From an uncultured delta proteobacterium (lineage in GTDB: Bacteria > Myxococcota_A > Polyangia > Polyangiales > Polyangiaceae): a DNA stretch of 64,000 nucleotides. The stretch spans positions 928,001 through 992,000 of the forward strand of contig CAWJCS010000002.1 in the NCBI GenBank assembly GCA_963841435.1, given 5' to 3'. Shown here piece by piece: positions 1 through 64,000 of this stretch. Under the pieces are notes generated by a model that worked only from the letters and a program-made list of their open reading frames with translations, searched no databases and had not been told where the DNA came from. Within the stretch, counting starts at the first letter, position 1. The number at the start of each line of letters is the position of its first letter. Position numbers and translations under genes: made by a program.

Positions 1-1187
1 GCGACGGGTTCTCCGCGCTCCACGGGCTCCCCGACGACGCGCAAAAGCTCGATGCCCGCGGCGTGGTCCACGGCGTCGTCGGCCCTGGTGCGGCCAGCGC
101 CTAGCGAAAGCGCCACCCAGGCGAGCTCGAGGGGATCGGCCGCGACGAGCACGCCCGCGCGCGGCGCGAGAATCGGCCGACGGTACCGCGCTCGCGGCAG
201 GCGCTCCGGGTGCTCGACGGCGCTCGTCCGTCCGCCGTGAGCCTTCACCATGCCGAGGAAGCGCTCGAAAGCCGAGCCGTCGGCAAGCGCGCGTTCGAGC
301 ACGCGCCGCGCCTCCCCGGCCGTCGTCGCGGGCCCTGCGAGCAGCAGCATTTCGACGCCGAGCCTCAGCGTGAGCTCGCGCGCGTCCGCGGGGCCGCCGC
401 CGTGCAAGAGCTCGATGGCCTCGCGCGTCTCCAGCGCGTTGCCAATCGTGCGCCCGAGGGGCACGTTCATGTCGGTGAGCAGCGCGACGCAGGGTCGTCC
501 GGCACGCGTCGCCCCGCCGACGAGAGCGCGCGCGAGCGCACGCGCCTGCTTCTCGTCCTTCATGAACGCCCCGCGCCCCACCTTGACGTCGAGCACGAGC
601 CCGTCGCTGCCGACGGCGAGCTTCTTCGACAGAATGCTGGCGACGATGAGGGGAATCGATTCGACCGTTCCCGTGACGTCGCGCAGCGCGTAGAGCCGGC
701 GGTCGGCAGGTGCGATTTGCGGCGTCTGGCCGATGATCGAGGCGCCCACTTGGCGCACGACCCGCTCGAAGGCGGCCGCCCCGAGGTCCACGCGGTAGCC
801 GGGAATGGCCTCGAGCTTGTCGAGCGTCCCGCCCGTGTGCCCGAGGCCGCGCCCGGCGATCATGGGGGAGGCGACGCCGCACGCGGCGACGAGCGGCGCG
901 AGACAGAGGCTCAGCTTGTCGCCCACGCCACCCGTCGAATGCTTGTCGATCTTGGGGACCTTCACGGAGCGGAGCGGCAGCCCGCGCCCGGACTTCAGCA
1001 TCGCCTGCGTGAGCGCGTGGGTCTCGTCCTCGTCGAGGCCGCGGAGCAGCGCCGCCATGAGCCAGGCGCTCATCTGGTAGTCCGCGACCGCCCCGTCGAG
1101 GTACCCCCGGACGAGCTCGCCAATCTCGCGTGCCTCGAGCCGCCCGCCGTCCCTCTTTCGGATGATCCACTCGACGGGGCTCGGCAC
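1..1187 (-). CDS. deoA: Thymidine / pyrimidine-nucleoside phosphorylase (3' end runs off the window; absent from ORF track)
   Basis: Manual minus-strand translation gives PVEWIIRKRDGGRLE, DKHSTGGVGDKLSLCLAP and PMIAGRGLGHTGGTLDKLEAIPGY, the family signature motifs; probable GTG start at 1187. Confidence 0.92.
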   Translation of the reverse strand, partial: MPSPVEWIIRKRDGGRLEAREIGELVRGYLDGAVADYQMSAWLMAALLRGLDEDETHALTQAMLKSGRGLPLRSVKVPKIDKHSTGGVGDKLSLCLAPLVAACGVASPMIAGRGLGHTGGTLDKLEAIPGYRVDLGAAAFERVVRQVGASIIGQTPQIAPADRRLYALRDVTGTVESIPLIVASILSKKLAVGSDGLVLDVKVGRGAFMKDEKQARALARALVGGATRAGRPCVALLTDMNVPLGRTIGNALETREAIELLHGGGPADARELTLRLGVEMLLLAGPATTAGEARRVLERALADGSAFERFLGMVKAHGGRTSAVEHPERLPRARYRRPILAPRAGVLVAADPLELAWVALSLGAGRTRADDAVDHAAGIELLRVVGEPVERGEPV

Positions 1188-1231
1188 GGCCGTCGAGCCT
1201 ATCAGGCCGGTCGAGGCCGAACGAGGGTGGC

Positions 1232-1264
1232 CTCACGTGGCGGTCGGCCGCCATCTCACGTAGC
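1232..1264. promoter_or_regulatory. Candidate operator in divergent spacer
   Basis: CTCACGTGGC (1232-1241) and CTCACGTAGC (1255-1264) direct repeats around the inverted repeat TGGCGG-TCGG-CCGCCA (1238-1253). Confidence 0.3.
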
Positions 1265-1274
1265 CTGCGCCGTC

Positions 1275-2330
1275 GTGGAACGAAAGCCACGCGGCCGGCC
1301 TGCCGGCAGGTTCACCCAGCACCGCCGCCTCGATCGGCTGCGCGAGATCCTCGGGCGTCACCCCAAGGGCCTCTCGCTCTACGAGCTCGCCGATGCGCTC
1401 GGCGTCACCGTGCGCACGATGCGCCGCTACATGGTGGAGATGGAGCGCGAGTTCGATCTCGAAAGCGCTCCGGTCAAGCCCGGCGGGCAGCTGCTCTGGC
1501 GGCTTCGCTCGAACGAGATCCCGCGCAAGCTCGAGCTCCGGCGCACGCAGGCCTACGCGCTGCTCGCCGCGCAGCGCGTGTTCGAGCCCATGCGCGGCTC
1601 CGCGCTCTTCGAGGAGATCGACATGGCGATCAGCAAGCTGCTCGCGGTCGCTCAGCGCCCCGGCCGAGGCCCGAACGCGGGGCTCGCCGACGCCCGGCTC
1701 GAGCAGCGCTTCATGTACCTGCCGCACGCGCCCAAGAACTACGCGCAGAAGACCGAGGAGCTCGACGACCTCTTCCAGGCCGTCTCCGATCTTCGCCCCC
1801 TCTCCCTGCTCTACAAGAGCGCGGCTCGATCCGAGGAAGAGCGCATCATGGTGCACCCCTATGCGCTCGTCCTCCACCGCGATTCCATCTACTTCGTCGG
1901 GTACCACGTGGGGCGCGGGGAAATTCGCACGTTCGTGCTCGATCGCATGCGGGACACGCAATGCGCCGTCACGGAGCGCTTCGAGCTTCCCCAAGACTTC
2001 GACGTCACCGAGTACTTCCAGGGCGAGTTCGGGATCTGGCGCGACACGACGCCCCACAAGGTCGTCGTCGAGTTCGACGCGCAGGCGGCCGACTACGTCC
2101 GCATGCGCACCGTGCACGCCTCGCAAAAGCTCCAGAGCATCGCGGGGGGCGGCCTCCGGCTCACGATGACCGTCGGCAATCTCACGCCCGTCGTGAGCTG
2201 GGTGCTCGAGTGGGGCCGGCGTGCCCGTGCCGTCGAGCCGCCGGAGCTCGTCGAGCGGGTCCAGGCCGAGCTCGAGGGGGCCCTCGCGACGTACCGGGAG
2301 CGCGGCGCCGCGAAGAAGGCCGCACGCTAG
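1275..2330 (+). CDS. HTH-WYL-WCX transcriptional regulator (PafB/DriD-like)
   Basis: C-terminal part of ORF 210..2330: HTH LSLYELADALGVTVRTMRRY, WYL VHPYALVLHRDSIYFVGY...RTFVLDRM, WCX WVLEWGRRARAVEPPEL; upstream part of the ORF is antisense to deoA. Confidence 0.9.
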   Translation: MERKPRGRPAGRFTQHRRLDRLREILGRHPKGLSLYELADALGVTVRTMRRYMVEMEREFDLESAPVKPGGQLLWRLRSNEIPRKLELRRTQAYALLAAQRVFEPMRGSALFEEIDMAISKLLAVAQRPGRGPNAGLADARLEQRFMYLPHAPKNYAQKTEELDDLFQAVSDLRPLSLLYKSAARSEEERIMVHPYALVLHRDSIYFVGYHVGRGEIRTFVLDRMRDTQCAVTERFELPQDFDVTEYFQGEFGIWRDTTPHKVVVEFDAQAADYVRMRTVHASQKLQSIAGGGLRLTMTVGNLTPVVSWVLEWGRRARAVEPPELVERVQAELEGALATYRERGAAKKAAR

Positions 2331-2376
2331 TCTCGAATTGGGCGCTCTCGGAAGAACGGATCGCGACGGCGCGGCG

Positions 2377-3009
2377 TCAGCGGGCGGCGCGGTTGGTGCG
2401 GTATTCCGAAAGGACGCGCTTTACGTATTCGGTCGTCTCCGGGAACGGCGGGATGCCGCCGTGACGAATCACCGCGTTTTCGCCCGCGTTGTAGGCCGCG
2501 ATCGTGAGCTGGAGGTCGCCGTTGAAGAGGTTCGCGAGCACCCGCAGGTAGCGCACGCCGCCGAAGATGTTTTGCCGCGGGTCGAAGATGTCCGTCACCA
2601 TCATGCGCTCGGCCGTTTCGGGGATGAGCTGCATGAGACCGCGCGCATTGGCCGGGGACACGGCGCGTGGATCGAAGTCGCTCTCCACGCGGATGACGGC
2701 GCGAATGAGCTCCTCCGGGATCTGATAGAGGATCGCGGCCTGGCGGATGTGGTCATCGTAGCGGGAGAAGCGAGCGGCGGACCCGTCGGCGGGCATGCGC
2801 GCCTTGGACGCGGTGTCGGTGCGCACCACGAGGCTTGCGCCCTTCTTCGGAGTGTTGGTGAAGCTGATGACGCCGTCGGGCCCCACCGTCTTGAAGATAT
2901 CGGCCTGGCTCTGCCCCGAAAGGGTGAGCGCGCCGAGCGCCAGCGTGAGGGCGGCACCGGCACCCCCGCGTCGGCGGGCGGAGCGCGAGGCGGCGTTGCG
3001 GCAGAGCAT
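2377..3009 (-). CDS. Secreted lytic transglycosylase (DUF4124-like N-terminus + SLT domain)
   Basis: Signal-like segment, DIFKTVGPDGVISFTNTP, catalytic IRVESDFDPRAVS, GLMQL and AAYNAG motifs. Confidence 0.9.
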   Translation of the reverse strand: MLCRNAASRSARRRGGAGAALTLALGALTLSGQSQADIFKTVGPDGVISFTNTPKKGASLVVRTDTASKARMPADGSAARFSRYDDHIRQAAILYQIPEELIRAVIRVESDFDPRAVSPANARGLMQLIPETAERMMVTDIFDPRQNIFGGVRYLRVLANLFNGDLQLTIAAYNAGENAVIRHGGIPPFPETTEYVKRVLSEYRTNRAAR

Positions 3010-3184
3010 GGGAATCTCGATCTTAGCCGGGGGCGCCTCGCGGCGACCAACAAATCCGGCCGATTCCAGTAACGCCGGAAGGTCCCGACGCATTCCGGCG
3101 GCGCTTTCGGGGCGGCTCGAGGGCGTGGTCTCGGGTGGTCGCAAGCCCCCGGGGTACCGCTCGCTCCCGCCGCTTCGGCCTGGG

Positions 3185-5146
3185 TCAGTCTTCCGTGAGG
3201 TAGGTGTAGCTCCGGAGCGAGTCTTCGTAGTGCTGCATGAGCGTGCGCATCTGCTCGTTGGTGATGCGCCCTTCGCTCACCGCGCGCTCGGCCTGACGAC
3301 GCACGCCGTCGACCATCTGTTCGGGCTGGTACTCGACGTAGCGGAGCACGTCCGACACGCTGTCGCCCTTGATGACGTGGCTGATCTGATAGCCCGTGTC
3401 GGTGAGCTCTACGTGTACGGCGTTCGTGTCGCCGAAGAGGTTGTGTAGATCACCGAGGATTTCCTGGTAGGCGCCGTTCAGGAACATACCGAGGAAGTAA
3501 TGCTCGCCCTCGCGCAGGGCGTGCACGTCGAGCGTGCTCTTCACGTCTTCAACGTCGATGAAGTGATCGATCATGCCGTCGCTGTCACAGGTGAGGTCGG
3601 CGAGCGTTGCCGCGACGGTCGGCTCCTCGTCGAGCCGGTGAATCGGCATGATCGGGAAGAGGTGGTCGATGGCCCAGATGTCGGGCGCCGACTGGAAGAG
3701 CGAGAAGTTGCAGTAGTAGATCGCGCTCAGGTTCTTCTCGAGGTGCTGAAGCTCCTCGGGAATGAACTTCAGGCGCCGGAGGGTGTGCTGGATCTTCTCG
3801 CAGCAGTTCCAGAAGAGCCGCTCCACCTGCGCGCGCTCGCGGAGCGTGAGGTAGCCGTACTTGAAGAGGCTCTGTGCCTCCTCCTTGGCCTGGCTCGCGT
3901 CGTGGTAGCTCTCCTGAACGTTCTTCGGCTGGATGCCGCGGTACGTGTCGTAGAGCTCGCGGAGCAGGCGGTGCGCGTCGGGGCGCGGCTCATGCGGCTC
4001 GCCGAAGCGCATCTGGCTGCGACCGACCACCTCGAGCACGAGCACGGAGTGATGCGCGGCGATGGCACGCCCGCTCTCGCTGACGATCGTCGGGACGGGC
4101 AGGCTCGACTTCTGGCACGCCGCCTGAATGTGCGAGACCACGTCGGCCGCGTACTCGTCGAGCTGGTAGTTCTTGGAGGCGTGAAAATCGGTCTTCGAGC
4201 CGTCGTAATCGACGGCGAGGCCGCCGCCGACGTCGAGGTACCCCATCTTGCAGCCCATCTTGCCGAGCTCGACGTAGATGTTCGACGCCTCCTGCATGGC
4301 GTTCTTGATCGGGATGATGCTCGAGATCTGGCTGCCAATGTGAAAATGCAGGAGCTGGAGCGAGTCGAGCATGCCGCGGTCGGCGAGCCTGTCGACGACC
4401 TCCACGATCTCGGAGGTGGTGAGGCCGAACTTCGCGCGATCGCCCGCCGAATCCGCCCAGCGGCCCACGCCGCGCGTCGTGAGCTTCGCGCGCACGCCGA
4501 GGATCGGCCGGATGCCGACCTTCTCCGAGGCACGGAGCACGATTTCGAGCTCCTCGAGGCGCTCGAGCACGACGATCACGGTCTTGTCGAACTTCTGCGC
4601 GACGAGCGCCGTCTCGATGTACTTCTGATCCTTGTAGCCGTTGCAGATGATGAGACCGCCGACGTCCTGCATCGCGGAGAGGGCAATCAAGAGCTCGGGC
4701 TTGCTACCCGCCTCGAGACCGAAGCTCCAGCTTCTGCCGTAGCGCACGATTTCTTCCACGAGGTGGCGCTGCTGGTTCACCTTCACGGGGTACACGCCGC
4801 GGTAGATGCCCGGGTACTCGTATTCGGCGATGGCTTTCGCGAAGGCCTCGTTGAGGCGACGGATGCGATCGCCAACGATGTCCGAGAAGCGAATCAGGAG
4901 CGGCAGCTCGAGCCCGCGTGCGCGAAGCTCCAGCGTGAGGTCGTGCAGGTTGATGGCCTGCGCGCGATCGGGGTTCGGCGTGACCTCGACCTGTCCACGC
5001 GCGTTGACCTGGAAGTACGGTGCGCCCCAACCCGTGATCTGGTAGCGCTGCGCGCTCCGCTCGGGTGACCAGGGCGCGGTTTCGTCGGGCGCGCCCGTCG
5101 GGGAACGACGAACGACATCGAGTGCAGCATCCATGGCGGAGGCCAT
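3185..5146 (-). CDS. speA: Biosynthetic arginine decarboxylase
   Basis: YPVKVNQ (PLP lysine), GLEAGSKPEL, HFHIGSQI, DVGGGL, TCDSDG, GAYQEILGDLHNLFG. Confidence 0.95.
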   Translation of the reverse strand: MASAMDAALDVVRRSPTGAPDETAPWSPERSAQRYQITGWGAPYFQVNARGQVEVTPNPDRAQAINLHDLTLELRARGLELPLLIRFSDIVGDRIRRLNEAFAKAIAEYEYPGIYRGVYPVKVNQQRHLVEEIVRYGRSWSFGLEAGSKPELLIALSAMQDVGGLIICNGYKDQKYIETALVAQKFDKTVIVVLERLEELEIVLRASEKVGIRPILGVRAKLTTRGVGRWADSAGDRAKFGLTTSEIVEVVDRLADRGMLDSLQLLHFHIGSQISSIIPIKNAMQEASNIYVELGKMGCKMGYLDVGGGLAVDYDGSKTDFHASKNYQLDEYAADVVSHIQAACQKSSLPVPTIVSESGRAIAAHHSVLVLEVVGRSQMRFGEPHEPRPDAHRLLRELYDTYRGIQPKNVQESYHDASQAKEEAQSLFKYGYLTLRERAQVERLFWNCCEKIQHTLRRLKFIPEELQHLEKNLSAIYYCNFSLFQSAPDIWAIDHLFPIMPIHRLDEEPTVAATLADLTCDSDGMIDHFIDVEDVKSTLDVHALREGEHYFLGMFLNGAYQEILGDLHNLFGDTNAVHVELTDTGYQISHVIKGDSVSDVLRYVEYQPEQMVDGVRRQAERAVSEGRITNEQMRTLMQHYEDSLRSYTYLTED

Positions 5147-5376
5147 TAGTTTGCCACCGTGAATCGTCAAGGAATGTCTCGCGTCATGGACCGTGAGCGC
5201 GGTGCAAGCAAGCACCGGGCCCGCACAGGCTTGGCCGGACTATACCGGATCTTTTCCGAACTGCGACATCAACGTCATCGGCGCGCCCTGCCGGTGCCTC
5301 GCGACTCGGCGCGCCACGCCCCATGCCCGTGCCCGGCACCCATGCAGAGCGCCCTGCCCGGCGCCGCCGCCACTCT

Positions 5377-6333
5377 TCAGCCGCCCGTGAAGAAGACGGT
5401 GGGCAGGGCGTCGCGGCGAAACAGGGCGAGGAAGTCCATCGAGAACGCGACGGTGATGTGCACGAGAAAGCCCGCATAAATGCTGCGGGTTCTGAGCGCG
5501 AGCGACCCGAGCACGATGCCCGCGACGATCGCTCCGTTGGTCTCGAGGTACGGCTTGCCGTAGTGGATCATGCAGTAGGGCACCGCCATCGCGAAGACGG
5601 CGGCCGACCCCATGGTCCGGCGCAACGCTCCGAGCATCCACCCACGGAAGAACAGCTCGAGCGCCAGGAACTGGCAGCCGTACATCGCCTCCCAGGCAAG
5701 GTAGTCGGCCCAGCTCCGCGAGGCGCCCTTGTAGAAAGGGTAATAAGTGCCGAAGTCGGGCTGGCTGGCGACGAGCAGCATCGTGGGGAGCACGATGGCG
5801 AGGCAGAGGCCGTAGATCCAGAGATGGCTGAAAAAGCCTCTGCCCCTGAGGCCCATGTCGAGCAGGCTGTCCTTCGGAAAGAGGAGCTTCCAGAGCGGCA
5901 GCGGGATGAAGACGTAGCCGACCACGCGCGTCAGGGCCCACCAGGCGTAGCCGTAGAGCTCGTCGAAGCGGGCCGTCTGCAGCGTGGTGTTGCCCGCCGC
6001 CTCGAGCTCGCGAAACCAGGGCCGGATCAGGGCGTCATAGAGCTGCCGGCCGCCGTAATACTCCTGCAGGGTGAGCACGATGGCCGTGATGACGAGACAC
6101 GCCGCGGGCCGCAGGTCCTGCTCACCTGCGTGCGCGGCGCGCTCGGCCGCCGCCTCGGCGTCGACGTCGCGCCAAGTATCGCGAAAGAACCACCAGACCG
6201 CGGGGGCGAGCGCAGCGAGCACCGGGATCGGCAGGAGCGCCTTGACGGGCGGGTACGCGAGGATCCACTCGAAGTAGGACGGCTCGGCCAAGCGCGTCAG
6301 CGGCAGGCGGGGCACCGCGGGGAGGCCGAGCAT
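5377..6333 (-). CDS. CPBP (Abi/CAAX-type) intramembrane glutamic protease
   Basis: Multiple TM segments; LELFFRG, MIHYGKP and HITVAFSMD motifs. Confidence 0.85.
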   Translation of the reverse strand: MLGLPAVPRLPLTRLAEPSYFEWILAYPPVKALLPIPVLAALAPAVWWFFRDTWRDVDAEAAAERAAHAGEQDLRPAACLVITAIVLTLQEYYGGRQLYDALIRPWFRELEAAGNTTLQTARFDELYGYAWWALTRVVGYVFIPLPLWKLLFPKDSLLDMGLRGRGFFSHLWIYGLCLAIVLPTMLLVASQPDFGTYYPFYKGASRSWADYLAWEAMYGCQFLALELFFRGWMLGALRRTMGSAAVFAMAVPYCMIHYGKPYLETNGAIVAGIVLGSLALRTRSIYAGFLVHITVAFSMDFLALFRRDALPTVFFTGG

Positions 6334-6356
6334 GTCCGGGGGAGCCTACACGAGGG

Positions 6357-7790
6357 TCAGGCGGGCACGAGGCTCGGTGATCGCCGGAGTCGCGAAAGAG
6401 AGCGCTGCTTGCCGAGCACCGCCATGACCTCGAAGAGGGGAGGGCTGGCAGCGCGGCCCGTCAGCGCCACGCGTGCCGGCTGCGCCACGTCCTTCATGGC
6501 GCGGCCGCGAGCGTCGCAAAACTCGCGCACCCGGCTCTCCAGGCTCGTGGTGTCCCACGCGGGGGTGCCCTCGAGCGCCCCGGCGAGCTCCACGAGCAGG
6601 GCGGCGGCCGCAGCGTCGAGCAGCTTTTCGCGGGCCTTGTCGTCGAGCTCGGGGGGCTCGCGGAAGTAAAAGTCGAGGTCGAGGGCGGCATCTTTGAAGT
6701 TGCGGGCCCGCTCCCGGATGCCGGGGATGGCGGCGAGCAGGAGGTCGGGGTCGGGCTCGCCGATGCCGCGCTCGGCGAGAAACGGGCGGACGGCGGCGGC
6801 GTACTCGGCGAGTGGCGTGAGGTCGTCGCGCTTCAGGTGCTCGAACGCCACGTCGGCGAATTTCTTGTCGTCGAACTTGCCGTCGCTCTTGTTGACCCGA
6901 TCCCAGCCGAATAGCCGGATGAGCTCGTCGCGCCCGAAGATCTCCTGGTCGCCCGACGACCAGCCGAAACGGACGATGTAGTTGAGCACGCCCATCGGCG
7001 GGTAGCCGCGCGCCCGGTAGTCCTGGACGGAGACGTCGGCGTGGCGCTTGCTGAGCTTCTCGCCCTTGGGCGAAAGCATCATCGGCAGGTGCGCGAACTC
7101 GGGCGGCTGCCAGCCGAACGCCTGGTAGATGAGGAGCTGCTGCGGCGTATTGCCGATGTGGTCACGCGCGCGCGCCACGAGCGTGATGTCCATCAGATGG
7201 TCGTCGACGGTGGCGGCGAGGTTGTAGAGCGGGTAGCCGTCGGTGCGCACGAGCACGAAGTCCTGCTGTGCCCGATTGGGCGTGCTCACGGCGCCGAACA
7301 CCTTGTCGACGAAGTCGGTGCTGCCTTCGCGTGGCGTCTTGAAGCGCACCACGTGCGGCAGGTCGGGCTGGTCGGTGCGGTCGCGGCAGGTGCCGGGGTA
7401 CACGAACGCCGCCTTCGGGTTTCTCGCCTTGAGCGCCTCGCGCTGCCGGTCGAGCTCCTCTTTGGTGCAAAAACAGCGGTAGGCCTTGCCCTCGCCGATG
7501 AGCCGCTCGGTGTGCTCGCGGTAGAGGGCCTTGCGCTCACTCTGGAAGTAGGGGCCGTAGGAGCCTCCCACCTCGGGCCCCTCGTCCCAGTCGATGCCGA
7601 GCCAGCGGAAGGCGTCGAGGATGGCGCGCACGCTCTCGATGGAGCTTCGCTCCTGGTCGGTGTCCTCCACCCGCATCACGAACGTTCCGCCCTGGTTTTT
7701 GGCCCAGAGCCAGTTGAAAAGGGCGGTCCGGGCCCCGCCGATGTGGAGGTACCCGCTCGGGGAGGGGGCGAACCTGAGACGGGGTTTCAT
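6357..7790 (-). CDS. gltX: Glutamate--tRNA ligase
   Basis: RFAPSPSGYLHIGG (HIGH), KLSKR (KMSKS), CFC...YPGTCR. Confidence 0.96.
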   Translation of the reverse strand: MKPRLRFAPSPSGYLHIGGARTALFNWLWAKNQGGTFVMRVEDTDQERSSIESVRAILDAFRWLGIDWDEGPEVGGSYGPYFQSERKALYREHTERLIGEGKAYRCFCTKEELDRQREALKARNPKAAFVYPGTCRDRTDQPDLPHVVRFKTPREGSTDFVDKVFGAVSTPNRAQQDFVLVRTDGYPLYNLAATVDDHLMDITLVARARDHIGNTPQQLLIYQAFGWQPPEFAHLPMMLSPKGEKLSKRHADVSVQDYRARGYPPMGVLNYIVRFGWSSGDQEIFGRDELIRLFGWDRVNKSDGKFDDKKFADVAFEHLKRDDLTPLAEYAAAVRPFLAERGIGEPDPDLLLAAIPGIRERARNFKDAALDLDFYFREPPELDDKAREKLLDAAAAALLVELAGALEGTPAWDTTSLESRVREFCDARGRAMKDVAQPARVALTGRAASPPLFEVMAVLGKQRSLSRLRRSPSLVPA

Positions 7791-7894
7791 CGGGCCGCCC
7801 GCGTAGCACCGGCCGGGGGGACTGTCACTCCCCGGTTGCAAGGCCGGGGTGCGGCTGATAATAGCCCGCTCCCACCTGGGAAGGCGAAATCACC

Positions 7895-8326
7895 ATGGCC
7901 AAGGCGCCGCTCGTTTCCGTGAAAGAAAAGTTCGAGACCAAGGCGAAGCTCGTCGCCGCCGTCGAGAAGCTCGCAACTGGGGACCTCTGGGTCAACCGTG
8001 TCAGCGACGTAAAAGGCCTCGGCCGGGTTTCGAACGCCAAGCTCCTCAAGCTGCACTCGCTGCTCACCGACGCGAAGCAGCGTTTCGGCAGCCGCGACAA
8101 GCTCGTCGGCGCGATCCTCGAGCTCGACAAGCGACAGAAGGACAAGGACCTCGCGACCAAGCTCGGCCACTACCCGCTGCCGCAGCTGCTCGACCTCCAC
8201 CGCGCGCTCAGCAAGCGCCAGAAGGGCGCTCAGGCCACCGCCAAGCTGGCGGCCCCCAAGGCCGCGGCCGAGCCGGCTGCCGCGAAGAAGGCAACCGCCA
8301 AGAAGGCGCCCGAAAAGAAGGCCTGA
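7895..8326 (+). CDS. Small basic protein with internal duplication and Lys/Ala-rich tail
   Basis: GC-adapted codon usage; two FxxK/RxKLVxA...LLxLH units; AAAKKATAKKAPEKKA tail. Confidence 0.7.
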   Translation: MAKAPLVSVKEKFETKAKLVAAVEKLATGDLWVNRVSDVKGLGRVSNAKLLKLHSLLTDAKQRFGSRDKLVGAILELDKRQKDKDLATKLGHYPLPQLLDLHRALSKRQKGAQATAKLAAPKAAAEPAAAKKATAKKAPEKKA

Positions 8327-8362
8327 CGAAGCGATCTCGGATCGTGCTCGGCGGGCCGCCGC

Positions 8363-8875
8363 TCAGCGCAGGCCCTTTTCGGCGACGAAGCGGTTCGTGA
8401 ATTCCGCGCCCTTGTCGTACGAACGCTTGAGATCCTGCACCATGCGCTGCTCGAGCAGGCCCCCCACGGCGAAGATGCGCGCGGTGACCGAGCCTTCCAC
8501 GACCAGCCGGCATTTTCCGTCAGCAGCGGGCGCGGTGCTCATCGTGATCTCGACGCGCACCTTGTCGCCCATGCGGTTCGGCGACGCCTGGGCCTCGTAG
8601 CGGCGCCCGCCGTTGGTGAGCAAGCCGCGCTCCTCGTAGGCGATGCCCTCGCCAATCACGGCCTTCAGAGCGCCAGGCACGTCGCCGATGCGCGGGGTGG
8701 CCTTCACCACGCGGCGCAGCTTGTCTCCCTCCTGCTTGCGTTCCGTCTCCCGCCACTCGGTGAAGTGGAGCTCGTCGAAGAAAAGGCGGCGGTTGTACTC
8801 GTCGTCGAGGAAGACCTTTTCCCAGTAGGTCTCCTCCGAGCACTCGAGCAAATTGTCAGTGCGAAAGCCGGGCAT
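8363..8875 (-). CDS. DUF2505 / START-like fold protein
   Basis: CSEETYWEKVFLDDEYNRRL at the N-terminus, VTARIFAVGGLLEQRMVQDL at the C-terminus. Confidence 0.65.
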   Translation of the reverse strand: MPGFRTDNLLECSEETYWEKVFLDDEYNRRLFFDELHFTEWRETERKQEGDKLRRVVKATPRIGDVPGALKAVIGEGIAYEERGLLTNGGRRYEAQASPNRMGDKVRVEITMSTAPAADGKCRLVVEGSVTARIFAVGGLLEQRMVQDLKRSYDKGAEFTNRFVAEKGLR

Positions 8876-8965
8876 GAGGGTCGAGGGCCGGACTTTAGCA
8901 TCACTTTTGCCGCTCCTTCGGGTCAGTTTCTTCGATTCCAGGGGGCCTGGGCTAGCATCGCCGCC

Positions 8966-9700
8966 ATGACCAGCGCAGGAGCGCACGGCGAGCACCGGCC
9001 GGATCCCCCCGTCCGGCGCCCCCTTGGGTGGGGCGCTCAGGCGGCCCTCGTGCTCAAGAAGGACCTCGCCGTCGAGGCGCGCACGGGTCAGGTCGTCGTG
9101 ACGAGCGGCTACTTCGCCCTGCTCCTCGTCGTGCTCGCCTCGCTCTCGCTGTTCGGGGGCCCGAGCTCGGCGCGGCTCGTCGCGTCGGGCGTCATCTGGC
9201 TCTCGATCACGTTTGCGGCCGTGCTCGCGCTCGGCAGGGCCTTCCAGCGTGAGCGCGAGGAGTCGGCGCTCGACGGCCTACTCGTGGCGCCGCTTTCGCG
9301 CAGCGCCCTGTTCGCCGGTAAGGCGCTCGGCGTGCTCGGCTTCCTGTTCGCGATCGCGCTCGTGGTCATCCCCCTCGCGGCGCTCCTGTTCTCGCTCGAC
9401 CTCGAGCGCTACGGCGTCGGGCTCGCGTGCATCGCCCTGTTCGCGCTACCCGGCGTCGCGGCGTCGGGCACACTGTTCGGCGCCATGACGGTGCGCACGG
9501 GCGCGCGCGATCTCCTGCTCGCCGTCGTGCTGTTCCCGTTGATTTCGCCGACGCTGCTCGCCGCCGTCGCCGGTACTCGCGAGCTGTTCGGCGGCGCGAC
9601 ACTCGCCGAGCTCGGCGACTACTTCCGCCTCATGGCGGTGTTCGACGCCGTGTTCATTGCGGGCGGCCTGGCGTTGTTCGGGACGCTCGTCGAAGGGTAG
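8966..9700 (+). CDS. ccmB: Heme exporter membrane subunit
   Basis: KKDLAVEAR, FQREREESALDGLLVAP, LLLAVVLFPL; six TM segments. Confidence 0.88.
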   Translation: MTSAGAHGEHRPDPPVRRPLGWGAQAALVLKKDLAVEARTGQVVVTSGYFALLLVVLASLSLFGGPSSARLVASGVIWLSITFAAVLALGRAFQREREESALDGLLVAPLSRSALFAGKALGVLGFLFAIALVVIPLAALLFSLDLERYGVGLACIALFALPGVAASGTLFGAMTVRTGARDLLLAVVLFPLISPTLLAAVAGTRELFGGATLAELGDYFRLMAVFDAVFIAGGLALFGTLVEG

Positions 9701-9706
9701 GCGGCG

Positions 9707-10267
9707 GTGCAGGTTGCCTTCTACGGTGGCAGCTTCGACCCGCCGCACCTCGCCCACCTGTTCTCGGCGGTGCTCGCGGCGTCGCTCGGCGGCTTCGACA
9801 AGGTGCTCGTCATGCCCGTGTTCGAGCACCCGCTCGGCAAGGTCCTTTCGCCGTTCGACCTGCGCGTCGATCTTTGCCGGCGCTGTTTCGACGGATTCGG
9901 GCGCGTCGAAGTGAGCACGCTCGAGGCCGAGCTCGAGCGCCCGAGCTACACGGTGCGCACACTCGAGCGCCTCGGGCGCGACCACCCCGACTGGCAGCTT
10001 CGCATCGTCATCGGCAGCGACGTTCTCTCCGACACGAGCGCGTGGCACGACTTCGACCGCGTGCGAAAGCTCGCTCCACCGTTCGTGCTCGCTCGCAAGG
10101 GATACGAGAGTCCCGAGCTCGGCCCCGCCGTGCTGCCTTTCGTCTCTTCGACCCGGGTGCGCGAGCTGTTGCGGCGGCGCGACGAGCCGGACGCGCTCCG
10201 CGAGCTTTCTTTTCTCGTGCCCGAGCGCGTGCTCGCCCGCGTGATCGAGCTCGGGATTTATCGGTAG
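9707..10267 (+). CDS. nadD: Nicotinate-nucleotide adenylyltransferase
   Basis: YGGSFDPPHLAH, SYTVRTL, VIGSD, VSSTRVR. Confidence 0.9.
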   Translation: MQVAFYGGSFDPPHLAHLFSAVLAASLGGFDKVLVMPVFEHPLGKVLSPFDLRVDLCRRCFDGFGRVEVSTLEAELERPSYTVRTLERLGRDHPDWQLRIVIGSDVLSDTSAWHDFDRVRKLAPPFVLARKGYESPELGPAVLPFVSSTRVRELLRRRDEPDALRELSFLVPERVLARVIELGIYR

Positions 10268-10357
10268 GAGCTCGACGCGGGGCGGATTTCCCGATGCCCG
10301 ATGCCGATCGCCCGGCTGGCGCCTCGTCAAGCCCGCCAGCCGTACTACACTCCCCCG

Positions 10358-12535
10358 ATGGACCTGCGCACGCGGACGTCCCTCTTTTGCGGGGTCCTGG
10401 CGCTGACCATCGGTGCGTCCATCCTGCTGCGCGGCAGGCTCCGGCGGCCCCAGGTGCTGTTCGCGGCGTTCGCCGGCGATATCGGGCTTTTCTATCTCGC
10501 GCAGTGGCTTTACCAGACCGTCGGCAGCGACGTGTGGGCGCGCTTCACGGCCGTGCTCGCCGTCCTCTTGCCGCAGTTCGCCGTGCACCTGTTCGGCGCC
10601 ATCGTGCCGGACACCGAGCGCCGCTCGGTACTGCCGCGCGTGGCTGGCGCGCTCGGCTTGCCGATGCTCGTGCTCGCGCTCACCCAGCACCGCTACTGGC
10701 TCGTGCGCGGCGCGGTGTTTCTCTATGTGTTTGGCTTGCTCGCGGCGACGCTCGGGTCGCTCTTCCGGCGCGGTGAGCGCAGTGGCTCGCGCGCCGTGCA
10801 GCGTCGCGTGCGGTTCCTCGTGCTGATCGGCGCGCTCGCGGCGTTGTTCAGCCTGGCGGATTTCTTGTGGTTCATCGGCGCGCCGTTGCCGCCGGTCAGC
10901 GCCGTGCTCGCCATCGTGTTCTTGTTCGTACTGTCCGAGTCGCTCGTCCGGGAGCGTCTGGTCGACCTCTACGACGTGCTCGTGAAGCTTTTGGTGTCCA
11001 CGGCGCTCGCCTTCTCGCTCGCCGGGATCTTCTACGTTCTCGTGGGGTTGTTCGGGGGGTTCGAGGTCATGTATCTCGGCGCGATTTTGGCCGCGATCGT
11101 GATCCTGGTGCTGTTCGAGCCGCTGCGTGAGCGAGCCGAGGGCTACGTTGGCCGCATCGTCGTCCGCGAGCGCGTCAACCTCGAGCGCGCCGTCGCCCGG
11201 GCGCGCGCGCGCCTCGTGCACGTGCTCCAGCTCGGCGAGATGCAGGAGGTCGTGATCGCCGCGCTCGAGGGGTCGCGCCGTGCCACGGGGGCGGCGCTCT
11301 ACCTGCGCGATCCGGGCGGCTCGGATTTCGCGCTCGCCGGGTCGTTCGGACCCCAGGCGCCCGAGCGCGTGGAAGCCGCGGCTGCGGGTCCCCTGCTGGA
11401 GCGTCTCGAGCAGGCGCCGAGCCTCGCGCTCGAGGAGGTGCGCTCGCGCTTGCCGGAGCGTCGGCGGTCGGGGCAGGCGCGCGAGGCCGAGGCGGACGAG
11501 CGCGTGCTCGCTGCGTCGGAGCTGCTCGGTCCGTTCCGGCAGAGCCTCTGCCTGGCGATTCGTGGCGAGGATCGGGAGCTGCGCGGTTTTCTCACGGTGA
11601 TCGACGACCGCGTGCGCGACGCGTTCTCGCCCGACGACATCGCGCTGCTCGAGCCACTCGCGCTGCAGATCGGCGTCGTGCTCGAGAACACCAAGCAATA
11701 CCGGCGGTTGCAGGAGCGCGACCGCCTGACGGTCCTCGGGCAAATGGCGGCGGGCCTCGCGCACGAGATCAAAAACCCCCTCGGGGCCATCAAGGGCGCG
11801 GCGCAGCTGCTCGGTGACGGGCGCAGCACGGCGCCGCTCGGCCCGTCGGAGCGCGAGTTTCTCGGCATCATCCTCGAGGAGGTGGAGCGGCTCGATCGCG
11901 TCGTCGGCTCGGTGCTCGACTACGCCCGACCCTCGAAGGGCGACGTGGGCCTCGTCGAGGTGAACGCCGTCGTGCGCGGCACACTGAAGCTCTTGGCGTC
12001 CGATCGCGCGGAAGTGTCGGACGTTCGCATGGAACTCGAGGAGACGCTCCCCGGCGTGCGCGTCGACGCTGAGCAGCTGCGTCAGGTGCTCATCAACCTC
12101 GTGCGCAACGCGTCGCAGGCCATGGGCGCGACCGGCACCGTCTACGTCACGACGCGCTCGCGCGAGCAGCGCCGCCTCGGCGGTTCGGAGGTCGTGCGGT
12201 TCGTGGAAATCGCGGTGCGCGACGAGGGGCCGGGCATCGCTCCCCAGGTCATGAAGAACCTTTTCGTGCCCTTCGTGACCACGAAGGACAAAGGGACGGG
12301 TCTCGGGCTCGCCATCAGTCAGCGTGTCGTCGCCGAAATGGGCGGCCGCATCGACGTGGCCTCGTCCGAAGGGCTCGGCTCCACCTTTACCGTGGTCCTC
12401 CCCGCCGCCTCCGAGGTGGATGCCGAGCCGCTCGTCGAGTCGGCGCGGGGGCTGCTCTCCGCGCTCGGCCCGTCGGCGGGTCCGGCGTCCCCCGCTACGG
12501 GCGCCGTGCGCGAGGGGTCCGCCTCGCGCGACTAG
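10358..12535 (+). CDS. Multi-TM sensor histidine kinase with GAF domain
   Basis: About 8 TM segments, GAF-like region, LAHEIKNPLG H-box, NLVRNA, DEGPGI, FVTTKDKGTGLGL. Confidence 0.92.
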   Translation: MDLRTRTSLFCGVLALTIGASILLRGRLRRPQVLFAAFAGDIGLFYLAQWLYQTVGSDVWARFTAVLAVLLPQFAVHLFGAIVPDTERRSVLPRVAGALGLPMLVLALTQHRYWLVRGAVFLYVFGLLAATLGSLFRRGERSGSRAVQRRVRFLVLIGALAALFSLADFLWFIGAPLPPVSAVLAIVFLFVLSESLVRERLVDLYDVLVKLLVSTALAFSLAGIFYVLVGLFGGFEVMYLGAILAAIVILVLFEPLRERAEGYVGRIVVRERVNLERAVARARARLVHVLQLGEMQEVVIAALEGSRRATGAALYLRDPGGSDFALAGSFGPQAPERVEAAAAGPLLERLEQAPSLALEEVRSRLPERRRSGQAREAEADERVLAASELLGPFRQSLCLAIRGEDRELRGFLTVIDDRVRDAFSPDDIALLEPLALQIGVVLENTKQYRRLQERDRLTVLGQMAAGLAHEIKNPLGAIKGAAQLLGDGRSTAPLGPSEREFLGIILEEVERLDRVVGSVLDYARPSKGDVGLVEVNAVVRGTLKLLASDRAEVSDVRMELEETLPGVRVDAEQLRQVLINLVRNASQAMGATGTVYVTTRSREQRRLGGSEVVRFVEIAVRDEGPGIAPQVMKNLFVPFVTTKDKGTGLGLAISQRVVAEMGGRIDVASSEGLGSTFTVVLPAASEVDAEPLVESARGLLSALGPSAGPASPATGAVREGSASRD

Positions 12536-12633
12536 CCGCGTTTTCGAGGCGGGTGCGGGCCTCGAAAAAAGGCCGTCGAGTGAGCCCATCGCCTCGCGCG
12601 CCACGTCGCGATAGGCTGTCCGGGAAACCGACG

Positions 12634-13614
12634 ATGGGCATCTCTCGTAAGGATAGCGGCCCCAGCGACCCGCCACGGCGATACGCCCTCAGGTTCGTGT
12701 CCGGCAAGTACCAGGGCGGCGAGTTCCCACTCAGCGACGGAGAGCAAGTCGAGGTGGGCCGCTCGAGCGATCTCGACATGGTGCTCGTCGAGGAGATGGT
12801 GTCGCGAAAGCACGCCGTCTTTCGTCTCGTCAACGGCGTGCTGACCGTCGAGGACGTGGGCTCCACCAACGGCACGTTCGTCAACGGTGAGCGTATCGAC
12901 AAGGCGACCCTGCGCGAGGGTGATCGCGTGCTGATCGGGACGAGCATCTTGCGCGTCGTCGGATCGGACGCCACCACGCCCGCGGGCGCTCAGAAAAAAT
13001 CGTTGCTCGACCATCAGACCCAAAAAGCGGTGCGATCGCGCACCAACGAGCCGCCCGCGTCGATCGAGCCACCGCGCATGTCGGGCAGCCTCGAGGAGAT
13101 CCCCTTGCCGGATCTGATGCAGCTCCTGTCAACGTCCAAGAAGAGCGGCGTGCTCGTGCTGCGCGACGCGACGAGCGTCGGGCGGCTCTACCTCGACGTG
13201 GGGCGTATCCGCCACGCCGAGATCGACACGAGCCCCGGGCTGCCGGGCCTCAAGGCCGTCTATCGCTTGCTCGGCTTCACGCGCGGCTCGTTCGCGCTCG
13301 ATCCGCCCGAGGACCGCACCATCGCCGAGCCGCTCGATCTCGGCGCGACCGAGGTGCTCATGGAGGGCGTGCGCCAGCTCGACGAGCTCGCGACGCTGGG
13401 GGCGCGCCTGCCGCCGCGCGCGGCGCCGGTGCGCCTGCCGAAAGACCCCAAGCTTCGCCTGCGGGATCTCGCGGCCGAGGACCTCGACTGGATGGAGGTA
13501 GCGCTCGGCGCCGGGACGTTCGGTGGCGCCCTCGACGCCTCGCCCACCCCGGACATCGACGCCGCGCGCGCTCTCATCGGCCTCGTCGAGCGGGGCGCGC
13601 TCTCTTTCGGCTGA
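12634..13614 (+). CDS. FHA + DUF4388 domain protein
   Basis: FHA GRSSD...VSRKHA...DVGSTNGTFVNG; DUF4388 MSGSLEEIPLPDLMQLL...KKSGVL...LMEGVRQLDE. Confidence 0.85.
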   Translation: MGISRKDSGPSDPPRRYALRFVSGKYQGGEFPLSDGEQVEVGRSSDLDMVLVEEMVSRKHAVFRLVNGVLTVEDVGSTNGTFVNGERIDKATLREGDRVLIGTSILRVVGSDATTPAGAQKKSLLDHQTQKAVRSRTNEPPASIEPPRMSGSLEEIPLPDLMQLLSTSKKSGVLVLRDATSVGRLYLDVGRIRHAEIDTSPGLPGLKAVYRLLGFTRGSFALDPPEDRTIAEPLDLGATEVLMEGVRQLDELATLGARLPPRAAPVRLPKDPKLRLRDLAAEDLDWMEVALGAGTFGGALDASPTPDIDAARALIGLVERGALSFG

Positions 13615-13645
13615 GCGCGCGGGCCCCGCGCCTGGTCGCGGGCGC

Positions 13646-14464
13646 TCAGGGCTCGTCGGCGCTCGCCGCCGGTCGGGCGCGCGCGGGGAGGCGATCGAGC
13701 GTCTTCAGGCGAGCGGCGATGGCAGGATCGCGTTCGAGCAGGCGTGCCTCGCGCACGACCTGGTCGAGGGCGTGCCAGGGGCTGTGGTCCGCCGCGAGAC
13801 GCTCGAGCTCGCCGACGGCCCGCGCCTTCTCGTCGGGTGCGCCGAGCTCCACGAAGTTCCCAAGGTAGCGGAGCGCGCCCGCGCCGAGCGACGCGTAGGC
13901 CCGGAGTAGCGGCAGGTAGGGGTTGTCGCGCCGCATGGCCTCGAGCTCGACGCCGGCGTCGGGCGTCGTGGCGAGCTCCTTCAGCCGTTCGAGCGCTCGC
14001 GTGCGCTCGGCGGAGCCGGCGGGCTGTGCGGCGGCGCTCGCGGAGGGCGGCGCGCTCGCCTGCGAGGCGCCCGAGCTGCCGAGGTACTCCATGGCAAGCA
14101 AGCGAAGCCGCCGCTCGGCGCGGCTCGCTCGGAGGGCGAGGTCCGCGGCGGCACGCTCGGTTGCGGCGTCGCGGCCGAGCGAGCGAGCGCGGTCCTTCAC
14201 CGTTCGGAGCGCGCGCTCGGCCGCTCTACAGAGCGCGAGGTCGTCCTTGGCCTTGACGACGCCCTCGCAGGTCGGCGGCGTCGGCTCGCCGTCCCACGCC
14301 GCTTGCCAGCCGCGCAGCGCCCTCTCGAGCCGCGCTGCCGTGCGCGCGCGCGCCGAAGCGTCGAGCGCGGGTGACGGTGCGGGCTCGGCCTTCTTCGCGC
14401 AGGCGCTCGAGCCGAGCGCGATCAAAAGGCCGAGAGCGCGCGCGAGCTCACTGGTAGATGCCAC
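13646..14464 (-). CDS. Hypothetical helical lipoprotein
   Basis: Signal with lipobox-like LGSSAC; overlaps end of upstream protease gene by 17 nt. Confidence 0.6.
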   Translation of the reverse strand: MASTSELARALGLLIALGSSACAKKAEPAPSPALDASARARTAARLERALRGWQAAWDGEPTPPTCEGVVKAKDDLALCRAAERALRTVKDRARSLGRDAATERAAADLALRASRAERRLRLLAMEYLGSSGASQASAPPSASAAAQPAGSAERTRALERLKELATTPDAGVELEAMRRDNPYLPLLRAYASLGAGALRYLGNFVELGAPDEKARAVGELERLAADHSPWHALDQVVREARLLERDPAIAARLKTLDRLPARARPAASADEP

Positions 14465-17400
14465 GCCAGTTCGGGGTGTCGAAGGCGAAGGCGGCGGTCA
14501 CGCTGCGCAGGTAGTCGATCACCGTCTTGTACCCCTTGACGCGCATGACGTACTCGGACGCGTCGCGGGTGCTCGCAAGGATGGGCTGGCCCTTGCAGCT
14601 CGAAACGCCGTCCGGGCAGTTGTCGTTGTCGGGGTACTTCGCGATGGTCAGCTCTCCCGTGTCCGCATCGGTGTCGTCAACCTGGTACGCGTGGCTCGTC
14701 AGAAGATTCATCCACTCGATCACGCGTGCGGCGATGCCGCGATCGATGTCCCGCCCGTCGATGGTTTCCTGGCCGTAGCTGTGGGCGACGTAGAGCTGCC
14801 CGCTCGTCGGATCGCGCCAGGCGCGCCGCTCGTCGGCGGGGAACGCCGGGTCGCTGTCGAGGCCAATCGCCCAGATGCGCATCATGTCGACCCAGTCGAG
14901 CTTCCAGCTCTCGGGCAGGTAGAGCATCGACCAGAACACGACGAACTTCTGGATTTCGAAGCCGACCTCGGGGTCAACCGCGATCGAGCCTTCGGGGGGG
15001 GCAGTGCCGTGGTCGCCGGCATCGCCCGCGAAGTCGAAGCAGCCCACGCGGCCCTTCGCCGGCCAGCAGATGCCTGGATCGGCGGCCCACCAGGCACGCT
15101 GCCCGAACGGAGCGGAAACGACGTTGTCCCGATCGAGGAGGGGGTCGACGCCGCCGGCACCGTTGAGTGTGCCCGCCACCCGCCAGCCGAGCATCGTCTT
15201 GTCCTCGGTGAGCGAGGTGCCGATCAAGCGGCGGACGCCGTCGGGGAACAGCGTGGCCATGCCGATGTTCCTGTAGCGCCCGTCGAAGAAGGTCTCGCGA
15301 TCGTTCGGGATGAAGCGATCGAACGAGTCGGTGAGCAGCGCCGTGGCCCACGACTTGTCGTAGTACGAGCCGACCCACTCGGTGTAGTCACTCGCGTAGT
15401 AGCCCTTGGTCTCGTCGAGCGAGTTGTGGAGCGGTCGTCCGCCGATCGTCTGATCGTCGTCGAGCAGCGTCGTCCCCTCGGGGATCACGACCGGTTTGAT
15501 GGCGTTCTCCGTGAAGATCTGGTCCACGTTGCGCAGCACGCTGTCGCCCGTGGCGTCCGTCTCGGAGCGGTGAACCCCCGCCGACGGGCGCGTGAGCATG
15601 CGCGCGAAATGGTCGAACGAAAGCGTCGCGGCGAGCGCGTTCGGCTCGAGGCTCGGGAAAGGCTGGCTCGCGTCGGTGCGCGGCTCGGATAGATCGAGCA
15701 GCTGAGAGCGCACGCCGGCACCCGCGAAGATCTCGTTCAAGAACGCGAAGGCCTTTCCCATCTCCATCAGCTTGAAGTGGTAGCGCGAGAGCTGACGCTC
15801 GGTCGTCGGGCGGATGCCGAAGGAGGTGCGGTTGCGCCGGTGATTCTCGAAGAGGTGATTGTCCTCGTAGGCGGCGCTGAGAAAATGCGTGACCTCGTAG
15901 GGGTCCGCGCCGTTATCGTGGCGGTACACGGCGACATTTCCGAGATCCGCCCACTCGTCGCCCGCGTAGAGGTACGGGCGGCGCACGCGACCCATCGGAT
16001 CGAACTTTCGCACCTCACCGCCGCTGAGCGTCTGGGTCGGGGCGACGCCCACCTGATCGAACTCGAGGTCCGCGTAGGAGACGTAATCGACGGGCGGCCC
16101 GTCGCAGATCGTCCCGTTGACGATCTTGGCGTCGAACTCGGGCACGTACACGCCGTCCTTTTGCTCGTCCCAGTTGGGCGGCGGCGATAGCTCTTCTTCG
16201 CTCGCGTCGCGGCAATTTCTCACGAGGCCGAACATATTGTTGAGCTCGGAATAGTGGATGGCCTGGCTGGTGCCAAAGCCGTAGGCGGGTCCCAGGATGC
16301 CGCCGAAGGAATCGAGCCTGTCCTGGAGCAGCGCGCCGCCGGTCGTGCAGCGGCGTGAGCTGCCGAGCCCGACGCAGCTCACCGAAGGGTCGTCCCACAC
16401 GTCGGTGACGTTGCCGTATGCGAAGCGAATCGCCGCGCGATCGTAGGCGCTGATGTCCATCGAATCTTGTGTGAGCTCGCCGGGGTAGTCCATCACGCTC
16501 GTGTGCGACCAGCGGTTGATGAGCCCCTCGTCCTCCTCGGGCGTGACCGGGTCGAGCCAGCGGGGGCCGATGCAGGTGGAGCCGTCGTCGGTCGCGTCGA
16601 CGCAAACGTCGGTCTCCTTGCCGTCGCGCGTCCGGAGCTGCCAATACTGCGTCCGGTAGTTGAGGGCGTCGGCCGACGACGTGAAGTTGTGCTCGAGCCC
16701 CAGCGAGTGACCGATCTCGTGCGAGATCACGCTGAAGCGGTACTGACGCGTCAAGAAATCGCGCCAGCGGTCGTTGCGCGCGAGCACGGCCCCCGCCGAG
16801 GCCTGCACGCCCGGCGTCTGAGTGTCCTCGTCCTCGAGCGGAAACTTCAGATTCATGATGCGCGCCCACGCGCCCGTGTCGGTCGGCTCGGGCGCTTCGA
16901 GCTCGCAGCGTCCGGTTTGCGCGAGAGCGAGCTGGTGCTGCTCGTCGAGCTCGGCGCGGAACGTGTAAAAGCTCCCGCGCAGCGGGGAGATCTGGTCGAG
17001 CAGCGTGCTCGAGATGCCTGCGCCGAGCTGCACGTTGCCCATCTGCAGGAAGGGCTCGGTGAGCAGGTCGAGCTCGACGCCCGATTGCTTGGCGAGCCCG
17101 AGGCGCTTCACGAGCGGGGCGTTGCCGCGACCCAAGATCTGGTCGCCGAAGCGGCTCGCCGTGAGGTTTGCCGCCCACTTCACCGTGTCGATCTCATTGA
17201 GGCCGGGCAGCGGGGTCTTCTGGCCGTCGAGGCTGCCGTCCATCGCGCGGAACCGCTCCTCGATCTCGCGGCGATTCATGAGCGGCGGATTTCGGTGCAG
17301 CATGAGGCGACCGTCGGAGAGACTCACGCTCTGGGCGTAGTTGCCCCCGGCCGCCTGAGCGTTGGTGAGCTCGCCGAGCTGCCAGCGCATCTTGTCGATG

Positions 17401-19082
17401 GTGTCCTGCACGACGCGATCCGTGGACGCGTCGAAGATGCTGACGCTCGCGTCAACGACCATGCCGGTCAGCGGATCCTGACCGTCGACCATGACGCCCC
17501 ACGGCATGCCCGACATCGGGTCATGGAAGGCGGTGATGAGGTGGTAGCGGATGTCGCCGAGACGAGCGGTGAGCCCGGGCGCACCGCAGGCGGGATTGTC
17601 GGCGCTCGTGACCGGGTTGTGGCAGAGCATGGCCACGCGCGGCACCGCCTGCATCGCGTCGTCGAGCGTCGTCGGGTATTTTTCGCGGCACGAATCGAGC
17701 AGCGGACCCGCGGCCGAGCGCGCGCAGTTCGCGTATCCGGCGGGGTCACTGGAAAAATCCTGCGCGCATTGATCGATGTCGCCGCGCTGGAAGCCGGCAA
17801 CGTGCAGGCACTCCGTGAAGCGTGCCGTCTGCACGGCGTGGCGCAGCGCACCGTCCCAGTTGTCGACCGCCCCTGCCGCCTGCTCGAAAAAGCTCGGCTC
17901 GCTGCCGAGCCCGAAATAGAACCGAATCGGGCGGATCCTTCGATCGGCGTAGGGCAGGGTGCAGGCGTGCGTGTAGGGGTCGCAGCGCGAGCCGTTGCCG
18001 ACCACGGCGCATTCGTCCTGCGTGCCGTCCCGATCGTCGTCACGCTGCGGATCAGCCCCTGCGGGCGTGGTGTCGCTCGTGTAGCAGCGCACGAGAGCTC
18101 CGCCTTCGGTGTGGGCGTGGCTCTGCTCCCAGATGTTGTGCCGGCTCGCGAAGCGGTACCATTTGTCGTTGACGATGCCGTAGTTGCGGTCGTACGCGTT
18201 GCGGATCGTGCCGTCGATGATGCCGAACATGTCCTTACGCTGGCCGTCCCAGTCGATGGGCTCGTAGTCGGTGTCTTCGACGCGACGGAAGGACAGGCGG
18301 ACCTTGACCTCCGACGGGTTGCAGTTGCCCTCGGGATAGGTGCCCTGGAGCACGTCGGGCTGGAAGAAGCAGAGCGGGAACGCACCCCACGGCGTCTGCA
18401 TGGTCTCGGGCCGCGCGTAGATCTTGTTCGTGACGTCGAAATAGTGGTCCTCGCGCGAGAACACCGGGGCATCTGGGCTCTTCGGGTCCTCCACGAAGTA
18501 CGAGACGGGCTCGTAGGTCATGGGGTCGCCCGTGATGAGCGGGACGATGCTCAGGATGTCGAAATCGTAGGCGGTCGTGACCAGGTTCTGCGACCAGTCG
18601 ACGCGCATGTAGTCCCGCGTGTACCAGGGTCGGTCGCTGGTGTTTTCGACGACGATGTTGAGCTCTTCACCCGTTTGCGGGTTGTACTCGCGCTGGATGT
18701 CGAAATGCGACTCGATGGGGAAGGCGGCCACCACGACGCCGAGCGCGCCGATATCGCTGCCCGTCGTCGTGTTCGAGACGCGATCGTACGAGAGCCGAGC
18801 GAGCAACAGATCCTCGGTGATCTCCCAGTGGATGCGGGAGACGGAGGCGGCGATGGGGGCGTAGAGCAGCGCCTGCGTCGTGCCGAAGTCGACGTCGACG
18901 ATGGTGCTCCGGAAGTAAAACTCGGGGTCGTCGCTCTCGTCGGTCAGCGAGCCGACGAAGAAGGCTTTGGCGAGCGCGTTGGGCTGCACGCGGTTGATGG
19001 GCGCGCGCTCCTCGGCGCAGCCCCCGAAGGCGAGTGCGCCGAGGAGCGCGATGACGAGCGACCGGATCGAGGGAAGCTTCAT
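14448..19082 (-). CDS. Giant (1544 aa) Cys-rich metzincin-type zinc metalloprotease lipoprotein
   Basis: GGAGG RBS before ATG, lipobox LAFGGC, HEIGHSLGLEHNF zinc motif, SVMDY Met-turn; first 403 codons of ORF 14448..20291 are out-of-frame overlap with hisD plus spacer. Confidence 0.85.
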   Translation of the reverse strand: MKLPSIRSLVIALLGALAFGGCAEERAPINRVQPNALAKAFFVGSLTDESDDPEFYFRSTIVDVDFGTTQALLYAPIAASVSRIHWEITEDLLLARLSYDRVSNTTTGSDIGALGVVVAAFPIESHFDIQREYNPQTGEELNIVVENTSDRPWYTRDYMRVDWSQNLVTTAYDFDILSIVPLITGDPMTYEPVSYFVEDPKSPDAPVFSREDHYFDVTNKIYARPETMQTPWGAFPLCFFQPDVLQGTYPEGNCNPSEVKVRLSFRRVEDTDYEPIDWDGQRKDMFGIIDGTIRNAYDRNYGIVNDKWYRFASRHNIWEQSHAHTEGGALVRCYTSDTTPAGADPQRDDDRDGTQDECAVVGNGSRCDPYTHACTLPYADRRIRPIRFYFGLGSEPSFFEQAAGAVDNWDGALRHAVQTARFTECLHVAGFQRGDIDQCAQDFSSDPAGYANCARSAAGPLLDSCREKYPTTLDDAMQAVPRVAMLCHNPVTSADNPACGAPGLTARLGDIRYHLITAFHDPMSGMPWGVMVDGQDPLTGMVVDASVSIFDASTDRVVQDTIDKMRWQLGELTNAQAAGGNYAQSVSLSDGRLMLHRNPPLMNRREIEERFRAMDGSLDGQKTPLPGLNEIDTVKWAANLTASRFGDQILGRGNAPLVKRLGLAKQSGVELDLLTEPFLQMGNVQLGAGISSTLLDQISPLRGSFYTFRAELDEQHQLALAQTGRCELEAPEPTDTGAWARIMNLKFPLEDEDTQTPGVQASAGAVLARNDRWRDFLTRQYRFSVISHEIGHSLGLEHNFTSSADALNYRTQYWQLRTRDGKETDVCVDATDDGSTCIGPRWLDPVTPEEDEGLINRWSHTSVMDYPGELTQDSMDISAYDRAAIRFAYGNVTDVWDDPSVSCVGLGSSRRCTTGGALLQDRLDSFGGILGPAYGFGTSQAIHYSELNNMFGLVRNCRDASEEELSPPPNWDEQKDGVYVPEFDAKIVNGTICDGPPVDYVSYADLEFDQVGVAPTQTLSGGEVRKFDPMGRVRRPYLYAGDEWADLGNVAVYRHDNGADPYEVTHFLSAAYEDNHLFENHRRNRTSFGIRPTTERQLSRYHFKLMEMGKAFAFLNEIFAGAGVRSQLLDLSEPRTDASQPFPSLEPNALAATLSFDHFARMLTRPSAGVHRSETDATGDSVLRNVDQIFTENAIKPVVIPEGTTLLDDDQTIGGRPLHNSLDETKGYYASDYTEWVGSYYDKSWATALLTDSFDRFIPNDRETFFDGRYRNIGMATLFPDGVRRLIGTSLTEDKTMLGWRVAGTLNGAGGVDPLLDRDNVVSAPFGQRAWWAADPGICWPAKGRVGCFDFAGDAGDHGTAPPEGSIAVDPEVGFEIQKFVVFWSMLYLPESWKLDWVDMMRIWAIGLDSDPAFPADERRAWRDPTSGQLYVAHSYGQETIDGRDIDRGIAARVIEWMNLLTSHAYQVDDTDADTGELTIAKYPDNDNCPDGVSSCKGQPILASTRDASEYVMRVKGYKTVIDYLRSVTAAFAFDTPNWRGIYQ

Positions 19083-19150
19083 GGCTCCTCCAGGGGGGAA
19101 AGCGAACGATACCCCGGCGGCAGTCCGCATGGCCACCCGCTTCCGGGGGC

Positions 19151-20457
<1,307 letters not shown>

Positions 20458-20461
<4 letters not shown>

Positions 20462-21081
20462 GTCCAGTGCCCCGCCTTGGCGGCGGCGGGGTCGTGCTCG
20501 CGGATGCGCGGGCCGAGCGCCTCGCGGAAAACCTGCTCGTCGTCCACGTCGGCGTCACCATCGGGGAAGCCCTTGGCCACCACCATGCCGATCGACAGGA
20601 TGCGCAGGAACGTCGCAAAGCTCGAGGCGCAGAGTCGCGGCTTGACGGTCGCGGTGCCGTTCATCGACGTGTACACGGGGCAGTCGCCCTCGGCGTCGGG
20701 GCTCGACGTGTCGAGGAAGTAGGGATCGCCGAGCAGCGCGCTGTGCGCGATGACCACCCAGCCTGGACGCCAGCCGTTCGGCGGTGCACCCGGGGTTGGC
20801 TCGCCCGCCTCGGCGAGACCGTAGCCCGGCTGCTCCTCGATGATGCGCTCGGAGGGGATGAGGCGCACTCGCTCGGCGGGCGTCTTCGTCTCGACGTCGA
20901 GCGGATCGGCGGCGAGCAAAAACTCGCGGAAGCGCCGCGGGATGCGAAGCTTGGCTTTCAGGGCGTCAACGCGTGCCGGGTCGGCCTTACCGAACTGGGC
21001 GCTCAGGCGCCGAGCGGCAAACGCATCCTTGAGAGCTGTCAACGATTCGGCGAGATCGCTGTCCAACGGTGCGACCTCCAC
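20458..21081 (-). CDS. SMI1/KNR4 (SUKH) family protein
   Basis: IPRRFREFL, VVIAHSALLGDPYFLD, DCPVY, ASSFATFL; GTGA overlap with hisD start. Confidence 0.75.
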
Positions 21082-21271
21082 ACGCGCCGCGGGTCCGGAC
21101 AGAGGGCCCGCCAGGCGGAAACAAGAAGAACGAATCGAATTTCTACTGCGATGCCGGCGAGGTGCAAGGCCTCACGGAATCCGGCGTCAAATTTCGCTCG
21201 CGCCGGTGTTTTTTTCGCGCTCGGGTCGCCGCGAGTCGGCGCGCGGGCCGGACGGGGCTCCCCCCCAGCAC

Positions 21272-21988
21272 TCAAAACGCATAGGACAGCTCGACGTTGC
21301 CGAGCACGGCGAGCGGCGGCTCGCCCCCGCGATCGCGCTGAAGCCCGGCGCCGTAGGAGCGGACCCCGCCGTGGAAGGCGAGCGCGAGGTGTGGGTTGAC
21401 CTGGTACCAGACGAGCCCGATCTCACCGCCAAAGTAGAGGTTTGGCTCGTCGGCGTTGGAAAAGCCGTAGATCGAGAGCACGTTCTGCTCGGAGACCTTC
21501 GCCACACCGAGGCTGCCTTGCGCGAGGATGGCAAGCACGCTGCCGAGCGGCACGGTGAAGCGGAGGCCCGCACCTCCGCCGTAATGGAAGTAGGAGCGCG
21601 GCGGCGGCGGCTCAGTGGCGTACGCCGTCGAGGCGAGCACGAGGTCGGCCTCGATGAACGGCATGAGCCAGGTGAGCACCTCGTAGCCGACGCGAACCTG
21701 GAACCACGGGGCGCTCGGCGTGATGTGCTTGAGCGATCCGACCTGGGTCACGACGCCGAGCCCGCTCTCGACCACGAAACCGTGGCGGCGTGGCGCGGGC
21801 AGGGGTGTCTCCTCGGCGGGCTCGGCACCCGTATCGGCGGGCGCGCCGCCGGGCTCGGCATCGAGCCACTTCTCGATCTCGCCCGGAGTGATCGGTCGCT
21901 CCTGCGGCTCGTTCTGGGCAGCGAGCGCCGCGCGCGGCGCCAGCCCCAAAACGAGCGCCCCGAGCGCGCCGAGGGCAAAGAGCCGCAT
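21272..21988 (-). CDS. Probable small outer-membrane beta-barrel protein
   Basis: Signal peptide, alternating amphipathic strands, C-terminal ELSYAF beta-signal. Confidence 0.65.
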   Translation of the reverse strand: MRLFALGALGALVLGLAPRAALAAQNEPQERPITPGEIEKWLDAEPGGAPADTGAEPAEETPLPAPRRHGFVVESGLGVVTQVGSLKHITPSAPWFQVRVGYEVLTWLMPFIEADLVLASTAYATEPPPPRSYFHYGGGAGLRFTVPLGSVLAILAQGSLGVAKVSEQNVLSIYGFSNADEPNLYFGGEIGLVWYQVNPHLALAFHGGVRSYGAGLQRDRGGEPPLAVLGNVELSYAF

Positions 21989-22093
21989 CCCCTCAGCGTA
22001 GCAAAGCCGACCGGGCGACCACAACACGCGCGCTCTTCGAGCCTTTCGGTCGCGGGCGCGCCCGTGGCGCAGGTTATCCCACACGGTCGGGCG

Positions 22094-22645
22094 TCACTCG
22101 CCCTTCTTCTTCTTCTTCGCCTTGGCGCCCTTCGCGAGGGCGGGCACGACGGGAGGCGGCGGCGCTTCGCGTGCCGACTTCTCGCGCGGCTTCGCGTCGG
22201 GCTGCTCCTCGGACTCGGGGGCCAAGGCCGCCTCGGGCTTGGCAGGCGCGGCGGCGCGCGGGGGCGCGAACGCGGCGGGCGCTCGTGCAGGGCTGCCACC
22301 GAGGCGCCGTCCGGCGGCCAGCGGCGGCTCTCCGTCGGTGCGCACGAGCCCACGAACGAGCGCGCCGGTCGAGACGCCGATGCGCGGCGCCGTGAGGTCG
22401 CCGACGACGCGCGCCCCGCGCTCGAGCATCACGCTCTCGCTCGCGCGCACGTCTCCCTGGACGGCACCGGCGATGGTGATCGCGGCACCGGAAACGTTGC
22501 CTTTGACGCCGCTTTCCTCGCCGAGCGAAATGTCGCCCCCGACGTTCACGTCGCCGTCAACGCGGCCGAGGATCTCGAGGTTGCCGCTGCCGCGCACGTT
22601 GCCGCGCACGACCGTGCTGCGTCCGATGACCGATGCGCCGTTCAC
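22094..22645 (-). CDS. Bactofilin with long Pro/Ala/Lys-rich C-terminal extension (BacP-like)
   Basis: SVIGRSTVVRGNVRGSGNLEILGRVDGDV beta-helix repeats, then disordered tail ending KAKKKKKGE. Confidence 0.88.
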   Translation of the reverse strand: MNGASVIGRSTVVRGNVRGSGNLEILGRVDGDVNVGGDISLGEESGVKGNVSGAAITIAGAVQGDVRASESVMLERGARVVGDLTAPRIGVSTGALVRGLVRTDGEPPLAAGRRLGGSPARAPAAFAPPRAAAPAKPEAALAPESEEQPDAKPREKSAREAPPPPVVPALAKGAKAKKKKKGE

Positions 22646-22658
22646 TCGTGATCTCCCG

Positions 22659-22973
22659 TCACACGTCCATGTCAACGTTGCCCTTGAACGAGGCACCGTC
22701 TGCAATGGTCAGCCGCGCGGCCTTCACGTCCCCGATCAGACGCCCCCCGGCCTGCAAGTCGACGCGCTCGGCCGCCGTGACGTCGCCCGTCACCTGACCG
22801 GCGATCGTGAGGCTCTGAGCGGTCACGTCCGCTTCGACCACGGCGGAGCTGCCCACCGAGACGGCGTCGGTCGTGGTGAGCTTGCCGCGCAAGTTGCCTT
22901 GCACGACGACCTCTTCCTCGCTCGTCAGATCGCCCTCGATGTTGAGCCCTTCTCCAATCACGGTGCCTGCCAT
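22659..22973 (-). CDS. Bactofilin (BacO-like)
   Basis: TVIGEGLNIEGDL...GDVKAARLTIADGASFKGNVDM. Confidence 0.92.
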   Translation of the reverse strand: MAGTVIGEGLNIEGDLTSEEEVVVQGNLRGKLTTTDAVSVGSSAVVEADVTAQSLTIAGQVTGDVTAAERVDLQAGGRLIGDVKAARLTIADGASFKGNVDMDV

Positions 22974-22998
22974 GGTCGTCTCCGCTCTCTTTTCGTGG

Positions 22999-23358
22999 TC
23001 AGCGCCGGCGCGCGGCGCCGAGGTCGAGCTCGATCTGCGTGTCGAGGCGCACCGACACGCGCGAGCCGGGCTCGATGGAAATTTCGCTGGCCCGGAGCTC
23101 TCCGCGCACGACGGCGCCTGCCCGAACCGCGATCGGCCCGCGAGTGACGGCGTCCCCGAGGAGCTGCCCCGAGACCTCGAGGCTCTCGGCGTGGAGGTTG
23201 CCCTCGACGCTCGCGCCCTCGGCGACCTCGGCCGGGCCGCTGACGCTCACGTCGCCTTTGACGTTGCCCTCGATGCGCAGGGCACCTTCGCCGCTCAACC
23301 GTCCGGTGACACGTGTGGACGGGCCGAGGACGCTGCCTTCCGTAATGACTCTGGCCAT
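22999..23358 (-). CDS. Bactofilin (BacN-like)
   Basis: SVLGPSTRVTGRLSGEGALRIEGNVKGDV...GAVVRGEL. Confidence 0.88.
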   Translation of the reverse strand: MARVITEGSVLGPSTRVTGRLSGEGALRIEGNVKGDVSVSGPAEVAEGASVEGNLHAESLEVSGQLLGDAVTRGPIAVRAGAVVRGELRASEISIEPGSRVSVRLDTQIELDLGAARRR

Positions 23359-23439
23359 CGGGGACGGCCGGGCACGCTAGTACCAAGCGCCCCAAATTGG
23401 AACCTGCCGCGCGACTGGCCCGATTTGAAGGGGCAGGGC

Positions 23440-24135
23440 TCACGCCGGCCGGAGCGCTCCGAGCACTTCCTCGGCCCGGGGCACCGATCGCAAGAGCCCC
23501 GCGGCGTAGAGTCGCCGCCGCTCTTCTTCGGAGAGGTCGCCCTCGCGCCCGGCCGTCGCCGCCCGCACGAGGAGCGCCGCCGCGACGCTGAGGTTCAGGC
23601 TCTCGACGAACCCCCGCATCGGCACGCGCACGGCCCGGCTCGCCGCGGCGGCGAGGGTCGCGCCGATACCCTCCGTCTCGTTGCCGAAAACCAGACACAC
23701 GCGGTCGATGCCGGCCAGGTCCTCGGGCACGAGCTCGCCCTTCGGATGCGTCGCGACGAGCGCGAATCCGCGCGCGGTGAGCGCGGCGACGGCCGCGTCG
23801 CTCGTTTCGTGGAGCACGGTCTCCACCCAGCGCTCGGTGCCTTGCGAGACCTTGCGGCCGAAGGAAAACGGCTGCTCGCTCGGGATTACGTTGAGCTCCG
23901 GCACGCCGAATGCGTCGCACGAGCGCAGGGCAGCGGCGACGTTGTGCGGGTCATTCGGCGAGTCCATGAGCAACGTCACGCTGCCGATGCGCGCTGCCGT
24001 GACGCCCGCGAGCCGGCCCAAGCGGCGCGCCTCCGAGAGCGGCTCGAGGGCCCGAATCACCCCTTCGCCGCTCCAACCCGGCGGTAAAGCGGGTCGGCCG
24101 GGGGTAAGCAGAGGTGCGCGGCGCGTTTCGGTCAT
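23440..24135 (-). CDS. trmH: TrmH/SpoU family RNA 2'-O-methyltransferase
   Basis: DPHNVAAALRSCDAFG, LVFGNETEG, VPMRGFVESLNLSVAA. Confidence 0.88.
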   Translation of the reverse strand: MTETRRAPLLTPGRPALPPGWSGEGVIRALEPLSEARRLGRLAGVTAARIGSVTLLMDSPNDPHNVAAALRSCDAFGVPELNVIPSEQPFSFGRKVSQGTERWVETVLHETSDAAVAALTARGFALVATHPKGELVPEDLAGIDRVCLVFGNETEGIGATLAAAASRAVRVPMRGFVESLNLSVAAALLVRAATAGREGDLSEEERRRLYAAGLLRSVPRAEEVLGALRPA

Positions 24136-24248
24136 CGTCGAAAGGTGCGGCCGACCCTAGCAAAAGCCTGCGGGCGCCCCGCATGGTGGGTCGGGGGATT
24201 GCCCTCGGTCGTTCCGGCACTATGTTGTCCGGACCCCTGGAGAAGCTC

Positions 24249-24572
24249 ATGGCGTCCGAAAAGATCCACGTGTTCAATGATCTCAACTTCGACTCGGAGG
24301 TGCTGTCGGCCGGCGTCCCCGTGCTGGTGGACTTCACCGCCACCTGGTGCGGCCCCTGCAAGGCGCTCGCGCCGATCGTCGATCAGATTGCGACGGAGCT
24401 TGACGGTAAGATCAAGGTCGGCAAGCTCGACGTGGACGATTCCCCGCTCACGGCGGGCAAATACGGCGTGCGCGGCGTCCCCACCGTCATGGTGTTCAAG
24501 AACGGTCAGCGGTCGGCGCAGCACGTCGGGTTGACGACGAAGCAGAAGCTGCTCGCTCTGGTCGATATGTGA
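24249..24572 (+). CDS. trxA: Thioredoxin
   Basis: VDFTATWCGPCK, GVPT. Confidence 0.95.
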   Translation: MASEKIHVFNDLNFDSEVLSAGVPVLVDFTATWCGPCKALAPIVDQIATELDGKIKVGKLDVDDSPLTAGKYGVRGVPTVMVFKNGQRSAQHVGLTTKQKLLALVDM

Positions 24573-27500
24573 GGCGGGGTCCGCTCGGTCTAGCGCTGGC
24601 GCTTTTGGCGGCGGGCTGCGCGCCGGCGGCCGTCGAGCGGCGGCGTCCCGAGCCACCCTCGCGCCCCGCGCTCACGCCGCTCCCGCCCACGGCGACGTGG
24701 CGTTACCACCCGCGCACGCCGGCACGCATGCTGGCGCGGGCCAATCTCGGCAACGGCCGCGTGCTCTTCGCGGGGTTGCGCGGGGAGCGTTGGCTCTACG
24801 ACGGCTCGCACAAGGCGCTCGAAGCGGCCGTGCCCGCGCCCGAGGATCTCGTCGCCATTCTCAATGATCCCTCGGCCGGGCGCTGGTTCGTCGGCGCCAG
24901 CGGCACGACCTACCGTGCCCTCACCGCGCTCGGGCCGTTCGTCGAGGCGCTCGCCCCCTTCGACCCCGTGGCGCGTGTCTCCGGCGCCGGGTCGATCCTG
25001 CTCGCCGTCGGGCGCGACGGGCGCCTGTCACGCAGCGCGGATCAAGGCCGCACGTGGTCGTCCGTCGGGCCCGGGGGCACGCGGTTCGTCAACGTTGCCG
25101 TCGACGGCTCGGGCGCGGCGCTCGCGCTTTCCTCGCCGGAGGCGCTTTCGTTCAGCCTCGATGGCGGTAAGACCTTCGAGCCGCTCGGTGTCGACCCCGG
25201 GGGCGCGCTGGGCCTCAAGCGGGACGAGAGCGGCGCCGGCATCGACGTGCTCGGCGTGCTGGGAACGCGGCGCTGGTCGCGGTCGGAGCCGCGCGCGCTG
25301 TCGCCCGAGCCAAAGGTCAGGAGCGCCCTTTTGCCTCCCGGGGGCGAGGCGCCCCTCGGCGCCGACGCGGGGGCCCTCGCCGAGGGGCGCGCCGCGCTCG
25401 GCGACGACGGGTACCTGGAGGCGCGGCTTTCCGACGAAGAATCCCGAACGTGGGTGCTCGTCTCGGGTCCGCTCGGCGGACCGCTCGAGGCGACGCCGCT
25501 CGAGCTCGCGAAGGGTTGCCGCAACGTGCGGCTCGCCGCCTTCGGCGATGCCGCATACGTCGCCTGCTTTCGCGCGGGCCCGTCGAGCAGCCAGCCCGTC
25601 GAGCTGTTCGCGCGGCGCGGCAACGGCGCGTTCGCGGCGGCATCGCCGTCGTTCTTCGCGAAGCTCGCCGATTTTCGCATGGCGGCCGGGGCCGGGGGAG
25701 CGCTCTTGCTCTCGGGCGTCTGCCAGCCGAGCGCCGATGGCCCCGGGTGCGGGCCACTTGGCGTCCTCGAGCGCCGTGCCGTGCACGCGGCGCGCACGAA
25801 AGCGGCGTCCAGCGAGGAGCGCTTCGAGCTCGCCGTATCCGCCACGCCTTCGCTCGCCGACAGCGCGTTCGACCTGACGTTCGATGCCGACGGACGCGTC
25901 GCCTTCGCCGTCGGCGGCACGACCAAGGGCGCCGGGCTCGCGCTGTTCGTGTCCGTCGACGGCGGGCACACCTTCGAGCCGAGGGAGCTCGGCGAGCTCG
26001 GCGTCGACGCGAACGAGGTCGAGGCACGTGTCGGCATGCTGAGCCCCGCCTCGGACGGCACGACGGCGCTCGTCCTGCGCGGGGCGCGCGGCACTGCGAC
26101 GCTGCTCGTGTTCGACAACCGCGGGCAGCTGCTGCGCGCCGGCTCGCCGCCGGAGCGCGCGCTCGTCGGCGGGGCCGGGCTCCACGCGCTCGCCCTCGGC
26201 GCCGAGAGCGGCACTGTGTGGGAGTCGCTCGACGGCGGTGCCAGCTTCCAGGATCGCGGCCGCGTGCCGCTCGCGCTGTGCCCGGGTGACACCGCCTGCG
26301 ACGTGCCCGTCCGCTGCTCGAGCCACGGCTGCGTCGTCGGCGACGAGCTCACGCGGATCGGCTGGGGCATGCCGGACGCAAACGAGCTCGAAATGGCCTC
26401 GCCCGTGGAGGACTCACCGGCCGGCGTCGAGCGGCGCCTGAGCACGCCCATTGCGTGCGTGCTCGATGCGGCCCCCTTTCGCGCCCTTCCGGGCGCGACC
26501 GACCTGCCCGACGCCGAGAACACCGCGCTCGGCGACGTGGCCTGGTTCTCGACGAGCATCAACCTCGAGACGGCCTCGGCCGTCAGCTACCACGCGCACG
26601 GAGGGCCGCGGCCGCGCGTCGAGGCCGTGACGGTGTTGCCGCCGGCGCGGGACGTAACGGGGCTGGCGTTCACGGCGCTGGCGCAGGTCGAGGGGCTCGC
26701 CGTGCTCCGCTACCGTGTGCCCGACCCTCGCGCCAAGGAAGCGCGGCTGCGGGACGTCGAGGTGGGTTGGGACAACATGCTCGAGGGCCGCGTCGTGCGG
26801 CAGCGGTTCGCCGACGGTGGCGATTACGTGCCGGGCGACTTCGAGCGGGGCTCGGGCGCCGTCCAGCTCGCGCGCCCGGACCTGCTCAGCATCGGCGAGC
26901 ACGGGATCTATCTTCGGGTCCATGCCAAGGTGCGCGAGCGCCAGCCGACGCTCTTTCTCGACGGCAAGAGTGTCGTCACGCTGCCGCCCATCGTGTGGCC
27001 GGCCGGCGTTCCGCGCGATCACCTCGAGATGGCGCACCTCGGTGCCGACCACGTGGGGCTCGCGTTCATCCGCAAGACGAGCGCCGTGGTGCGGGCGCGC
27101 CGCGAGGGCGATGCCTGGACGTTTCAGGCCGCGACCGTGGGCCTGCCGGACCCCGAGGCGCTCGGGAAGCTCGGCCTGGTTTCCATCACCTACTCCGACG
27201 GCCGGGCCGCGTTGCACGTCGAGGAGCTCGACCAGGACGGGCGCGAAGCCCTGGCGCGCGTCGTGGCGCTGCGGCCCGACGGGCCGGTGACCGAGGCGCC
27301 GCGCTCGGCGCCGACGCAGGCGTCGTTGCCGGCCGTGCCGCGGCCGTGCGGCGATGCCACCAAGCGCTCGAGCGCGCGCGTCGTCGCGCACGTGTTTCCC
27401 GGCGCCCGTCACCCCGTCGTCGTTACCGACGCGCTCGAGCCGCCGCGCTCGCTCGTGACGGGCGACGCCGTGCTGTTCGGTAGCGCCGAGGAGCCTTGCG

Positions 27501-27736
27501 CCGCGTCGTACGAGCTCGTGCCGGTGACGGGCACGGCGGCTGAGCCGGCCGCGCCCGAACGCGGTGTGCTTCTGCTCGACAATCTTTCCCACGCCTGGCT
27601 CGTGCGCCAGGTGCGCGAGCCGAGTGCCGAGCGCGCGAGCATCGAGTACCGCACCATGGCGTGCCGTTTCGAGCCGAATCTGGAGGTGCCGGAGGAGATC
27701 CTGAAGTCTCCCGAGGCGTTGGCGCCGAGGAGGTAA
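24569..27736 (+). CDS. Large lipoprotein with BNR/Asp-box repeats (probable beta-propeller)
   Basis: Lipobox LAAGC; SADQGRTW, SLDGGKTF, SVDGGHTF, SLDGGASF; GTGA overlap with trxA stop. Confidence 0.75.
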   Translation: MRRGPLGLALALLAAGCAPAAVERRRPEPPSRPALTPLPPTATWRYHPRTPARMLARANLGNGRVLFAGLRGERWLYDGSHKALEAAVPAPEDLVAILNDPSAGRWFVGASGTTYRALTALGPFVEALAPFDPVARVSGAGSILLAVGRDGRLSRSADQGRTWSSVGPGGTRFVNVAVDGSGAALALSSPEALSFSLDGGKTFEPLGVDPGGALGLKRDESGAGIDVLGVLGTRRWSRSEPRALSPEPKVRSALLPPGGEAPLGADAGALAEGRAALGDDGYLEARLSDEESRTWVLVSGPLGGPLEATPLELAKGCRNVRLAAFGDAAYVACFRAGPSSSQPVELFARRGNGAFAAASPSFFAKLADFRMAAGAGGALLLSGVCQPSADGPGCGPLGVLERRAVHAARTKAASSEERFELAVSATPSLADSAFDLTFDADGRVAFAVGGTTKGAGLALFVSVDGGHTFEPRELGELGVDANEVEARVGMLSPASDGTTALVLRGARGTATLLVFDNRGQLLRAGSPPERALVGGAGLHALALGAESGTVWESLDGGASFQDRGRVPLALCPGDTACDVPVRCSSHGCVVGDELTRIGWGMPDANELEMASPVEDSPAGVERRLSTPIACVLDAAPFRALPGATDLPDAENTALGDVAWFSTSINLETASAVSYHAHGGPRPRVEAVTVLPPARDVTGLAFTALAQVEGLAVLRYRVPDPRAKEARLRDVEVGWDNMLEGRVVRQRFADGGDYVPGDFERGSGAVQLARPDLLSIGEHGIYLRVHAKVRERQPTLFLDGKSVVTLPPIVWPAGVPRDHLEMAHLGADHVGLAFIRKTSAVVRARREGDAWTFQAATVGLPDPEALGKLGLVSITYSDGRAALHVEELDQDGREALARVVALRPDGPVTEAPRSAPTQASLPAVPRPCGDATKRSSARVVAHVFPGARHPVVVTDALEPPRSLVTGDAVLFGSAEEPCAASYELVPVTGTAAEPAAPERGVLLLDNLSHAWLVRQVREPSAERASIEYRTMACRFEPNLEVPEEILKSPEALAPRR

Positions 27737-27837
27737 CGGGCTGGCTGGGGCCGGTGGGGCCGTGAGGTCGAGCTCCGCTCGATGCGCTTTTCCGCGCGGC
27801 TCCGGGCGGGCCTCCGTGGTATCGCCCCGCCTGTCCC

Positions 27838-29136
27838 ATGATCCCCCGCTACACGCCCAAGGATTTCGCCGAGCTCTGGTCCGATCGTAACCGCTATGCG
27901 ACCTGGCTCGAGGTGGAGCTTTGCGCCTGCGAAGCTCTCGAGACGGCGGGGCAGGTGCCGCGCGGGACGGCCGAGCGCCTGCGCGCGCTCAAGCTCGCTC
28001 TCGACCCGGCGGAGATCGAGCGCATCGAGCAGACGACTCGCCACGACGTGATCGCGTTCCTTTCGCACGTGGAAAGCCTCGCGGGGGACCCCGCGCGCTG
28101 GCTGCACCGCGGGATGACCTCGAGCGACGTGCTCGACACGAGCTTCGCGTGCCTGCTGGTCAAGGCGACGGACCTGCTGATCACGCGCACCGACCGGCTG
28201 ATCGAGAAGCTCGTCGTGCGCGCCCGCGAGCACGCGAAGACGCCGCTCATCGGGCGCTCCCACGGCATCCACGCCGAGCCGACGACGTTCGGCGTGGCGC
28301 TCGCCGGACATCTCGCCGAGTTTCGTCGGGGCCGCACGCGGCTCGTGCGGGCGCGCGCCGAGATCGCGGTGGGCAAGCTCGCGGGCGCCGTCGGCACCTA
28401 CGCGCACCTGAGCCCGGAGATCGAAGAGCAGGCGCTGTCGCGGCTCGGTCTCGAGGCCGAGACCGTGTCGACGCAGGTGGTGGCGCGCGATCGTCACGCC
28501 GCGCTGTTTGCCGCGCTCGCGCTCGTCGCCGCCGGCATCGAGCGCTTGGCCACGAACGTGCGCCATTGGCAGCGCACCGAGGTCGGTGAGGCCGAGGAGC
28601 GCTTTGCCGCGGGGCAGAAGGGCTCGAGCGCGATGCCACACAAGCGAAACCCCGTGCTGAGCGAGAATCTGTGTGGGCTCGCGCGCGTCGTGCGTGCCGC
28701 GGTCACTCCGGCGCTCGAAAACGTGGCGCTCTGGCACGAGCGCGACATCTCGCATTCTTCCGTGGAGCGCATGCTGGCGCCCGACGCGACGGCGACCCTG
28801 GCGTTCATGCTCGACCGGGCGGCGGGCCTCGTCGAAGGGCTCGTCGTCTACCCCGAGCGGCTCGCCGCGAACCTCGAGCGCACGGGGGGCCTTTTCTTCA
28901 GCGAAGGGGTCATGCTCGCGCTCGTCGACAAGGGACTTTTGCGCCAGAAGGCGTACGAAATCGTCCAGCGCAGCGCGATGCGCGCGTTCTCCGGCGAGGG
29001 GGCGTTTCGGGCGCTGCTCGGCGAGGATCCCGACGTCACGTCGCGCGTCTCGCCGAGCGAGCTCGACGCGTGTTTCGACCTCGAGCACGCTCTTCGTTAC
29101 GCCGAGTCGATCGTCGAGCGCGCCGTGCGCGGCTGA
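27838..29136 (+). CDS. purB: Adenylosuccinate lyase
   Basis: [50 protein letters not shown]. Confidence 0.96.
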
Positions 29137-29882
29137 GCGGCTCGCTCTACCGAGTCGATCGTCGAACGCACCGTGCGCGGCCGGGCGGCGTGCTCGGACA
29201 GCGCGCGACGCGCCACGACCCAGAGCACGCCGAGCGCGTGCCAGGGCCGCACGCCGCTTTGCTCGTCGGCGTACACGGGTCGTACTGGCACCTCGACGAC
29301 GGCGAGCCCGCGAGCCGCGAGCATGCCGAGCAGGTCGTTCGGGTAGCCGTAGCGCGGCCACAGCTCGTCGAGTGGCAGCCGCCGCGCCGCGCTCGCGCCG
29401 AGGGCCGTGAAGCCGCACTGGCAATCGCTCACCTGGAGGCCCGTCGCGAGCCGGGTCGCGGCCGAGAGCAACGAGCCCGCGAGGCGCCGAGCGAACGGCA
29501 TGCGCCTGGCCTCGGAGTGCACGAAGCGATTGCCCTTCGCATAGTCGGCGCCGGACGCCACGGCGGCGACGAGCGGCGGCATGTCGTCGGGGTGCATCTG
29601 GTCGTCGCCCGCCATCACGACGAGCACGTCGTGCCCGTCGCGCAGGGCGGCGTGATAGCCGGTGGCGATCGCCGCTCCGACGCCACGGTTCGTGGCGTGA
29701 ACGAGGCATCGCACGCGGGGGTCGGCGACGCTCGCGACGGCGGCCCGCGTCCCGTCCGGGCTCGCGTCGTCCACCACGTAGACCCCGTCGACGCCCGCCG
29801 GCAGGCGCCCGAGCATGCGCGCGACGAGCCGCCCCTCGCGGAAGGCGGGAACGATCACGGCGACGCTGAGCCCGAACAACAC
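29097..29882 (-). CDS. Family 2 glycosyltransferase
   Basis: [40 protein letters not shown]. Confidence 0.88.
29102..29189. repeat. Imperfect 40-bp direct repeat (48-bp period) of the purB 3' end
   Basis: 29102-29141 vs 29150-29189, 36/40 identical by manual alignment. Confidence 0.85.
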
Positions 29883-30013
29883 GGCGCGCGAGCCTTTCTC
29901 GCGGACGGCACGGCTGTCAACCGCGGCTCGCACGATGGCGCTCGCGCTCGCGCCTCGAATCGGGCGCGGCGCGCGGGCTTGCCGAACGACGCGCGGCCGC
30001 GTAAAGCGCCCTC

Positions 30014-30616
30014 GTGAGCCCGAAACGACACAAGCTCGTGCTCGGCGGCGCCGCGCTCGCCGGGCTCGCGCTCGCGCTCTACCTGGTGCTGCCGCACGTC
30101 TTCTTCCCGAGCGATCGCACGCCCGAGGGCGCCTACTACCGCGTGATGATCGCCGTGAACCGAGCGTCGGCCGTGGCGCTCTTTCCCTACCTCGAGACGC
30201 CGGCGCAGCATGCCTGCTACACGATTCGCGACTACCGCAAGAAATCGCGTGCGCGCGTGCTCGCCGCGTACCCCGAGCCCGAGCGGTCGCGCCTCGCCGC
30301 GCAACACTCCGAGGAAGCCGCGGCGCCGGACGGCGCCGACGTGTTCGCGCTCTACGCCGCCCGGCTCGGGTACCTCGACCGGCTGCGCCGCGATCTCTCC
30401 GGCATCGCGCGCATCGAAACGCACGGTGACCGCGCGAGCGTCGAGACGGTGCGCGGCACGCGCTATCCGTTCCGGCGTCGGCCCGAAAACGGCATCTGGG
30501 GTCTCACGCTCTTCACGGGGACGCTCACGGCCGAGGCCGAGCGCGCCGCGCGCGACTTTGCGCTCATCGAGCGCGCCGCCGCCGACTACGAACGAGCGCG
30601 CCGCGCCGGCGGGTAG
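30014..30616 (+). CDS. Hypothetical membrane-anchored protein
   Basis: N-terminal TM helix followed by a globular region; coding-like codon usage. Confidence 0.65.
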   Translation: MSPKRHKLVLGGAALAGLALALYLVLPHVFFPSDRTPEGAYYRVMIAVNRASAVALFPYLETPAQHACYTIRDYRKKSRARVLAAYPEPERSRLAAQHSEEAAAPDGADVFALYAARLGYLDRLRRDLSGIARIETHGDRASVETVRGTRYPFRRRPENGIWGLTLFTGTLTAEAERAARDFALIERAAADYERARRAGG

Positions 30617-30634
30617 GGGTTTTGCGCTCGAGCG

Positions 30635-31063
30635 TCAGCCCGCGCGCTTGAGGTCGGGGTAGGCGCGGCCGGGCGGGGCGCCGAGCTCGCTTGGCAGCCC
30701 GAGGCGACTCCAGCCCGGAAGAAGCTGTCCGAACGGATCGCGCGCCGCGTCCCAGCCCGCGGGCATCTCGACGACGCCCGTGAAGCCGGCCTGCTTGAGC
30801 TGCTCGGCCGCGCGGCGGGAGCGCACTCCCGTCTTGCAGCCAACGACGATTTTTGCTTGCTTGCCGAGCACGCGCTCGACCACGGCGACGAAGTCGGGGT
30901 TCGGGACGACGCCGCCCGGTGCCGGCTGGTTGATCGGCACGTTGTACGCCCCCGGCGGGTGCCCGGCTTCGAACTCCTTCTCGCTGCGCACGTCCAGGTA
31001 GCTGTAGCCGTCGGCGAGCAGCGCCTGGGCCTGTTCGGGGCTCACCTCGTTGGGCTCGGCCAT
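30635..31063 (-). CDS. Rhodanese-like domain protein
   Basis: LDVRSEKEFEAGHPPGAYNVP, active loop CKTGVRS. Confidence 0.9.
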   Translation of the reverse strand: MAEPNEVSPEQAQALLADGYSYLDVRSEKEFEAGHPPGAYNVPINQPAPGGVVPNPDFVAVVERVLGKQAKIVVGCKTGVRSRRAAEQLKQAGFTGVVEMPAGWDAARDPFGQLLPGWSRLGLPSELGAPPGRAYPDLKRAG

Positions 31064-31169
31064 CGCCGTCCGGTTATCACCCGGCTGGCACCCGCGCAAA
31101 GCGGCACACGAAGGCGCCCCGCACGAGCTCGGGTCTTCGGCCGAGATCCGTGCCATCGTCGACCGCTCC

Positions 31170-32807
31170 ATGAGTGACCTCGGGCCGGGCGAGATCCGGC
31201 TGGTTCCCCTCGGCGGCCTCGGCGAAATCGGCATGAACTGCCTCGCCGTCGAACAGCGAGACGGCATCATCGTCGTGGACTGCGGGGTCACTTTTCCCGA
31301 GCACGAGCTCGGCGTCGACGTCGTGCACCCCGACTTTCGCTGGCTTCTCGAGCGTGCCGCTCGCGTCCACGGCGTGTTCTTGACGCACGGTCACGAGGAT
31401 CACGTGGGCGCGCTGCCCTTCCTCCTGCGCGAGCTCCGCGTTCCCGTGTTCGGCCCGCCGCACGCGCTCGGCGTGGCCCGGCGCCGGCTCGAGGAGCATG
31501 ACCTGCCGCCGAAGGAGCTCGACCTTCGCCCCGTGCACGCGGGCGAGACCCACGCCGTGGGCCCCTTCTCGGTCGAGCCCGTGCGTGTCGCGCATTCGAT
31601 CGTCGAGGCGAGCGCCCTTTCGCTCGGAACCGCGGCCGGTAGGGTCGTTCACACGGGCGACTTCAATTTCGACCCGGACCCCACCGACGGCGAGCCGACC
31701 GACAGCGAGCGGCTCGAACGCCTGGGCGACGAGGGGGTTGCGCTCCTGCTCAGCGACAGCACCAACGTCGATGTTCCCGAGAAGCGGGGCAGCGAGCTCG
31801 GTGTCGCCCTGGCCGTCGAGGAGCTCGCGAGCCGGGCAACGGGTCGCGTCGTCGTGGCGATGTTCGCGAGCAACGTGCAGCGGCTGATGTCGTTCGGGCC
31901 GCTCGCGGAGCGCCTCGGTCGCAAGCTCTGCGTGCTCGGCCGGAGCCTCGACATGCAGGTCGCCGTGGCGACCGAGATCGGGCGGCTGCGCTGGCCGAGC
32001 CACCTCCGCATCAGTCCCGAGCAGGCTCGCGATCTCGATCCGGCCCAGCTTTTCGTGCTCGCCGGGGGCACTCAGGCCGAACGCGGCTCCGCGCTGCGTC
32101 GCCTCGCGTCCGGCGAGCACCCCGCCTTCTGCCTCGTGCCCGGCGACACCGTGATCCTCTCGAGTCGCATCATCCCCGGCAACGAGCGCGAGGTGTTTGC
32201 GATGCAAAACGACCTCTTGCGCCTCGGTGTGAGCCTGCACACGCGTGTGACGGACCCGGACGTGCATGCGAGCGGCCATGCGTCGAGGAGCGAGCAACGC
32301 CGCATGCTCGAGCTCGTCCGCCCGCGCGCGTTCGTTCCCGTGCACGGCACGCTCCATCATCTGCTCGCCCACGCGGCGCTTGCTCGGGAGGCGGGTGTGG
32401 GCTCGGTCGCCGTGGTCGAGAACGGCACCCCGCTCGTCTTCGACGGCCATGGCCTCCGAAGGGAGCCCGAGGTGCCGCACGGCGCCATTTCGGTTGCTCT
32501 CGGTGGCGCCCCCGCGGGCCCGGCCACGCTCAAGGAGCGCGCCGAGCTCGCACGCTCGGGTGTCGTCGTGGTCGCGCTCTGGCCGGAAGGCGACCTGGCC
32601 CCCGAGGTGCGCGCCCGCGGCGTGCCCGGCCTCGACGAAGCCGGACTTTTCGCGCTCGCCCGCGAAGCCGCCCGCGCCAGCGCCGCTCATCGCGCGGGTC
32701 GCGGCCTCACGCGCGAGGAGCTCGTGCGTCGGGCCGTCCGCCGCAAGCTCGAGGACCTGACAGGCACTCGTCCGCCCGTCGAGGTGCTCGTCGCGCGCGG
32801 CGACTGA
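31170..32807 (+). CDS. rnj: Ribonuclease J
   Basis: LGGLGEIGMN, THGHEDHVGA, HTGDF, DSTN, HASGHA, PVHG. Confidence 0.93.
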   Translation: MSDLGPGEIRLVPLGGLGEIGMNCLAVEQRDGIIVVDCGVTFPEHELGVDVVHPDFRWLLERAARVHGVFLTHGHEDHVGALPFLLRELRVPVFGPPHALGVARRRLEEHDLPPKELDLRPVHAGETHAVGPFSVEPVRVAHSIVEASALSLGTAAGRVVHTGDFNFDPDPTDGEPTDSERLERLGDEGVALLLSDSTNVDVPEKRGSELGVALAVEELASRATGRVVVAMFASNVQRLMSFGPLAERLGRKLCVLGRSLDMQVAVATEIGRLRWPSHLRISPEQARDLDPAQLFVLAGGTQAERGSALRRLASGEHPAFCLVPGDTVILSSRIIPGNEREVFAMQNDLLRLGVSLHTRVTDPDVHASGHASRSEQRRMLELVRPRAFVPVHGTLHHLLAHAALAREAGVGSVAVVENGTPLVFDGHGLRREPEVPHGAISVALGGAPAGPATLKERAELARSGVVVVALWPEGDLAPEVRARGVPGLDEAGLFALAREAARASAAHRAGRGLTREELVRRAVRRKLEDLTGTRPPVEVLVARGD

Positions 32808-32840
32808 GCACGTGACACGCACGCAGCCCGAGGCTCGGGC

Positions 32841-33542
32841 TCAGGCGGGGAGGGCTTTTTCGCCCAGCTCCGCCTTGCACGTCAGGCACTTCTTGGGCAC
32901 GCGGTCCTTCAGGTACACCTGGCAGCACTGCGGGCAGAGGCGCGCGTCGCGCTCGAACGCGATGGGCTTGCCGCTCGCCGCGCAGTTTCGCCCCGCAATC
33001 TGCAGGGATTCGACCACGAGCACCTCACCGTCGCCCTCGGCCGGCGCGGGCAGCCCCTGAACCGCGTCGCGTTTCACGTCCATGGCCTCGGGGATGCGGC
33101 GTGTTCCTTCGGCGAGGATCCGCGCGACGCCCTTCGGATGCGCCTGAATCACGATCTTGAGCGTCTGCGACTTGCCCTCGAGCACGAGCTTGCCGTCGGC
33201 GGCGTAGACCCGCTCGATGTCGCACCACGCGAAGCGCTCGAGCTCCTTGCCGCGCTCGACGGCGACGCCCGCGTCGCCCACGCGGATCGGCAGGGTGCCG
33301 ATATCGCCGTAGTAGAGCGAGCCCGCGAGCAAGAGCGCGCCGCTCACGAGCAGATAGGGCGCGAACGTGCTCGGATGTTGCGACAGCCACTGCGAGTACA
33401 CGCCCGCCCCGAGGCCGAGCCCTCCGAGCATGCCGATCGCCACGGTGACCTTCGACGCGTAGGTTTGCTCGCCGACGTAGCGGCGCTCCTTGCGCGTGCG
33501 CTTGGTCTTCTTGCCCTTTTTTTGCTTGGTCGCTTCGGCCAT
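32841..33542 (-). CDS. Hypothetical 2-TM protein with C-terminal Cys-rich (Zn-ribbon-like) region
   Basis: Basic N-terminus, two TM helices, CAAS...CPQC...CLTC. Confidence 0.7.
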   Translation of the reverse strand: MAEATKQKKGKKTKRTRKERRYVGEQTYASKVTVAIGMLGGLGLGAGVYSQWLSQHPSTFAPYLLVSGALLLAGSLYYGDIGTLPIRVGDAGVAVERGKELERFAWCDIERVYAADGKLVLEGKSQTLKIVIQAHPKGVARILAEGTRRIPEAMDVKRDAVQGLPAPAEGDGEVLVVESLQIAGRNCAASGKPIAFERDARLCPQCCQVYLKDRVPKKCLTCKAELGEKALPA

Positions 33543-33728
33543 GAGGTCTGCTTCTAGTCTCGACTTGGGCAGTCTTGGAAGGCAAGATCTCGAGTGGCGA
33601 GTCGCCACACGAAAGACTGCGACGGCCGGCGTCGCGGCGCGGGAGCCTAGCGTGTCTTTGGCGGGTGGTCTCGCACAATACAAAGTGGTCTGTTGCGGGG
33701 GCGGCGTGCGTGAGATACCCCGATTGGG

Positions 33729-35084
33729 GTGGACCCCCTGCCCGCGCAACCCCGCGGCAAGCCACGCGGACCACGAGGGCGTTACACGCTCTACGTTTTT
33801 CCGGTCGTTGCCGTTGCCTGCGTCGCGTTCGCGCTCCTGACCGCCGGACCGGTGCATCCCTATCGGGTCGCGCGCGTGTGGGGCGGTCCGACCGACGCTT
33901 CACGTGTTGCATTTCGCATCGAGGTTTTCGACGTGGTGCCCGATCAGGGGGGAGGCTCGGAGGAGCTGCCCGTCCGTTCGGGTAGTGCGGCCGTGCACGT
34001 CGCTCGAGCGGGCTCCGAGGCCGCGCGCGTCGTTTCTCTCAACGTCGAAGGTGGCGCGGAAGTGGCGGTCGAGGTGACGCCTTCCGCCGATCCGCTCGCG
34101 ATCACGGTGTCCCAGGCCGCCACCGAGCTCGCCGGCGGCGCGGTGGCGCTCGACGCCGCGCGCTGGGCGTCCGTGGCGCGACGGCGTGGCGGTTTCGTTT
34201 CGGGCGCCGCCGGTCCGTTCGAGGTGCGCGTCGCTGCGGCGCGCGGCGCGTTCGCCGTGCCCTTCGTCGAGCCCCTCGTCGTGGAGGTACGCCGCGCGGG
34301 TGCTCCGGTTGCGGGTGGCGCGGTGTCCGCCAAGGTCGCGGGCGGCGCCGTCACCTCGGCGCTTCGCGCGTCCACCGACGCACGCGGCCGCGCCCGCTTC
34401 GAGCTGCGCCCCGACGAGCACAGCCTGAGCGTCACGCTGCACGTCGAGGATGCATCGGGGTCGGGCGACGTGAGCTTCGGGCTCTCCGTCGTGCCCGGCG
34501 CGCTCCGCGCGACCCTCGACGGGCGTACGCTCGTCGTCGAGTCACCCGTGCCGCGCGAGGTCGCGTACTTCGCGCTCGTGACGGAGCACGAACGGCTGCT
34601 CGCGGGCCGCCTGGCACTCGTCCCCGATGCGCGCGGCAGGAGCAGCGCTCGCTTCGACATCCCCCCGGGGCTCGCGCCGACGTACGCCGTCGTCTCGAGC
34701 GAGCGCGACCTCAGGAGCCCGTCTGCCATCGGCTGGCCGCTCGCCGCGAGCGACGAGCCGTCGCGCACGTTCGACGCCGTCGAGGCGCTCTTGGTCGACG
34801 GCCGCCCGCGCGCGGCGCTCCACGAGGCGCGGCGTGTGCGACGCGTGCGCTGGGTGACGGCCGCCTTCTGCGCCGCAGCGCTCGTCATCGAGCTCGCGCT
34901 GCTCGTGTGGCTCACCCGCGCGAGCGATCGGGCGCTGGATGCTCACCTCGAGGGGGCGGGTGTCGGCGCCGAGGACGCGAGCCGGCTCGCGCCCAAGCGC
35001 TCGAAGGCGCTTCTGCTCGCCCTGCTGCTCGTCGCCCTCGGATTCGTCATCGTGGCGCTGGTCGGCATCCTCAAGCTCGGCTAA
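33729..35084 (+). CDS. Hypothetical membrane protein with beta-rich (Ig-like) periplasmic region
   Basis: One N-terminal and two C-terminal hydrophobic helices; start uncertain. Confidence 0.6.
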   Translation: MDPLPAQPRGKPRGPRGRYTLYVFPVVAVACVAFALLTAGPVHPYRVARVWGGPTDASRVAFRIEVFDVVPDQGGGSEELPVRSGSAAVHVARAGSEAARVVSLNVEGGAEVAVEVTPSADPLAITVSQAATELAGGAVALDAARWASVARRRGGFVSGAAGPFEVRVAAARGAFAVPFVEPLVVEVRRAGAPVAGGAVSAKVAGGAVTSALRASTDARGRARFELRPDEHSLSVTLHVEDASGSGDVSFGLSVVPGALRATLDGRTLVVESPVPREVAYFALVTEHERLLAGRLALVPDARGRSSARFDIPPGLAPTYAVVSSERDLRSPSAIGWPLAASDEPSRTFDAVEALLVDGRPRAALHEARRVRRVRWVTAAFCAAALVIELALLVWLTRASDRALDAHLEGAGVGAEDASRLAPKRSKALLLALLLVALGFVIVALVGILKLG

Positions 35085-35119
35085 CCTGGCGCCCGTCCTC
35101 CTTTTTTCACGGTGCCCTC

Positions 35120-35419
35120 ATGAAGACGTCACGCCTGATTCGCCTCAATCCCGCAACAATCGTCCTCTTTGGCACCGTCGGGCTCGTCGCCGTGCCCGCC
35201 TGCTCCGGGAGCGATCCCGTGCAGACCTATCCGGGCGGGGGCGGCAGCTCCGGCAAGGGCGGCTCGAGTGGCAGCTCCGGCAAGGGCGGCTCGAGTGGCG
35301 GCGCGGGCTCGAGCGGCACGAGCGGCAGTGGGGGCAAGGGCGGGACGAGCGGTGGCGGCGGCTCGAGCGGCAGTGGCGGCGCGGGCGAGTCGGGCCAGGC
35401 AGGCGAGGGTGGGGCGTAG
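35120..35419 (+). CDS. Small Gly/Ser-rich lipoprotein
   Basis: Signal ending VPAC followed by GS-rich repeats; exact 27-nt tandem at 35243-35296. Confidence 0.65.
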   Translation: MKTSRLIRLNPATIVLFGTVGLVAVPACSGSDPVQTYPGGGGSSGKGGSSGSSGKGGSSGGAGSSGTSGSGGKGGTSGGGGSSGSGGAGESGQAGEGGA

Positions 35420-35441
35420 GTCGAGGGGCTTCGTCGAGCCC

Positions 35442-36752
35442 TCAGGGCGGCTCGCGCAAGAGCCGCGCTAGCACGCGCGTCATGACGCCGACGTCGTCGG
35501 TGCCCGCCGTCTCGCGGCAGGAGTGCATGCCGAGCATCGGATTGCCGACGTCGAGCGTGCTCACGCCGAGGCGCGCCGCCGTGATCGGCCCGATCGTGCT
35601 GCCGCAGGGCTGGTCGTTGCGAGAGGCGAAGTACTGGGGGGTCACGCCCTCCGCGCGGCAAGCCTCAACGAACGCCCCCTGCGCGATACCGTCGGTCGCG
35701 TAGCTCTGGTTGGCGTTGACCTTGATGACGGGCCCCGCGCCGATCACGGGGCGGTGCTGCTTGTCGTGCTTGTCCGCGTAGTTCGGGTGCACGGCATGCG
35801 CCATGTCGGCGGAGACGAACAGCGAGCGGGCGAGCGCGCGGGCCGGGCCGTCGCCGCCCGCGCCGGGAAACGCGAGCGTCAACCGCTCGAGCACCGATTC
35901 GAGCCACAACGAGCGCGCACCCGACGCCGTCTGGCTGCCCACCTCCTCGTGATCGTAGAGCACGAGGACGCGCGTCGCGGCGCCCGCCGCGCCCGCGGCG
36001 AGCAGCGCGCGGTAAGCGGGGTAGCAGGACCCGAGGTTGTCGAGGCGCGCCGACGCGACGAGCTCCTGGCTCGCGCCAGCAATCGCCGCGCCCTGCACGT
36101 CGAACAGGCTGAGGTCGAACCCGACGACGTCCTCGACCCGCGCGCCCGCCGAGCCGGTCGCGGCGAGCGCTTCGACGACGAGCTCGAGCACGCTCCTCGG
36201 GCCGTGATCCCCCTCGAGCCCCCAAATCGGCGCGAGGTGGAGCTGCGGGTTTAGCACCAGCCCCTCCTTGTTGACCTCGCGGTTCAGATGAATGGCAAGG
36301 TTCGGAATGCGGCAGACCGCTCCCGGCAGCCGCACGAGCTCGGTTCGGCCACCCGAGAGCACGATCCGCCCCGCCACCGACAGATCGCGATCGAGCCAGG
36401 TCGAAAAAAGGACACCGCCGTACACCTCGGGCGAAAGCTGTCGGTAGCCGCCGCCCTCGAAGCCTGGGCTCGGCTTGAGGTGCAGGTTCGGTGAATCGGT
36501 GTGCGCGCCCAGCATCACGAAGCCCGCTTCCCAGGGCGGCAGCGTGCCGAGCACGAAAGCAATCAGTGACCCGCCCCGCACGAGGAAGCCCCGTGCCCCC
36601 GGTGCGAGCGACCAGGCGCTTGCCTCGTCGAGCTTATCGAAGCCGGCCGCGGCGAGCCGCACGCCGACCTCGCGTGCCGCGTGGTACGGCGTGGGGGACG
36701 CGTCGAGGAAGGCGACGAAGTCCCGGGTGTGCTCGGAAGCGGTCACGGCCAT
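35442..36752 (-). CDS. M18 family (aspartyl) aminopeptidase
   Basis: SPTPYHA, GAHTDSP, RLDNL, DHEEVGS, SADMAHAVHPNY, CGSTIGP, MHSCRE. Confidence 0.93.
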   Translation of the reverse strand: MAVTASEHTRDFVAFLDASPTPYHAAREVGVRLAAAGFDKLDEASAWSLAPGARGFLVRGGSLIAFVLGTLPPWEAGFVMLGAHTDSPNLHLKPSPGFEGGGYRQLSPEVYGGVLFSTWLDRDLSVAGRIVLSGGRTELVRLPGAVCRIPNLAIHLNREVNKEGLVLNPQLHLAPIWGLEGDHGPRSVLELVVEALAATGSAGARVEDVVGFDLSLFDVQGAAIAGASQELVASARLDNLGSCYPAYRALLAAGAAGAATRVLVLYDHEEVGSQTASGARSLWLESVLERLTLAFPGAGGDGPARALARSLFVSADMAHAVHPNYADKHDKQHRPVIGAGPVIKVNANQSYATDGIAQGAFVEACRAEGVTPQYFASRNDQPCGSTIGPITAARLGVSTLDVGNPMLGMHSCRETAGTDDVGVMTRVLARLLREPP

Positions 36753-36791
36753 GGGCAATCCAGTATAGATCAGTGTTATGGGTCCCCCGCC

Positions 36792-37841
36792 GTGCTCACG
36801 CGAGACGTAGCGTTCGAGGGCTTCACCTACCGCGAGTGGGTGCTCTTGCGGGAGGCGTTCCGCCCGACGCCGGGCCTGCCGCGGGAGCGTAGCGAACGGC
36901 AGCAGGCCGACGCCGTCGAGGCCGTGCGCGCGCACCCCGCGGGCGGCGTCGTTGCGGTCACGAGCGGTAGCCAGCTGCGCAAGCTCGTGAGCACGCGCAT
37001 CGGTCGCCTCGACGTGCGCGAGCAGCCCTGGCCCGAGGCGCTCGAGTCGCTGGCGGCGCGCCACGCCGCGCGCTGGGCGGCGGAGCTCACGGCCGGAGCG
37101 CTCGACGACCTCATGGATCGCTTCGGCGATCGACTGAACCCCGGCCAGGACTACCTCTCGCAGGCGCTCGACGCGCTCGGCATCCTGCGCGAGCTCGAGG
37201 CCGAGGGCGCCCTGTCCGTCTGGCCGGGCCGCATCGCCGAGTGGCCCGTCCCGAGCGAGCGCGCGCTCCTGCGCGGGCTCGACATGCTGTGTCCCGACGG
37301 TCGTGCGCTCGTGCTCGGCGTGTTCGACGCCGGCGATCTTGCGACGTGCCTCGTTTTGCGTCGCCGCGGCAGTGGCTTCGACAAGCTCGTGGGGCCGGCC
37401 GAGCTGCGCCCGCACATGGGCCTATTGTCCGGCGACTTCCATCGCGATCAGCGCTTCCTCAGCGCGGCCGTCGAGCGGCAGGTCGCTCCCGTGGCCGCGG
37501 GCTGTTTCGGCGAGCTCGCGACGTTCCGCGCCCTTTCGGGGAGCCGGGCGCCGGGCGCCTGGGCCCGTGCCGTCGCCGCCCACCAGATCGTGATTGCTCC
37601 GTGGTCGCCCGGCGTCGCGCTGCCGCTCGGCCTCGACGTCGGGCGCGCCTTGTTCCGCGAAATTGGCGCTTTCGCGAGCTGGCTCGGCGCCGGCCACCTG
37701 CTCTCCCGCGACGGCCCGCTCGCCCACGCCGTGCTCGGCCTCGAGCGGCCGTCGTGGCTCGACCACGACCTCACGGAGTTTCTCGGCTTCGATCCCTGGA
37801 AGCTCGTCAGCCGGTTGCTCTCCCGCGGCCCGGAGGCCTGA
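36792..37841 (+). CDS. Hypothetical protein
   Basis: Coding-like composition; ends 2 nt before the histidine kinase start. Confidence 0.65.
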   Translation: MLTRDVAFEGFTYREWVLLREAFRPTPGLPRERSERQQADAVEAVRAHPAGGVVAVTSGSQLRKLVSTRIGRLDVREQPWPEALESLAARHAARWAAELTAGALDDLMDRFGDRLNPGQDYLSQALDALGILRELEAEGALSVWPGRIAEWPVPSERALLRGLDMLCPDGRALVLGVFDAGDLATCLVLRRRGSGFDKLVGPAELRPHMGLLSGDFHRDQRFLSAAVERQVAPVAAGCFGELATFRALSGSRAPGAWARAVAAHQIVIAPWSPGVALPLGLDVGRALFREIGAFASWLGAGHLLSRDGPLAHAVLGLERPSWLDHDLTEFLGFDPWKLVSRLLSRGPEA

Positions 37842-37843
37842 GC

Positions 37844-39433
37844 GTGAAGCGCTTCGGCATTCGTCGCCGCCTCACGCTCGCGATCCTGCTCACGGCGTTG
37901 ATCCCCGTGCTCGTCGCGATCTGGCTCGCCGAGACCACGGTGCGCCAAACCTCGGCGCGCTTCTTCGTGCCCGAGGTCGGCGCGCGGCTCGATCGCTCGC
38001 TCGGTCTCTACCAGGAGCTCGCGCGCGCCGTGAAGGCCGGGATGAAGAGCGAGGCTGGCGCCGTTGCGGTCGACGCGGAGCTCCGCCGCGCTGCCTCGGC
38101 GGGCGACCCGGCGGCCGTGCAGCTCGCGCTCCGCCGGCTGTTCGTCGGCCACGACGGCCTGGTCTCGCTCACGGTTCGCGACGGCGAGCGCGTGCTCGGC
38201 CACGTCGATCGCGGCCGGGCCATCGACACGCGTCTCGAAAACACCTTCGAGGTGTCACGCCCGCTCGAGGTGTCGCCCGCACCCCCTGCGAGCGCGGCGG
38301 CCCCACGGCCCAAAGAGAACGACGAGCGCCCCTCGCCCGCGGATCTCGACGATGACGAGCCTGCGGGCAGTGAGCTCGTCGCCGTGTTCGCGGCCGACAA
38401 GGCGCGCTTCGAAGAGCTCTCGGAGGCGAGCGAGTTCGTCGACACCTACCGGCAAATCGAGCGCCGCCGCAGCGCCGACGAGCGAAGCTACGTGCTCGCC
38501 TTCGCCGCGCTGCTCGGCGTCACCATCCTCGCCGCCGTGGGCGTCGGCGGACTCATCGCGGGCGACGTCGCGCGCCGGGTCGTAGAGCTCGAAGCCGCCA
38601 CGCGTCGCGTCGCGCTCGGCGACCTCAGCGTCCGTGTCCCCGAAGACCGCGACGACGAGCTCGGTGTGCTGTCGCGCGCCTTCAACCGCATGCTCGCCGA
38701 GGTCGAGGCAAGCCGCGCGCGCATCGAATACCTGCAGCGCATCAGCGCGTGGCAAGAGATGGCGCGGCGGCTCGCCCACGAAATCAAGAATCCGCTCACT
38801 CCCATTCAGCTCGCCGTGCAGGACATCCACAGCCGCTACGACGGGCAGAGCCCCGAGTATCGCGCGCTGCTCGACACCACGCTCGAGGTCGTCGAGGACG
38901 AGGTCGGCACGCTCAGGCGCCTCGTCTCGGAGTTTTCCGATTTTGCCCGGCTGCCGCGCGCGGATCTCGAAGAGGGCGACCTCGTCGGCTTCCTCAGCGA
39001 GCTGTCCGAGCAGCCGCTGCTCCACGACGACGAGCGCCACGCAGGCGCGACGAACGGTGGGGGTCCCGCGGTCGACTTCGAGCTTCCCGAAGGCCAGGCG
39101 CTCGTGCAAATGGATCGCCAGATGCTCCGGCGCGTGCTGATCAACCTCGTGCAGAACGCCGCCCAGGCCCTCGGCAAGCAGGGCCGCGTCCACGTTCGCC
39201 TCACGCGTGACGGCGACGCCTGGAACCTAGATGTCGAGGACGACGGCCCGGGCATCCCGAGCGAGCTACGCGAAGCGATCTTCGACCCGTACGTCACCAC
39301 GAAAACCGACGGGACGGGCCTCGGCCTCGCCATCGTCAAGAAGATCGTCGTCGAGCACCACGGCTCGATCAGCGCCGAGACGGGGTCGCTCGGCGGGGCC
39401 CGGCTGCGCGTGCGCCTGCCGGCGCTAAGCTGA
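37844..39433 (+). CDS. HAMP sensor histidine kinase (NtrY-like)
   Basis: Two TM, HAMP DELGVLSRAFNRM, AWQEMARRLAHEIKNPLTPIQL, DDGPGI, GTGLGL. Confidence 0.92.
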   Translation: MKRFGIRRRLTLAILLTALIPVLVAIWLAETTVRQTSARFFVPEVGARLDRSLGLYQELARAVKAGMKSEAGAVAVDAELRRAASAGDPAAVQLALRRLFVGHDGLVSLTVRDGERVLGHVDRGRAIDTRLENTFEVSRPLEVSPAPPASAAAPRPKENDERPSPADLDDDEPAGSELVAVFAADKARFEELSEASEFVDTYRQIERRRSADERSYVLAFAALLGVTILAAVGVGGLIAGDVARRVVELEAATRRVALGDLSVRVPEDRDDELGVLSRAFNRMLAEVEASRARIEYLQRISAWQEMARRLAHEIKNPLTPIQLAVQDIHSRYDGQSPEYRALLDTTLEVVEDEVGTLRRLVSEFSDFARLPRADLEEGDLVGFLSELSEQPLLHDDERHAGATNGGGPAVDFELPEGQALVQMDRQMLRRVLINLVQNAAQALGKQGRVHVRLTRDGDAWNLDVEDDGPGIPSELREAIFDPYVTTKTDGTGLGLAIVKKIVVEHHGSISAETGSLGGARLRVRLPALS

Positions 39434-39436
39434 GCC

Positions 39437-39991
39437 ATGGCACGCCGGTCGTCGACGCCGCCCCACGCGAGCTTCATCACGCCGGCGCTCGTGCTGCTTT
39501 CGGCGGCGCTGTTCGGGCTCGTGGCGCTGCCGAAGCTCGCCCCGGATCGCTTCGTGGGCAAGCCGGCGCACGACTTCATGTTGCCGCGGCTCGACCCCAA
39601 GGGGAGTGCCTCGCCCGGCGCGATCCGTCTCTCGGACCTCGAGGGCAAGGCCGTGATCTTGGACTTCTGGGCGAGCTGGTGCCTGCCTTGCCGGGCGCAG
39701 GCGCCGATCGTCGACCGCGTCGCCGCCGCGCAGAAGAGCCGCGGCCTGCTCGCCGTTGGCATCGTCACCGGCGACTCGCCCGACGACGCTCGCGCCTTCC
39801 TCGCCGAGCACCCGACGGGCTACGACTCCGTCATCGACGAGCAGGGCGAGGCATCACGCGCCTTCGGCGTCGAGGGCCTGCCGACGCTCGTCGCCATCGA
39901 CAGGAAAGGCGAGGTCGTCGCCGTGCGCAAGGGCATGGTCTCCGAGAAGGAGCTGACGGCGATCGCCGAAGCGGCCATCGTCGGCCTCTGA
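39437..39991 (+). CDS. TlpA/ResA-like membrane-anchored thiol-disulfide oxidoreductase
   Basis: N-terminal TM, LDFWASWCLPC, GLPT. Confidence 0.9.
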   Translation: MARRSSTPPHASFITPALVLLSAALFGLVALPKLAPDRFVGKPAHDFMLPRLDPKGSASPGAIRLSDLEGKAVILDFWASWCLPCRAQAPIVDRVAAAQKSRGLLAVGIVTGDSPDDARAFLAEHPTGYDSVIDEQGEASRAFGVEGLPTLVAIDRKGEVVAVRKGMVSEKELTAIAEAAIVGL

Positions 39992-40117
39992 GCGTCGCGA
40001 CGACGGCCTGGCTAGGGGCGGCACGCCGCTCGCTGGGGCGGCTTTTTGGGGATTTTGCGGCGACCGCCGGTCGTCAGCGTGAAGCGCGCCCGAGCACGCC
40101 GTTCCACCACCCGCCCG

Positions 40118-42700
<2,583 letters not shown>

Positions 42701-42744
42701 ACGCTAGTTGCGCGCCGCGAGCTTGGTGTCTACTACGCGCGCCC

Positions 42745-43557
42745 ATGTTCGGACCTTATGGCGATGCCGTGCTCCTGGGAGTCGTCCAGGGCGCGACCGA
42801 GTTTCTTCCCATCTCGAGCAGCGGCCACCTGGCCCTCGCCGAGATCCTTTTTCACCTGGACGCGGGCGGCCTCACCTTCAACGTGCTGCTCCACGCGGGG
42901 ACTCTGTGCGCGACGCTGGTCGTGCTGCGTCACGAGGTTTGGCGCGCGGTCCGCGCCGGCTTCCCGGCGTTCGTGAGGCCGCGCCTGTTTCGCGAGTCGC
43001 CCGGGGGGCGCGATGCCCTCGTCGTGATCCTCGCGAGTGTACCGACGGCGATCATCGGATTGCTCCTCCGCGATCCCGTCGAGCGCTGGACCGAAAATCC
43101 GCTCATCATCGGGCTCGGCTTTCTCGGCACCACGGGCGCGCTGATGGTCGCGCACGCCTCGACGCCCGGCGACCGCGAGCAGCCGACGTGGCGCGGCGCG
43201 CTCGCCATCGGGCTTGCGCAGGGGCTCGCCGTGCTGCCCGGCCTTTCGCGCAGCGGCTCGACGATCGCCGTGGCGCTTTGGCTCGGCGTGAGCCGCAATC
43301 GCGCCTTCGTGCTCTCGATGCTGATGTCGCTGCCCGCCATCGTCGGCGCCGTCGTGCTCGAAGGGCGCCACGCCATCTCGGGTCCCGGGCCGGGGCTCAC
43401 GGCGATCATCGGGGCACTCGTCGCGTTCGGCACCGGAGCGATGGCGCTCGAATTCTTGAGGCGCGTCGTCGTGAGCGGCCGCTTCGGCTGGTTTGCCTTC
43501 TGGGTGGGGCCGCTCGCGCTCGCCACGATCGGCCTCGGGCTTGCGTGGCCGCGCTGA
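42745..43557 (+). CDS. uppP: Undecaprenyl-diphosphate phosphatase
   Basis: LGVVQGATEFLPISSSGHL, LPGLSRSGST. Confidence 0.93.
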   Translation: MFGPYGDAVLLGVVQGATEFLPISSSGHLALAEILFHLDAGGLTFNVLLHAGTLCATLVVLRHEVWRAVRAGFPAFVRPRLFRESPGGRDALVVILASVPTAIIGLLLRDPVERWTENPLIIGLGFLGTTGALMVAHASTPGDREQPTWRGALAIGLAQGLAVLPGLSRSGSTIAVALWLGVSRNRAFVLSMLMSLPAIVGAVVLEGRHAISGPGPGLTAIIGALVAFGTGAMALEFLRRVVVSGRFGWFAFWVGPLALATIGLGLAWPR

Positions 43558-43970
43558 GACGAGCCGCGCCGCTCCTTCTGTTCGCACTCGTCGGGTGCGG
43601 CAAGGTCGCGCGCGAGTGCCGAGCCGTCACCGCCCGCGCCAACGCCTTCATCGCCGAAAGCGCCCGCGTCGCGCCCGCTCCAGGGGCTTCACGCGCACGA
43701 ACCCAAGAGCAGGCGCTCGCGACGGCCGCCCGCTACGAAAAGCTCGCCGCCGATCTCGAAGCGCTTCACGTCACCTCGGGCAAGCTCGAGCCCGAGGTCC
43801 AAAGCTACCGCACGCTCGCGCTCCGTTCGGCGGTGGCCCTGCGCGCCGTCGCCAAGGCGCTCGGCGAGCACGATTTCGAAACCGCCCGCGCCCGCCGCGT
43901 CGAGCTCGACCGCGCTGCCCAGAGCGAAGCGCCGCTCGTCGCCCGCATCAACGCGATCTGCGCGCGCTGA
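43545..43970 (+). CDS. Hypothetical helical lipoprotein
   Basis: GTG start, LLLFALVGC lipobox; C-terminal part of ORF 42708..43970. Confidence 0.6.
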   Translation: MAALRRAAPLLLFALVGCGKVARECRAVTARANAFIAESARVAPAPGASRARTQEQALATAARYEKLAADLEALHVTSGKLEPEVQSYRTLALRSAVALRAVAKALGEHDFETARARRVELDRAAQSEAPLVARINAICAR

Positions 43971-43981
43971 GGCGATGCGCG

Positions 43982-46103
43982 CTAGCGTCGCCGCCCGGGA
44001 CGTCCCCGCGCGGCGGCGGGGTGCTCGGAGCGGCGTGCCGGCGGGCGCTCCGAGCGGCGCGCGGGCGGTGGCTCGGAGCGGCCCGCCGAGCCGTTGCCGC
44101 TCCCCTGTAGACGCTTGAGGTCGTCGCGCAGGCGCGCTGCGGTCTCGAACTCGAGCCGCTCGGCGGCGGCGAACATTTCCTGACGCACCGCCTGGATGCG
44201 TTCGGCGAGGTCCGCGTCGCTGGGACCCTCCGCGGCGGGCGCCGCGTCGTCGCCGCGGCGCTTTCGGGGCACGGCGTAGTAGTCGCTCGTGCCGCTCGCG
44301 GGGTTCATGTCGAAGATCGCGCGCTTGATCGTGGCGGGCGTGATGTTGTGCTCGACGTTGAACGCCGTCTGCAGCGTGCGGCGGCGGTTGGTCTCGTCGA
44401 TCGCGTGGCGCATCGCGTCCGTTATCCGGTCGGCGTACATCAGCACCTGACCGTTGACGTTGCGCGCCGCGCGCCCGATTGTTTGAATGAGCGAGCGCGC
44501 GCTGCGCAAGAACCCTTCCTTGTCGGCATCGAGGATCGCGACGAGGCTCACCTCGGGCAGGTCGAGGCCCTCACGGAGCAGGTTGATGCCGACGAGCACG
44601 TCGAACTCGCCGGCGCGCAGATCCCGCAGGATCTCCACGCGCTCGAGGGTATCGATGTCGGAGTGCAGGTAGCGAACACGCACGCCTAGCTCTGCGTAGT
44701 ACTCCGTCAAATCCTCGGCCATGCGCTTGGTGAGGGTCGTCACGAGCACGCGCTCGTTGACCTCGACGCGTTTTCTGATCTCGCCGAGCAGGTCGTCGAC
44801 CTGGCCCGCTGCGGTGCGCACGAAGATTTCGGGGTCGATGAGGCCGGTCGGACGGATGAGCTGCTCGGCGACCTCGCCGCCGGTCTTGTCGAGCTCGTAG
44901 TCGCCTGGCGTGGCGGACACGAAGATCACGCGCCGCATGTACCCTTCCATCTCGTCGAACTTGAGCGGGCGGTTGTCGAGCGCGCTCGGCAGCCTGAAGC
45001 CGTACTCGACGAGGGTTTCCTTGCGCGAGCGATCGCCGCGGTACATCGAGCCGAGCTGCGGCACCGTTTGGTGCGACTCGTCGATCACCAGCAGGAAGTC
45101 GTCTGGGAAATAGTCGATGAGCGTGGGCGGCGGCTCGCCGGGCGAACGCCCCGAGAGGTGGCGCGAGTAATTCTCGATGCCCTGCACGAAACCCATCTGT
45201 TCGAGCATCTCGAGATCGTAAGAGGTCCGCTGTCCGATGCGCTGCTTCTCGAGGAAGCGTCCGGCCTTGTCGTAGAACTCGAGCCTGTCGCGAAGCTCGG
45301 TGCGAATGCCCTCGATGGAGCGGTTCAGCTGTTGCCTCGGCGTCACGTAGTGCGAGCCGGGGTACACGGCGTACTTTTCGATGTCGCCGAGCACGCGGCC
45401 ACGCAGCGGATCGACCTCGCGAATCGAATCGACCTCGTCGCCGAAGAACTCCACGCGGATCGCGAGGGCCTCCTCGTAGGCCGGAAAGATCTCCACGACG
45501 TCGCCGCGCACGCGGAACGTTCCGCGGTGAAAGTCGGTGTCGTTGCGCTCGTATTGGATGTCGACCAGACGCCGGAGCAGCTCGTCGCGCCGGAGCTCCT
45601 CGCCCTTGACGATCTCGATGAGCAGGCCCGAGTACGTTTCGGCGGAGCCGATGCCGTAGATGCAGCTCACGCTCGCGACGATGATGCACGTCCTCGCGCG
45701 AGAGGAGCGCGTGGGTCGCCGCATGGCGCATGCGGTCGATCTGGTCGTTGATGATGGCGTCCTTCTCGATGAAGGTATCGGTCGTCGGGATGTACGCTTC
45801 CGGCTGGTAGTAGTCGTAGTAGCTCACGAAGAACGCGACGGCCGCCTCGGGGAAGAGGTCGCGCATCTCCGCGTAGAGCTGCGCGGCGAGCGTCTTGTTG
45901 GGCGCGATGATCAGGGTCGGACGCGCGTACTTCTGGATGACGTTCGCGATCGTGAACGTCTTGCCGCTGCCCGTGATGCCGAGCAGCGTCTGGTGGCGGC
46001 GCCCCTCCTCGAGACCGCGGATGAGGCTTTCGATGGCCCGAGGCTGATCGCCTTTGGGCTCGAAGTCGGTGCGTAACTTGAACGGGGCGCGGGCGCCTGC
46101 CAT
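43982..46103 (-). CDS. uvrB: Excinuclease ABC subunit B, with one-base insertion near 45688
   Basis: [23 protein letters not shown] in one frame; [34 protein letters not shown] and UVR domain in the next; junction GAC GTG C ATC ATC. Confidence 0.93.
44024..44082. repeat. Degenerate 24-nt tandem repeat in uvrB tail
   Basis: CTC(G/C)GAGCGGC at 44024, 44048, 44072, encoding [24 protein letters not shown]. Confidence 0.7.
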
Positions 46104-46194
46104 CGGTGGATCACCAACGTCGCCACGGTTTTCGGCCGGCGACAATCCGACCGGCCCTTTTCGGCCGGTTCTCGCCCCGTTCGCGCGCTTTTTC

Positions 46195-47253
46195 TCAGGG
46201 AAACTGGGCGACCTCGGGCAGTCCCAAGGCGTCCTCCCAGCCGAGCGAAACGTTGAACGCCTGCACGGCCTGGGCCGAGGCCCCCCGGGCCAGGTTGTCG
46301 ATGGCGCCCATGGCAATCACCGTCCCCACGCGCCGGTCGACGGCGTAGCCGACGTGCGCGCGCGCCGAGCCTCGCACCCAGAGCGTGTCGGGCAGCACGC
46401 CGGCGTCGAGCACGCTCACGAGGCCCTGCTGGTAGAAGTCGCGCGCGGCCGCCCGGCAGGCGTCCTCGGTCGCACCGGGCGCGAGCCGGGCGTACGTGGT
46501 GGCGAGGATGCCCCGGGTCATCGGCGCAAGATGGGGCGTGAAGACCACGCTGAGCGGGCCGCCCGCAACGCGCGACAGCTCCTGCTCGATCTCGGGCAAG
46601 TGGCGGTGCGTGCCAGCCACCTTGTACGGCCGGATCCCCTCGGCCGCTTCCGGTAGGTGGTAGGCGGAGCCCGCCGCGCGCCCGGCGCCGCTCACGCCGC
46701 TCTTCGCGTCGACCACGATGCCGTCCTGCTCGACGAGCCCCGCGCGCAAAAGCGGGGCGAGCGGCAGGATGCACGAGGTCGGGTAGCAGCCCGGCGCCGC
46801 GATGAGCCGCGCGCCCGCGAGCTCGTCGCGGTGGAGCTCCGGCAAGCCGTAGACGGCACGCTCGAGCAGCTCCGGGGCGGGGTGCGTCCCGCCGTAGGTC
46901 GCCTCGTACGTGGCGCGGCTCTTGAGACGGAAGTCGGCGGAAAGGTCGACGACGCGGACACCCGCGGCGTGGAGCGCCGCGCCTGCCCGGGCGCTCGCAG
47001 CGTGCGGCAGACAGAGAAACACCACGTTGACCCGCGCGGCGAGCGCGCTCGCCTGCTCGGGCTCGAAGCTTTCGAGCACGAGGTCGCCGACGCCTGCGAC
47101 GCCGAACGTCGACCGCACGACGTCCCCCAGTCGCTTGCCCGCGTTGTCACGCGCCGCGACGACGCGCAGCTCGAGCTTCGGGTGCCGGTGAATGAGACGA
47201 ACGAGCTCGGCGCCCGTGTAGCCGGCAGCGCCGATGATCGCCGTCCTCAGCAT
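46195..47253 (-). CDS. argC: N-acetyl-gamma-glutamyl-phosphate reductase
   Basis: [44 protein letters not shown]. Confidence 0.95.
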
Positions 47254-47257
47254 CGGG

Positions 47258-47647
47258 CTACCGCTTCGAGTACTGGAAACGCTTGCGCGCTCCCGCCTGA
47301 CCGTACTTCTTTCGCTCCTTCTTACGGTCGTCGCGGGTGAGGTGTCCGGCGCGCTTGAGGACGCGGCGGCGCTCGGGGTCCTCGCGCGTGAGCGCGCGGG
47401 CGATACCGTGGCGCACGGCTTCGGCCTGGGCGCTGTGTCCGCCGCCGGCCACGGTGGCGCGCACGTCGTACTTGTCGACGAGCTCGAGCAGCTCGAGCGA
47501 CTGCCGGGCGATCATGCGCGCGGTCTCACGCTCGAAATACTCTTCGGCGCTCACGCCGTTCACGGTGAGGCCGCCTTGTCCGGCGCCAATCCAAACACGG
47601 GCGACGGCCGTCTTGCGCTTGCCGGTGGAGTAGGTGAGGTCTGTCAT
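47258..47647 (-). CDS. rpsI: 30S ribosomal protein S9
   Basis: TGKRKTAVARV, GGGHSAQA, ERKKYG...QYSKR. Confidence 0.97.
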   Translation of the reverse strand: MTDLTYSTGKRKTAVARVWIGAGQGGLTVNGVSAEEYFERETARMIARQSLELLELVDKYDVRATVAGGGHSAQAEAVRHGIARALTREDPERRRVLKRAGHLTRDDRKKERKKYGQAGARKRFQYSKR

Positions 47648-47654
47648 CGGGTTC

Positions 47655-48089
47655 CTAGAGCTTGAAGGGCTCGGGCTTCTGCGCCTGGTGCGGGTGAGCG
47701 CCGTCGCCGTACACCTTCAGCTTCGTGATCATCTGACGGCCGAGCACGTTCTTGGGCAGCATGCCCTTGACCGCGAGTTCGATGGGACGCTCCGGATGGC
47801 GCTCCGAGAGATGCTGGAAGTTCTCGCCGCGGAGGGCGCCCGGGTAACCGCTGTGGGTGTAGTACTTCTTGTCCAGCGCCTTGTTGCCGGTCACCTTGAC
47901 CTGGCCCGCGTTGACGACCACGACGAAGTCGCCCGTGTCGACGTGCGGCGTGTAGGTCACCTTGTGCTTACCGCGGAGCAGCGTGGCAACGCGCGACGCG
48001 AGCCGACCGAGCGGCTGGTCCTTGGCGTCCACGAGCCACCACTTGCGGGTGGCCGCCGCCTCGGCGGGTTTGGCGACGTAGGTTGGCAT
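47655..48089 (-). CDS. rplM: 50S ribosomal protein L13
   Basis: WWLVDA...[35 protein letters not shown]. Confidence 0.97.
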
Positions 48090-48295
48090 CCTGATTTTCC
48101 TGGGGCAGATGGAACGAAGGGGGAGCGCGCCGCCTGGAAGCGGGGGCGAATGCTTAGCGTTCGGCAAAGTTCGAGTCAAGAACCGCCGAACTTCCCGGGG
48201 AAAGCCGTGCCAGGATTGGCTTTCGGCCCCGGGGCCTCCGGGGCAGAGCCCCTTTGGGCAGTCGACACGCTCGATCTACACTACCGAGCCCACCC

Positions 48296-50248
48296 ATGGC
48301 CCAGGCCCCGCAGAGCCGGCTTCTCGAGCGCCTCGTCGCCGAGAAGCTCATCACCCCCGAGCACCAGGAGGCGGCGCTCAACGTGGTCGCGCGGACGGGC
48401 GACCGCATCGAGGAGGCGCTGCTCGAGCTCAAGGCCATCGACGAGCTCACGCTCCTCAAGCATCTCGCGACGGTCAACAAGACGCGCTTCGTCTCGACCG
48501 AGAAGCTCGCCAAGGCCGAGATCGATCCCACGACGCTCGCCAAGGTGCCGCGCAAGCTCGCCGAGCGCGCCATGGTGTTCCCCGTGCTCTACGATCCCCA
48601 GACCGCCACGCTGAGCGTCGTCGTTCCCGACCCGGGCGACATCCAGGCGCTGCAAGACGTGCAGGTGGCCTCGGGGGCCAAGGAGGTGCGGGCGTTCGTG
48701 GCACGGCCGCGCGCCATCAAGGCCGCCGTCGGCAAGGCCTACCTCGGGGACATCCACGCGTTCGCCGCGCTCGACCGCGACGCCCACGCGCAGTTCACGA
48801 CGATGCTCAACGTGTTCGAGCGGAACCTCGTGAGCGAGGAAAGCCTCACGATGTCGCTCGCGCGCGAGGCCACGACGGGTGAGCGCGTCGTCACGGGCGC
48901 CGACCTCGAGCAGGCCGGCAAGGCGGGCGCCTCGCGCTCGGGGCGCGGCCCGCTCGACGATGCCTACCTCCAGACGCTCAACGTGCTCGTGTCGCTGCTC
49001 GAAAACGGCCGCTCCGAGCTGCGCGGCCATTCGGCGCAGGTGGCGCGCCTGATGCGGCGCATCTCCGAGCGCATCGGCGTTTCCGACTTCTTGCTCGGCG
49101 CCCACGCCGTCGCCGCGCACGTGCACGACCTCGGCAAGATGGGCGCGTATCACCTCACGTCCCTCAACGTCGCCGAGTACGAAGGGCACCGCACGTCGGC
49201 AGAGAAGCAGTACCCCGCGCCCCTACAGCTGCTCGAAGCCGTGCGCCTACCCGCGGAGGTGACCCAGACCGTCGAGCACATGTACGAGCGCTACGACGGC
49301 AAGGGCTTCCCCGACAAGCTGAACGGCAAGGAGATCCCGCTCGGCGCGCGCTTGCTCGCGATCACCGACACCTACGCGGATCTCACGCAGAACTCGAAGA
49401 ACCCGTTCCGAAAGACGCTCCGGCCCGCGCAGGCCTGCGAGGTCCTCGCGCGCTTCAAGGGCACGGTGTTCGACCCGAACCTCGTCGACATCTTCATGCA
49501 CACGGTGACGGGCGAGGAGCTCAAGGAGCGGCTGCTCGCCAACCGCCGCCTCGCGCTGATCGTCGACCCCGACCCCGAGGAGACGACGGTGCTCGAGCTC
49601 AGGCTCATCGAGCAGGGCTTCCTCGTCGAGCAAGCGCGCTCGGCGGAGGTCGCGATCAAGCTGCTCGAAAAGGGCGACATCGAGATCGTGATTTCGGAGA
49701 TCGAGCTCGGCGAGGGCACCGATGGCTTCAAGCTGCTCGAGCTCGCGCGCAAGGCCGAGTGGGGGCAGGGACTGCCCTGGGTGTTCGTCACGGGTAGCAG
49801 CGCCGGCATCGACGCCAAGCGCGGCTTCGACCTCGGGGCCGCGGACTACCTGTCGAAGCCGGTGAGCGCCGATCTCCTCGTGGCCAAGCTGCGCCAGATC
49901 CTCGACCGCGAGGCGGCCCGTGGCGGCACCAAGCGCGGCGTCTCCGGGTCGCTGTCGGAGATGAGCCTGCCGGACATGGTGCAGGTGCTCTGGCACGGGC
50001 GAAAGACCGGTGCGCTCAAGATCCGCTCGCGCTCGGGCACGGGCGAAATTCATTTCGTGAGCGGGTCCGTCTACAACGCGCTCTTCGGTAGCCTGCGTGG
50101 CGAGGAGGCGTTCTACGCGATGCTGGCGCTCAAAGAGGGAGACTTCGCCCTCGATCCGAACTTCGTGGCCCCGCAGGAGCTCTTCCAGAAAAGCCCCGAA
50201 GCCTTGCTGCTGGAAGGCATGCGCCGGCTGGACGAAGCAGAGAGATAG
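48296..50248 (+). CDS. MshEN/GspE-N-like + HD-GYP-like + receiver-like + DUF4388 protein
   Basis: RLLERLVAEKLIT/RIEEALLELKAID, HDLGK...HMYERYDGKGFP...IPLGAR, LIVDPD...ISEIEL...YLSKPV, SGSLSEMSLPDMVQ...LLEGMRRLDE. Confidence 0.85.
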   Translation: MAQAPQSRLLERLVAEKLITPEHQEAALNVVARTGDRIEEALLELKAIDELTLLKHLATVNKTRFVSTEKLAKAEIDPTTLAKVPRKLAERAMVFPVLYDPQTATLSVVVPDPGDIQALQDVQVASGAKEVRAFVARPRAIKAAVGKAYLGDIHAFAALDRDAHAQFTTMLNVFERNLVSEESLTMSLAREATTGERVVTGADLEQAGKAGASRSGRGPLDDAYLQTLNVLVSLLENGRSELRGHSAQVARLMRRISERIGVSDFLLGAHAVAAHVHDLGKMGAYHLTSLNVAEYEGHRTSAEKQYPAPLQLLEAVRLPAEVTQTVEHMYERYDGKGFPDKLNGKEIPLGARLLAITDTYADLTQNSKNPFRKTLRPAQACEVLARFKGTVFDPNLVDIFMHTVTGEELKERLLANRRLALIVDPDPEETTVLELRLIEQGFLVEQARSAEVAIKLLEKGDIEIVISEIELGEGTDGFKLLELARKAEWGQGLPWVFVTGSSAGIDAKRGFDLGAADYLSKPVSADLLVAKLRQILDREAARGGTKRGVSGSLSEMSLPDMVQVLWHGRKTGALKIRSRSGTGEIHFVSGSVYNALFGSLRGEEAFYAMLALKEGDFALDPNFVAPQELFQKSPEALLLEGMRRLDEAER

Positions 50249-50289
50249 GGCTATCCTCGTCGTTCCTCCCTCGCGAGAGGTTTTGGCCC

Positions 50290-51018
50290 TTGTCCAAGGT
50301 ACCTCCGCCAGTTCTCGGGTTCAACAACAACGTCCGCCATCGCGGGAGGATCTTCCACATCCAAACGGAGGATTCCGGCGTGCGTTTCGGTCGCGTCGTC
50401 ACGCATCTATTCGCGGACGGCGGGCGCATCATCAAGACCCAAAAGACGGAGTACGCCGAGCACGTCGAGAAGCACGACGTGTCGAGTATCGTGCGCGGCA
50501 TCATGAAGGAGCAGCATCGCGCGATGTTCATGGCGCTGCGTGCCGGCTCGCTCGACGCTGCGCTCGAGCGAGCGATCGGTCCGCTCTCGGAAGTTCCGCC
50601 GAAGAACGTGCCGCGCCCGCCGCCGACGCCGAACGGCGTCCGCCGCGCCGAGAGCGTTCGCCCACCCCACCCGACGCGCGAAACCGAGCGTCCGCGCGCC
50701 CGTTCCCTGTCGAATCCGGCGCTGCAGGGCGTCGCTCCTTCGGTGTCGCCTCCGTCGGCCGAAGGGTTCGATCTCGACGTGGGCGCGCTCGGCGCTCCGC
50801 CGGCCGCCCCGCACTCTCAGCCGCCGCCGCGCCCGCGCAAGACGGTCCCGCCCCGGCGCAGTCGCCCCCCCGCGCCGCACCGCCCGGCCGCCCAATTTGC
50901 GGGTGCCCCCGAGGCCCGCGCCCGCTCCATCTTCGGTGACGAGGCGATCAGCGAGCAGACGCTCGACGAGGTGATCCTGAGCTACCTCGCCGAAGATCTC
51001 GACGGCTCGGGCGATTGA
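50290..51018 (+). CDS. RomY-like protein (conserved N-terminal domain, Pro-rich linker, C-terminal motif)
   Basis: GFNNNVRHRGRIFHIQTEDSG...THLF...MKEQH and FGDEAISEQTLDEVILSYL; family assignment from recall, unverified. Confidence 0.55.
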   Translation: MSKVPPPVLGFNNNVRHRGRIFHIQTEDSGVRFGRVVTHLFADGGRIIKTQKTEYAEHVEKHDVSSIVRGIMKEQHRAMFMALRAGSLDAALERAIGPLSEVPPKNVPRPPPTPNGVRRAESVRPPHPTRETERPRARSLSNPALQGVAPSVSPPSAEGFDLDVGALGAPPAAPHSQPPPRPRKTVPPRRSRPPAPHRPAAQFAGAPEARARSIFGDEAISEQTLDEVILSYLAEDLDGSGD

Positions 51019-51052
51019 GCCGCGACCACCGCCGCTCGCCCGGCCCTGCTGA

Positions 51053-51959
51053 CTACTCGTCCCACTCGCACACGGACGGGATCAGGTGCTCGCAGAGCCG
51101 ATCGTTCCAGCCGGGCACCGTGGTCGGATCCACGCCTTCGGTTGCCCAGAGAAACGCGCAGTGCTCGTAGCAGATGCCCTCGTTGCACGAGCATTGGGTG
51201 TTCTCGGCGCACGAGGTCGGCGAGTTGTTGGGTTGTCCGGCTGACCAAGCGTCGAAGGTCAGCGGCTCTCCCGTGATCCAGGTGTAGAACGTGCCGTCAC
51301 CGGGCTCGAGCGGACCCTTGCCATCGGTCGCGCCGATCCAGACCGGCGCCTCGCCGGCGAGCTCCCAAACGAAAGCGTCCTCGGCGTCGAACTCCGCCCG
51401 CGTGCGGTCGCGCGAGCTGATGGTCACGAGGTGGGCACCGCGGTTCTCGCAGTCGTTCACGGCCTCGTGCCAGGTGCGATCTTGCGAGCGATAGAGGTAG
51501 CAATGGCCGCCGAAGGGCTCGGCGTCGCCGCCGTGTGACGAGCAGTTCGACCGGTGCGGGCTCGCCCGCGATGCCGCCCTCGCCGATCGAGCCGGACACG
51601 CCGCCGCTTCCTCCGAGCGCCGCCCCCGCGCTCCCCCCGCTGCCGATGCCGGCCGTGCCGCCGCTTTCCTGGCCGGCTGCGCCCCCGCCGCCCGAGCCGG
51701 CCGCGCCCGTGCCGCTCGTGCCCACGTTGCCGCTCGCGGCGCCGAGCCCGGCTGCGCTGCCGGCCGTGCCGCCGTCTGCGAGACCGCTCCCAGCCGCGCC
51801 GCTCATCGCTCCCGGCCCGGCACCGGCGCTCTGTTCCACTGCTGCCATCGGTCGATCGAAGAAGCCGCGGTCGTCCACACCACCGCAAGCGACGCCGAGG
51901 AGTGCGACGCTCGCCAACGCACGTCGAGGACGCAGGCGGGACAGGGCGCAAATTCCCAT
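51053..51959 (-). CDS. Lipoprotein with Gly-rich linker and C-type lectin domain; one-base insertion near 51547
   Basis: LLGVAC lipobox and Gly linker (ORF 51297..52022) joining FGGHCY...TWHEAVNDC...AHLVTI...VWIG...QPNN...WND...CE (frame of ORF 51053..51460). Confidence 0.8.
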
Positions 51960-52164
51960 TCTTCCGATTATCGCAGAAAACCCCGCCCCAAGCGACGACG
52001 TTGCCGCAGTCGGCGGCGGCACCGGTCGCCTACATTGTCCTCCTTCGAACTTTGCGCTCTTGCGCCCACCGAGCGTTTCTTGGCGCTTCTATCGGCGTCA
52101 CCCGGTTTCGTCGGCCTCGCGCGTCGGGCTCGTCGACCGACGGTGTGGAAATTCGACGTTGTTG

Positions 52165-53190
52165 TTAGAACGTGCCGACGAGGCCCGCCGTGCCGACGCC
52201 GACGTAGGGGCGCGCAACGAATCCCTTCGGCGTGTCGAGGCCGGTGTCGCGCTTCGACCCCGAGGTGACCAGCAACACGAGCCCGACTGCCGCGGCCGGG
52301 ATGCCGACGGCGAAGCTTATCGTAGAGATGGTCGCGATGCTCTTCGCGCTATCGAGCTCGTTGCCCTCGCCGCCGACGCAGCGGTTCTGCGGACAATCGA
52401 GCCCACCCTTCTTGCCGATGGCCATCACGCCCGTCACCGACCCCGCGACGATGCCCACGCCGCCCACGCCGAGCAGCACGTAGGACAGGGTCCGCACACC
52501 GCTGCTTTCACGTTCGACGGGCGGGGGAGGCGGTGGCGGTGCAGGGGGCGGCGCGGGGGGCGGTGCCGCCTCCGTCACGGCGTTCGGATCCGGCGTCAGC
52601 GTCAAGGTCACGGTCTGGTGCCCCGATTCGGCGAGCGTCACGGGCGCCTTCGCGGGGAGGTAGCCCGGTGCCTTCGCCTCGACGTCCCAGGTGCCGGGAT
52701 CGGTCGGGCGCTCGACGCCGATGAGCGCTTGCGGCACGGCGACGCCGCCGACCGTGACCTCGGGGTTCAACCCGCGAGGCTCCACGACGACGGTTAGACG
52801 GGCGATGCGCGGCAGTGCTGCGTCGAGGGCCTTCTTCGCGCGTTCCTGGGCGTCGCGGAAAGCCTTGGGCGCATTCGCCGCGAGCGGCTCGCGCACGACG
52901 CGATTCAAATTCTCGGTGCCGAGCACGATCTGCCCGACGTTGACCTGGCATTCGCCGAGCCGGCCGAGGATCGTCGGCGCGTGGTAGAGCGACTCGGCGC
53001 GCGAGAGCTTCTCGATCGCTTGATCGCACTTGCCGGCGTCGGCAAGCTGCACACCCTGGATCCCGAGCGAGCGCGCGGCGGCGACGTTCTCCGCGTCCTG
53101 CGCGCGAGCGACCCCGGGCGAGAGCAAGCAAAAAGCAGCCACGAGCACAGCGGACGGGCCGCACGAACGCAAAGCAGAAGCCATGAGCAT
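52165..53190 (-). CDS. Secreted TPR-like + PEGA-like protein with C-terminal membrane region
   Basis: Signal peptide, helical repeats, VERPTDPGTWDVEAKAPG, Pro linker, two Gly-rich hydrophobic segments, terminal GLVGTF. Confidence 0.75.
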   Translation of the reverse strand: MLMASALRSCGPSAVLVAAFCLLSPGVARAQDAENVAAARSLGIQGVQLADAGKCDQAIEKLSRAESLYHAPTILGRLGECQVNVGQIVLGTENLNRVVREPLAANAPKAFRDAQERAKKALDAALPRIARLTVVVEPRGLNPEVTVGGVAVPQALIGVERPTDPGTWDVEAKAPGYLPAKAPVTLAESGHQTVTLTLTPDPNAVTEAAPPPAPPPAPPPPPPPVERESSGVRTLSYVLLGVGGVGIVAGSVTGVMAIGKKGGLDCPQNRCVGGEGNELDSAKSIATISTISFAVGIPAAAVGLVLLVTSGSKRDTGLDTPKGFVARPYVGVGTAGLVGTF

Positions 53191-53215
53191 GAGCGCGACT
53201 TTACTCTTGCTCGCC

Positions 53216-53251
53216 GAGACGCGAAAGCGCCCGGAGACGCGAAAGCGCCCG
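53216..53251. repeat. Exact 18-bp tandem repeat in kinase/PEGA spacer
   Basis: GAGACGCGAAAGCGCCCG twice (53216-53233, 53234-53251). Confidence 0.9.
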
Positions 53252-53262
53252 GGCTCGCGCTC

Positions 53263-54816
53263 TCAGAAACCCATGTCGGGGGCGGCCCGCGCGGGGGTGG
53301 GCGGCGGCGCTTGTTTTTCCGTCGCACCCGTGGGTCGTGGCTCGCGGGGGCGGTGACGGACGGCCTTCGCGGCGGCGCGCACGGGCTCCGGGCGCGCTTC
53401 TGCGGTGGGCTCGTCGGGTGCGGCCACGCGCGGCGCGGCCGTTTGGGGGGGCGGTTGCGGGGGTGCGTTCGGCACGGGTGGAATTGCGGGGGAGTCCGCC
53501 GTGGCCGCGGGCGCTCCGGGGGGCGTCTCGATGGGCACGCCGGGGGCGGCGGTCGGCTCCGACGCCGTGTCGCTGGCTCGGCCAATCAGTGCCGCGATGA
53601 GCAGCGTCAGAATGCCGAGCGTCATGCCGGCGGCCGCCCACCAGACGAGCGGCGCATGTCGCCGGCGCGTGCGCGGCGTCGGCACGTGTTCGATGACGAC
53701 GTCCGGCGCGGCGGCTCGGAGGTCTCGCCCGGGCCGGCTCCGGCTGCGTAGCGTCCCCCCGTCGGCGCCGGCGGGCAGCGCTGGGTCGGCGGAACGTCCG
53801 GAAACGGGTGGTGCCTCGTCTCCCATCTGAATCGTGGCCGCGGCGTCGGGCGACATGTGACCGAGCATCGTGCTGCCCGGACCTTCGTCCTCGTCCGTGA
53901 TCGACGGCCGCGTGAGACGCCCGGCGGCGCCGGCCGCGTCCTGCAGGGCATCGATCATCTCGTCGGCGCTGTCGAAGCGATCCTCACGGTCGCGGGCGCA
54001 TGCCTTCTCGAACCAGGTGGAAAGCGCGGGTGGAAGCCAGGGCGCCGCCTTGCGGATCGGCGGCAGCTCCTCGGTGCAGATCGCCACGAGCACGTCGCTG
54101 TAGGAGGGGCCGTCGAAGGCATGGGAGCCCGTCACCATGTTGTAAAAGACCATGCCGAGCGAATAGAGGTCCGCTCTGAGGTCCACGCGGCTTGCGCCAC
54201 GGATTTGCTCGGGGCTCATGAAGAGCGGCGTGCCGACGATCGTGCCGGTCTTCGTGGTGGACGGCGCGTGGGCGTCGGTGAGCTTGGCGACGCCGAAGTC
54301 GAGCACTTTTGCCACCCAGCCGAGCTCGTCGTCGTCGCTCTTCGCGATGAAGATGTTCCCGGACTTGAGGTCGCGATGGATGATGCCCTGGGCGTGCGCG
54401 CGCGCGAGCGCTCGGCCGACGTGCGACGTGATGCGCACCGCGTCGCCGAGCCCGACGTCGTGTTGCCTCGTGAGCCGCTCCTCGAGCGTCTCGCCTTCGA
54501 GGTACTCCATCACGATGTACGGAGTGCCGTCGTGGGTGTGCCCGCTGTCGTAGACCTGCACGACGTGTCGCGACTTGAGCCGAGCGGCCGCCTTCGCCTC
54601 GAGGCTGAAGCGGAGCCGGGCATCGTTGGAGCCGGCCTGCTCGGCGCTGATGAGCTTGATGGCAACCTTCTGGCCGAGCGTCACGTGAACCGCGGCGAAG
54701 ACGGTTCCCATCGCGCCGCGTCCGAGCTCGTGCTCCAGGCGGTACTTGTCCGCGATCACGTCGCCCGGCGAGAAACTGCCGCCGGTGGAGCTGGGAAGGA
54801 CGACGGTGTCGCTCAT
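53263..54816 (-). CDS. Transmembrane Hanks-type Ser/Thr protein kinase
   Basis: LGRGAMG, VAIK, HRDLKSGN, DFG, GTPLFMSPE; TM helix; Pro/Ala-rich tail ending APDMGF. Confidence 0.93.
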   Translation of the reverse strand: MSDTVVLPSSTGGSFSPGDVIADKYRLEHELGRGAMGTVFAAVHVTLGQKVAIKLISAEQAGSNDARLRFSLEAKAAARLKSRHVVQVYDSGHTHDGTPYIVMEYLEGETLEERLTRQHDVGLGDAVRITSHVGRALARAHAQGIIHRDLKSGNIFIAKSDDDELGWVAKVLDFGVAKLTDAHAPSTTKTGTIVGTPLFMSPEQIRGASRVDLRADLYSLGMVFYNMVTGSHAFDGPSYSDVLVAICTEELPPIRKAAPWLPPALSTWFEKACARDREDRFDSADEMIDALQDAAGAAGRLTRPSITDEDEGPGSTMLGHMSPDAAATIQMGDEAPPVSGRSADPALPAGADGGTLRSRSRPGRDLRAAAPDVVIEHVPTPRTRRRHAPLVWWAAAGMTLGILTLLIAALIGRASDTASEPTAAPGVPIETPPGAPAATADSPAIPPVPNAPPQPPPQTAAPRVAAPDEPTAEARPEPVRAAAKAVRHRPREPRPTGATEKQAPPPTPARAAPDMGF

Positions 54817-55003
54817 GTCGCGCGCGCCCCCCGTTGCTTCGGGCGTGCTCTTCCAGTCTACGCCGCCCCGGCGGATCGGCGCCAATCTGCGGCAAAACGG
54901 CCAACATTTGCTCGCAGCCCGCGGTTGACCGGCCCCCGCATCGGGGTAGTATCCGCGCCCCGGCGACGAGCCGCTTTCCCCGACGGGACCTTTCTCGAAA
55001 CAC

Positions 55004-55075
55004 GGCGCGGTAGCCAAGTGGTTAGGCAACGGTTTGCAAAACCGTCACACGTCGGTTCGAATCCGATCCGCGCCT
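55004..55075 (+). tRNA. tRNA-Cys (GCA), CCA not encoded
   Basis: Acceptor GGCGCGG/CCGCGCC, anticodon arm ACGGT-TTGCAAA-ACCGT, T arm GTCGG-TTCGAAT-CCGAT, U discriminator. Confidence 0.95.
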
Positions 55076-55263
55076 CCGGCTCGCAGGCTCGCCTCGGGCG
55101 CGGTTCGGTTCAAGCCTGTCGCCTCCGCCAGGTGGCGGAGGCTTCGCGGGCGAATCCGATCCGCGCCTCCGGCTCGCAGGCTCGCCTCGGGCGCGGTTCG
55201 GTTCAAGCCTGTCGCCTCCGCCAGGTGGCGGAGGCTTCGCGGGCGAATCCGATCCGCGCACCA
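55058..55263 (+). repeat. tRNA-linked 93-bp tandem repeat
   Basis: CGAATCCGATCCGCGC at 55058, 55151, 55244; two identical 93-bp units; GGCGCGGT at 55004, 55097, 55190. Confidence 0.95.
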
Positions 55264-55289
55264 TTCGACGACCGAGGGGGAGAAGCGGG

Positions 55290-56162
55290 ATGAAGCTTCG
55301 TTCCGTGCTCCTCACGGCGGTCGCGCTCTTGTGCTTCGCGGGCAATTCCATCTTGTGCCGGCTCGCGCTCGCCGAGCGGCGCATCGATGCGGCATCGTTC
55401 ACTGCGGTGCGCCTCGCGAGCGGCGCCGCACTGCTCGTCCTTCTGGCGCGCCGGCGGCCACGCGCGGCCGTCGGCGCGGCCGCGGCGCGGGGACGCTACC
55501 TGTCGGCACTTTCGCTGTTCGCGTACGCGGCGCCTTTCTCGTATGCGTATCTCGTGCTCGGCGCCGCCATGGGCGCGCTCATCCTGTTCGCCGTCGTGCA
55601 GGTCACGATGCTCGGCTGGGGTGTCGCGCGGGGCGAGCGTCCGACGCCGCTCGCCTGGGTCGGCATCGCCCTGGCTCTCGGCGGGCTCGTCTGGCTCACG
55701 TTGCCCGGACGTTCCGCGCCCGACGCGCTCGGTGCCGCGCTGATGGCGACGGCCGGTGTCGCGTGGGGCGCGTACTCGCTCTACGGTCGTGGAAAAACCG
55801 GAGACCCGGTCGTCGCCACCTCGGCGGCGTTCCTGCGCGCGCTGCCGTTCGGTGCCGTTCTGCTCGGCATCGCCGCGGCCGTGTCGGGGCTGCACGCGGG
55901 CTCGGCTGGCGTCGCGCTCGCCGCAGCATCCGGCGCGATCGCGTCCGGTCTCGGCTACAGCGTGTGGTACGCGGCGCTCCGGCACCTCTCCGCGACGCGC
56001 GCAGCCGTCGTGCAGCTTCTCACTCCCGTGCTTGCCGCCGCGGGCGCCGTGCTCGTGCTCGGGGAATCGTTGTTGACGCGCCTCGTCTTTTCGAGCCTCG
56101 CGATTCTCGGCGGTGTCGCCGTGACGATTCGCGAGCGCGAGGCGCCGCGTCGCATCGCGTGA
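55290..56162 (+). CDS. DMT/EamA family transporter
   Basis: About 10 TM; FAGNSILCRLAL, SGLGYSVWY, AAVVQLLTPV. Confidence 0.9.
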   Translation: MKLRSVLLTAVALLCFAGNSILCRLALAERRIDAASFTAVRLASGAALLVLLARRRPRAAVGAAAARGRYLSALSLFAYAAPFSYAYLVLGAAMGALILFAVVQVTMLGWGVARGERPTPLAWVGIALALGGLVWLTLPGRSAPDALGAALMATAGVAWGAYSLYGRGKTGDPVVATSAAFLRALPFGAVLLGIAAAVSGLHAGSAGVALAAASGAIASGLGYSVWYAALRHLSATRAAVVQLLTPVLAAAGAVLVLGESLLTRLVFSSLAILGGVAVTIREREAPRRIA

Positions 56163-56471
56163 GGGCCTGAGCGGTCGCGTCCGCGCGAGGCGCTGCGCGG
56201 TGGGTTCGCTACGGGCCAGGGATGCGGGCCGGACCGCGATTCGCGAGCGGCGTGAAACGCCACGGTCCGGCTACCCGGTCGAAACGCGGTTGGCAGCACG
56301 GATTTTGCCTTGCAGGTTCACCACATCCGCCTACACTCGGCGCCGCCATCCCCGGCTCAGACTAAAATCTTTAGTTCTTTCGATTACTTGGTCATGAATT
56401 CACGCTTGAGCAACCGACCCGGCCTAATGGCCGATACCTCGCAAATTACCGCTCGGGGTGTATTCGTTTTG

Positions 56472-57635
56472 CTACAGCCTGGACCGGCCCGCGAGCAGCT
56501 CGGCGTAGACCTCGAACAGGGCGGCGTAGTGGCCGCGCGTCGTGGGGATGGTGCTCGCGCGGTCGCGGGCGAGCTGCGAGAGCTCGTCGCGGGGCCGGCC
56601 AAGCACGGCTTCGATGGCGCGCGCCGCGGCTCGGGGACCGCCGAAAGCAGGGTACGTCTCGGCGAAGCCCGCGCCCGCGAGGTCTGCGGCGCCACCGCGA
56701 TCGGGCGCAGCGAGCGGCGTGCCGGAGGCGAGGCACTCGGCGAGCAAGAAGCCGAAGGTCTCGCACAGCGAGCCGTGAGCGAGCGCATCGACCGTCGAAA
56801 GCAAGCGAGCGTACTCGGCGCGATCGCGCGTGAAGCGCAGGACCGTAAAGTGCGGCAGCCGCCGACCCTGGGTCTCGAGTCGCTCGCGCTCGGGACCGTC
56901 GCCGAGCAAGACCAGTGCAATGGGACGCGTCCGGGCCACGAGCTCGAGCGCATCGAGCACGAGCCGCTGGCGCTTGTCGGCGGCGAGCCGGCCGGCGACG
57001 AGCACGAGCCGGGCCTCGGGGTCGGACGCGAGCGGGCCGAGCAGCTCGCGCCTGAGCGCTTCGTCGCGCCGCTCGGGACCGAAGCCGTCCTGATCGATGC
57101 CGAAGCGCACCGTGCGAACGCGCGGACAGCCGTGCTTTCGGAGCTCGGTTTCCAGCCATTCGCCGGCGACGATCGTCGCGTCTGCGCGCCGCGAAACGGC
57201 GCGCAGGTAAGCCCAGCCCATGCTTTCGAGCGGCCTGCCGAGCGCGCTCTTCGCGGCGAGCGGAGCGAGGTAACAACCGATCGGATCCGCGTGATGCACG
57301 TAGGTGCGGAGCGGCACCTCGAGGCGGCTCGCGACCCACATCGGAACGAAGGGGCTCGAAACCTGGAGCACGTCCGGTGCGTAGCGCCGCACGAGCTCGC
57401 GCATACGGCGGAGCGCGAGCGGCGCATGGTAACTCGGGTCATACGGCATCTTCGGTGCGCGGTAGCGCACGATGCGCCCGCCGTTGCCGACCGTGCTCTC
57501 TTCGTCGCGGGGTCCAGGGGCGACGACCACCACTTCGTGACCGAGCTCCCCAGCGTGGTGGAGCATCTTGTCCAGGTACGAGCGCACACCACCTCCACGC
57601 TCCGAATAGAACTCGGCTAGGTCGAGGACCCGCAT
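56472..57635 (-). CDS. Family 4 glycosyltransferase
   Basis: FYSERGGGVRSY, AGRLAADK, GDGPER, CETFGFLLAECLASGTP. Confidence 0.88.
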   Translation of the reverse strand: MRVLDLAEFYSERGGGVRSYLDKMLHHAGELGHEVVVVAPGPRDEESTVGNGGRIVRYRAPKMPYDPSYHAPLALRRMRELVRRYAPDVLQVSSPFVPMWVASRLEVPLRTYVHHADPIGCYLAPLAAKSALGRPLESMGWAYLRAVSRRADATIVAGEWLETELRKHGCPRVRTVRFGIDQDGFGPERRDEALRRELLGPLASDPEARLVLVAGRLAADKRQRLVLDALELVARTRPIALVLLGDGPERERLETQGRRLPHFTVLRFTRDRAEYARLLSTVDALAHGSLCETFGFLLAECLASGTPLAAPDRGGAADLAGAGFAETYPAFGGPRAAARAIEAVLGRPRDELSQLARDRASTIPTTRGHYAALFEVYAELLAGRSRL

Positions 57636-59079
57636 GTCGCAATCGCGAATATCAGAAACAGCTCTTTCCAGTAAGCCGCACGTGCCGGCCGAGGACGTCC
57701 CGTTCCCGCGCCGCATCGGCATCCTCAACGACTACGTGCGCATCCCTTACGCGAACGGCTCCTCCTTCGCGTCGCAGCTGCTTTACCGGGAATTCTCCGC
57801 CCGCGGGCACGCCGTCACGGTCGTGGGCCCTTCCGATCCGCTCGCGACGGACGCCGACTTGCCGCGGCACCACGTGATCCTGCCGAGCCTGCCGCTGCGC
57901 ATCCACCCGGGGGTGCACTTGCCGTTGCCGTCGCGCGTTTCGCTGAACGAGGTGGCGAGCAAGAACTTCGACGTGATGCTCGCGCAGACCGGCTCCGGCC
58001 TCCAGGAGCTCGGCGTGTGGCTCCGGCGCACGCACGGCGTGCCGTTCCTGTGCGTCAACACCATTCACCTGCCGAGCGTGTACGACGTGCTGTTGCCGGA
58101 CAGTCTGCACGCGAGCCCGCGCTTCACGGCGTTCTGCCGGGACAACGTGATGCCGTTCGTGGAAGCCCACGCCGTGCGCATCTACAACGGGAGCGACGGG
58201 CTCGTCGTGCTCTCGGAAGGGCTGGCTCGCTACTGGCGCGAGCGCGGCGTCACCGTGCCGATCCACGTGATTCCCCGCTCCATCGATCACAAAATCTTCG
58301 ACCGCCGCGAGCTCTTCGATCCGTATCCGGCGAGCGCGCCGCGCGGTCGGCGCCTGCTCTGCGTGTGCCGCCACACGCGCGAGAAGTCGGTGAGCCGGCT
58401 GCTCAAGATTTTCGCCGAGCTCGTGGCCCCCGCCGTGCCCGACGCCACGCTGACGCTCGTCGGCGACGGGCCCGACCACGACGTGTTCCGTGCCGAGGCG
58501 CTCGAGCTCGGCATCGCCGATCGCGTGCATTTCCCGGGAGAGCAGTCGCTCACGGAGGTCGTCGCCTGGTACCAGCACGCCGACCTGTTCGTGTACGCGT
58601 CGCTCTCGGAGACCTACGGTCAAGTCGTGAGCGAGGCGCTGTTCTCGGGCGTCGCGACCGTGGCGTTCGAGGACGGCATGGGTGTGTCGCAGCAGATCGA
58701 GTCGGGCAAGACCGGTGTGCTCGTACCGCCGGGTCCCGACGAGCGGGCCGCGAACTGGCGTTTCGCCGGTGAGGTGGCGACGCTCCTGCGCGAGCCTGCG
58801 CGGCGCGCTGCGCTCGGGCACGCCGCTCGCTTGGCGGCGCGCGAGCGGTCGCGCGCGGAGCACGCCGTCGCCCGCTACTACGAAGCCTTCGAGTCGGCGC
58901 GCGAGCACTGCCTGCGCACGAGCCATGGCTCTCGCCAGCGCGCCTTCTTGCCGCTCGCGCGCTGGGCCGCGCTGCACGTGGCCACGGCGGCGCTCGGGAC
59001 GCTGCGCCCGCCCGCGGTCCTCAACCGCAACCAGCGCCGGCAGCCTGCCTGGGACGGCATCGAGCTCGTCGACGCCTGA
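57634..59079 (+). CDS. Family 4 glycosyltransferase (diacylglycerol glucosyltransferase-like); true start may be GTG 57682
   Basis: CRHTREK, VGDGPD, YASLSETYGQVVSEA. Confidence 0.85.
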   Translation: MSQSRISETALSSKPHVPAEDVPFPRRIGILNDYVRIPYANGSSFASQLLYREFSARGHAVTVVGPSDPLATDADLPRHHVILPSLPLRIHPGVHLPLPSRVSLNEVASKNFDVMLAQTGSGLQELGVWLRRTHGVPFLCVNTIHLPSVYDVLLPDSLHASPRFTAFCRDNVMPFVEAHAVRIYNGSDGLVVLSEGLARYWRERGVTVPIHVIPRSIDHKIFDRRELFDPYPASAPRGRRLLCVCRHTREKSVSRLLKIFAELVAPAVPDATLTLVGDGPDHDVFRAEALELGIADRVHFPGEQSLTEVVAWYQHADLFVYASLSETYGQVVSEALFSGVATVAFEDGMGVSQQIESGKTGVLVPPGPDERAANWRFAGEVATLLREPARRAALGHAARLAARERSRAEHAVARYYEAFESAREHCLRTSHGSRQRAFLPLARWAALHVATAALGTLRPPAVLNRNQRRQPAWDGIELVDA

Positions 59080-59100
59080 CGCCGCGCGCTCGAGCGGCCC

Positions 59101-59949
59101 TCAGGTTTTCTTGCCGACGTCGAGGGTGAGCCCCTCGTGGGCGACCGAGAGCTCGACGTCCTTCTCGTGCTCGGCGAGCCACGCCTTGGAGCTCTTGCCG
59201 ATGGCGTCGAGCGCGTCGTCCGAGCGGTCCGGATCATGATGGAACAGGACGAGCCGGCCGGGATGCGCGAACTGTCCGAGCGAGAGCACGTCGCCAATCA
59301 GCGAATGCCCGAAGCCGCGCTTGTGCGGCATATCGGACGGGACGTACTGCGAGTCGTGGATGAGCACGCTCACCGCGTCGGCGAAACGCGCTAAATCGTC
59401 CACCGTCACGACGGTGCGCGTGGCGTTGATTTCGTTGTCCGTGAGGTAAGCGACGGAGGAGCCGTCGTCGTCGTCGACGCGGAAGCCCTGCGCGCCCCCC
59501 GGGTGGTTGAGCTGGATGCGTCGCACGCGTGCCGAGCCGACGCGCCAGATGTCGCCCTCGGGCCGCGCGAACTCGACCTTCGAGGGGATGTCGTTGACGC
59601 TCACGGGGAAGTGGATGTCGTCGAAGATGTTGCGCTGGAATCTCTCCTGCGCCTCGTTCGCGAGCGGGTAGACGAGCAGGTGGCTGCTCTTGTCGTAGAG
59701 CGGGGCGAAGAAGGGCAGCCCCATGACGTGGTCCCAATGCGTGTGCGAAAGGAACAGATGCACCGGCGACGAGCGCCCTTCACGCACCAGGATCTTGCCG
59801 AGCTCCCGCAGACCCGTGCCCGCGTCGAGTACGAGCGTCGACCCGTCGGAAAGGCGAACCTCGACGCACGACGTATTGCCGCCGTAGCGGGAGGTCTGTG
59901 GCCCGGGCGCGGGGACCGACCCCCTCACTCCGTGGAATGTCACGCGCAT
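59101..59949 (-). CDS. MBL-fold metallo-hydrolase
   Basis: GVRGSVPAPG, YGGNTSC, DAGTG, SHTHWDH, HDSQY, FHHDP. Confidence 0.9.
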   Translation of the reverse strand: MRVTFHGVRGSVPAPGPQTSRYGGNTSCVEVRLSDGSTLVLDAGTGLRELGKILVREGRSSPVHLFLSHTHWDHVMGLPFFAPLYDKSSHLLVYPLANEAQERFQRNIFDDIHFPVSVNDIPSKVEFARPEGDIWRVGSARVRRIQLNHPGGAQGFRVDDDDGSSVAYLTDNEINATRTVVTVDDLARFADAVSVLIHDSQYVPSDMPHKRGFGHSLIGDVLSLGQFAHPGRLVLFHHDPDRSDDALDAIGKSSKAWLAEHEKDVELSVAHEGLTLDVGKKT

Positions 59950-60100
59950 CGGTCGCCCCACTCTACCCGCTAGACTAGCCATTTTCGATAGCCTCGAAGC
60001 GGACCGGCCCATTTTGCCCACGAGGCCGACGGCGCGGCGTCCGAGCCCCGGGCCGATGCTCGGGGCGAGCCGGCCTTTACGGGGCTATGCTTCGTGATCG

Positions 60101-60661
60101 ATGTCGCTCGCTCCCGGGTTTCTGGTCGCGGCACCACCGCTCGGCGATCCCAACTTCGATCGCTCGGTCGTGCTGCTCGCCGCTCACGGACCGGAGGGTG
60201 CCTTCGGCTGGGTGATCAACGGCCGGAGCTTGATGACCATGGGCGAGCTCCTGCTGCGCGCCGAGATCACCGAGTCGGCGCAAGAGCTCGCGGGTAGCGT
60301 CCGCGTGGGGGGACCGGTCGGTGCGGACCAGGTCTGGATCATCTATCGATCGGACCCGCGCTTTTCGGACATCGAAGGCGAGCTCGAGATCGGAGGGGGT
60401 GTAGCCGCGTCCGCCTCCCGGCGCGTGCTCGAGGTGCTCGCCGACGGCGCCGTGCCGAGCGGCATGCTCGCCGTCGTGGGGTACGCGGGCTGGGCGCCTT
60501 CGCAGCTCGAGTCCGAGATCCGGCGCGGGTCCTGGTTGCCGACCGACTTCGCGGCGTCCCTGCTCTTCGACGTGCCGAGCGATCGCATCTGGTACGCCGC
60601 CTACGAGCGCATCGGGGCGACGCCGATGTCCTTCACGAGCCGCACCGTCGGCTCCGCCTGA
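60101..60661 (+). CDS. YqgE/AlgH family protein
   Basis: LVAAPPLGDPNFDRSVV, GGPV, GYAGWAPSQLESE. Confidence 0.9.
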   Translation: MSLAPGFLVAAPPLGDPNFDRSVVLLAAHGPEGAFGWVINGRSLMTMGELLLRAEITESAQELAGSVRVGGPVGADQVWIIYRSDPRFSDIEGELEIGGGVAASASRRVLEVLADGAVPSGMLAVVGYAGWAPSQLESEIRRGSWLPTDFAASLLFDVPSDRIWYAAYERIGATPMSFTSRTVGSA

Positions 60662-60676
60662 GGCGCCCCGGGGCGC

Positions 60677-61321
60677 TCACACCGAGGCTTCGCTCACGAG
60701 CGGAACGAACACGCAGCGGACGCGGCGCTCCCACGAAATGTCGGCGGCCGGTCCCCGCCGGCCGACCAGCAGCGTCTGCAGACGTTGCTCGCCGACGGGC
60801 ACCGCGATGCGACCGCCGACCGCGAGCTGCCCGACCAGGGCGCGTGGCGTGGCGCGCGCTCCGGCCGAGACCAGGATCACGTCGAACGGCGCCCCATCGG
60901 GCAAGCCGAGCTCGCCGTTGCCGTGGTGGACCTGCACGTTTTCGTAGCCGAGCTCGGCAAGCGTGTGCGCGGCGCGCTCGGCGAGCGCCGGGCGGATCTC
61001 GACGGCATCCACCGAGGCGACCAGCTTCGATAGCACGGCCGCCGCGTAGCCCGAGCCCGCTCCGACCTCGAGCGCGCGCTCGTGCGGGGCGGGCGCGAGC
61101 GCGTCGAGCATGAGCGCCACCATGCTCGGCTGACTGATGGTCTGGTCCTCGCCGATCGGGAGCGCGCGGTCCTCGTAGGCCTGGTCGCGCAGCGGCTCGG
61201 GCACGAAGCGCTCGCGCGGCACGCTGGCGAATGCGGACAGAATGCGGGTGTCGGTCACGCCGCTCTCCGCGATCGAGCCGAGCAGTCGCTTTCGCGCGGT
61301 CCCGTGGTCGAAAGGCCCCAT
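60677..61321 (-). CDS. pcm: Protein-L-isoaspartate O-methyltransferase
   Basis: VPRERFV, AYEDRALPIG, QTISQP, LEVGAGSGY, APFDVI, FVPL. Confidence 0.92.
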   Translation of the reverse strand: MGPFDHGTARKRLLGSIAESGVTDTRILSAFASVPRERFVPEPLRDQAYEDRALPIGEDQTISQPSMVALMLDALAPAPHERALEVGAGSGYAAAVLSKLVASVDAVEIRPALAERAAHTLAELGYENVQVHHGNGELGLPDGAPFDVILVSAGARATPRALVGQLAVGGRIAVPVGEQRLQTLLVGRRGPAADISWERRVRCVFVPLVSEASV

Positions 61322-61394
61322 GCGCACATCCTTGCCATCGAATGCCGGGTTTGCAACGGCCCCCGACGATGACAAGCTCTCTCGTCGAGAGCAT

Positions 61395-62261
61395 TTGCGA
61401 AACCGTGCGTTCTTCTGGTTGGGTTTGCCGCTCGTCGGCGTGCTCCTCCTCTTGCCTTGCGGCGTGCGACGGCAAGCGCACGCGGCGGGCTCGTCGGAAG
61501 CATCGGCGCGCCGCTGCCCTCCCGAGATGGTGGAGGTACGCGGGTTTTGCATCGACCGCTGGGAGCTATCGACGGTCAACAAGCTGACGGCGCAGCCACT
61601 TTCGCCGTACTACCCGCCCAATCCCGTGCAAGTGAAGGAAGTGCGCGAGTATTGGTCGTTCGCGGCGCCGACCTTCGGGGACGAAGCGGCGGCGCGCATG
61701 CCGTTGCCCGCGCTTCCCGGGTGGCAAGCCACGCATCGCTTCGAGCCCAAGGCCGTGTCTCGGCCCGGCGCCGTACCGCAGGGCTATCTCACCTACTACG
61801 CTGCGAAACGCGCCTGCGAGAACGCGGGAAAGCGGCTCTGCACCGAGCGCGAGTGGGTGACGGCTTGCGGCGGCGAGCAGGGGCGAAAATTTCCGTACGG
61901 CGACCGCTATCAATCCTCGGTCTGCAACGTGTTTCGGAGCTTTCACCCGGCCTTCGTGTTGCACCGAAATAGCTCGCTCGGACACCTCGACCCTCGCCTG
62001 AACCTGCTCGTCGAGAACGGCGACCCGCTCCTGCGCCTCACGGGAGCGACGCCGCGCTGCGTGAGCCGCTGGGGCAAAGACGGCGTCGCCGACATGGTGG
62101 GCAACATCGACGAATGGGTCGAAGGCGAGGATCGGCCCGTGTTCGTCGGAGGCTTTTACGCTCGCTCGACGAACAAGGGGTGCGAGGCGAAAGTCAACGT
62201 TCACGCGCCCGCCTACTACGACTATTCGACTGGCGGCCGCTGCTGCAAAGACCCGGGCTGA
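61395..62261 (+). CDS. Secreted FGE-sulfatase (SUMF1/EgtB/PvdO) fold protein
   Basis: CPPEMVEV, FCIDRWE, GKRLCTEREW, FPYG, DMVGNIDEW, GRCC; start uncertain (TTG). Confidence 0.8.
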   Translation: MRNRAFFWLGLPLVGVLLLLPCGVRRQAHAAGSSEASARRCPPEMVEVRGFCIDRWELSTVNKLTAQPLSPYYPPNPVQVKEVREYWSFAAPTFGDEAAARMPLPALPGWQATHRFEPKAVSRPGAVPQGYLTYYAAKRACENAGKRLCTEREWVTACGGEQGRKFPYGDRYQSSVCNVFRSFHPAFVLHRNSSLGHLDPRLNLLVENGDPLLRLTGATPRCVSRWGKDGVADMVGNIDEWVEGEDRPVFVGGFYARSTNKGCEAKVNVHAPAYYDYSTGGRCCKDPG

Positions 62262-62285
62262 GTGGCGTGCTAATCTCGACTTCGG

Positions 62286-63494
62286 ATGCGGAGGCTCAAT
62301 CTGCTCTTCGTGCTCGCGTGCGGCGCCGGTGTCTGGGGTTGCGGTGGCGGCGCGGGCGTGCCGCTCGGCCAATCGGGCGAGCCCATCGCCGGCGGCGAAC
62401 CGGACACGGAGCATAGTGCGGTATTCCAGGAGTTCACGCACTGGCCCGACACGCACGTGAGCTCGTGCACCGCGACGCTGCTCGCGCCGAACCTGCTGCT
62501 CACGGCGCGCCACTGCGTTTCTCCCGGCGATCACACGGACATCGTGTGTGGCCAGTCGGCGCTCGGCGACACCGTCGCCGCGCGCTCCGCCGTCGTCACG
62601 AACGACGCCTCACCCGGCTCGGGTAGCCTCTTTCATCGCGGCGCCGAGGTGCGCGTACCCAGCGAGGGCAACGACACCTGCGGATTCGACATGGCGCTCA
62701 TCATCCTCGAGGTGCCCATCGCCGCCGACGAGGCGACCCCGGCCATCCCGCGCATCGACGAGGAGGTGCACGTCGGTGAGGCGTACGTCGCCGTCGGCTA
62801 CGGGCAGGACGAGAACGGCGAGCAGACGGCCGGGCGCATGGAGCTCGGCGGCCTGACGGTGCGCTGCGGTGGGGGTCGCTGCGGGAGCGCCGCCGTCACG
62901 AGCACGGAGTTCCTCGGTGATACGGGTGTTTGCTCGGGGGATTCCGGCGGCCCGGCGCTCGACGCCGACGGCAAGGTCGTGGGCGTGGTCTCGCGTGGCT
63001 CGGATCCCTGCGAAACACCCGTCTACGGCTCGGTGGCCTCGTGGGGCGACTGGATCCGCGACACCGCGCTCGGCGCGGCCGCCGTGGGCGGCTACCGCGC
63101 GCCGTTCTGGGCGTTCACCGGTTCTAGCGATCTGCCCGCCGGGCTGCTCGGCGAGGGCGAGGGGTGCTCGTCGGGCGGTGAGTGCGAGCCGGGCCTCGCC
63201 TGCTACTACGACAGCGAGCCGACCACGGCGCGCTGCACGGCGATTTGCGAGAACCGGTCGCAGTGCGCGAGCGGCACCGGATGCGAAAAGGGGTTCGACG
63301 TGCCGGGGGGCGGGCTGTGTCTCGGTGCCCCGGTGCCCTCCGGTGGCGGCGATGCCACCGCCCCGGGCCAGGGCGCCGACGAGGGTTGCACCGTCGCGGG
63401 AGCGGGAGCGCCGCGTTCCCGCGCGGGCTGGCTCGTCGTGCTGCTCGCGCTCGCGGGGCTCGGCCGCCGCCGAGCAAGCCTGGGTCCCGTCTGA
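62286..63494 (+). CDS. Trypsin-like S1 serine protease with MYXO-CTERM-like anchor
   Basis: LTARHC, FDMALI, GDSGGP; Cys-rich domain; GCTVAG...WLVVLLALAGLGRRR. Confidence 0.9.
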   Translation: MRRLNLLFVLACGAGVWGCGGGAGVPLGQSGEPIAGGEPDTEHSAVFQEFTHWPDTHVSSCTATLLAPNLLLTARHCVSPGDHTDIVCGQSALGDTVAARSAVVTNDASPGSGSLFHRGAEVRVPSEGNDTCGFDMALIILEVPIAADEATPAIPRIDEEVHVGEAYVAVGYGQDENGEQTAGRMELGGLTVRCGGGRCGSAAVTSTEFLGDTGVCSGDSGGPALDADGKVVGVVSRGSDPCETPVYGSVASWGDWIRDTALGAAAVGGYRAPFWAFTGSSDLPAGLLGEGEGCSSGGECEPGLACYYDSEPTTARCTAICENRSQCASGTGCEKGFDVPGGGLCLGAPVPSGGGDATAPGQGADEGCTVAGAGAPRSRAGWLVVLLALAGLGRRRASLGPV

Positions 63495-63511
63495 GCCCGC
63501 TCTGCGGTCTG

Positions 63512-63535
63512 CCCGCACCGCGAAAGCGGTGCGGG
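63512..63535. terminator. Strong hairpin, probable terminator
   Basis: CCCGCACCGC-GAAA-GCGGTGCGGG, perfect 10-bp stem between protease stop and the tRNA fragment; no clear U tract. Confidence 0.6.
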
Positions 63536-63537
63536 AG

Positions 63538-63577
63538 TGGAGCCGAGGGGGATCGAACCCCTGACCTCTTCATTGCG
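63538..63577 (-). mobile_element. 3' half of tRNA-Ala(CGC); probable attachment-site remnant
   Basis: Minus strand CGCAATGAAGAGGTCAGGGGTTCGATCCCCCTCGGCTCCA; no D arm or 5' acceptor strand upstream. Confidence 0.8.
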
Positions 63578-63780
63578 CGTGGACGGCGCTGATGCTGATT
63601 CAGCCGGAATGCTGCTGGATTTGAGTTCTGCTGGACCCTTGTGGTGCCGCCGTCGAAGAGCCCGAAGCACCGGTGGCCAACGGCGCGGCGGACGCGCCCG
63701 AAGACGAGCCGAACTCCGATGCAGGGGTGGCGGCGGTGGAGCCGCCGCCCTTTTGAGGAGTCTCCGCGGGTCGGCGCGGA

Positions 63781-64000
63781 TCACGCGGGTGGAGGCTGTC
63801 GGGCGAGGTGCCAGCCGGGCGGTCGCTCCGCGATGACGCGGGCCGGTACGCCGACGACCGTGACGTTGTCCGGCACGTCATGGATCACCGTGGCGCCCGC
63901 ACCCACGACGCTCCAGGCGCCAATCGTGCGCTTCTGGATCACCGTCGCGCCGGTTCCGACGTACGCGCCTTGGCCGACCGTGACGTTGCCGGACAGGCAG
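63781..64000 (-). CDS. C-terminus of NeuD/PglD-type hexapeptide sugar acetyltransferase (absent from ORF track)
   Basis: Manual translation LSGNVTVGQGAYVGTGATVIQKRTIGAWSVVGAGATVIHDVPDNVTVVGVPAR. Confidence 0.85.
   Translation of the reverse strand, partial: CLSGNVTVGQGAYVGTGATVIQKRTIGAWSVVGAGATVIHDVPDNVTVVGVPARVIAERPPGWHLARQPPPA

Follow-up and report, generated by a model that had tools for sequence, protein, structure and literature searches.

The window, that is the whole stretch of 64,000 nt analysed here, covers positions 928001-992000 of contig C2 in the source genome (G000), that of a soil myxobacterium, which has 7.78 Mb in 6 contigs and 68.7% G+C. A single tRNA gene is called in these 64 kb by ARAGORN, tRNA-Cys(gca) at 55004-55077, and the Rfam tRNA model scores 64 bits over 55004-55075 (gathering score 29). 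The gene ends in CGAATCCGATCCGCGCC-T, directly followed by CCG, and is therefore without an encoded CCA. Upstream of it lies a promoter-like site, the sole one returned by a consensus scan within 54600-55600 (one site of the type TTGACC-16-TAGTAT observed, 0.1 expected in shuffles). Downstream follows an array of tandem units (table 1), reported by TRF with a period of 93, 2.2 copies, 100% matches and 0 indels over 55058-55259 (score 404). The first unit (55097-55168) is 72 nt long, starts with GGCGCGGT as does the tRNA and ends in the last 18 nt of the tRNA, CGAATCCGATCCGCGCCT; between its 5' arm and its central hairpin stands AAGCCTGTC. The last copy ends CCGCGC (55254-55259)-A-CCA (55261-55263). 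Just 75 nt lie between tail copies, and no ORF fits there; the spacer has no fold of its own by prediction, and a gene for an EamA transporter begins 27 nt past the array. An initial annotation had described this layout, a tRNA-Cys trailed by tail-copy units with period 93, and all its details are borne out by the sequence, ARAGORN, Rfam and TRF, including the tRNA-like start and end of the 72-nt unit, the hairpin GCCTCCGCC-AGGT-GGCGGAGGC, the CCGCGC-A-CCA end of the last unit and the lack of a CCA in the tRNA gene itself.

Table 1. Features of the tRNA-Cys locus, in positions of the window
Feature	Position	Strand	Description and source
Promoter-like site TTGACC-16-TAGTAT	54925..54952	+	~50 nt 5' of tRNA-Cys; consensus scan
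tRNA-Cys(GCA)	55004..55075	+	72 nt, discriminator U; ARAGORN; Rfam RF00005, 64 bits
Direct copy 1, within tRNA-Cys	55058..55075	+	Tail from T-loop C56 to discriminator, CGAATCCGATCCGCGCCT; start of TRF array
Spacer 1	55076..55096	+	21 nt, CCGGCTCGCAGGCTCGCCTCG; common to G005, alignable with G001
5' arm 1	55097..55111	+	GGCGCGGTTCGGTTC; imperfect inverted copy of the tail
Central hairpin 1	55121..55142	+	GCCTCCGCC-AGGT-GGCGGAGGC; 9 bp, loop AGGT; then TTCGCGGG
Direct copy 2 of tRNA-Cys tail	55151..55168	+	18/18 identical
Spacer 2	55169..55189	+	Same as spacer 1; TRF
5' arm 2	55190..55204	+	Sequence, TRF
Central hairpin 2	55214..55235	+	Sequence, fold
Direct copy 3	55244..55259	+	16 nt CGAATCCGATCCGCGC, then ACCATTCG replacing CTCCGG; outer edge of the array
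EamA-family transporter gene	55290..56162	+	ORF list; Pfam PF00892, E 9.9e-21

The 72-nt unit is predicted to fold into a single rod (MFE -54.8 kcal/mol, z -7.65), and none of 200 dinucleotide shuffles did as well. Seven acceptor-like pairs form in the rod, together with UCGG/CCGA and UUC/GAA, so that the T-arm-like pairing proposed earlier is present in the MFE structure; two G-U pairs fit the sense strand alone. The last unit folds almost alike (-51.7 kcal/mol, z -5.73), with G1 unpaired, the first pair broken and the discriminator base absent. The "encoded CCA" that the initial annotation had singled out accompanies these defects, and it looks like a worn version of the ...GCGCCTCCA end that several relatives encode. 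No tRNA match to the units was returned by RF00005 at E up to 10 or by ARAGORN, and the RtT RNA model (RF00391) matched neither 54700-55500 (E up to 10) nor ten other arrays (E up to 0.5). At permissive thresholds, Rfam gave for the Cys locus and these ten arrays just tRNAs, tRNA-overlapping families and sub-threshold chance matches. Among the candidates set aside, a Twister-sister ribozyme (RF02681) reached 16.8 bits at Cys against a gathering score of 34 (E 1.3, six non-canonical pairs) and was taken as chance. A tmRNA-like reading of the GGATTCGAC motif was dropped as well, the units having no tmRNA match in ARAGORN or Rfam and the real ssrA lying elsewhere, with a module of its own.

How far the tail copies exceed chance was gauged across the genome. 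A 13-nt tail copy with at most one mismatch occurs within 800 nt downstream of 8 of the 55 ARAGORN tRNAs and upstream of none (0/55). In local alignment, with each tail also run on the trailers of the other tRNAs as a control (53 tRNAs, two "???" calls being left out), the direct copy at Cys scores 18 against a control 99th percentile of 11. Read as an inverted copy of the tail, the Cys 5' arm is weaker, with a score of 9.5 near the 95th percentile of the trailer control; an exact copy of the first 8 nt of the tRNA is found downstream of 2/55 tRNAs and upstream of 1/55. The arm may equally be described as an inverted tail copy or as the acceptor 5' strand, U8 and the 5' strand of the T-stem, and the two descriptions are not separable with confidence. 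Fold-back template switching was considered as a source of the inverted copy and rejected, since the Cys spacer is not palindromic.

Searches for the Cys unit itself returned little. BLAST found no further copy of the 93-bp unit in the 7.78 Mb of its own genome, just the two tandem copies, and none in 46 genomes of its Polyangiaceae genus; the remaining short matches had E >6e-4. A metagenome scan with 46 nt of the unit gave 0 matches, as did one with the tRNA end joined to the inverted arm of a relative; the best of the public sequencing runs contains 0.23 of the sampled words, and the contigs reach the upstream flank or the tRNA, none the array, so that no excised circle, empty site or copy-number polymorphism was seen. 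Parts of the unit are nonetheless visible in related DNA. One relative (G005) retains the spacer and an inverted arm, GGCGCGGGTCGG, and then runs into a convergent gene. A soil-metagenome contig has an identical tRNA-Cys followed by ...GCTCGCCTCCGGCGCGGGTCGGATTCGGTC, with the 5' arm in the form GGCGCGGGTCGGATTCGGTC; just 30 nt are visible, and its inverted tail continues GATTCGGTCC, as the family interior described below begins in some relatives. The Cys 5' arm is nevertheless inherited, since G000 shares the trailer and GGCGCGG[G/T]TCGG with both G005 and this contig. In a second relative (G001) there is a single alignable unit, composed of the spacer, a degenerate arm, another hairpin (GCCTGC-TGAA-GCAGGC, at the same place as that of G000 and followed by TCGCTTTT) and an exact copy of its own, different tail. 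Thus, the direct copy follows the host tRNA in G000 and G001 despite their differing acceptor stems, and the 5' arm of G001 does not. The G001 unit leaves its CCUCACC tail unpaired and folds ordinarily (z -1.3). The only orthologous full Cys unit does not rebuild its own acceptor stem; what has been preserved in both species is the tail copy and a hairpin in this position, and not the acceptor-like helix. Genes downstream of tRNA-Cys differ among relatives, which offer no alignable empty site.

The kept hairpin suggests a role for the 46-nt interior of the Cys unit. With its G+C-rich 9-bp stem and 4-nt loop, the central hairpin is probably the terminator of tRNA-Cys. No T-run follows the stem in G000 (TTCGCGGG), so that the T-run rule of the terminator scan missed it. 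A transcript terminated there would lack the 3' arm.

The Cys locus is not alone in its plan. In the same genome tail copies stand behind 12 tRNA or tmRNA genes: Cys, fMet, Arg-acg, Arg-tcg, a third, truncated tRNA-Arg, Thr-cgt, Asp, Ser-tga, Ser-gct, Ser-gga, Leu-gag and ssrA. Ten of the 53 tRNAs score 12.5-20 downstream in local alignment; one of the ten, Ser-cga, does so solely because the next gene is tRNA-Ser-gga. In the common plan the trailer is followed by an inverted copy of the host tail, which varies, and then by a direct copy of that tail; the whole is repeated with periods of 93-163 bp in 1-4 units, with 87-100% identity within an array. Besides Cys, arrays lie behind fMet (136 bp, 2.2 copies), Arg-acg (143 bp, 3.1), Ser-tga (154 bp, 2.2), Asp (141 bp, 4.2), Thr-cgt (129 bp, 4.2), Leu-gag (163 bp, 3.6) and the third tRNA-Arg (148 bp, 3.3); single units lie behind Arg-tcg, Ser-gct and Ser-gga, and ssrA, the tmRNA gene, likewise has one module. 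The junction of the direct copy is constant. In every unit identity with the host begins at C56 of the T-loop, and positions 54-55 read GG, GT, AG or TG instead, or retain TT; where tRNAs have ...GGTTC/GAATCC... (the slash marks the junction), units have ...GGTGGC/GAATCC, ...CGGGTC/GAGTCC, ...GGAGC/AAATCC or ...GCGGGC/GAATCC. The Cys unit conforms, with GGGC/GAATCCGATCCGCGCC against GGTTC/GAATCC... in the tRNA and with an inverted arm, GGCGCGGTTCGG, of modest score. In many units the inverted copy lies upstream of the interior and ends at the same T-loop position as the direct copy (GGATTCG/ACC against GGTGG/CGAATCC). It matches 16/16 nt at Ser-gct and 15/16 at Thr-cgt, and at ssrA, Leu and fMet it is evident; the scores at Arg-acg, Asp and Ser-tga (5.5-7.5, control 95th percentile 9) mark it as weak or absent there. 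Analogous units, for which the initial annotation had called, thus exist behind other tRNAs, and the Cys interior recurs nowhere else in the genome or the genus; the expected covariation of the arms with the host holds for the 3' arm and for the 5' arm in part.

Seven of these loci (the three tRNA-Arg, Thr-cgt, Ser-gga, Ser-gct and ssrA) share an interior of about 90 nt, GGATTCGACCTnCGTGCGG ... CCGCAGCTCGAC ... GGGCCGACGGTG, whose conserved end ...GGGCCGACGGTG adjoins the direct copy. It was found by iterated nhmmer seeded with the Arg-tcg unit, and the matches are confined to the surroundings of tRNA and tmRNA genes, bar a single, partial paralogue of the ssrA module. R1, a covariance model made from sequence alone on an interior of ~88 positions (GACCTnCGTGCGG ... 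CCGCAGCTCGAC ... GGGCCGACGGTG), finds it in 13 of the 47 genomes of the genus, G000 counted in, and in 2 of 151 sampled genomes of the order, of which one is G000 and the other gives a weak match. Within G000 it marks 15 places, none of them at the Cys array (C2:983004-983290). Since R1 misses the Cys unit and BLAST shows no copy of it in the genus, the Cys unit is not a sequence member of this family; it shares the plan and not the interior, and its link to the family rests on that plan and on the 30-nt loose end of one metagenome contig.

The hosts of the shared interior are not paralogous: to Arg, Thr, Ser and ssrA in G000 the relatives add Asn, Lys (Lys-ctt in G005) and Arg-cct. Among 26 R1 loci examined in relatives, three own-genome loci not counted and several overlapping each other, 20 lie just 3' of a called tRNA; two of the remainder carry tRNA fragments, and four are weak matches in apparent coding DNA. 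The interior is in sense orientation at Arg-acg, Arg-tcg and Thr-cgt and antisense at Ser-gct, Ser-gga and Ser-cga, with Asn also among the hosts; at the three Ser genes it is inverted between the inverted and the direct tail copies, in G000 and 6 relatives. Units are retained at orthologous tRNAs in several species, and those within one array resemble each other more than those of different species do. Tandem arrays occur in independent assemblies of relatives, in G005 and G056 at Arg-acg and in G044 at Ser. A pattern scan of genome contigs for the family motif gave at least 119 loci; among the matches listed 3 are true members, all in records of Polyangiaceae bacteria, and the other 116 are without family or tRNA. 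The pattern GGCGCGGKTCGGATTCGG occurs in 17/47 genomes of the genus, and the 4 matches inspected all lie in apparent coding DNA with no tRNA near. A translation by eye had raised the idea that the interior is a coding remnant on the reverse strand, which was dropped because family members differ by 1-2-nt indels. The family is therefore of recent origin and limited distribution; it is bound to tRNA tails, adapted to every host and present in both orientations.

Copies of a tRNA tail are the standard marker of genomic islands; here they are island-free, tandem, found after roughly one in five of the tRNA genes in a single genome, accompanied by an inverted copy and cut at a fixed junction. The Cys locus has an intact tRNA and displaced 3' copies (55151-55168, 55244-55259), as islands and prophages do, and neither a recombinase gene between or beside the copies nor cargo between them. 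A genome search for tyrosine and serine recombinases tied none to the modules. Matches to PF00589 number 13; they lie elsewhere or beside Lys-ctt, Arg-ccg, Gly-gcc, Ala-cgc and Gly-ccc, and at these integrase-linked tRNAs, the sites of classical islands, a long displaced copy begins in the anticodon loop. This starting point sets the modules apart as another system. The two serine recombinase genes found genome-wide with PF00239 and PF07508 are adjacent to no array, and around the large one (C6:168833-169624) there is just a tRNA-His-like tail inside a multi-copy repeat. Gene-bearing islets do occur beside modules. The one 3' of ssrA, 3.7 kb long with a PIN-domain gene, is bounded by a further tail copy that follows 14 nt of the module end, and a paralogue of half the module, the tail and the islet edge is found on another contig; an islet of 2.2 kb with a GH8 gene lies between two fMet arrays. 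None of the ORFs of the islets at ssrA, at fMet or in G044 carries a recombinase domain.

Our best explanation, to which we give about half of our confidence, takes the units for att-site-like modules without cargo that arose or spread through recombination at one constant position of the T-loop; at Cys, exchange between tail copies would recently have doubled the block. Site-specific recombination in the T-loop of a tRNA gene leaves such a layout, the element bringing a new tail and displacing the old one; here the copies enclose no cargo. A recombinase supplied in trans may integrate, excise and invert the modules at T-loop sites, and the modules would be miniature cis-mobilisable elements or the remnants of such elements. 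The 93-bp duplication at Cys would be recent and derive from exchange between the 16-18-nt direct copies, either site-specific or by unequal crossover or slippage; a 93-bp circle is very small for recombination, and the tandem copies may therefore owe nothing to an enzyme. The rebuilt acceptor stem would be a by-product of carrying the tail in both orientations. On this view the Cys "mimics" would be repeat modules of DNA and not genes resembling a tRNA; they recall traces left by recombination at the T-loop more than decoy RNAs. Simple integration does not account for the inverted copy, and a function, too, would accord with units being kept at orthologous tRNA genes of several species. The initial annotation had offered, as one of its options, a tiny non-autonomous element that targets tRNA genes. 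This comes close to the recombination reading favoured here: the plan recurs behind 12 tRNA and tmRNA genes with the direct arm always matched to the host, and a shared interior stands at non-paralogous tRNAs in both orientations, which is the interior that the Cys unit lacks.

The same evidence can be pressed further, to a view that we hold possible and rather unlikely: the modules would be self-propagating, cargo-less mini-elements of ~100 bp that carry the target tail in both orientations, are integrated, excised, inverted and amplified in trans by a T-loop recombinase and serve as landing pads for single-gene islets (PIN toxin, GH8 hydrolase). Their arms would imitate the T-arm and acceptor end of the tRNA or tmRNA gene. 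With exchange at C56 of the conserved T-loop, a module would therefore refit its arms to each new host.

Co-transcribed structured RNAs are, in our judgement, improbable. Here the promoter of tRNA-Cys would read through the array, RNase P, RNase Z or other nucleases would release the rods as a small RNA, a decoy or a processing or termination signal, and the other loci would yield analogous trailer RNAs, as RtT does. The stability of the Cys rod (z -7.65) and its two G-U pairs are in keeping with this, as are a promoter-like site solely 5' of the tRNA, the absence of a T-run terminator inside the array, the persistence of modules at the same tRNAs across species and the fit of the arms to the host tRNA at many loci. 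Yet canonical terminators stand between gene and module at fMet, ssrA and the Asn locus of G056, the modules behind Ser tRNAs have their interior on the opposite strand at all Ser loci, the orthologous Cys unit of G001 leaves its tail unpaired, and the last Cys unit has lost its first pair and its discriminator. Nor does covariation in the family exceed that of shuffles. Three proposed helices pair in 70.6% of cells over 48 distinct family sequences, with 157 of 500 shuffles equal and 117 of 500 reaching the covariation score; RNAalifold gives 12 invariant pairs with 7 sequences and no pairs with 55. The units, moreover, are without a match to an Rfam family (E up to 10 at Cys, up to 0.5 elsewhere). 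The minihelix RNAs freed by RNase P/Z that the initial annotation had in mind are accordingly left unsupported.

Plain local duplication, to which we assign a similarly low probability, would need no mobile element, recombinase or function: a chance tail copy would have arisen behind the trailer with its terminator, slippage or unequal crossover would have doubled the 93-bp block, and old tRNA duplications with ectopic gene conversion would have made distant loci alike. The Cys array reads much as this predicts, with units 100% identical and edges exactly in short repeats, and so do the greater likeness of units within an array than between species and the failure to find a recombinase; the tails of the three tRNA-Arg hosts are alike and could permit ectopic conversion. 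What such duplication leaves unexplained is the presence of an interior of ~90 nt, its arms adapted in every case, at hosts that are not related (Thr, Ser, Asn, Lys, ssrA), along with the constant C56 junction, the inverted Ser interiors and gene-bearing islets with the same ends.

Less probable still is a recombination site that works as a folded single strand or by inversion, its tail copies pairing to imitate the T-arm and acceptor end or its interior flipping. The inverted copy does stop at the T-loop position of the direct copy, the arms close the MFE fold in the Cys, fMet, Leu and three Arg units, the interior occurs in both orientations between the same outer copies, and the TTCGAA T-loop is a palindrome. 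The idea is one of pure analogy; three hosts (Arg-acg, Asp and Ser-tga) have a weak inverted copy or none, the arm mismatches are not of one kind, and no enzyme is identified. As the orientation at the Ser loci is fixed across species, flipping would at best be rare. That the second Cys copy is an assembly artefact is very improbable: the assembly does contain gross artefacts, since at C2:851351-853368 a tRNA-Arg gene is interrupted by 1573 A and then 445 T, and a further run, of T/A, lies at C6:1694929-1695473, but arrays of the same kind occur in the independent assemblies of G005 and G056 (Arg-acg) and G044 (Ser), and the outer edge of the last Cys copy differs, as that of a real array would.

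Whichever reading holds, modules of this kind can mislead island finders and callers of tRNA pseudogenes. If they are RNAs, they would form a group of tRNA-trailer RNAs comparable to RtT, which is still unexplained; if miniature elements, they would account for the accumulation of integrase-less cassettes downstream of tRNA and tmRNA genes. With its two perfect units, the Cys array lends itself to a search for ongoing change in copy number.

Searches of the openly accessible full-text literature turned up no account of modules like these, whether in myxobacteria or in other organisms. Several known systems resemble them in part. The RtT repeats behind E. coli tyrT (Rfam RF00391) are 178 bp long in 3.14 copies, each with the 3' end of tRNA-Tyr, and their function is unclear. 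The layout at Cys is the same: non-coding units stand in tandem behind a tRNA gene, and each closes with a copy of the 3' end of that tRNA; yet there is no RF00391 match, and the units are set apart, on the description of the E. coli locus, by being shorter, by a tail copy that starts in the T-loop and by the added inverted copy. The attP of CTX phage folds to imitate dif, and the attC sites of integrons fold as well. As things that may work alike, these share with the modules an imperfect inverted repeat of 60-140 nt, arms that imitate the target and occurrence in arrays; the integron core motifs, an integron integrase and evidence of single-strand recombination are all absent here, so that the modules are not a member of that class.

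Nearer are systems that use the T-loop itself. The closest precedent in the literature consulted is that of the ssrA islands of Dehalococcoides. They are tandem and bounded by a 20-bp repeat of the ssrA tail from mid-T-loop, with a conserved 15-bp motif just 5' of the repeat, and 15 are without integration genes (McMurdie et al. 2011, PMC3146451). Tandem units, a short direct repeat of the tail and an element-end motif directly upstream are common to both, and the many Dehalococcoides units without integration genes are read there as cis-mobilisable (PMC3146451). In contrast to the modules, the Dehalococcoides units are kilobase islands with cargo, many with a serine-recombinase module (PMC3146451); those described here measure 93-163 bp, are gene-free, stand behind a dozen tRNA genes, have an extra inverted copy and show no linked recombinase. 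The tyrosine integrase of mycobacteriophage Ms6, one of class II, crosses over in the T-loop, and a change in the attP core retargets it to other tRNA genes (PMC1762012). As in our units, a block of identity reaches to the 3' end of the tRNA, from the T-arm in Ms6, with strand exchange placed in the 7-nt T-loop (PMC1762012). In Ms6 the core measures 26 bp and belongs to an entire phage that brings its own integrase (PMC1762012). The modules described here lack a phage, cargo and an adjacent integrase, and their identity begins at C56 and not at the 5' strand of the T-stem. Finally, cis-mobilisable elements (CIMEs), in the sense in which the Dehalococcoides study uses the term (PMC3146451), and accretion at att sites offer a parallel in concept, with att sites kept without recombination genes, elements in tandem at one target and a recombinase in trans. 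The CIMEs described are kilobases long, and a module of ~100 bp, little more than a site, would be an extreme case, as a MITE is among transposons. Should the modules be miniature elements that depend on a T-loop recombinase for their movement, site-specific recombination would have in them its counterpart of MITEs.

Modules ending in a copy of the host tRNA tail recur in the source Polyangiaceae genome behind a range of hosts. Those of tRNA-Thr(CGT) retain a perfect T-arm, and their acceptor strand is swapped for a different, still-pairing sequence (GCGGGG/CCCCGC). In both units of the 93-bp repeat behind tRNA-Cys (window positions 55076-55156 and 55169-55249), the Rfam model of the Twister-sister ribozyme matches below its threshold (16.8 bits against 34; E 1.3), which we judged to be due to chance. 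A tRNA-Arg gene with a 3.3-unit array is interrupted by 1573 consecutive A and then 445 T (C2:851351-853368; L033 572-621), and a different contig has another T/A run, 545 nt long (C6:1694929-1695473); both are almost certainly assembly artefacts.

Coordinates of tRNA-tail modules, islets, arrays and tRNA fragments (G000, source genome; G013, a relative's genome; C, contig; L, extracted stretch)
Feature	Location	Strand	Description
tRNA-tail modules	L034-L042		tandem or single, 129-163 bp; hosts Arg-tcg, Arg-acg, Thr-cgt, Ser-gga, Ser-gct, Leu-gag, Asp, Ser-tga, fMet
ssrA locus	G000:C6:281500-286520 (L043, L212)		ssrA, terminator, one module, 3.7-kb islet
ssrA-module paralogue	G000:C2:33542-33609 (L213 2543-2610)		148 bp; different contig from ssrA
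fMet locus	G000:C3:752000-755300 (L214)		tRNA-fMet, two units, 2.2-kb stretch, displaced tRNA 3' half
Family module abutting tRNA-Arg(TCT) fragment	G013:C685 (L060 176-356)
A+T-richer stretches	G000:C5:355179; G000:C6:193908		two, identical
Tandem array	G000:C3:930169-931365		164 bp x 7.3, high identity
Tandem array	G000:C3:965669-966110		180 bp x 2.5, high identity
Tandem array	G000:C6:1309395-1309764		100 bp x 3.7, high identity
Displaced tRNA-Ala(CGC) 3' half	window 63537-63580	minus	anticodon loop to tail
Intact tRNA-Ala(CGC) gene	G000:C2:998770-998843		just past window end

At two loci the modules accompany genes. The ssrA islet encloses a PIN-domain gene and carries a third tail copy at its end. 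The paralogue, composed of half a module, the tail and the islet edge, adjoins an AbiEii-like gene. The fMet locus is a single-gene islet flanked by two arrays: the 2.2-kb stretch holds a GH8 glycosyl hydrolase gene, and the displaced 3' half beyond it has its own unit. In the relative, a module of the family sharing the ~90-nt interior directly joins an anticodon-arm fragment of tRNA-Arg(TCT), replacing the 5' strand of the T-stem; this fragment is a tRNA remnant that has apparently lost the palindromic stretch between the tail and its inverted copy by deletion.

Both A+T-richer stretches hold a tRNA-His-like tail beginning at the T-loop C, distant from the tRNA-His gene and within a multi-copy repeat region. 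The three tandem arrays have no neighbouring tRNA; they have a motif in common in their flanks or units (...GATCGTGATCTGGTC[G/T]TCCAAGAC...) and so form a separate repeat family.

Finally, the displaced tRNA-Ala(CGC) 3' half is followed by a terminator hairpin, and the intact gene adjoins an integrase fragment. Given this displaced half and the intact gene beside the integrase fragment, the ~7 kb at the end of the window resemble a classical integrated island of the anticodon-loop kind.
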